Shown piece by piece: positions 1 to 8,773 of a stretch of DNA of 8,773 nucleotides. The stretch lies in IMG/VR virus record IMGVR_UViG_2695420539_000004. One strand, written 5' to 3'. The position numbers and the translations under genes were made by a program. How positions within the stretch are numbered: position 1 is the stretch's first letter; each line of letters starts with the position of its first letter. This DNA comes from a virus (taxonomy: Duplodnaviria; Heunggongvirae; Uroviricota; Caudoviricetes). The notes below the pieces were generated by a model. That model made no database searches, was not told the DNA's origin, and saw only the letters and a program-made list of their open reading frames with translations.

Positions 1-2747
1 CCGTTAACAATTTCCGGCCCGTTTTCACCGACGATGCCAAACTGCCCGCGCGGGATATAGCCGCCGCTGTCATACATCCCCGCAAAGCCATATCCCCATG
101 ACGGAAAACCACCCGATGGCATCATCACTTTACCGTCTGTATTCACCGTCCCAGGTTGCTGACGCGTCACACTTTCCGGTAGTTTCGCCTTTGCGGCCTC
201 TTTACTGACAACGCCGAGTTTCTCCAGCAACCAGGATACGCCGGATTTGAGGGAGTCCAGCGGATGCATAACCATATTCAGCCCTTCCGCCAACGCCTCC
301 CCGAATCGTCGCCCCATTTCCGCTGCGCTCTGCAGTTCGGCAGAAGTCGACTTAACGGGTGTCAGCAGATCAGTAAACCAGCCCCACAACGCCTGCACTT
401 TATCGCCAATCCACTGGAACACAGGCTTAAGTGGTTCGAACGCGGCACTGACGGGACCTGCCGCTGCTTTGAATCCCTCCACCACACCACCGAGAAACGC
501 GGTGATGGGTTGCCAGTATTTCCAGACAACCAGCGCCACACCCGCCAGTGCAGTAACCACAAGACCTATCGGACTGAGCAGAGCACCTAACAGACCAGAC
601 ACGGCATACAGGGCAACGCGCAGCATCACCAGCGGACCGGATGCCAGTACTCGTAGCACCGCGCCTGCGGCAGTCAGCCCGCCGCGTAGTGCTGCCAGTG
701 GATTCATAAACATCACAGCAACAGCACGTAAACCGGATAATCCAGACCGCAAAAGTGCAACCGGCGCACCTGCTACAGTTTTCAGGACATTTCCCGTCAG
801 TGATGCCGTGCGGCGCAAAGACGACAACGGCGCAGTAAGTAAACCCGCTGCGCTGCCCGTTGAAGCAAGCCCGCGTCGCAGCAGTGCAAGTGGTGCGCCA
901 GCCAGCCAGGACAACGCGCTGCTGGTTCGTGTTACTGCTGCCGTAACGGAAGGTAACGTTTTGATACCCAGCACAGAGAATCCCAGACGGATCACTGCCA
1001 GCGGCCCCAGCACTGCAGCCAACGCCACCGCTAAGGTGCCGAGGCCTACGGTAACCGCAGCCACAACAGCCGCTACTTTCACCAGTGTGCCTGTCAGTTC
1101 CGGGTTAGCTTCCACCCAGCGGCGCAACGCCCCCGTGATGCTTTTCACCGTGTACAGAATATCCATCAGCGGCTGGCGCAGCGTTTCGCCCAGGCTGCTG
1201 AAGGTGTTCTGCGCTCCGGTTTTAACCAGCAACCACTGCGCAGAAAGTGAGTCCTTGTTAATGTCGGATTCTTTCTGCATCGAACCGAGCGCATCATTGC
1301 CCGCTGTCAGTTTTAGCTGGCGCTGCAGTTCCGGCAAGTTGTTTGCCAGTTTCGCCGCATCATCGCCAAACTCTTTACCAAACAACATGGTCATGGCAGA
1401 CAGGCGCTTATCCTGCGGCAGTGCGTTCACCTTCTCCAGCACGCGCTGGATGGTTCCCATCGCATCCTTCGTCATCTGCTTTTCAATCACCTCAGGATTG
1501 AGTTTCAGCAGATTCATTCCTTCAAAGAAACTCTTGCTTTGCATGGTGGCAATGGACAATTCACGCACCATCGCGTTTGCTGCACTGGCTGCAACCTCCG
1601 GCGCAGCGCCCAGTGTCAGGAAGGTGGAACCCAGCGCCGCCGCTTTACGATAATCCAGACGGTCAGCCACACCGCCCAGACGTTGCATCACATCAATGAT
1701 GTCTGCCCCTTTCGACATGGCGTTATCATCCAGATAGTTCAGCGCATCGCCGAGCTGTTCAATATTGCGGGTAGGGATTTTGTAGAGCTGGGCGATTTTC
1801 CCCAGACTTTCTGACAGTTCATCCGCTGGCAACTCAAAGGCTGTTGCCGCCTTTGCTGCCGTGCTGGCGAAGGCCAGCAGGTCACGTTTCTGGTCTTCCC
1901 AGCTGTCGTCAGGGTTTGCGACGTTCATGCGCGCCCCACCTTCAACCAGTGCAGCGAAGTCCACCGCACCGTTTTCCATCGGCAACTGTTCGCTGGCAGC
2001 CTTGATGGCATCCTGCATTTCATAAAAACGTGCAGTGCGGTTGCCATTATCGTCACGCAGACCATTGACCTGCTTTGCCACACCTTTCATGGCATCTTCC
2101 ATGCTGGTATAGCTTTTTACTGCCGCCATCACTGGCGCACCCATTGCCAGCCCTGCAGCCGTGGTGGTGGCTCCGGCTCCTGCAATACGATCGCGCACCT
2201 CCAGCGAACGGGCATAACTGGCACGCGCCGCATTCATCCTGCGCTGAGCTTCCCCCAGTCGCTTCAGGCGCGCCTCCTGTTTCGACAATTCCTGGTTATA
2301 ACGTGATGTTTCACGGGCTAAACGGGCAGTTGCTCCCGCATCATCTTTCGCAGAAATTCCCGCCCGGTACAGTTCTGCACGCACAAGCGCCGTTTGCTTC
2401 TGCAAATATTTTTGTTGTTCTTCCAGGCGTTGGACTGCCAGCGTTTGCCGACCTAAAGCCACAAGGTGCCGTTGTGATGGTTGTTCCATCGCCTCCAGCT
2501 CAGAGCTAAGCAAATTAGCCTTCTGTCTGGCATAGTTCAGCCTGTCGCCTAACTTCTTGTTATCGGCCTGCAGCTTGCGAAATTTTTCCAGGCTGTTACC
2601 CGCCTGATTGAGTTGCTTTAATGCGTCACGGGAGTTTCTGATTGCGCCAGCCAGCTCTTTCGAACTGGCCTGTGCAGCACGGAATGGGCGGGTGAGTTTG
2701 TCAACCGCATTAAGAATGACCTGCAGGCGCAGGTTATTATCACTCAT
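1..2747 (-). CDS. T: Phage tail tape measure protein (P2 gpT-like); C-terminal end runs off the window start
   Basis: Minus-strand ATG at 2747..2745 (acgATGAGTGATAATAACCTG -> MSDNNLRLQVILNAVDKL...) opens a frame with no stop down to position 1 (last residues ...GQFGIVGENGPEIVNG). Spot translations at about 1000-1250 and 1-270 stay in frame. Coiled-coil-like N-terminus (Q/E/L/R/A-rich) followed by a long Ala/Val/Leu/Gly-rich hydrophobic region, typical of tape measure proteins. Position downstream of E/E' matches P2 order FI-FII-E-E'-T. The ORF track shows no minus-strand stop-bounded ORF here, consistent with an open frame. Confidence 0.85.
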   Translation of the reverse strand, partial: MSDNNLRLQVILNAVDKLTRPFRAAQASSKELAGAIRNSRDALKQLNQAGNSLEKFRKLQADNKKLGDRLNYARQKANLLSSELEAMEQPSQRHLVALGRQTLAVQRLEEQQKYLQKQTALVRAELYRAGISAKDDAGATARLARETSRYNQELSKQEARLKRLGEAQRRMNAARASYARSLEVRDRIAGAGATTTAAGLAMGAPVMAAVKSYTSMEDAMKGVAKQVNGLRDDNGNRTARFYEMQDAIKAASEQLPMENGAVDFAALVEGGARMNVANPDDSWEDQKRDLLAFASTAAKAATAFELPADELSESLGKIAQLYKIPTRNIEQLGDALNYLDDNAMSKGADIIDVMQRLGGVADRLDYRKAAALGSTFLTLGAAPEVAASAANAMVRELSIATMQSKSFFEGMNLLKLNPEVIEKQMTKDAMGTIQRVLEKVNALPQDKRLSAMTMLFGKEFGDDAAKLANNLPELQRQLKLTAGNDALGSMQKESDINKDSLSAQWLLVKTGAQNTFSSLGETLRQPLMDILYTVKSITGALRRWVEANPELTGTLVKVAAVVAAVTVGLGTLAVALAAVLGPLAVIRLGFSVLGIKTLPSVTAAVTRTSSALSWLAGAPLALLRRGLASTGSAAGLLTAPLSSLRRTASLTGNVLKTVAGAPVALLRSGLSGLRAVAVMFMNPLAALRGGLTAAGAVLRVLASGPLVMLRVALYAVSGLLGALLSPIGLVVTALAGVALVVWKYWQPITAFLGGVVEGFKAAAGPVSAAFEPLKPVFQWIGDKVQALWGWFTDLLTPVKSTSAELQSAAEMGRRFGEALAEGLNMVMHPLDSLKSGVSWLLEKLGVVSKEAAKAKLPESVTRQQPGTVNTDGKVMMPSGGFPSWGYGFAGMYDSGGYIPRGQFGIVGENGPEIVN

Positions 2748-3176
2748 CGTTGGCCCCGCTTCTCTGAATCGCTTTATACCGCCATTCCAGCACTTCGGTC
2801 AGCGGCATAACGTCAGTAACGGATGGCGGCCAGTGAAAAATGGTGGCGATATCTGCCACCAGATCGTCAACCGTCAGGCTGTCGGTAAACCGGCAAGCAC
2901 CGACTTCTTCAACAAAAAAGTGACAACCTCAACCGACATAGCAGTGAGATCTGCCGGGTCCATCTCTGCAATTTCCTGTGCAGTCAGTGCCGGGCTGGAG
3001 ATGCGGGGGATCACGATCATCATCGCGTTCACATCCATATCCATAATCGCCTGCAGGCGTGTACCGCGCAGCGCACCGGACTGCGGTTTGCGCAGCACAA
3101 TTTCGGTGATTTCTGTTTTACCACGCTTGATAGGGGTATCCAGTTGAATGGTCTTTTCAGTCTGCTTATCGCTCAT
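2740..3176 (-). CDS. E': gpE+E' fusion chaperone produced by programmed -1 ribosomal frameshift (about 145 aa)
   Basis: After codons 87-88 (TTT TTG) of E, a -1 shift onto codon GTT (2913..2911) gives 57 further sense codons (VEEVGACRFTDSLTVDDLVADIATIFHWPPSVTDVMPLTEVLEWRYKAIQRSGANDE) ending at TGA 2742..2740. That stop overlaps the tape-measure ATG (2747..2745). I counted 174 nt = 58 codons with no internal stop. Confidence 0.7.
2874..3176 (-). CDS. E: Tail assembly chaperone (P2 gpE-like), 100 aa
   Basis: ORF-track minus ORF MSDKQTEKTIQLDTPIKRGK...VTFLLKKSVLAGLPTA. Sits between tube and tape-measure genes as in P2 and lambda (G/GT equivalent). Weak SD (AGGA) upstream. Contains slippery heptamer near its 3' end. 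Confidence 0.8.
   Translation of the reverse strand: MSDKQTEKTIQLDTPIKRGKTEITEIVLRKPQSGALRGTRLQAIMDMDVNAMMIVIPRISSPALTAQEIAEMDPADLTAMSVEVVTFLLKKSVLAGLPTA
2913..2919 (-). other. Slippery heptamer T-TTT-TTG for the E/E' -1 frameshift
   Basis: + strand caaaaaa (2913..2919) is TTTTTTG on the coding strand, in phase X-XXY-YYZ with the E frame (acT TTT TTG). Position is 12 codons before the E stop, as in tail-chaperone frameshifts of the lambda G/GT type. Confidence 0.65.
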
Positions 3177-3201
3177 TTTGCTGTCCTGTAAATTAGGTTC
3201 T

Positions 3202-3219
3202 GGCGCGGTATTCCGCGCC
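3202..3219 (-). other. GC-rich stem-loop in the FII-E intergenic spacer (possible attenuator or processing/stability element)
   Basis: Perfect 7-bp inverted repeat ggcgcgg (3202..3208) / ccgcgcc (3213..3219) with a 4-nt loop (tatt), located between the FII stop (3231) and E start (3176). Not followed by a U-run on the transcribed strand, so not a classic intrinsic terminator. Confidence 0.3.
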
Positions 3220-3230
3220 GTTCAGATACA

Positions 3231-3746
3231 TCAGAGGCCGAGGGCGTTACGGTGTGCTTCCATCAGGTCCACACCGTCCACGATTTCCACCATGTTGATG
3301 AGGTCCACTTCATAGAGCACCTCACCATTGATGGTCAGCTTCGCGTAGCTGTTGGTACTGGTCACTTTGGTGGTGTTGCTTTCGCCCGTCTTCCACTCGC
3401 CGGAATCCACTTCTTTGTGACGTCCACGTACCACAAGCTCCACGGCCTGCACTTCCCCGGTATCATCACGCTGGATAGAGCCGGTAAAGCGCAACTGGAT
3501 GCCATCCACCGTGGCTTTGCCCATCTGTTTAAACAGCAGCAGTTCAGTACCACCAATGGAAAATTCTGTGTCCAGAGCACTGTCATCAAGCCCCAGATCC
3601 ACATCCACTGCACCCGGCATTCCGCCGCCGCGATACTTCTCATATTTGCGGGTGAATTTCGGCAGCGTCAAAGACTCTACGATCCCCTGCCAGTTGTTCC
3701 CGTCGTTAAACAGGTTCAGATGTTTTAATTTGCGTGGTAAAGCCAT
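3231..3746 (-). CDS. FII: Tail tube protein (P2 gpFII-like), 171 aa
   Basis: ORF MALPRKLKHLNLFNDGNNWQGIV...YRGGGMPGAVDVDLGLDD... matches my recollection of the P2 FII N-terminus (MALPRKLK...) and the YRGGGM motif. GGGGA SD 5 nt before ATG. Immediately downstream of the sheath gene. Confidence 0.9.
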   Translation of the reverse strand: MALPRKLKHLNLFNDGNNWQGIVESLTLPKFTRKYEKYRGGGMPGAVDVDLGLDDSALDTEFSIGGTELLLFKQMGKATVDGIQLRFTGSIQRDDTGEVQAVELVVRGRHKEVDSGEWKTGESNTTKVTSTNSYAKLTINGEVLYEVDLINMVEIVDGVDLMEAHRNALGL

Positions 3747-3755
3747 GTTGTCCCC

Positions 3756-4928
3756 TTACGCGCTGACCTGGCTGGCAAAATTCACCAGGTACTGATCGGT
3801 GATGCGCTGACGCAGCATCAGATTTTCAAGTGGCGGCACTGGCGTGTAGTCATAGTCGATGGTGAGTTTTCCGGCTTTCAGCGTGTCTTTGTCGTTCACC
3901 GACTCGTCCAGCCAGCAATCACCACCAATGAGATACCCCTGACTGACCAGGCTGCGCATTTTGGCGCGGATACCTTCGATAATGTCGCGGGCCAGCGACG
4001 GGTTCAGCGGTTTGTCCACCGCCCACATATGCGCTTCTGCCATCGTGTCCATCAGTACCTGCGCCGTGCGGGTGTAGTTTTCGAAGGCAAAGAGCGGGTC
4101 ATCACTCAGGCAGCGGGAACCCCAGAAGCGGAAACCGTCTTTGCGGATAAGCGTGGTGACGTCGTTCTGGTTAAGCAGTCCCGCATCGGTTGCCGGGTCC
4201 TGCAGATCCCAGAACACATCTGCAGAAATTCCGGTGACACCGTTCACGCCCACGTTGGACAGGCTTTTGTGCCACCCGGTCTGCTCATCAATTTTGGCGC
4301 GCAGACCAAGCGCACGGGCGGTGGCATATGCCGTTGCTTCGGCATTCAACACCGTATCCCAGCCAGTAAAGTCGGGCCAGATCAGCATTCCTTCGCGCTG
4401 GCTGAAGTTTTCACGGTAAGTGATCGCCTCCTGTACCGTCTTGCAGCCATACGCTGACAGGTAAGCAAACCCACGCAGGCTTTGCGCCACGCTCAGCAAC
4501 TCAGTCGCAACGGCTTTGTTATCGTGACCTGGCACGCCGAGAATGCGCGGTTTAACGCCGAGCTGTGACTGGGCAGATAGCAGGGCTTTCATGCCTGTTT
4601 TTTTACCTTCAGCAGTCACAGCGCCGATGATATTGGTCGTGGTTTCGTCTTCCGTTTCACCCTGCGGCACACGCACAACAACGGTCACGGGTTTTGCCTG
4701 GTCAGCGATGGCATCCAGCGAACGGGCCAGAGTACCGGACTCACCCGCTTTACCGCTGGCAGTCAGCACATCAGTGATCAGCACGGGTTTATTAAGAGGA
4801 AACATTTTTGCATCGGCATCATCGCCCGTGCAGATCATACCCACGATGGCGGTGCTCACCGTGGTAATGGATCGGGTGCCTTCGTTGACTTCAACAACGC
4901 GCACCCCGTGGTGGTAATCCTGAGCCAT
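3756..4928 (-). CDS. FI: Contractile tail sheath protein (P2 gpFI-like), 390 aa
   Basis: [57 protein letters not shown]... with C-terminal ...[32 protein letters not shown]. Closely resembles remembered P2 FI along its whole length. Strong SD AGGAGG (4938..4943 on + as cctcct) 9 nt upstream of ATG 4928. Confidence 0.92.
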
Positions 4929-4954
4929 AGTGGCGAACCTCCTGATTGGATTAG

Positions 4955-5022
4955 GCTTCGCCCTATGTTGAAGTGATTGTGCCTGACAAACAGCTAAGCG
5001 CAGTTGTACCGTTATTCACACA
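4955..5022 (-). promoter_or_regulatory. Candidate P2-type activator-dependent late promoter for FI-FII-E-T (TGT-N12-ACA dyad)
   Basis: On the transcribed strand the 142-bp invertase-FI spacer contains TGT-gtgaataacggt-ACA (+ coordinates 5005..5022), the dyad signature described for Ogr/Delta-activated P2/P4 late promoters. Dyad centre is about 85 nt upstream of the FI ATG. The -10 is ambiguous (CACAAT or TCAACA candidates) and there is no -35, as expected for activator-dependent promoters. Confidence 0.4.
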
Positions 5023-5070
5023 AAATGACGGTATTTGTCTGCTTGCAGGGATAATCAAAATAATGCTGAT

Positions 5071-5637
5071 TCAGGGAGATTCATTGCTCTTATTTGCCGG
5101 AAATTTTCTATAAATAGTAGAAACGCCTACATCAAAAATCAGTGCAATACGCTGTCTTGATTCTCCGGCCTCAAGTAAACGCCCAATCTGTGCCCACTGT
5201 TCGGTGGTCAACTTAGGACGGCGTCCACCTACTCTGCCTTTGGCACGAGCTGCAGCCAGCCCTGCCCTGGTACGTTCAACTATCAGTTCGCGTTCCATTT
5301 CAGCCAGGGCACCCATAACATGAAAAAAGAAACGGCCCATTGGGGTACTGGTATCAATACTGTCAGTCAGGCTTCGGAAATTCACGCCACGCTGGCGCAA
5401 CTCTTCTATCAGCGTAACAAGATGCCGCATACTGCGCCCCAGTCTGTCCAGCTTCCAGACAACCAGAGTGTCTCCTGCCGATAGTGTCCTGAGCAGTTTT
5501 TTAAGCCCCGGTCTGTCGGACTTAGTGCCACTGATTTTATCCTCAAAAATCCGCTCACATCCCGCGCAGTTCAGTGCATTACGTTGCAAATCGGTGTTCT
5601 GGTCATTTGTTGACACGCGTACATAGCCAATAAGCAT
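5071..5637 (-). CDS. Site-specific DNA invertase, small serine recombinase of the Hin/Gin/Cin/Pin family (188 aa from the conserved start)
   Basis: MLIGYVRVSTNDQNTDLQRNAL...DTLVVWKLDRLGRSM...GVNFRSLTDSIDTSTPMGRFFFHVMGALAEMERELIVERT...C-terminal HTH (GVSTIYRKF). Catalytic Ser in VRVSTNDQ. Conserved start MLIGYV at 5637 has SD AGGGGA 6 nt upstream. The ORF-track start at 5682 adds 15 non-conserved residues ([15 protein letters not shown]) and is probably not used. Confidence 0.9.
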   Translation of the reverse strand: MLIGYVRVSTNDQNTDLQRNALNCAGCERIFEDKISGTKSDRPGLKKLLRTLSAGDTLVVWKLDRLGRSMRHLVTLIEELRQRGVNFRSLTDSIDTSTPMGRFFFHVMGALAEMERELIVERTRAGLAAARAKGRVGGRRPKLTTEQWAQIGRLLEAGESRQRIALIFDVGVSTIYRKFPANKSNESP

Positions 5638-5664
5638 GATCAATCCCCTGAATAAAAACCGGGG

Positions 5665-6057
5665 ATGATGCCAGTTAGCCATTATCTCTGCATTTTCATA
5701 AACGTTGGTTTGGGAGAAGCGGCTAAAAGGAATGTAGGGACAGGGGCGAATCAGATACCTGATATGGGTAGCTTCACGCTTTCTGTTTCAGGTACTGGAT
5801 ATCAAAAATTACCATCAGGTTTTATTCTTCAGTGGGGCTCAATCGGCGCACCAGGCATTGCACAGGATGTAGTAACCCATTTCCCGATTGCATTTCCAAA
5901 CAGATGTCTGCGTGTTTTGGTCTCACAAGACTACACACCAGATAGCGGGGCTGTTGGTTATATTGCCTGTGCAGGTTTTAGTCCCGACCCGGTTAAATTT
6001 ATATCCAGAGCCAGTACTCCTGGCCTCGGCGCTTCATTTTTAGCGTTAGGCTGTTAA
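5665..6057 (+). CDS. Silent alternate tail-fibre C-terminal segment (Sv'); expressed only as a fusion to the H constant region after inversion
   Basis: ORF-track frame 5665..6057 reads through the crossover site as ...[23 protein letters not shown]..., the same GLGE phase as H (LLTYLGLGEG). Functional exon is 5719..6057, about 113 aa, ending TAA 6055..6057 and followed 21 bp later by tfa'. The ATG at 5665 lies outside the segment, has no proper SD and is antisense to the invertase leader, so stand-alone expression is unlikely. Confidence 0.6.
5693..5718. repeat. Invertase crossover site (gix/hix/cix-like 26-bp site), left end of invertible segment
   Basis: TTTTCATAAACG-TT-GGTTTGGGAGAA: 12-bp half, 2-bp core, 12-bp half. 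20/26 identical to the Hin hix consensus as I recall it (TTATCAAAAACCTTGGTTTTCAAGAA). Inverted relative to the 7558..7583 site (22/26 match to its reverse complement), with complementary cores TT/AA. Confidence 0.75.
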
Positions 6058-6078
6058 TTTAGCTATATGGAGTGAAAA

Positions 6079-6519
6079 ATGAATTACATATATTCCGCGA
6101 CTACAAACTCTTTCTATCCGCTGGAGATGAAAGAGGATTACACTCAAGCTGACTCATGGCCAGATGATGCTGTTGAAGTTGATGAGCAAGTGTATATTGA
6201 GTTTTCCGGATTACCGCCGAAAGGAAAAATCCGTATCGCTGGAGAAAATGGTTTTCCTGCATGGTCCGAAATTCCACCACCAACACATGAGGAACAAATT
6301 GCTGCAGCCGAACTGGAGAAGCAGCAATTGATTAATCAGGCCAACGATTATATGAACAGTAAACAATGGCCTGGTAAAGCGGCTATTGGTCGTCTGAAAG
6401 GTGACGAACTGGCGCAATATAATTTGTGGCTGGATTACCTGGACGCACTGGAACTGGTCGATACTTCCGGTGCGCCAGATATTGAATGGCCTACGCCTCC
6501 GGCAGTTCAGGCCAGATGA
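6079..6519 (+). CDS. tfa: Alternate tail-fibre assembly chaperone (Tfa', Mu U'/P2 gpG family), 146 aa
   Basis: MNYIYSATTNSFYPLEMKEDY...QYNLWLDYLDALELVDTSGAPDIEWPTPP: characteristic Tfa N-terminus and conserved C-terminal motif. GGAG SD 7 nt upstream (6068..6071). Lies directly after Sv' within the invertible segment. Confidence 0.85.
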   Translation: MNYIYSATTNSFYPLEMKEDYTQADSWPDDAVEVDEQVYIEFSGLPPKGKIRIAGENGFPAWSEIPPPTHEEQIAAAELEKQQLINQANDYMNSKQWPGKAAIGRLKGDELAQYNLWLDYLDALELVDTSGAPDIEWPTPPAVQAR

Positions 6520-7093
6520 CATCCGGCGCGGTGCTGGTATCTGTTGCCGTCACCGCGTCAATGTAATCCAGCACAGCGTTAAGTCGGGTGGTTTCTGCCT
6601 GCGTCAGCTTCCGCCCGGCCTGCAATTTCAGTTGAATCAGACTGATGGAAGCCATTGCAGTATCAATCAGTGACTGACGCTGTGCTTCTGCCGCGTCTAC
6701 TGCGGCGCAATGCTGTGCCTCAGTATCGGTCACCCATTTCTCACCATCCCATTTATCGAATGGCGTTAACGGGGCGATAGTGGTTGTATTTTCAGGGTAA
6801 TCACCCGGAGTTGTGATTTCTTTGGCGTCTCCCGTTTCGGTGTTATAGATGATTTCACCGCGATGGTCTGGCACATACTCCCATGAGTTTAAATCTGCTG
6901 AACGGCAGATTGCATAACCAGCTTTATGTATACCTGGTGCATCTAAACAAGAACATGCCGGGATACCGACGCCAACAGCAAGATATTCAGTTGATGTGGA
7001 AAGATATTCCCGCGTCTTGCTGTCGTAGTTAAACACGGTCACATCACCCGCTACCGTGGCAATCAGTTCGCTGTTTAATTTTGCCTGTGCCAT
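6491..7093 (-). CDS. tfa: Tail-fibre assembly chaperone (Tfa, P2 gpG / Mu U family), 200 aa; currently in the expressed orientation
   Basis: MAQAKLNSELIATVAGDVTVFNYDSKTREY...RLNAVLDYIDAVTATDTSTAPDVIWPELPEA. Start ATG overlaps the H stop (TAATG at 7091..7095). Typical enterobacterial Tfa C-terminal motif. Confidence 0.9.
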   Translation of the reverse strand: MAQAKLNSELIATVAGDVTVFNYDSKTREYLSTSTEYLAVGVGIPACSCLDAPGIHKAGYAICRSADLNSWEYVPDHRGEIIYNTETGDAKEITTPGDYPENTTTIAPLTPFDKWDGEKWVTDTEAQHCAAVDAAEAQRQSLIDTAMASISLIQLKLQAGRKLTQAETTRLNAVLDYIDAVTATDTSTAPDVIWPELPEA

Positions 7094-8619
7094 TATGCAG
7101 CCCTCACAATGAAGTTAAATGCGACGTTGCGCGGCCGGTTTTCAGTGGCAACAGGAACGATTTTAGATGCATCAAAGCTAAAGTTTACAGTCCCATTACC
7201 TGCCCCTGAAGGCGCAAGAGTTAATCCTAAAGTTTGTGACACATTCTCAACAGTGACGCCAAATGCACCATCACAATAGATACTTGGGTACAATTGAGTA
7301 TTACCAAACTTGCCAATTATATTTCTGATGGCATCGCCCTGCGATGATAAGATTGCACGCCCAACATCAACCCCGCGCCCGTCATCCCAGCCGCGAATAA
7401 ATTCACCGCGTAAATCAGGCAATTTATTTGTCGGGTAAGCCTTTGCCAGTTCCGGGTATTCTTCAGCAGAAAAAGCCGCACCATTGCATTTCAGCCAGCC
7501 TGTTGGCGGAGTGGCTGAAGGCCACGGAACAGGCACACCAACAGGCAATGCAGAGCCTTCTCCCAAACCAAGGTATGTGAGAAGACCAGCTACATCCTTT
7601 CCACTCAAATTGGTAAGCGTATTGTCCAGCGGTTGTTTACCTGCCAGCGCATTAAGCATTGTCGTGGCAAAGTTCGGATCATTCCCCAGTGCCGCCGCCA
7701 GTTCGTTCAGTGTATCCAGTGCAGCAGGTGCAGAACCCACCATTCCTGCAATCGCCGATTTCACAAAAGCCGTAGTGGCAATCTGTGTATTGTTGACCGA
7801 CTGCGCCGCCGTGGGGGCTGTTGGCGTTCCGGTGAGTGCCGGACTCGACAACGGTGCTTTTAGTGCCAGCGCATTGTTAATGGTGGTACTGAAATTCGGA
7901 TCATTGTTAATGGCTGCGGCTATTTCTTTCAGCGTGTCCAGCGTGGCTGGCGCACCATTAATAAGGGCCGTCAGTGCCGCCTGTACAAACGCAGTGGTCG
8001 CAACCTGCGTGGTATTATTCCCCGCCGCTGGCGTTGGCGCTTTGGGGGTTCCGGTAAATGTCGGGCTGGCTTTTGGCGCGTACTGTGAATGCGGGTCCGG
8101 TGCGGCAAGATGTTTTGCCATCTGATCATCCGCGTACACCTTCAGCTCCAGTGCCTTGTCATCCACATACTTGCGGGTTGCCAGCACTACAGCAGGGTCG
8201 ATTTTCAGGGTGATATTGTCCGTGCTGCTGGTAATCAGCACCATGCGCACGGTCTGAGTGCGCCCGCTACCTTCAGCCAGTTGCGGCTTATAGCTTTCCG
8301 GGCAGTTGCCCACGGCAATCAATGCCCCGGACTCATCAAACAGACCCACTTCACGTATCCACCAACCGCCCTCGTTTTCAGGGATCACCTGTTCGGCAAT
8401 AATCTGGCTGCTGTTCTGCGGGTCGATATAAAGCATATTCAGCGCAGCCCGGCGTTTCTCATTTACCAGTGCCGTCTGTTTTGCGTCCGGCGTTGGCAAT
8501 ACTCCACCGCCATCGCCCACCGCCATATGGGTAATTTTTAGCGGCACACCGAGCGCGGCGGCGCTGGCAAGTTTCGCCGCGCCAATATCCGTCAGCAGGG
8601 TATAAAATTTTGTGCTCAT
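7093..8619 (-). CDS. H: Tail fibre protein (P2 gpH-like constant N-terminal part 7584..8619 fused to a variable C-terminal receptor-binding part 7093..7557 with tail-collar motifs), 508 aa
   Basis: N-terminus MSTKFYTLLTDIGAAKLASAAALGVPLKITHMAVGDGGG resembles P2 H. Two fibre-shaft repeats (...NNTQ[VI]ATTAFV...LDTL.E.AAA...NDPNF.TT..NALA.K.P). C-terminal part has tail-collar-type motifs (PTGWLKCNGAAFS..YPEL...LPDLRGEFIRGWDDGRGVD.GR). Start ATG overlaps the stop of the upstream gene (ATGA). Confidence 0.92.
   Translation of the reverse strand: MSTKFYTLLTDIGAAKLASAAALGVPLKITHMAVGDGGGVLPTPDAKQTALVNEKRRAALNMLYIDPQNSSQIIAEQVIPENEGGWWIREVGLFDESGALIAVGNCPESYKPQLAEGSGRTQTVRMVLITSSTDNITLKIDPAVVLATRKYVDDKALELKVYADDQMAKHLAAPDPHSQYAPKASPTFTGTPKAPTPAAGNNTTQVATTAFVQAALTALINGAPATLDTLKEIAAAINNDPNFSTTINNALALKAPLSSPALTGTPTAPTAAQSVNNTQIATTAFVKSAIAGMVGSAPAALDTLNELAAALGNDPNFATTMLNALAGKQPLDNTLTNLSGKDVAGLLTYLGLGEGSALPVGVPVPWPSATPPTGWLKCNGAAFSAEEYPELAKAYPTNKLPDLRGEFIRGWDDGRGVDVGRAILSSQGDAIRNIIGKFGNTQLYPSIYCDGAFGVTVENVSQTLGLTLAPSGAGNGTVNFSFDASKIVPVATENRPRNVAFNFIVRAA
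7558..7583. repeat. Invertase crossover site embedded in the H coding sequence (constant/variable junction), right end of invertible segment
   Basis: TTCTCCCAAACC-AA-GGTATGTGAGAA. Left half is identical to the reverse complement of the right half of the 5693..5718 site (TTCTCCCAAACC). Encodes LLTYLGLGE (H residues 346-354). Confidence 0.75.
7630..8067 (-). repeat. Diverged intragenic tandem duplication (2 x about 72 codons) encoding the tail-fibre shaft repeat
   Basis: H residues about 185-256 and 259-330 align (SPTFTGTPKAPT...NNTTQVATTAFVQAA...LDTLKEIAAAINNDPNFSTTINNALALKAP vs SPALTGTPTAPT...NNTQIATTAFVKSA...LDTLNELAAALGNDPNFATTMLNALAGKQP). Visible at DNA level as two similar roughly 215-bp blocks. 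Confidence 0.55.
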
Positions 8620-8773
8620 GGATTCACTCTCATTGTGTCAATAACATGGACCGCCCCGCCTTCATGCGCGGTGCCACCGGAAATAATCGTTTCGTTGATA
8701 TACGGATAGATCGTGATTTCTTCGCCAAGATAGCTGGCGGCTCCCACCCAATGCGGGCCGCTGGTCTGCAGAT
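8616..8773 (-). CDS. C-terminal fragment of the gene upstream of H (likely baseplate protein, P2 gpI-like); N-terminus beyond window end
   Basis: Minus frame open from the window end to TGA 8618..8616 (...LQTSGPHWVGAASYLGEEITIYPYINETIISGGTAHEGGAVHVIDTMRVNP*). Stop overlaps the H start (ATGA), indicating translational coupling. gpI assignment is from P2 gene order only. Confidence 0.6.
   Translation of the reverse strand, partial: LQTSGPHWVGAASYLGEEITIYPYINETIISGGTAHEGGAVHVIDTMRVNP

What the first reader, a model, noticed from the sequence alone, without database searches (positions are those of the whole stretch)
2740..3176. Programmed -1 frameshift generating E and E+E' tail chaperones, with E' stop overlapping the tape-measure start
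A T-TTT-TTG heptamer (coding strand, + coordinates 2913..2919) lies in the correct phase 12 codons before the E stop. The -1 frame downstream is open for exactly 57 codons and terminates 5 nt after the tape-measure ATG. This is the conserved tail-assembly-chaperone frameshift architecture, and gene callers usually annotate only E, leaving E' as an apparent gap.
Basis: partly seen in the sequence, partly recalled or inferred. Interest (0 to 1): 0.45.

Follow-up and report, generated by a model that had tools for sequence, protein, structure and literature searches.

The report
P2-type E/E+E' tail-gene frameshift
This is the well-known programmed -1 ribosomal frameshift by which P2-like prophages make two tail-assembly proteins (E and the longer E+E') from one start codon; it is real here but ordinary, since the same DNA is in about a fifth of complete E. 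coli genomes.

Summary
On the minus strand, gene E (3176..2874, 100 aa) carries one in-phase T_TTT_TTG heptamer (2919..2913), 12 codons before its stop. The -1 frame is then open for 57 codons. It ends at TGA 2742..2740, inside ATGAGTGA, which also holds the tape-measure ATG (2747..2745).

The interpretation also holds. E matches Pfam Phage_TAC_7 (1e-18) and the -1 segment matches Phage_P2_GpE (5e-19). The modelled 145-aa fusion aligns across the junction with phage P2 E+E' (49% identity). The P2 RefSeq record annotates a -1 frameshift at the identical heptamer, with the same stop/start overlap.

The heptamer is in phase in 12 of 16 diverse relatives. The other four have a different in-phase slippery heptamer at the same place. 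It is unchanged in 79 of 80 near-identical viral contigs. Substitutions downstream fall mainly on third positions of the -1 frame.

I found no conserved RNA stimulator. The region is 100% identical to a prophage in E. coli SL124 and occurs in 998 of 5426 complete E. coli genomes.

Verdict: an already known feature in a Fels-2-like P2-family prophage, of annotation value only. NCBI's PGAP pipeline records E' as a truncated standalone 39-aa gene.

The parts
2874..3176 (-). Gene E (zero frame), 100 aa, tail assembly protein
   Evidence: ORF. Pfam PF10109 Phage_TAC_7, E=1e-18, residues 9-88. PHROG 103 'tail protein', 1.6e-43. PGAP calls it 'phage tail assembly protein' in the 100%-identical E. coli SL124 prophage.
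2913..2919 (-). Slippery heptamer T_TTT_TTG (Phe87-Leu88 in the zero frame)
   Evidence: Phase verified. It is the only TTTTTTG in the window. The heptamer and phase are identical in P2, where RefSeq marks the frameshift site. It is in phase in 12 of 16 diverse relatives and unchanged in 79 of 80 close relatives.
2740..2913 (-). E' segment: 57 codons in the -1 frame plus TGA, read after the slip (G2913 is read twice)
   Evidence: Translation. Pfam PF06528 Phage_P2_GpE, 5e-19. PHROG 1756, 1.8e-22, covering residues 3-57. Third-position bias of substitutions in the -1 frame: 9 of 13 (P=0.009) and 11 of 18 (P=0.014).
2740..3176 (-). Whole E+E' coding unit, giving a 145-aa fusion (88 aa in frame 0 plus 57 aa in frame -1)
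   Evidence: The fusion aligns end to end across the junction with P2 E+E' (48.9% over 139 aa) and with 14 other P2-family fusions. tblastn of the fusion finds 419 phage records. 386 of them cover at least 80% of it, and every such record among the 60 listed was hit as two pieces.
1..2747 (-). Tape-measure gene T (5' part; it runs off the window). ATG at 2747..2745 overlaps the E' stop as ATGAGTGA
   Evidence: Open for 915 codons to the window end. PF10145 PhageMin_Tail, 1.7e-18. PGAP gives the same start, and T is 1025 aa in E. coli SL124.
3231..3746 (-). FII tail tube gene, immediately upstream of E (context)
   Evidence: PF04985 Phage_tube, 8.8e-60.
3756..4928 (-). FI tail sheath gene (context)
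   Evidence: PF04984, PF17482 and PF22671.

Best explanation
The window is the tail-gene block of a Fels-2-like, P2-family (Peduoviridae) prophage of E. coli. Ribosomes start at ATG 3176 and translate gene E.

Most ribosomes read through T_TTT_TTG and stop at TGA 2876..2874, giving the 100-aa protein E.

A minority slip. With tRNA-Phe on UUU in the P site and tRNA-Leu on UUG in the A site, both tRNAs move back one base and re-pair on UUU_UUU. Decoding then resumes at GUU (G2913 is read twice) and continues for 57 codons in the -1 frame to TGA 2742..2740. The result is a 145-aa E+E' protein that shares its first 88 residues with E.

By analogy with lambda G/GT and P2 E/E+E', the shared N-terminal part would bind the tape-measure protein encoded just downstream. 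The E' part would recruit tube subunits. A fixed low ratio of long to short product would be needed for tail assembly.

Shown here: the sequence architecture, homology of both frames, conservation of the site, and purifying selection on the -1 frame. Inferred: that slippage happens in this prophage, its efficiency, and the chaperone roles.
For: - Geometry and phase were verified.
- Frame 0 matches PF10109 (1e-18) and frame -1 matches PF06528 (5e-19). PHROGs tail families match both parts.
- The P2 RefSeq record NC_001895 annotates E+E' as a 2-piece join with 'site of -1 translational frameshift'. It uses the same ggT_TTT_TTG and an equivalent ATGAGTAA overlap with T.
- Lynch et al. 2010 (PMC3091744) state that in P2 the -1 shift occurs at TTTTTTG. 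It gives the 91-aa E and the 142-aa E+E', and the site is conserved in Burkholderia phages. They cite Christie 2002 and Xu 2004.
- Across 16 diverse phages (33-87% identity to the window fusion), 12 carry in-phase T_TTT_TTG at the homologous codon. The other four carry another in-phase slippery heptamer there: T_TTT_TTC twice, G_GGA_AAG once and A_AAT_TTT once.
- The -1 peptide is conserved from the first residue after the site (V-[AE]-E-[VL]-G...). The zero-frame tails differ in length (2-16 aa) and sequence.
- The fusions align across the junction.
- In 80 near-identical IMG/VR contigs, 79 keep TTTTTTG. One has T_TTT_TTA, which is still slippery.
- Substitutions in the E'-only region fall on third positions of the -1 frame: 9 of 13 and 11 of 18.
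- Between the opening of the -1 frame and GTG 2859 there is no start codon, and that GTG has no Shine-Dalgarno sequence.
Against: - There is no direct expression evidence for this prophage: no peptide, ribosome profile or reporter data.
- No stimulatory element was found. The 53-nt downstream fold has z=-0.47, RNAalifold finds no consensus structure over 12 relatives, and the upstream SD-like GAGGT is no stronger than the peptide MSVEVV would give by chance (P=0.64). Efficiency therefore cannot be argued from sequence. The literature reports the same absence for P2.
- On sequence statistics alone, the heptamer plus the open frame is only moderately improbable.
Confidence: 0.93

Rival explanations
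1. E' is an independent small gene. It would be translated from its own start (GTG 2859) as a 39-aa 'GpE family phage tail protein', as PGAP annotates it, with no frameshift.
For: PGAP and several phage records annotate exactly this standalone CDS. Many relatives have Met or Val at the homologous codon.
Against: - GTG 2859 has no Shine-Dalgarno sequence upstream (gcctgacggttgacgatctg), and it is the first possible start in the -1 frame.
- The homologous codon is Trp, Glu or Ile in VP58.5, H905, 1127AP1 and a Klebsiella phage, so a start there is not conserved.
- The 18 codons upstream of it (VEEVGACRFTDSLTVDDL) are conserved at protein level back to the heptamer. They are also covered by PHROG 1756.
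- An in-phase slippery heptamer is present in all 16 relatives examined.
- From my memory of the Christie et al. 2002 abstract (the paper could not be opened), fusion-polypeptide analysis in P2 showed that E' is made as an extension of E.
Confidence: 0.04
2. The -1 product arises by transcriptional slippage. RNA polymerase would add or drop a U on the T6 run, and the edited mRNA would then be translated normally.
For: The site contains a homopolymeric run of six T. Sequence alone cannot formally separate RNA polymerase slippage from ribosomal slippage.
Against: - Productive bacterial transcriptional slippage is described on runs of about 9 A or T (Atkins et al. 2016, PMC5009743). Six is short.
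- At the homologous position some relatives use G_GGA_AAG or A_AAT_TTT. These have no long homopolymer but are classical tandem-slippage heptamers.
- The strict X_XXY_YYZ phase is conserved. RNA polymerase slippage would not require it.
Confidence: 0.02
3. The two-frame arrangement is a decayed gene: a frameshift mutation or sequencing error in a once continuous E+E' ORF of a defective prophage.
For: Prophage genes often carry frameshift mutations in homopolymer runs.
Against: - The same two-frame arrangement is seen in the large majority of 419 phage records. These include functional phages: P2, Fels-2, RE-2010, KS14 and others.
- It is also seen in 80 of 80 viral contigs and in about 1000 E. 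coli genomes.
- Both the short E stop and the -1 ORF are maintained.
Confidence: 0.01

Closest known systems
Bacteriophage P2 genes E and E+E' (FETUD tail operon; Christie et al. 2002, J Bacteriol 184:6522; RefSeq NC_001895, P2p25/P2p26)
   Same: - Same slippery heptamer T_TTT_TTG in the same phase.
- Same 57-codon -1 extension.
- Same stop/start overlap with T (ATGAGTGA here, ATGAGTAA in P2).
- Same position between FII (tube) and T (tape measure).
- Same Pfam families in both frames.
- 48.9% identity over 139 aa of the fusion.
   Different: - E is 100 aa rather than 91.
- The zero-frame tail after the site is 12 codons (LKKSVLAGLPTA) rather than 6 (SPNSVQ).
- The tape measure is longer: 1025 aa in the identical E. 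coli prophage against 815 aa in P2.
- Nothing was tested experimentally for this prophage.
E/E' of Fels-2-like phages (Felsduovirus Fels2, Salmonella phage RE-2010, SopEPhi, Klebsiella phage 4LV2017, Escherichia phages 500465-1 and Cartapus)
   Same: This is the lineage the window belongs to. DNA identity is 95-98% to Klebsiella phage 4LV2017, 500465-1 and Cartapus, and 85-86% to Fels-2, SopEPhi and RE-2010. The heptamer, tail length (12 codons), extension (57 codons) and ATGAGTGA overlap are identical in RE-2010. GenBank HM770079 labels the two genes 'tail protein E' and 'tail protein E''.
   Different: Only point substitutions, mostly synonymous in the relevant frame.
Lambda G/GT and the conserved tail-assembly-chaperone frameshift of long-tailed dsDNA phages (Levin 1993; Xu, Hendrix & Duda 2004, 2013, 2014)
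   Same: - Two proteins share an N-terminus and are made by a low-level -1 shift near the end of the upstream ORF.
- The pair is encoded between the major tail or tube gene and the tape-measure gene.
- The short product, and the matching part of the long one, binds the tape measure. The -1 domain binds the tail tube subunit. Neither is in the virion (Atkins et al. 2016).
   Different: - Lambda uses G_GGA_AAG and belongs to different protein families.
- From my memory of the Christie et al. 2002 abstract, the lambda and P2 tail proteins show no sequence similarity. I did not test lambda similarity here.
- Lambda has a non-contractile tail, whereas this is a contractile-tail phage.

Membership tests
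P2 gpE / gpE+E' frameshifted tail assembly pair | The upstream ORF belongs to the gpE N-terminal family (Pfam PF10109 Phage_TAC_7) | tested here: met
   E=1e-18, 67.6 bits against a cutoff of 25, residues 9-88. PHROG 103, 1.6e-43.
P2 gpE / gpE+E' frameshifted tail assembly pair | The -1 frame downstream encodes the GpE (E') domain (Pfam PF06528) | tested here: met
   E=5e-19, 67.9 bits against a cutoff of 23, full profile 1-37. PHROG 1756 and 6416.
P2 gpE / gpE+E' frameshifted tail assembly pair | An in-phase slippery heptamer X_XXY_YYZ (T_TTT_TTG in P2) lies inside the overlap of the two frames | tested here: met
   acT_TTT_TTG at 2919..2913, phase checked. Identical to P2. Conserved in relatives.
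P2 gpE / gpE+E' frameshifted tail assembly pair | Located between the tail tube gene (FII) and the tape-measure gene (T) | tested here: met
   FII is 3746..3231, E is 3176..2874 and T starts at 2747.
P2 gpE / gpE+E' frameshifted tail assembly pair | E' lacks its own translation initiation signal | tested here: met
   The first possible start in the -1 frame is GTG 2859, which has no SD. Protein conservation extends 18 codons upstream of it, back to the heptamer. Weak independent initiation cannot be excluded from sequence.
P2 gpE / gpE+E' frameshifted tail assembly pair | The fusion protein is actually produced by a -1 shift at a low fixed frequency | not testable with these tools
   Needs a reporter assay, mass spectrometry or ribosome profiling. 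From my memory of the Christie 2002 abstract the frequency in P2 is about 10%. The paper was not available.
P2 gpE / gpE+E' frameshifted tail assembly pair | Both E and E+E' are essential for tail assembly | not testable with these tools
   This is genetic evidence and exists only for P2 (notes in NC_001895: 'essential tail protein').
Lambda G/GT-type tail assembly chaperones (functional class) | The short product and the N-terminal part of the long product bind the tape measure; the -1 domain binds the tube subunit; neither is in virions | not testable with these tools
   Described for lambda (Atkins et al. 2016). Here it is inferred from synteny and the Pfam family name only. No relative has a solved structure.

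The most novel reading that the evidence does not exclude
In this Fels-2-like lineage the shift might be helped by a local hairpin that starts 8 nt after the heptamer (GUCGGU-N12-ACCGAC, about 2904..2881). P2 is reported to have no stimulator. One relative, ST11-OXA245phi3.1, changes the closing pair U-A to C-G on both sides. However, the fold is no better than shuffled sequence (z=-0.47). No consensus structure exists across the family. The region codes in two frames, which could explain the paired changes.
Probability: 0.08. Interest if true: 0.2.

Novelty: already known. Interest (0 to 1): 0.07.

Why it matters
It matters mainly for annotation. Automated pipelines split this unit into 'phage tail assembly protein' plus a truncated 39-aa 'GpE family phage tail protein', or leave a gap. 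The true 145-aa E+E' product is therefore missing from most protein catalogues, although the locus is in roughly 18% of complete E. coli genomes. Biologically it adds nothing new. It is another instance of the conserved tail-assembly frameshift established for P2 in 2002 and generalised to long-tailed phages in 2004.

Tried and rejected
1. Downstream RNA stimulator. Folding 53 nt and 83 nt after the heptamer gave z=-0.47 and -2.16 for the window, and mostly non-significant values in 8 relatives. RNAalifold on 12 relatives predicted zero pairs. I rejected a conserved stimulator. A lineage-specific weak hairpin is left as a low-probability possibility.

2. Upstream Shine-Dalgarno-like stimulator.
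- Anti-SD duplex energies upstream of the heptamer looked enriched: median -6.9 against a background of -2.7 kcal/mol.
- A null that keeps the encoded peptide and resamples synonymous codons removed the signal for the window (P=0.64) and for most relatives. Only Burkholderia phages reached 0.01-0.05.
- The signal is therefore largely explained by the conserved E/K-V-V and G-G codons.

3. NCBIfam gave no hit for E or the fusion.

4. The PDB sequence search gave no hit at E-value up to 1, so there is no structural anchor.

5. Christie et al. 2002 (PMC135442) could not be opened. Its content is cited through Lynch 2010 and from memory.

6. The bare frequency of TTTTTTG in the window is not significant.

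7. The IMG/VR scan returned only relatives of 99% identity or more. That was useful for invariance of the site but not for diversity, so diverse loci were taken from GenBank phage records instead.
Full report
**What is in the sequence**

On the minus strand the window carries a P2-type tail block:
- tail fibre H (8619..7093)
- fibre assembly gene G (7093..6491)
- an invertible fibre segment with a serine invertase
- sheath FI (4928..3756)
- tube FII (3746..3231)
- a 100-aa ORF (3176..2874)
- a long ORF that starts at ATG 2747 and runs off the window, with at least 915 codons and a PhageMin_Tail domain

- TTTTTTG occupies 2919..2913 on the coding strand.
- Base 2919 is the third base of codon 86, so the zero-frame reading is acT_TTT_TTG (Phe87, Leu88). 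This is the canonical X_XXY_YYZ phase.
- Twelve sense codons follow before the E stop.
- Re-reading G2913 in the -1 frame gives 57 sense codons and then TGA 2742..2740.
- That TGA overlaps the downstream ATG as ATGAGTGA.
- The -1 frame is open for only 62 codons in total, so the heptamer lies at the very start of the two-frame overlap.

**Is it more than chance?**

Taken alone, only moderately.
- TTTTTTG occurs once in the window, with 2.1 expected.
- In-phase X_XXY_YYZ heptamers occur about once per 346 codons in the genes of this window.
- 8% of codon positions are followed by at least 57 open -1 codons.
- My rough estimate of the joint probability for a 17-codon overlap is a few per thousand.

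The case rests on homology and conservation.

**Homology**

- E matches Pfam PF10109 ('Phage tail assembly chaperone proteins, E, or 41 or 14', 1e-18).
- The -1 segment matches PF06528 ('Phage P2 GpE', 5e-19) over the whole profile.
- PHROGs tail families match both parts, and PHROG 1756 covers residues 3-57 of the 57-aa extension.
- tblastn with the modelled fusion finds 419 phage records, and 386 cover at least 80% of it. Every such record among the 60 listed was hit as two pieces, that is, in two frames.
- The P2 sequence shows ggT_TTT_TTG, a 57-codon extension and the overlap ATGAGTAA with T. The geometry is the same as here.
- Lynch et al. 2010 (PMC3091744) summarise the primary work. In P2 the -1 shift occurs at TTTTTTG and gives the 91-aa E and the 142-aa E+E'. 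The site is conserved in Burkholderia P2-like phages. No downstream hairpin is found.
- The same join rule gives 88+57 = 145 aa in the window.

**Conservation**

I collected 15 diverse relatives from Escherichia, Salmonella, Klebsiella, Erwinia, Burkholderia, Pseudomonas, Vibrio, Aliivibrio and Mannheimia phages. Their identity to the window fusion is 33-87%.
- In 12 of the 16 sequences (window included), in-phase T_TTT_TTG sits at the homologous codon.
- The other four carry a different in-phase slippery heptamer at the same place: T_TTT_TTC twice, G_GGA_AAG once and A_AAT_TTT once.
- The -1 peptide is conserved from the first residue after the site. The zero-frame tails vary from 2 to 16 residues and are dissimilar between lineages.
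- The fusions align across the junction.
- Among 80 IMG/VR contigs with a nearly identical E there are 42 haplotypes. 79 contigs keep TTTTTTG and one has T_TTT_TTA.
- Variable sites fall on third positions of frame 0 in the E-only part (26 of 27).
- They fall on third positions of frame -1 in the E'-only part (9 of 13, P=0.009). Against RE-2010 the figure is 11 of 18, P=0.014.
- The -1 frame is therefore translated and under purifying selection.

**Rivals**

Independent initiation of E', as PGAP annotates it (39 aa from GTG 2859), is unlikely.
- That GTG is the first start codon in the frame.
- It has no Shine-Dalgarno sequence.
- The homologous codon is Trp, Glu or Ile in some relatives.
- Protein conservation extends 18 codons upstream of it.

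Transcriptional slippage is unlikely. The run is only six T, whereas productive bacterial cases involve about nine (Atkins et al. 2016). Relatives also use non-homopolymeric heptamers in strict phase.

A decayed gene is excluded because the arrangement is universal in functional phages.

**Stimulators**

- Folding the 53 nt after the site gives z=-0.47, and relatives are similar.
- RNAalifold over 12 relatives finds no pairs.
- An apparent enrichment of anti-SD complementarity upstream disappears for the window (P=0.64) once the encoded peptide is held fixed and only synonymous codons are resampled.
- The site appears to work without a conserved stimulator, as reported for P2.

**Identity and prevalence**

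- The 501-base region is 100% identical to a prophage of E. coli SL124, inserted next to ybjL.
- It is found at 95% identity or more in nearly all of the 998 matching genomes, out of 5426 complete E. coli genomes.
- The closest named phages are Klebsiella phage 4LV2017 and Escherichia phages 500465-1 and Cartapus (95-98%).
- Fels-2, SopEPhi and RE-2010 are at 85-86%.

**Verdict**

The feature is already known, both as a kind and in this lineage. Its only practical value is to correct annotation. I rate the interest low.

Noticed in passing
window 5071-7583 (inverted repeats 5693-5719 and 7557-7583): This looks like an invertible tail-fibre host-range segment.
- 27-nt inverted repeats (85% complementary) lie within H at about codon 345 (motif YLGLGE) and at the start of a promoterless alternative fibre C-terminus (5665..6057, +, Gp53-like_C).
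- They flank two oppositely oriented fibre-assembly genes: 7093..6491 (-) and 6079..6519 (+), both Caudo_TAP.
- A serine invertase gene (5682..5071, -, Resolvase plus HTH_7) lies next to them.
- It resembles the Mu G-segment and P1 C-segment switch.
   Followed up: partly
L037 (IMGVR_UViG_2778261510_000014), locus positions about 1758-1764: One of 80 near-identical relatives has T_TTT_TTA instead of T_TTT_TTG. The change is synonymous in E, the heptamer is still slippery, and the first E' residue changes from Val to Ile.
   Followed up: yes
L087:894-900 (Mannheimia phage 1127AP1), L088:834-840 (Vibrio VP58.5), L098:840-846 (Aliivibrio H905), L099:855-861 (P88_4B11): At the homologous E/E' junction these P2-family phages use other in-phase heptamers: G_GGA_AAG (the lambda G/GT heptamer), T_TTT_TTC and A_AAT_TTT. 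The architecture is conserved while the slippery sequence turns over.
   Followed up: partly
window 2740-2859 (-), and L100:6842-6961: PGAP annotates E' as a standalone 39-aa 'GpE family phage tail protein' starting at GTG 2859. This omits the 18 conserved codons between the heptamer and that GTG, and it omits the fusion to E.
   Followed up: yes
L001, L002, L004, and also L087, L090, L092, L093, L097, L099 (FII gene in RefSeq viral records): Many RefSeq viral records name the FII tail tube protein 'head closure'. The protein matches Pfam Phage_tube at 8.8e-60, and GenBank and PGAP call it the major tail tube protein. This is probably a propagated mislabel.
   Followed up: no
window 1-2747 (-) and 247-1653 (+): The tape-measure gene is long here: at least 915 codons in the window and 1025 aa in the identical E. 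coli prophage, against 815 aa in P2. Its region is unusually stop-poor in other frames. There is a 468-aa antisense ORF at 247..1653 (+), and -1 frame runs of 120-137 codons follow two in-phase heptamers inside T. This looks like a composition effect and not like extra genes.
   Followed up: no
window 2881-2904 (-): A hairpin GUCGGU-N12-ACCGAC starts 8 nt after the heptamer. RE-2010 has the same sequence. ST11-OXA245phi3.1 has GUCGGC/GCCGAC, a change on both sides of one pair. It is not significant against shuffles and is absent from more distant relatives.
   Followed up: partly

Follow-up and report, generated by a model that had tools for sequence, protein, structure and literature searches.

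A putative P2-type late promoter upstream of the tail sheath gene in a Fels-2-like Escherichia coli prophage

The four late promoters of phage P2 (PP, PO, PV, and PF) have the dyad TGT-N12-ACA in common, and their activity requires the zinc-finger protein Ogr as activator (PMC3931495, a secondary source). The inverted repeats that Ogr binds have their centre at about −55 (secondary source, PMC3152322), and Ogr must contact RNA polymerase's alpha subunit (PMC3152322 and PMC7552054, also secondary). Promoters of both P2 and P4 went into the dyad consensus (PMC3931495, citing Christie & Calendar 1985 and Julien & Calendar 1995; PMC3152322). The P4 promoters Psid and PLL and the late promoters of coliphage 186 (Delta, B) have the same activator family and dyad consensus as the locus described here, although P4 is a satellite element and 186 belongs to a different phage lineage.

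We took the P2 sites and starts from the annotation of the P2 RefSeq/GenBank record. There, pO and pP share one activator site, centred at 3072, with mapped starts at 3127 and 3016. The pV site is centred at 10252.5, and its mapped start (10308) is the V start codon itself, making the message leaderless. The pF site has its centre at about 17569.5, roughly 82 nt before the FI ATG, and the mapped starts (17626-17628) are about 57 nt downstream of that centre and 24-26 nt before FI. According to this record, activator-site centres and starts are 55-58 nt apart. The P2 sites are imperfect, with TGT-N12-CCA at both pF and pO/pP and a different spacing at pV.

The window analysed here is an 8,773-nt stretch of viral DNA (IMGVR_UViG_2695420539_000004). 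Its − strand carries the tail-fibre gene H (8619-7093) and the fibre chaperone (tail fibre assembly) gene G (7093-6491), a serine DNA invertase gene of the Gin/Cin/Hin type (5071-5637; Pfam Resolvase, 2.9e-53, and HTH_7), and a tail operon. The first operon gene is the tail sheath gene FI (3756-4928; Pfam Phage_sheath_1, Phage_sheath_1C, and Gp18_domIII_N), whose product is 68% identical to P2 FI. The second is the tail tube gene FII (3231-3746; Phage_tube, 8.8e-60), and gene E (3176-2874) and the tape-measure gene follow. A GC-rich hairpin followed by TTTTT lies in the E/E' overlap (2841-2861, − strand). A programmed −1 frameshift is known for P2 E/E', and the hairpin is probably tied to a frameshift of this type, not to termination.

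Two Pfam-assigned ORFs on the + strand encode an alternative fibre tip (5665-6057) and an alternative fibre chaperone (Caudo_TAP; 6079-6519). They are part of an invertible segment of about 1.9 kb (5693-7583), flanked by 27-nt inverted repeats (5693-5719 and 7557-7583) that are 85% complementary. The 3' part of H and gene G are read one way in this segment, and the alternative tip and chaperone the other way. The features of a fibre switch of the Gin/Cin/Pin/Hin type are present: a serine invertase, crossover repeats, and oppositely oriented tip and chaperone ORFs. The invertase is annotated from 5637 in E. coli SL124, and its frame is open back to 5682, running 15 codons (5638-5682, − strand) upstream of the conserved start. 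The true start is probably the ATG at 5637 (MLIGYVRVSTNDQ).

Between the invertase gene and FI, the + strand sequence TGTACCGTTATTCACACA (5005-5022) is an exact TGT-N12-ACA, just as the first-pass annotation had reported. On the − strand it reads TGTGTGAATAACGGTACA, and its flanks extend the dyad to TTGT...ACAA (5023-5004). The centre is at 5013.5, 85.5 nt ahead of the FI ATG. The annotation had the spacing right, but its wording that the dyad is "on the transcribed strand" is empty because TGT-N12-ACA is its own reverse complement. Its description of 4929-5070 as the only sizeable intergenic region also stands: this 142-nt gap, bounded by the invertase stop (5071) and the sheath ATG (4928), is the largest non-coding stretch among the − strand genes. 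The motif is not enriched across the whole window, which has four matches versus 2.65 expected (at least four were found in 55 of 200 shuffles of the window). The other three matches (1700, 3695, and 7235) are all within coding sequence, and the expected number for the 142-nt gap is about 0.04. By itself, the match in the gap would be no more than suggestive. Without window-wide enrichment, the case for the dyad rests on its position and its conservation.

The position is that of the F-operon late promoter in P2, as had been proposed: the dyad is 85.5 nt before the FI ATG here and about 82 nt before it in P2. P2 PF is likewise the first promoter of a sheath/tube operon (FI-FII-E-T-U-D in P2), and it too has a weak −35 element, a short leader, and, with its centre 55-58 nt ahead of the start, a partial TGT-N12-ACA dyad. 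P2 also resembles the window's lineage in encoding an Ogr-family activator after gene D and in having the same type of site at other late operons. However, pF has TGT-N12-CCA where the window has a perfect TGT-N12-ACA. The upstream neighbour in P2 is the divergent Z/fun gene, whereas here it is a co-oriented invertase gene that lacks a terminator, and the leader is about 30 nt here compared with about 25 nt in P2. Because the P2 sites are imperfect, the window's dyad is closer to the published consensus than are P2's own sites. Pairwise alignment of the intergenic sequence with P2 pF gave no meaningful alignment, and for that reason we used a motif-anchored comparison. Comparison with the P2 late promoters, suggested with the original prediction, therefore upheld the position and the site-to-start distance but not the sequence, since pF cannot be aligned and the P2 dyads are imperfect. 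Motif and geometry, and not sequence similarity, are the grounds for homology to the characterised promoter.

Fels-2 has the same layout as the window. Its DNA invertase gene ends about 100 nt before FI, and it has an exact dyad (TGTACCAGCACTGACACA) at −90. Fels-2 and SopEPhi (Felsduovirus) have the window's order of fibre, invertible segment, invertase, and FI, with sheath proteins 91% identical, and SopEPhi has kept an invertase fragment before FI. Unlike the layout, their intergenic sequence belongs to a different family from that of the window, and the match is confined to the gene's first 48 nt. Classification places the window's lineage with Escherichia phage 500465-1 (Wadgaonvirus) and Klebsiella prophages. 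The window's identity to Klebsiella and Escherichia Peduoviridae, among them Kp4845-2 and phage 500465-1, is about 95%.

To assess conservation, we gathered 160 loci that encode relatives of the sheath protein. One set consisted of 80 IMG/VR viral loci with sheath proteins at least 90% identical to that of the window. The other consisted of 80 species-representative genomes with 73-99% identical sheath proteins, ranging from Escherichia, Enterobacter, Pantoea, and Serratia to Photorhabdus, Xenorhabdus, Providencia, and some Pseudomonas. An exact dyad begins 87-94 nt before the sheath ATG in all 80 IMG/VR loci, whose intergenic sequences form at least 19 clusters below 80% identity. The same placement of an exact dyad was found in 69 of the 80 species representatives, and five more have TGT-N12-ACT at the dyad position. 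Altogether, 149 of the 160 related loci have an exact dyad 75-105 nt upstream of the sheath ATG. As background, the remaining million bases of these loci have the motif at a rate of 0.0075 per 31-nt window. The placement of the dyad before the sheath gene is not due to chance.

We then built an ungapped, dyad-anchored profile from 42 representatives with less than 75% identity. TTGT and ACA do not vary in it. The 12-nt spacer does, its one preference being TGT(G/A)(C/T)CA. The remaining strongly conserved columns are a TG 30 nt after the first T, the pattern A-n-CAT-A, and an A 7 nt beyond the T of that pattern. Read as a sigma-70 promoter, these columns would correspond to a TG at −34/−33, a 17-nt spacer, A-11, T-7, and A+1, and they put the dyad centre at −55.5 from a predicted start at A4958.

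In the window, the predicted −35-like element is CTGTTT (4988-4993, − strand), a weak match (2/6 to the hexamer consensus) of which only the TG (4992-4991, −34/−33) is conserved across families. The predicted −10 hexamer is CAACAT (4965-4970, − strand), with A-11 at 4969 and T-7 at 4965. It matches the sigma-70 consensus at three of six positions, but in the family consensus, nAnCAT, the A and the C-A-T are nearly invariant and at a fixed distance from the dyad. A sigma-70 consensus scan found no promoter match on the − strand, which is expected of an activator-dependent promoter. The conserved A column and the dyad-to-start distance place the predicted start at 4957-4959 (− strand), most likely near A4958. 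This agrees with the start near 4958 that had been predicted initially, which coincides with the conserved A, 7 nt past the nAnCAT hexamer. The CAT of the −10 element is also complementary to the FI AUG, and so a hairpin (see below), not sigma-70 contacts, could explain part of its conservation. The comparison yields a late-promoter architecture of the Felsduovirus-like kind, with the activator site centred at −55.5, TG at −34/−33, nAnCAT at −12 to −7, and A at +1. On the + strand, a sigma-70-like TTGTCT-18-AATAAT (5035-5064) is antisense to the 3' end of the invertase gene, and it does not exceed shuffle expectation.

The window is 99.9% identical to a prophage in the E. coli SL124 chromosome (6 of 8,773 positions differ, none of them within 4900-5100), and this gave us a view of the whole element. 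The coordinate of this prophage locus (L167) is the window coordinate plus 20000. It has an ogr/Delta-like gene after gene D, outside the 8.8-kb window, with the motif CX2CX22CX4C. Of the nine TGT-N12-ACA matches in the 31-kb prophage, just three fall wholly between genes: PF, which is the site studied here, PV before V, and PO/PP between the divergent genes O and P. Intergenic sequence makes up 4.7% of the prophage DNA (binomial p = 0.007 for three intergenic dyads). Phage 500465-1 has the same dyad layout at its late operons and an Ogr homologue that is 56% identical to P2 Ogr (Pfam Ogr_Delta, 9e-21).

In SL124, the ATG codons of V and of the terminase gene P are each exactly 55.5 nt from the centre of their own dyad (L167 31043-31107 and 36998-37064). 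We extended the V analysis to 80 further loci (L168-L247). In 74 of them the V ATG is 55.5 nt from the dyad centre, and in the remaining six it deviates from this by no more than 1 nt. All 80 V-upstream sequences, which include at least six unrelated ones, have an A at −11 and a T at −7 before the leaderless V ATG. Within this phage group, the constant distance fixes the spacing of activator site and start independently of PF, which supports a start at 4958. The placement of the V start codon, and here also that of P, at 55.5 nt from a dyad centre implies leaderless messages. Judging from the sequence, translation of V and P would then depend on the late-promoter start.

Taken together, the dyad is very probably the activator-binding site (5005-5022, extended 5004-5023, − strand) of a PF-type late promoter in a P2-like (Fels-2-like) E. 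coli prophage, with an Ogr/Delta-family protein as the predicted ligand. The features of a P2-type late promoter are present, namely the dyad, a poor core promoter, a location at the head of a late operon, and a cognate activator gene (in SL124). By the mechanism established for P2, a small zinc-finger activator of the Ogr/Delta/B family would bind the dyad late in the lytic cycle and contact the alpha subunit of host RNA polymerase. Polymerase would thereby be recruited to a core promoter presumed too weak to work alone (CTGTTT, 4993-4988; CAACAT, 4970-4965), and transcription from about A4958 would proceed on the − strand through the sheath, tube, and remaining tail genes. We infer Ogr binding, the exact start, and activator dependence from sequence. 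The first-pass annotation's claim that sheath and tube expression is Ogr-dependent gains support from the putative sites at PF, PV, and PO/PP and from the ogr/Delta gene in the 99.9% identical prophage, but it is weakened by the absence of an upstream terminator, which makes read-through likely. The P2-type Ogr-dependent late promoter is already a well-known kind of element, here found in a Fels-2-type context.

The promoter assignment mainly improves annotation, and this type of prophage is common: the window has a match in 3,242 of 5,426 complete E. coli genomes, and in 318 the match covers at least 80% of its length. No promoter features are annotated in the public records of its relatives.

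We also compared what lies upstream of the promoter. In most close relatives, this promoter module comes after an intact invertase gene. It is also found behind invertase remnants of 17-122 codons (L027, L038, and L045), straight after the chaperone gene G (L039), and behind unrelated DNA (L020 and L040). Homology among close relatives stops 5-33 nt upstream of the TGT. By sequence comparison, the G-FI gap is a mosaic junction at which the predicted promoter is always preserved. Only the last 17-122 invertase codons are left in L027, L038, L045, and L085 (SopEPhi), which shows that deletion or replacement has recurred at this junction. The gap thus takes in cassettes (invertase, sopE, and others) without disturbing the control of the tail genes. 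It had been proposed that the invertase cassette was inserted upstream of an intact late promoter. The promoter does appear intact, but insertion and repeated loss of an ancestral cassette both fit the data, and the cassette could have originated either way.

The proposed independence from fibre orientation holds as far as the layout of the promoter goes. The promoter is outside the crossover repeats (5693-5719 and 7557-7583) and 671 nt from the nearest crossover site of the invertible segment, so fibre inversion cannot rearrange it. Inversion would switch the tip that is made and leave control of the tail operon untouched. A weak terminator-like hairpin followed by TTTATT (5676-5647, − strand) lies between the crossover site and the invertase ATG, and it could be an attenuator of read-through from the fibre operon.

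A different explanation denies the dyad any promoter function and makes it a leftover or a coincidence, with FI and the other tail genes depending entirely on read-through transcripts that enter from the fibre operon and the invertase gene. The motif's lack of enrichment across the window would fit this. In addition, we found no − strand intrinsic terminator between the invertase stop and the dyad in the window's sequence family, and so read-through transcription into FI is likely. Against this, many unrelated intergenic sequences share an invariant TGT and ACA and fixed distances to −10- and −35-like elements. The module is kept whatever lies upstream of it, including, in many other sequence families, a strong terminator immediately before the dyad. 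Furthermore, the leader contains a hairpin that, by prediction, would hide the FI AUG in read-through RNA. We therefore consider it very unlikely that read-through is the only source of tail-gene expression.

It is more improbable still that the dyad serves another regulator, either host CRP or a PpsR/CrtJ-type protein. The − strand sequence TGTGA-N6-GTACA (5020-5005) matches the CRP core TGTGA-N6-TCACA at eight of ten positions, but the TGTGA register occurs only in the window's sequence family, and others have TGTGCCA, TGTATCA, or TGTACCA. A CRP-like site would also be centred at about −54.5, which is off the usual class I CRP positions. We rejected the CRP-like reading, since the N12 register alone stays the same from family to family. 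Written out, TGT-N12-ACA is identical to the PpsR/CrtJ site of purple bacteria (PMC4452267 and others), but that site belongs to photosynthetic bacteria and not to enterobacterial phages. The Ogr-family gene and the matching dyads at other late operons of the same prophage argue against any regulator of another kind.

A longer imperfect inverted repeat, ACCGTCATT and AATAACGGT (5031-5023 and 5016-5008, − strand), overlaps the left half-site of the dyad with a centre offset by 6 nt (5008-5031), and although it is situated just past the invertase stop codon and forms a stem in the minimum-free-energy fold of the intergenic RNA, it is extremely unlikely that a 3' stem-loop of the invertase mRNA or a read-through attenuator accounts for the dyad, because the stem has no U-run after it, is restricted to the window's sequence family, has variants that alter a single arm with no matching change (such as ACCGTTATT with AATAACGAC), and leaves the invariance of TGT and ACA in families without the repeat unexplained.

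With the dyad read as the activator site of PF, the leader of FI has a second feature. An inverted repeat at 4926-4967 (− strand) could form an RNA hairpin. Its left arm, CAUAGGGCGAA (4967-4957), covers the −10 to +1 region, and its right arm, UUCGCC-A-CUAUG (4937-4926), includes the FI start codon. The Shine-Dalgarno sequence AGGAGG (4943-4938) is within the inner stem. The full hairpin is possible only in RNA that begins upstream of PF. In folding predictions, RNA from 4972 has a free energy of −19.6 kcal/mol (z = −3.3), compared with −8.7 kcal/mol (z = −0.2) for RNA from 4958. Predicted accessibility of the AUG in the window is 0.00 with an upstream 5' end and 0.43 with a 5' end past the CAT, and the mean predicted probability that the AUG is unpaired rises from 0.13 to 0.44 between these two states.

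Other families pair the same two regions using different sequences: CAUAGGCAG with CUGCCUUAUG, CAUAAGGCAU with AUGCCUUAUG, CAUGGGUGAA with UUCAUUCAUG, CAUGUAGCGG with CCGCUACAUG, and CAUAACGAAA with UUUCGCUAUG. In P2 pF, CACUCA, which ends at the mapped start, pairs with UGAGUG of the start-codon region. Over 16 families, native full-arm pairs average −12.3 kcal/mol versus −8.7 kcal/mol for cross-family pairs (permutation p = 5e-5). The result is the same when the constant CAT/AUG is left out (p = 5e-5). For the part of the arm strictly upstream of +1, p = 4e-4, and for the part downstream of +1, p = 0.17. Control windows elsewhere in the upstream region gave p = 0.14-0.94. These permutation results support selection for the pairing.

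Alignment-based tests were less clear. RNAalifold, run on 30 leaders aligned with MAFFT, found no consensus structure, as the register differs from family to family owing to bulges. In a covariance-model alignment, 66.6% of cells were paired, compared with 32-42% when the partners were slid. Column-wise covariation was marginal (0.145 versus 0.120 in shuffles, with 4 of 500 shuffles reaching 0.145), which the same register shifts explain. An Rfam search of 4800-5800 at a permissive threshold returned chance-level hits only. Hairpin strength differed with the presence of an upstream terminator (means of −14.4 versus −12.3 kcal/mol, p = 0.006), a comparison that is confounded by relatedness and that we did not use as evidence because the window's family dominates one class.

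IS10 offers a precedent. Its inverted repeat supplies a 5' arm upstream of the element's own start, and only externally initiated RNA sequesters the translation start. This "fold-back inhibition" of IS10/Tn10 was reportedly described by Davis, Simons, and Kleckner in 1985 (Cell 43:379, a reference listed in PMC13181058). The FI leader is similar in that the 5' arm is upstream of the element's predicted start and would pair with the translation start. IS10 guards its transposase in this way, whereas the FI hairpin would guard a phage structural operon. If it acts so, only RNA begun at the Ogr-dependent start would lack the 5' arm and be translatable, and the AUG would be buried in read-through RNA from the invertase gene (for example, in a lysogen), the fibre operon, or stray promoters. 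Untranslated FI would in turn expose read-through RNA to Rho-dependent polarity. We regard this function as possible but rather doubtful. P2 PP has a similar hairpin that brackets its start site, and no upstream co-directional operon is known there, which weakens the read-through rationale.

If the fold-back model is true, it would account for a constitutive invertase gene lying directly upstream without a terminator. Together with leaderless V and P, it would also make the position of the 5' end the licence for translating each late operon's first gene in P2-like phages. If confirmed, the hairpin would be a post-transcriptional safeguard in a system so far viewed as transcriptional only.

Finally, the predicted fold of the whole 175-nt region (z = −3.0) includes a pairing across the dyad, between CUGCAAGCAGAC and GCUGUUUGUCAGG (4981-4993 with 5040-5050, − strand). 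The left arm of this pairing is where homology with the invertase-less loci L039 and L020 begins.

Follow-up and report, generated by a model that had tools for sequence, protein, structure and literature searches.

The region between the tail sheath gene FI and the tail-fibre gene H of this viral sequence (IMGVR_UViG_2695420539_000004; 8,773 nucleotides, analysed whole and called the window below) raises the question of whether the two tail-fibre tips encoded there are exchanged by DNA inversion and, if so, to which lineage the switch belongs and whether it still operates. An earlier note had described a Mu G-segment-like invertible host-range switch, inserted into a P2-type tail module. The reading that we prefer, and regard as very probable, is that of a two-state, invertase-driven tail-fibre tip switch of the e14 P-segment/Pin lineage, carried by an apparently complete P2/186-like E. 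coli prophage. The crossover sites, the reading frames, the protein domains, the intact catalytic motif of the invertase and both natural orientations, with their breakpoints at the sites, were observed directly.

Two 26-bp sites bound the segment. The invertase-proximal crossover site (site 1) lies at 5693..5718 and reads TTTTCATAAACG TT GGTTTGGGAGAA, with the core TT at 5705-5706, and the distal crossover site (site 2), located in gene H where the constant part gives way to the variable part, lies at 7558..7583 and reads TTCTCCCAAACC AA GGTATGTGAGAA, with the core AA at 7570-7571. Each consists of two imperfect 12-bp half-sites around a 2-bp core, which is the architecture of sites in this invertase family. 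The inner half-sites are identical at 12/12 positions (GGTTTGGGAGAA) and the outer halves at 8/12, and the TT and AA cores are complementary, as inverted sites require. In an inverted-repeat search, sites 1 and 2 formed the longest inverted repeat of the region (27 nt, 85% complementary). The earlier note had placed two inverted hix/gix-like sites at these coordinates, with identical inner halves and complementary cores, and had pointed out that both encode G-L-G-E in the same codon phase; all of this was borne out by the window sequence.

When the whole 8773-base window was scanned with a hix/gix consensus, tolerating up to 3 mismatches, only sites 1 and 2 matched, with 1 mismatch apiece, against 0.01 matches expected by chance, and two or more matches were obtained in 0 of 200 shuffles. 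Multiple-inversion systems, such as p15B Min and the three-repeat P2-like EPEC locus, can take more than two arrangements; no third crossover site was found in the whole window at this tolerance, and the three or more sites of a multiple-inversion system are thus not present. Alignment with curated relatives, which the earlier note had proposed as a check, gave the same picture: applied to Mu, P1 and e14 as a control, the scan recovered the gix, cix and P-segment sites and no others, the matches including the annotated crossover points of P1 and the annotated G-segment boundaries of Mu, and the reverse complement of site 1 was identical at 26/26 positions to the pinE-proximal P-segment site of e14. 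Site 1 includes the e14 repeat TTGGTTTGGGAGAAG(G), which experiments are reported to have identified as the e14 inversion site (PMC12529663).

A Hin/Gin/Pin-family invertase gene had also been claimed just outside the segment, and Pfam domains, structure matches and sequence identities uphold this. The gene, at 5071..5637 on the minus strand, is intact and encodes a small serine recombinase of the Pin/Cin/Gin/Hin type with 188 aa, and its ATG is 68 bp from the centre of site 1. The protein starts with MLIGYVRVST at 5637, an upstream ATG at 5682 not being the real start. It contains the Pfam domains Resolvase (2.2e-53, residues 3-135) and HTH_7 (1.4e-15, residues 138-181), its residues 1-184 match the Gin crystal-structure chains 3uj3/4m6f (E=8e-93), and the Hin DNA-binding domain 1hcr is matched at 6.6e-09. 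The nucleophile motif YVRVS(9)T is present, MLIGYVRVSTNDQ is aligned with Gin residue for residue, and the wild-type Met is kept at the position that is Val in the crystallised Gin chains (3uj3, 4m6f). Computed against the public records, the protein is 85% identical to PinE of e14, 78% to Cin of P1 and 73% to Gin of Mu, and phage Cartapus has a 100% identical invertase. The protein has the traits by which the family is recognised, namely a serine catalytic domain, a C-terminal HTH, a length of ~185-195 aa and closeness to characterised invertases. The characterised Hin, Gin, Cin and Pin invertases can replace one another.

An inverted repeat in this position could also be a by-product of paralogous tail-fibre coding around the GLGE motif, with any inversions left to general homologous recombination, and the repeat does lie in coding sequence at YLGL.E, a motif conserved in tail fibres including P2 H and Mu S. 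We give this explanation almost no credence. The sites share a stretch of 15 bp, which is not enough for RecA to exchange DNA efficiently. The 26-bp dyad as a whole, with its 2-bp core, fits the consensus on both halves, including the half that lies outside any tail-fibre ORF (5693-5704), and the invertase gene stands at the fixed distance of 68 bp from the site centre in the window, in e14 and in many genera.

From position and homology, we infer that the invertase gene contains a Fis-bound recombinational enhancer in its 5' part, at 5548..5619 (gene nt 19-90). In the P1 record, nt 19-90 of cin are annotated as the C-inversion enhancer, and the equivalent 72 nt of the window are identical to P1 cin at 56/72 positions and to Mu gin at 52/72. 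The putative enhancer contains two G-N13-C Fis-like 15-mers (5602-5616 and 5553-5567), with centres ~49 bp apart, and a 17-nt block, TCAACAAATGACCAGAA, is unchanged in the window, e14, Mu and NQ3. Excess synonymous-site conservation in the enhancer region was not significant (p=0.15-0.7 for the window's pairs), and the homology of the enhancer is therefore inseparable from coding constraint. A candidate invertase promoter adjoining site 1 can be placed at 5665..5693 on the minus strand, with a -35-like ATGCAG (5688-5693) that abuts the site, a 17-nt spacer and an extended -10, TGGCATCAT (5665-5673). A simple sigma-70 scan did not call this promoter. Among 18 distinct sequences, the intergenic region has the consensus 'aATG ... 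tggcat..t' at fixed spacing, the intervening 17 nt being freely variable.

Measured from core centre to core centre, the invertible segment spans 5706..7570 (1865 bp), as placed by in-silico inversion and by the breakpoints of relatives, and it holds two convergent pairs of tip and chaperone genes. The full tail-fibre gene H (7093..8619, minus strand, 508 aa) crosses site 2. Its constant N-terminal part (7584..8619, minus strand) carries the Pfam Phage_tail_fib N-terminal domain (6.5e-65), and residues 181-340 are 80% identical to residues 253-412 of P1 S. Its variable C-terminus, Sv (7093..7557, minus strand, 154 aa), which is the tip currently expressed, carries a Collar domain (Pfam, 3.4e-15, H residues 361-408) and is 57% identical to the C-terminus of e14 StfE; exactly 154 residues of H follow GLGE. 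The chaperone partner of this tip, Tfa (6491..7093, minus strand, 200 aa; Pfam Caudo_TAP, 8.6e-32), has 88% identity to e14 TfaE over 200 residues. On the plus strand, Sv' (5719..6057, 112 aa; Pfam Gp53-like_C, 4.5e-15) is an alternative tail-fibre C-terminus that is currently unexpressed, and its chaperone partner Tfa' (6079..6519, plus strand, 146 aa; Pfam Caudo_TAP, 1.5e-37) is 61% identical to e14 TfaP over 102 residues. The 3' ends of Tfa and Tfa' overlap by 29 nt, and BLASTP found no significant similarity between Sv and Sv'.

Inverting the segment in silico kept the frame and gave a 466-aa H' composed of the constant part and Sv', in agreement with the proposal that inversion would exchange the last 154 residues of H and its Tfa for the Sv'/Tfa' pair. 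This H' is identical at 453/466 positions (97%) to an annotated protein of E. coli strain UTME-13, with the same junction. Annotations of the locus conflict, giving fibre proteins of 466 or 508 aa and stub ORFs with a 'gp53-like domain'; in the window, the annotated stub ORF (5665..6057, plus strand) consists of 18 aa from outside the segment plus Sv'.

Both orientations occur in nature. Among complete E. coli genomes covering at least 80% of the query, the orientation of the window was found in 109 and the flipped orientation in 96, and the whole length (100%) of the flipped query aligned without a break to the UTME-13 genome, at 96.7% identity. Two near-identical isolates from yak, NQ3 and LS4, agree at 100% in both flanks (8.8 kb and 9.1 kb) and differ here only in the 1905-bp interior, which is exactly inverted; their invertase is 99.5% identical to that of the window and their sites are near-identical. 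Within one assembly, that of strain 13P477T, the same phage is present twice, in the chromosome and as a 37-kb circle, and the two copies differ by the inversion. Both carry an invertase gene that is annotated as frameshifted, which may mean that the inversion was catalysed in trans or that the frameshift is an artefact of sequencing. Breakpoints between flipped and unflipped relatives map to the 15-bp stretch that the sites share. In other species, the site centre is mostly 59-95 bp from the invertase ATG, most commonly 68 bp, and the second site is 1.3-2.2 kb away. Of 32 draft-assembly contigs that stop short on the upstream side of the invertase, 20 have their end 64-131 nt from its ATG, many of them inside the site. 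The genome comparisons show that the family of loci to which the window belongs inverts at exactly such sites. Coexisting orientations have been demonstrated in the P2-like prophages of EPEC E2348/69, by whole-genome sequencing and PCR (PMC4272514), and inversion of the tail-fibre segment of Fels-2 has been credited to the pin homologue fin (PMC7953296).

Inversion is thus seen in close relatives; the exact window copy is on record in a single orientation, its own, which is also that of SL124, the sole near-identical genome (99.9%). This single orientation, together with the putative status of the enhancer and the promoter, would suit a frozen relic, in which the sites and the gene look intact but inversion has ceased, for example through a defective enhancer or a silent invertase, leaving the orientation fixed. 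We consider such a relic very unlikely, since the invertase ORF is full length, with the catalytic motif in place and a product identical to the Cartapus invertase. Moreover, each window site has 1 consensus mismatch, no worse than the 1-2 carried by functional gix, cix and e14 sites, and sibling isolates with a 99.5% identical invertase and near-identical sites occur in both orientations.

In the preferred reading of a working two-state switch, the 188-aa serine invertase would bind both 26-bp sites as dimers, and the Fis-bound enhancer in the 5' end of its gene would help to join the sites. Both would be cleaved at the central TT/AA with a 2-nt stagger, half of the complex would be turned by 180 degrees, and religation of the ends would leave the 1865-bp segment inverted. 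With the segment oriented as in the window, the late V-W-J-I-H operon would yield H with a StfE-like collar-domain tip and a TfaE-like chaperone, and with the segment flipped, the 354-residue constant part would continue in frame into the 112-residue gp53-like tip, and the TfaP-like chaperone would come next. Because inversion alternates the H tip together with its chaperone, a lysogen population would produce two kinds of virion, presumably differing in receptor specificity, and since Sv and Sv' are unrelated, the two tips presumably confer two host ranges.

The switch might also, or mainly, benefit the lysogen. In that case the invertase-adjacent copy of the cassette (the stub ORF at 5665-6057, or its Sv counterpart after flipping) would be expressed in the lysogen together with its chaperone and would mask a surface receptor against other phages, as a phase-variable decoy, and the invertase may flip e14-type segments elsewhere in the host in trans. 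The stub ORF is built like e14 stfE/stfE2, with a ATGATGCCA start outside the segment and a frame reading through the site, and it is annotated as a protein in RefSeq. Cross-reaction with e14-type segments is plausible, given that the proximal site is identical to that of e14 at 26/26 positions, and there is a precedent for receptor masking in the e14 chimera StfE2, made after P-segment inversion, which is reported to block T2 adsorption (PMC12529663). However, a sigma-70 scan found no promoter directed rightwards into the stub ORF, and the ATGATGCCA block is better read as the reverse complement of the extended -10 of the invertase promoter (TGgCATnnT), because a T two bases past the CAT and an ATG 17 nt upstream are also kept, as would be expected if the block were part of a promoter but not if it were a start codon. 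In addition, Sv', with its gp53-like domain, is only 25% identical to the C-terminus of e14 StfP, and a function on the side of the phage suffices, the prophage looking complete and able to make virions. Taken as a whole, a benefit to the lysogen of this kind, decoy included, seems unlikely; if it were true, gaining a P2-like prophage would reprogramme a host defence.

As for lineage, the comparison with the Mu G segment holds for the logic of the inversion switch but not for its descent. By sequence comparison, the switch is most closely related to the e14 P segment and PinE, rather than to the Mu G segment and Gin, because the proximal site is 26/26 identical to that of e14, the invertase is closer to PinE (85%) than to Gin (73%), and Tfa is 88% identical to TfaE. 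The cryptic K-12 prophage e14 (stfP-tfaP / tfaE-stfE, pinE) shares with the window the proximal site with the repeat TTGGTTTGGGAGAAG, the 68 bp between site centre and invertase ATG, and the 29-nt overlap of the convergent chaperone genes, and its segment is of similar size (1797 bp, against 1865 bp). However, e14 is lambdoid and defective and its fibre gene is truncated, whereas the cassette of the window is joined to a P2-type H of full length, in a prophage that appears complete. The Mu G and P1 C segments resemble the window in that the invertase gene is not part of the segment, one site lies within the fibre gene, where constant and variable parts meet and LGL.E is encoded, and the tips and chaperones form two convergent pairs. 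In Mu, as in the window, a site precedes the invertase gene, whose transcription runs away from the segment, whereas in P1 cin faces the segment, with cixL overlapping the 3' end of the gene. The TT/AA core of the window is that of P1, while Mu has TC/GA, and the segment is 1.9 kb long, compared with 3.1 kb in Mu and 4.2 kb in P1. The tips and chaperones of the window are essentially unrelated to the S/U proteins of Mu and P1, with almost no similarity to U/U'.

The cassette stands in a P2-like tail module, with P2-type genes in P2 order (I, H, (G), FI, FII, E/E', T) and an Ogr-type late promoter, as judged from Pfam domains and prophage context. Identity to P2 is 68% for FI, 53% for FII and 44% for E, and the Ogr-type TGT-N12-ACA at 5005-5022 is 83 bp upstream of the FI start, the same distance as in P2. 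Residues 1-354 of H are 50% identical to residues 1-364 of P2 H, and this similarity stops exactly at site 2 (residue 354 of the window H), which confirms that one site is inside the tail-fibre gene at the constant/variable junction, as had been stated. P2 itself (H-G-fun(Z)-FI) has a single fixed tip and a single chaperone, G, and the remark that canonical P2 has no invertase between G and FI is correct, fun(Z) being found where the window has the invertase. P2 H keeps one degenerate gix-like relic, TTATCGAATATCTCGGTTTACAGGAA, at the YLGL.E motif, identical to Mu gixL at 22/26 positions.

The layout of a P2 chassis with a variation cassette is thus real, but to call it a mosaic insertion, as the earlier note did, overstates its rarity, since the order is common among P2-like elements. 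The order FI, invertase, cassette, H was found in ~205 complete genomes of E. coli, in prophages of at least 6 other genera, and in named phages of the Peduoviridae for which a DNA invertase is annotated. The P2-like invertible loci of EPEC E2348/69, Salmonella Fels-2 (fin), Cartapus and 500465-1 have the arrangement of the window, namely FI sheath, invertase, Sv' Tfa' / Tfa Sv, H constant part and I. Escherichia phage Cartapus shares the proximal site as well as the identical invertase, and Escherichia phage 500465-1, in which a DNA invertase is annotated, matches 82% of the query at 94% identity. The cassettes of these loci are alleles, the Cartapus interior sharing only short stretches with that of the window, and one of the EPEC prophages carries three repeats with four variants, against just two sites in the window.

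The switch is real and apparently intact, and it belongs to a class that is long known and very common; the earlier note had itself called the class well described, and P2-like inversion is indeed already published and the layout widespread. Mechanism, family and presence in P2-like prophages are all documented already, and no new principle is involved. The useful outcome is a clean annotation of the locus and its reassignment to the e14/Pin lineage, away from the Mu lineage. Switching of the segment also explains why assemblies repeatedly break, and annotations disagree, at this locus. The switch sets the receptor-binding tip, and it therefore matters for host-range prediction from prophages, for phage typing, and for the engineering of P2-like phages and tailocins.

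When the window was scanned with the hix/gix consensus, allowing at most 3 mismatches, the consensus matched at two sites only, with 1 mismatch each: one beside the invertase gene (5693-5718) and one inside the tail-fibre gene H (7558-7583). No inverted repeat in the region is longer than the one made by these 26-bp sites, which the earlier note had placed at the same coordinates. The number of matches expected by chance was 0.01, two matches appeared in 0 of 200 shuffled sequences, and, as a control, the same scan of the public Mu, P1 and e14 records returned exactly two sites in each, centered on the annotated crossover points in P1 and on the annotated G-segment boundaries in Mu. The inner half-sites of the two window sites are identical, the cores read TT and AA, and the G-L-G-E encoded at each site is in the same phase, with 154 residues of H following the motif; every detail that the note had observed of the sites is confirmed. 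No third crossover site, such as a shufflon or Min-type system would contain, was present in the window at 3 or fewer mismatches, a tandem-repeat scan of the H region was negative, and BLASTP of H against itself returned no internal repeat.

The 8773-base window makes up the tail module of a P2/186-like E. coli prophage. Pfam domains back every gene assignment in the window, where all genes except two lie on the minus strand. This strand carries the tape measure gene T (1-2750), E (2874-3176), the tube gene FII (3231-3746), the sheath gene FI (3756-4928), the serine invertase gene (5071-5637), the chaperone gene Tfa (6491-7093), H (7093-8619) and, beyond H, the start only of gene I. The plus strand carries Sv', a fibre C-terminus without a promoter (5719-6057), and the second chaperone gene, Tfa' (6079-6519). 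A -1 frameshift making E+E' is expected in P2-like phages, and a slippery heptamer for E' (TTTTTTG, minus strand) lies at 2913-2919, close to where gene E ends; in the near-identical genome, a "GpE family" ORF is annotated separately by RefSeq. At 5005-5022, the minus strand reads TGTGTGAATAACGGTACA, a TGT-N12-ACA dyad of the type bound by Ogr-type late activators. Its center and the FI start codon downstream are 83 bp apart, a spacing shared with the activator site annotated for the F promoter of P2, and only ∼50 bp therefore separate the end of the invertase gene from the late F-operon promoter. The E. coli SL124 chromosome is 99.9% identical to the window, and the prophage there adjoins ybjL and has a complete set of P2-type head, lysis, tail, replication and regulatory genes.

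To obtain the product of inversion, the segment 5706-7570 (1865 bp, core center to core center) was exchanged in silico. The 354-residue constant part of H was joined in frame to Sv', giving a 466-aa protein followed by Tfa'. This product exists beyond prediction, since the flipped sequence aligns with the genome of UTME-13 in a single piece, at 100% coverage and 96.7% identity, and the fibre protein annotated in that genome is identical to the predicted one at 453 of 466 residues, with the same junction. The two tips, one a collar domain and the other a gp53-like C-terminal domain, have no significant similarity to each other; they are unrelated, and each has its own chaperone. Because the tips are unrelated, the two orientations would be expected to differ in host range. 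The convergent chaperone genes share a 29-nt overlap where their 3' ends meet (6491-6519), with a W-P-x-x-P C-terminal motif on each strand. In the constant part of the fibre, H residues 181-340 (window 7600-8080) are 80% identical over 160 residues to residues 253-412 of P1 S, the constant part of S that bears annotated repeated elements, showing that fibre shaft modules have been exchanged between P2-like and P1-like phages independently of the invertible tips.

Evidence that such segments invert was sought among 5426 complete E. coli genomes, with the window sequence as query and at least 80% of it covered. The locus was found in the window's orientation in 109 genomes and flipped in 96. 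In the yak isolates NQ3 and LS4, whose chromosomes differ in length by 1 base, the two flanks of the locus (8.8 kb and 9.1 kb) are 100% identical, while the 1905-bp interior is exactly inverted, with breakpoints within a 15-bp stretch common to both sites; the invertase of these isolates shares 99.5% identity with that of the window. A single assembly of strain 13P477T (CP019275, NZ_CP019273) holds a chromosomal copy and a 37-kb circular "plasmid" copy of the same phage with the cassette in opposite orientations. The invertase is annotated as broken (frameshift or internal stop) in both copies, which may reflect a long-read indel or sequencing error, or inversion in trans by another invertase in the strain. 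Sequencing and PCR showed both orientations side by side in two P2-like prophages of EPEC E2348/69 (PMC4272514), and inversion of the Fels-2 fibre segment was attributed to fin, a pin homologue (PMC7953296). The sought flipped copy of the window's exact prophage was not found, the best flipped genome being only 96.7% identical, and the evidence for activity therefore comes from relatives. Inversions at these sites occur naturally in close relatives. A frozen relic that no longer inverts is thus unlikely, since the parts are intact and relatives flip. Inversion driven by RecA at a coding repeat does not fit either: the common stretch is just 15 bp, the dyad structure runs on into non-fibre sequence, and the position of the invertase gene is fixed.

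The same arrangement was examined at 79 loci with a relative of the invertase, taken from species-representative genomes (L013-L091). Usually a site is centered 59-95 bp (mostly 68 bp) from the invertase ATG, and the second site lies 1.3-2.2 kb further. Of 32 contigs truncated upstream of the invertase, 20 end 64-131 nt from the ATG, in draft genomes from many Enterobacterales genera, and many of the broken contigs begin within the crossover site, e.g., with AAACCAACGTTT. We read these breaks as both orientations being present in the sequenced cultures, because a repeat of 15 bp should not by itself interrupt an assembly; a recurrent contig break upstream of the invertase could be a cheap marker of actively inverting segments.

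The earlier note had described the switch as Mu G-like, which holds for the mechanism; in descent the switch is closer to the P segment of the K-12 prophage e14. The e14 site proximal to pinE equals the window's invertase-proximal site at 26 of 26 positions, and the repeat TTGGTTTGGGAGAAG(G), given as the e14 inversion site in a 2025 paper (PMC12529663), lies within it. The window invertase is 85% identical to e14 PinE, 78% to P1 Cin and 73% to Mu Gin. Likewise, e14 TfaE is 88% identical to Tfa, the StfE C-terminus 57% to the expressed tip, and TfaP 61% to Tfa', whereas U/U' of Mu and P1 gave only a weak match to the cassette proteins (30% over 73 residues). Like the window, e14 has its site center 68 bp from the invertase ATG and a 29-nt overlap of convergent chaperone genes (tfaP/tfaE), the overlap being found in phage Cartapus as well; in Mu, by contrast, U and U' are set 28 nt apart. 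A Mu-derived cassette was rejected, as U/U' and S of Mu and P1 are nearly without similarity to the cassette proteins.

The invertase is intact and has both the Ser9 motif and the HTH domain. By analogy with the Hin/Gin family, two invertase dimers would synapse with a Fis-bound enhancer, the 2-bp core would be cleaved with a stagger, and the subunits would rotate by 180 degrees before religation. The protein has the wild-type Met where the crystallised Gin chains have Val. This Gin variant, M114V, is Fis-independent, and the wild-type residue in the window's invertase would therefore fit normal Fis dependence. A putative enhancer inside the invertase gene (5548-5619) is identical at 56 of 72 positions to the annotated 72-bp P1 cin enhancer, a likeness confounded with coding constraint, and contains two G-N13-C 15-mers (5602-5616 and 5553-5567). 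To look for selection on the enhancer over and above its coding role, identical codons were counted among same-residue codons in gene nt 19-90 and in the remaining gene, using only four sequences; the difference was not significant for pairs with the window (p = 0.15-0.7), and p = 0.013 was reached for Mu versus P1 alone.

A simple sigma-70 scan yielded neither an invertase promoter nor one reading into the stub ORF (5665-6057, plus strand) that overlies Sv', with matches no more numerous than in shuffles. Among 18 distinct sequences (window, e14, Mu and 15 loci from other genera), the stretch from the site to the invertase ATG is conserved only at "aATG", 17 nt on at "TGGCAT..T", and then at "CTTTT", the remaining spacer being variable. 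This pattern would fit a minus-strand invertase promoter abutting the site, with a candidate ATG-type -35 (5688-5693), a 17-nt spacer and an extended -10, TGGCATCAT (5665-5673). Invertase bound at the site would overlap the -35, which suggests autoregulation.

The stub ORF bears on the most interesting alternative, that the switch has a lysogen-side function such as defence or decoy. The e14 chimera StfE2 begins at a stub beside pinE, reads into the inverted segment and is reported to block T2 adsorption (PMC12529663, 2025). The window ORF is built like e14 stfE/StfE2, with 18 codons outside the segment joined to the unexpressed Sv' tip, and RefSeq annotates it as a "gp53-like domain-containing protein" starting at ATG 5665. 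We nevertheless consider this function improbable, since no promoter was found for the ORF and its conserved "start" is better read as the reverse complement of the invertase -10 element; the conservation pattern makes ATGATGCCA less likely to be a real start codon than an extended -10 on the other strand.

The feature is real, and its interpretation as an invertible fibre switch was essentially correct. The consensus sites with matching cores, the compatible frames, the intact invertase and the natural inversions in relatives are shown. It is an already known member of a well-described class: the same architecture is annotated in public phage records, and inversion has been shown in P2-like E. 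coli prophages. Canonical P2 has no invertase between G and FI, as the earlier note stated, and carries fun(Z) there, but the invertase-bearing layout is common and not the unusual mosaic proposed. About 205 complete E. coli genomes have it, as do named Peduoviridae phages whose records annotate a DNA invertase (Cartapus, 500465-1 and a "P2" from O157:H43); records of Klebsiella phages matched as well. With the same FI and H neighbors, it also occurs in prophages of Dryocola, Siccibacter, Pseudocitrobacter, Pantoea, Mixta and Enterobacter. Canonical P2 H (L012 2358-2383, codons 375-383) contains a degenerate gix-like sequence, TTATCGAATATCTCGGTTTACAGGAA, which is identical to Mu gixL at 22 of 26 positions and encodes YLGLQE at the position of the functional site in window H (YLGL.E motif). 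We read it as the remnant of a tip that could once be inverted or exchanged, in a phage now without invertase. Similarity between window H and P2 H stops exactly at the site, which, together with this relic, makes the site a general point of fibre-tip exchange in the phage family; P2, with its fixed tip, looks like one variant among several and not the default chassis.

Follow-up and report, generated by a model that had tools for sequence, protein, structure and literature searches.

A probable Gin/Pin-type invertible tail-fibre segment and its unexpressed cassette in a P2-like Escherichia coli prophage

DNA inversions that exchange the C-terminal part of a tail fibre have been described in several phages and prophages. 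In the Mu G segment (S/U, S'/U', gin), the crossover falls within the fibre gene, two convergent cassettes, each consisting of a fibre tip and a Tfa chaperone, lie between the crossover sites, and the invertase gene adjoins them. The P1 C segment has the same mechanism and layout. The e14 P (pin) segment (stfP-tfaP / tfaE-stfE / pinE) presents a constant part followed by its tip and Tfa, then a convergent Tfa and tip and, finally, the invertase, and its inversion has been demonstrated experimentally (PMC12529663). Inversion has also been demonstrated experimentally in P2-like prophages, as those of EPEC E2348/69 carry Hin-family invertases and undergo fibre inversions, with variants that, according to sequencing, coexist in clonal cultures (Goldberg et al. 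2014, PMC4272514).

Here, we analyse a stretch of DNA of 8,773 nucleotides (the window), which is the tail region of a P2-like prophage and is 99.9% identical to E. coli SL124. Positions 5719-6519 very probably make up the unexpressed half of an invertible tail-fibre segment of the Gin/Pin type, carried by a P2-like (Peduoviridae) E. coli prophage. The mechanism is that of the e14 P segment and the Mu G segment, here in an intact prophage, and the finding is an ordinary one because the flip-flop switch is textbook. Nothing specific to this segment was found in the BASEL, P2-diversity and BIS20 papers. The features of the locus are the following.

5071-5637, minus strand: DNA invertase, a small serine recombinase of the Gin/Pin/Cin/Hin subfamily (from Pfam, PHROG and homologues)
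5553-5615, minus strand: candidate recombinational enhancer (two degenerate Fis consensus matches in the invertase gene)
5665-5718, plus strand: leader of the annotated 130-aa "gp53-like domain-containing protein" ORF (RefSeq CDS)
5693-5718, no strand: left, invertase-proximal 26-bp crossover site (reverse complement TTCTCCCAAACC-AA-CGTTTATGAAAA)
5705-7571, no strand: invertible segment of 1.87 kb with two convergent tip-plus-chaperone cassettes (from inversion comparisons)
5719-6057, plus strand: Sv', unexpressed alternate fibre C-terminus, gp53-like (112 aa and stop)
6079-6519, plus strand: Tfa', tail-fibre assembly chaperone of 146 aa (PF02413, PHROG 188)
6491-7093, minus strand: Tfa, chaperone of the currently expressed collar tip, 200 aa (PF02413, PHROG 105)
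7093-7557, minus strand: Sv, currently expressed fibre C-terminus of tail-collar type, 154 aa (PF07484)
7558-7583, no strand: right 26-bp crossover site, within gene H (TTCTCCCAAACC-AA-GGTATGTGAGAA)
7572-8619, minus strand: constant part of H, about 350 aa, which joins either tip (PF12571)

The genes of the window follow the P2-type tail order, I-H-Tfa-[Tfa'-Sv']-invertase-sheath-tube-E/E'-tape measure, with P2-type Pfam families. Both the order (I-H-G ... FI-FII-E/E'-T) and the protein families expected of a P2-like (Peduoviridae) module are thus present, the best-matching phage record belongs to a member of the Peduoviridae, and the invertase module occupies the position that Z/fun has in P2.

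The original prediction placed an alternate fibre C-terminus with its own chaperone at 5719-6519, and domain searches bear this out, all the elements described lying at the coordinates given. The Sv' frame is open, internal stops being absent, and matches Pfam PF21882 (Gp53-like_C) over the full profile, 1-84, with an E-value of 3.4e-15 and 56.8 bits, the curated cutoff being 24.9 bits. Its sequence matches in the PDB are 4MTM, 6CL5/6CL6 and 6CT8/6CXB, and the same entries are the top five Foldseek neighbours of its AF2 model (6CL6, 6CXB, 6CT8, 6CL5 and 4MTM; probability 1.00, TMq 0.51-0.62), that is, the R1/R2 pyocin foot and AP22 gp53. The later neighbours are lectins (HPA agglutinin, LKA1 gp49, discoidin and SLL-2), and the list largely repeats the one published for the pyocin foot (PMC6363177). 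The model, a monomer of moderate confidence (mean pLDDT 70) with a large rmsd to the pyocin foot, supports a predicted gp53-like, R-pyocin-foot lectin jellyroll for Sv', a type of receptor-binding domain. In the alignment of Sv' homologues, there is almost no variation over the first 44 residues and the remainder is variable, a pattern that fits variable binding loops. The tip also matches K-12 YfdL, to the last 116 aa of which it is 76.7% identical. The start codon of Tfa' lies 21 nt past the Sv' stop, and the protein, which is 96.6% identical to K-12 YfdK, matches PF02413 (Caudo_TAP) with an E-value of 1.5e-37; a PDB sequence search with Tfa' gave 0 matches, and its placement by Pfam and PHROGs is secure.

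The fibre gene itself encodes an N-terminal Phage_tail_fib domain (PF12571, 6.5e-65). The tail-collar motifs that had been predicted for the expressed tip at 7093-7557 were found there, together with a PF07484 Collar match at H residues 361-408 (E 3.4e-15). PDB matches to 9CUY (9e-30), the T4 gp37 tip 2XGF (2.4e-15) and T4 gp12 support the assignment of Sv as a T4 gp37/gp12-like collar tip, of another fold class than Sv'; its identity to e14 StfE is 58%. Sv' had been expected to be shorter and of different architecture, as indeed it is: 112 aa vs 154 aa, PF21882 vs PF07484, and no similarity detectable between the two by BLASTP (E 1.1). As Sv' has fibre-type matches, the original prediction does not fail for want of similarity to known fibre domains.

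The two chaperones were said to resemble each other at the C-terminus and to differ elsewhere. Tfa, which also belongs to PF02413 (8.6e-32) and is 88% identical to e14 TfaE, can be aligned with Tfa' only over the C-terminal ~72 residues, with 38% identity, and the 3' ends of tfa and tfa' overlap by 29 nt. A related claim was that each tip travels with a matched chaperone, and the homologues agree with it: collar tips are followed by a Tfa-type N-domain in 30/30 cases and by a Tfa'-type one in 0/30, a Tfa-type N-domain follows gp53-like tips in 0/80, and Tfa' was found downstream of all close Sv' homologues. This strict co-occurrence of classes supports the view that tip and Tfa are matched; the modular Tfa model derives from Mu (PMC9608196).

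Both cassettes are enclosed by two inverted crossover sites of the 12-2-12 type (two 12-bp half-sites around a 2-bp core), with an AA core in both and inner half-sites that are perfect inverted copies of each other. The left site is identical at 26/26 positions to the pinE-proximal site of e14. As the GLGE codons shared by both fusions (5707-5718) are part of the crossover site, the invertible DNA extends from about 5705 to 7571. The window contains only 2 full matches to the site (0.00 expected by chance), and the one additional half-site match falls on the right site, at its outer half; shufflon-like multiple inversion through further sites was consequently rejected.

Next to the left site lies the invertase, which is full length, matches Pfam Resolvase (2.9e-53), HTH_7 (1.7e-15) and PHROG 125, DNA invertase (8.8e-101), and is 74.6% identical to Mu Gin and 86.7% identical to e14 PinE. 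Its catalytic motif is present, with the catalytic serine within MLIGYVRVSTNDQ. An upstream ATG at 5682 was considered as its start and discarded in favour of 5637, the most likely one, where RefSeq also places it and where the protein begins, like Gin and PinE, with MLIGYVRVS. An NCBIfam search assigned the fibre parts to no named family, and its recombinase matches for the invertase all stayed below threshold. Within the gene, two matches to the weak, degenerate Fis consensus were found at positions 23-37 and 71-85, 48 nt apart, and Mu gin and e14 pinE have matches at these positions as well. We take the enhancer role of this region from the Gin and Hin systems, and inversion may, by the same analogy, depend on Fis.

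Inverting the segment in silico produces an open in-frame H-Sv' fusion of 466 aa, consisting of 354 aa of constant part (...LTYLGLGE) and the 112 aa of Sv', vs 508 aa for H in the native state, 354 aa being the common prefix. The premature stop or frameshift that would have spoken against the original prediction is therefore absent. In flipped relatives, RefSeq annotates proteins of exactly 466 aa. The inverted state is also found in nature: the IMG/VR contig L011 shares 99.55% identity with the inverted window in a colinear alignment of 4919 nt, and UTME-13 is colinear with the inverted window at 96.8%. E. coli NQ3 and LS4, near-clonal yak isolates, differ across 15.7 kb in one respect alone, namely that the 1872 nt between the sites are an exact reverse complement. 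Among 5426 E. coli genomes, at a coverage of at least 80%, the native arrangement was observed in 96 and the inverted one in 81. Both orientations, with breakpoints exactly at the sites, thus occur in relatives of the window prophage, from which we infer that inversion takes place in the source strain itself.

Of the systems mentioned above, e14 shares with the window, in addition to the order of its parts, the pairing of a gp53-like tip (StfP, PF21882, 8.4e-16) with a collar tip (StfE, PF07484, 1.4e-15), a TfaP to which Tfa' is 61% identical over 102 aa, and a 29-nt convergent tfa overlap. By contrast, the truncated fibre of e14 (StfP, 209 aa) belongs to a defective lambdoid element, whereas the window prophage is intact and P2-like, with an H of 508/466 aa, and its gp53-like tip is of the YfdL type, with only 27% identity to the variable part of StfP. 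The same cassette pair is found in K-12 CPS-53 (KpLE1), in the Sv'-expressed orientation: the TfaS fragment and the window Tfa share 93.7% identity, and a crossover-site-like sequence lies within yfdL. Unlike the complete copy of the window, that of CPS-53 has decayed, the collar tip being missing from the annotation and the invertase gene not adjoining. K-12 yfdL-yfdK-tfaS can accordingly be recognised as a decayed copy of the window module.

Mu shares with the window a crossover within the fibre gene, two convergent tip-plus-Tfa cassettes, an adjoining invertase and 12-2-12 sites with an AAACC..GGTTT core, but its segment is of ~3 kb with longer variable parts, there is no tfa overlap, and the cassettes S/S'/U/U' are unrelated in sequence except in the C-terminal part of Tfa (30% to U'), so that they are analogues and not close relatives. 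By its published description, one locus of EPEC E2348/69 has three repeats and four variants, whereas the window has two sites. The R-type pyocin fibre PA0620 and AP22 gp53 (6CL6, 6CT8, 6CXB, 4MTM) resemble Sv' in the C-terminal "foot" jellyroll, which matches the predicted Sv' fold, and the R-pyocin fibre also belongs to a P2-like contractile tail and requires a co-expressed Tfa-type chaperone, PA0621 (PMC6363177). Nevertheless, sequence identity of pyocin and AP22 to Sv' is only ~20-23%, pyocins have no inversion switch, and their receptor specificity (the Pseudomonas LPS core) is not transferable to Sv'.

That the cassette is silent is an assumption. A promoter and terminator scan of 4900-7700 gave counts at chance level and, therefore, its silence is neither proven nor disproven. 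A weak minus-strand hairpin (5657-5676), which lies upstream of the invertase start, was rejected as an insulating terminator, its stem being broken in the homologue of NQ3, L004. Since StfE2, the analogous invertase-proximal ORF of e14, has been reported to block adsorption (PMC12529663), "silent" may be an incomplete description.

This leads to an alternative that we consider unlikely, namely that the ORF at 5665-6057 is made alone in lysogens and, by analogy with StfE2, blocks the adsorption of other phages, alongside fibre switching. According to a study of 2025, inversion of the e14 P segment creates StfE2, which joins the StfE leader to the gp53-like end of StfP; the chromosomal inversion by itself leads to T2 resistance, and StfE2 expressed from a plasmid reduces T2 adsorption and protects from several other phages (PMC12529663). 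The configuration of the window is analogous, as an 18-aa leader resembling that of e14 StfE precedes PF21882 and H carries a collar tip, like StfP2. RefSeq also annotates the ORF as a gene, and an ATG-ATG at codons -14/-13 is preserved in most Pin-type contexts. However, the sequence encoding the leader consists of the region upstream of the invertase and of the crossover site, and because of this overlap with the site and the invertase 5' region the conservation of the leader has an explanation at the DNA level. An in-frame start codon is absent in 9 of the 38 silent-slot contexts listed, 6 of those 9 on intact cassettes, and protein conservation among the homologues starts exactly at GLGE; the leader is probably not a genuine N-terminus. 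No promoter-like site was seen reading into the ORF; a GGGG lies directly against its ATG with no spacer, and no spaced Shine-Dalgarno sequence was observed. The low identity of Sv' to the variable part of StfP also counts against the analogy, that part being the tip of StfE2, and no surface route is evident for a leaderless protein. Regarding the e14 evidence, the adsorption test of StfE2 was plasmid-based, and the qRT-PCR of the same study covers pinQ/pinE, native stfE2 transcript levels not being found there (PMC12529663). The stand-alone 130-aa CDS of RefSeq is, most simply, the parked half of the fibre gene and not an independent gene.

It is less probable still that the segment is a frozen relic, carrying an alternate cassette that is no longer used like yfdL-yfdK-tfaS of CPS-53, where the same module has decayed in place (yfdL and tfaS are pseudogenes, yfdL holds a crossover-site relic and no invertase adjoins), as the window has a full-length invertase with its catalytic motif, both crossover sites intact with matching centres, and both cassettes open and full length, the prophage is complete as far as the portal and terminase genes, the 99.55% identical contig L011 is in the opposite state, and the two orientations are about equally common among relatives.

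For the invertible fibre segment, the preferred reading, the following mechanism can be proposed. The late operon would transcribe the fibre gene H from the minus strand, with its first ~354 codons fixed and its last codons inside the 1.87-kb segment between the two 26-bp inverted sites. The serine invertase would cut both sites at the central AA dinucleotide, presumably with the help of Fis and of an enhancer within its own 5' coding region, as in related systems, and the segment would flip. In the present orientation, H ends in the 154-aa collar tip, followed by the 200-aa TfaE-like chaperone, while inversion gives it the 112-aa Sv' tip, with the 146-aa YfdK-like Tfa' behind. The N-domains of the chaperones are tip-specific, and a C-terminal helical region, assigned to trimerisation in work on the Tfa of Mu (PMC9608196), is common to both. 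Since either tip can be joined to H by inversion, a lysogen population would release two kinds of virion with different receptor-binding tips, a form of host-range bet-hedging. The unrelated folds of the two tips and the analogy with Mu, P1 and carotovoricin suggest that they bind different receptors, most likely LPS or surface-sugar structures.

The locus adds little new biology; it is a clean, intact Gin/Pin fibre switch in a P2-like prophage, the parts of which match named K-12 genes. Even so, the strict association of tip class with the Tfa N-domain offers a useful guide to fibre or tailocin engineering, and any prediction of the host range of these prophages has to take both fusion products into account. 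If an activity of the StfE2 type were true here, a single flip would switch virion host range and lysogen phage resistance together, coupling virion tropism to lysogen defence.

Inversion of the Gin/Pin type very probably swaps the receptor-binding end of the fibre, encoded by gene H, together with its chaperone in this P2-like prophage. Over its 8773 bp the window shares 99.9% identity with the E. coli SL124 chromosome, where its counterpart lies inside a complete P2-like prophage adjoining ybjL, and its closest phage record is a member of the Peduoviridae.

Features in minus-strand reading order (where no other evidence is named, from ORF calls, Pfam and the RefSeq annotation)
Gene I, partial, minus, first in order
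8619-7093, minus, fibre gene H (PF12571 N-terminus; PF07484, Collar, at residues 361-408)
7093-6491, minus, Tfa, 200 aa, PF02413
Between Tfa and the invertase, invertible segment, second half reading plus (inversion tested over 5705-7571)
5637-5071, minus, DNA invertase, a small serine recombinase
4928-3756, minus, sheath
3746-3231, minus, tube
3176-2874, minus, gpE
2859-2740, minus, E'
1-2747, minus, tape-measure gene, start only

In P2 itself, the G-to-FI interval contains the Z/fun gene; therefore, the invertase module occupies that interval in the window prophage. The longest plus-strand ORF (247-1653, 468 aa, TTG start) is antisense to the tape-measure gene and is almost certainly not a gene.

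The parked half of the segment was originally predicted to be an alternate fibre C-terminus, Sv', with its chaperone, Tfa', and to differ in architecture from the expressed tip, Sv. Indeed, 5719-6057 (plus) is open for 112 aa and matches the gp53-like C-terminal domain PF21882 (Pfam, 3.4e-15), unlike the PF07484 Collar of Sv, while 6079-6519 (plus) encodes a 146-aa tail-fibre assembly protein (PF02413, 1.5e-37). No similarity between Sv and Sv' was detectable by protein comparison, and PHROGs places the tips in different families, and likewise the chaperones, the tips always matching at the C-terminus of long fibre profiles. The alignment of Tfa with Tfa' is confined to the final ~72 residues (38% identity), so that a shared C-terminal region is kept and the rest differs. 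Consequently, every statement of that observation is confirmed. The tfa genes converge and share 29 nt of their 3′ ends (6491-6519), as in phage 500465-1, the E. coli relatives and e14 (tfaP/tfaE); Mu has a 28-nt gap instead. An inverted repeat nearby (6429-6446/6555-6572) corresponds to a shared LDY(L/I)DA motif coded on opposite strands.

When 5705-7571 is inverted in silico, the 354-aa constant part of H (ending ...LTYLGLGE) joins Sv' in frame, giving an open 466-aa protein with neither stop nor frameshift, and tfa' begins 21 nt further on. In 24 E. coli genomes the expected junction occurs as an uninterrupted stretch. The fibre of strain 160-11H1 is 466 aa long, its collar cassette being parked at the invertase; UTME-13 aligns colinearly with the inverted window (96.8%), and so does an IMG/VR viral contig (L011) over 4919 nt (99.55%), its sheath-to-invertase part being 100% identical to the window. 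NQ3 and LS4 were isolated from yaks at different places in Tibet, and the lengths of their chromosomes differ by a single base. In the 15.7 kb compared, which belong to this prophage type, their sole difference is that the 1872 nt lying between the crossover sites are exactly reverse-complemented (positions 6721-8592 of both loci, L004 and L005). Of 5426 complete E. coli genomes, 96 cover at least 80% of the native arrangement and 81 at least 80% of the inverted one; neither orientation is a rarity.

The inverted repeat bounding the segment resolves into two 26-bp sites, whose inner half-sites are perfect inverted copies with the same central dinucleotide; the window holds no further copy, nor would any be expected by chance.

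Crossover sites
5693-5718, left site, reverse strand: TTCTCCCAAACC-AA-CGTTTATGAAAA
7558-7583, right site, as given: TTCTCCCAAACC-AA-GGTATGTGAGAA

The invertase shares 74.6% identity with Mu Gin and 86.7% with e14 PinE, and the left site is identical at 26/26 positions to the pinE-proximal site of e14, on which ground resident Pin recombinases could plausibly flip the segment in trans. A recombinational enhancer is a known feature of this invertase family. Two matches to the Fis consensus lie 48 nt apart in 5553-5615 (minus; gene positions 23 and 71); this consensus is degenerate and the evidence weak, but the matches keep the same positions in Mu gin and e14 pinE, which makes the stretch a candidate enhancer. 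The mechanical invertase ORF begins at ATG 5682, and the start that resembles those of Gin and PinE (MLIGYVRVS) follows 15 codons later at 5637; the intervening extension (5637-5682, minus), directed towards the crossover site, is probably untranslated.

Each tip was also proposed to have its own matched chaperone, and this is supported by 80 IMG/VR loci encoding gp53-like tips. Where the tip was at least 75% identical to Sv', the Tfa' N-domain followed downstream at 97-100% identity (20/20 loci), and with more distant tips it became more distant or undetectable. The Tfa-type N-domain of the collar chaperone accompanied none of the 80 gp53-like tips; collar tips in the same loci were followed by it in 30 of 30 cases and never by the Tfa' type (0/30). 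This linkage fits the modular model of Mu Tfa, which assigns tip binding to a variable N-domain and trimerisation to the conserved C-terminal helical part (PMC9608196). Additionally, the Sv'-Tfa' cassette (97-100% identity in the chaperone comparison; 75-100% over L010, L012, L013 and L027-L029) occurs in IMG/VR on H constant parts only 55-72% identical to that of the window. It therefore moves between fibres by horizontal exchange, one boundary being the crossover site. A related viral contig, L080, carries two collar-type cassettes (1431-1880 and 3009-3458) plus a gp53-like one, suggesting a multi-cassette, shufflon-like version likened to the three-repeat fibre locus of an EPEC P2-like prophage (PMC4272514).

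Sequence searches of the PDB gave weak but consistent matches of Sv' to AP22 gp53 (4MTM) and to R1 and R2 pyocin fibres. The five best structural neighbours of its AlphaFold2 model (25 homologues as input; pLDDT 70, moderate confidence) were pyocin "foot" domains and gp53, all matched at probability 1.00, followed by Helix pomatia agglutinin, LKA1 gp49, discoidin and SLL-2. Most of these neighbours recur in the published list for the pyocin foot, a jellyroll of lectin type for which binding of LPS sugars via variable distal loops has been proposed (PMC6363177). Across homologues, residues 1-44 hardly change, and the variation lies in the remainder. Sv resembles the T4 gp37 tip and gp12, its nearest solved chain being 9CUY, deposited as 'Short tail fiber'. 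The two orientations thus display unrelated binding domains, and because of this we infer that they recognise different receptors, which is supported rather than proven.

RefSeq annotates 5665-6057 (plus) as a stand-alone gene for a 130-aa 'gp53-like domain-containing protein', and most of the best-scoring among 441 clusters matched in the protein search are similar ORFs of ~130 aa. Most simply, this is an annotation artefact and represents the fibre gene's unexpressed 3′ half, because conservation among homologues starts exactly at the crossover-site codons GLGE, an in-frame start codon is absent in 9 of the 38 contexts listed (6 of them on intact cassettes), the leader overlaps the crossover site and the invertase 5′ region, and neither a promoter-like site nor a ribosome-binding site at the proper spacing is seen for this ORF. 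An additional role for it is conceivable, as, according to a 2025 paper, inversion of e14 creates an analogous ORF, StfE2 (leader plus gp53-like domain), the inverted chromosome confers T2 resistance on K-12, and StfE2 expressed from a plasmid blocks adsorption (PMC12529663). The window is in this StfE2-like configuration; however, Sv' is only 27% identical to the StfE2 tip and, given also the GLGE boundary, the start-less contexts and the lack of a visible promoter-like site, such a role seems improbable.

Components of the module have named counterparts in K-12.

Identity to K-12 proteins
Tfa' to YfdK, 96.6%
Sv' to the end of YfdL, 76.7%
Tfa to TfaE, 88%
Tfa to the TfaS fragment, 93.7%
Sv to StfE, 58%
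Invertase to PinE, 86.7%

As in the window, the P segment of e14 (L090, 2502-5240) combines StfP, whose tip is gp53-like, with StfE, whose tip is of the collar type; therefore, unlike tip architecture is a known feature too. The yfdL-yfdK-tfaS locus of CPS-53 (L091, 2804-4063) is the same module in a decayed form, oriented so that the gp53-like tip is the expressed one, and its yfdL retains a relic of the crossover site. Inversion has been demonstrated experimentally in fibre loci of EPEC P2-like prophages (PMC4272514) and in e14 (PMC12529663). The in-frame 466-aa fusion, the flipped states found in nature and the tip-chaperone linkage support the original prediction, which, given the K-12 matches and the inversions already demonstrated, correctly describes a switch that is ordinary and well understood.
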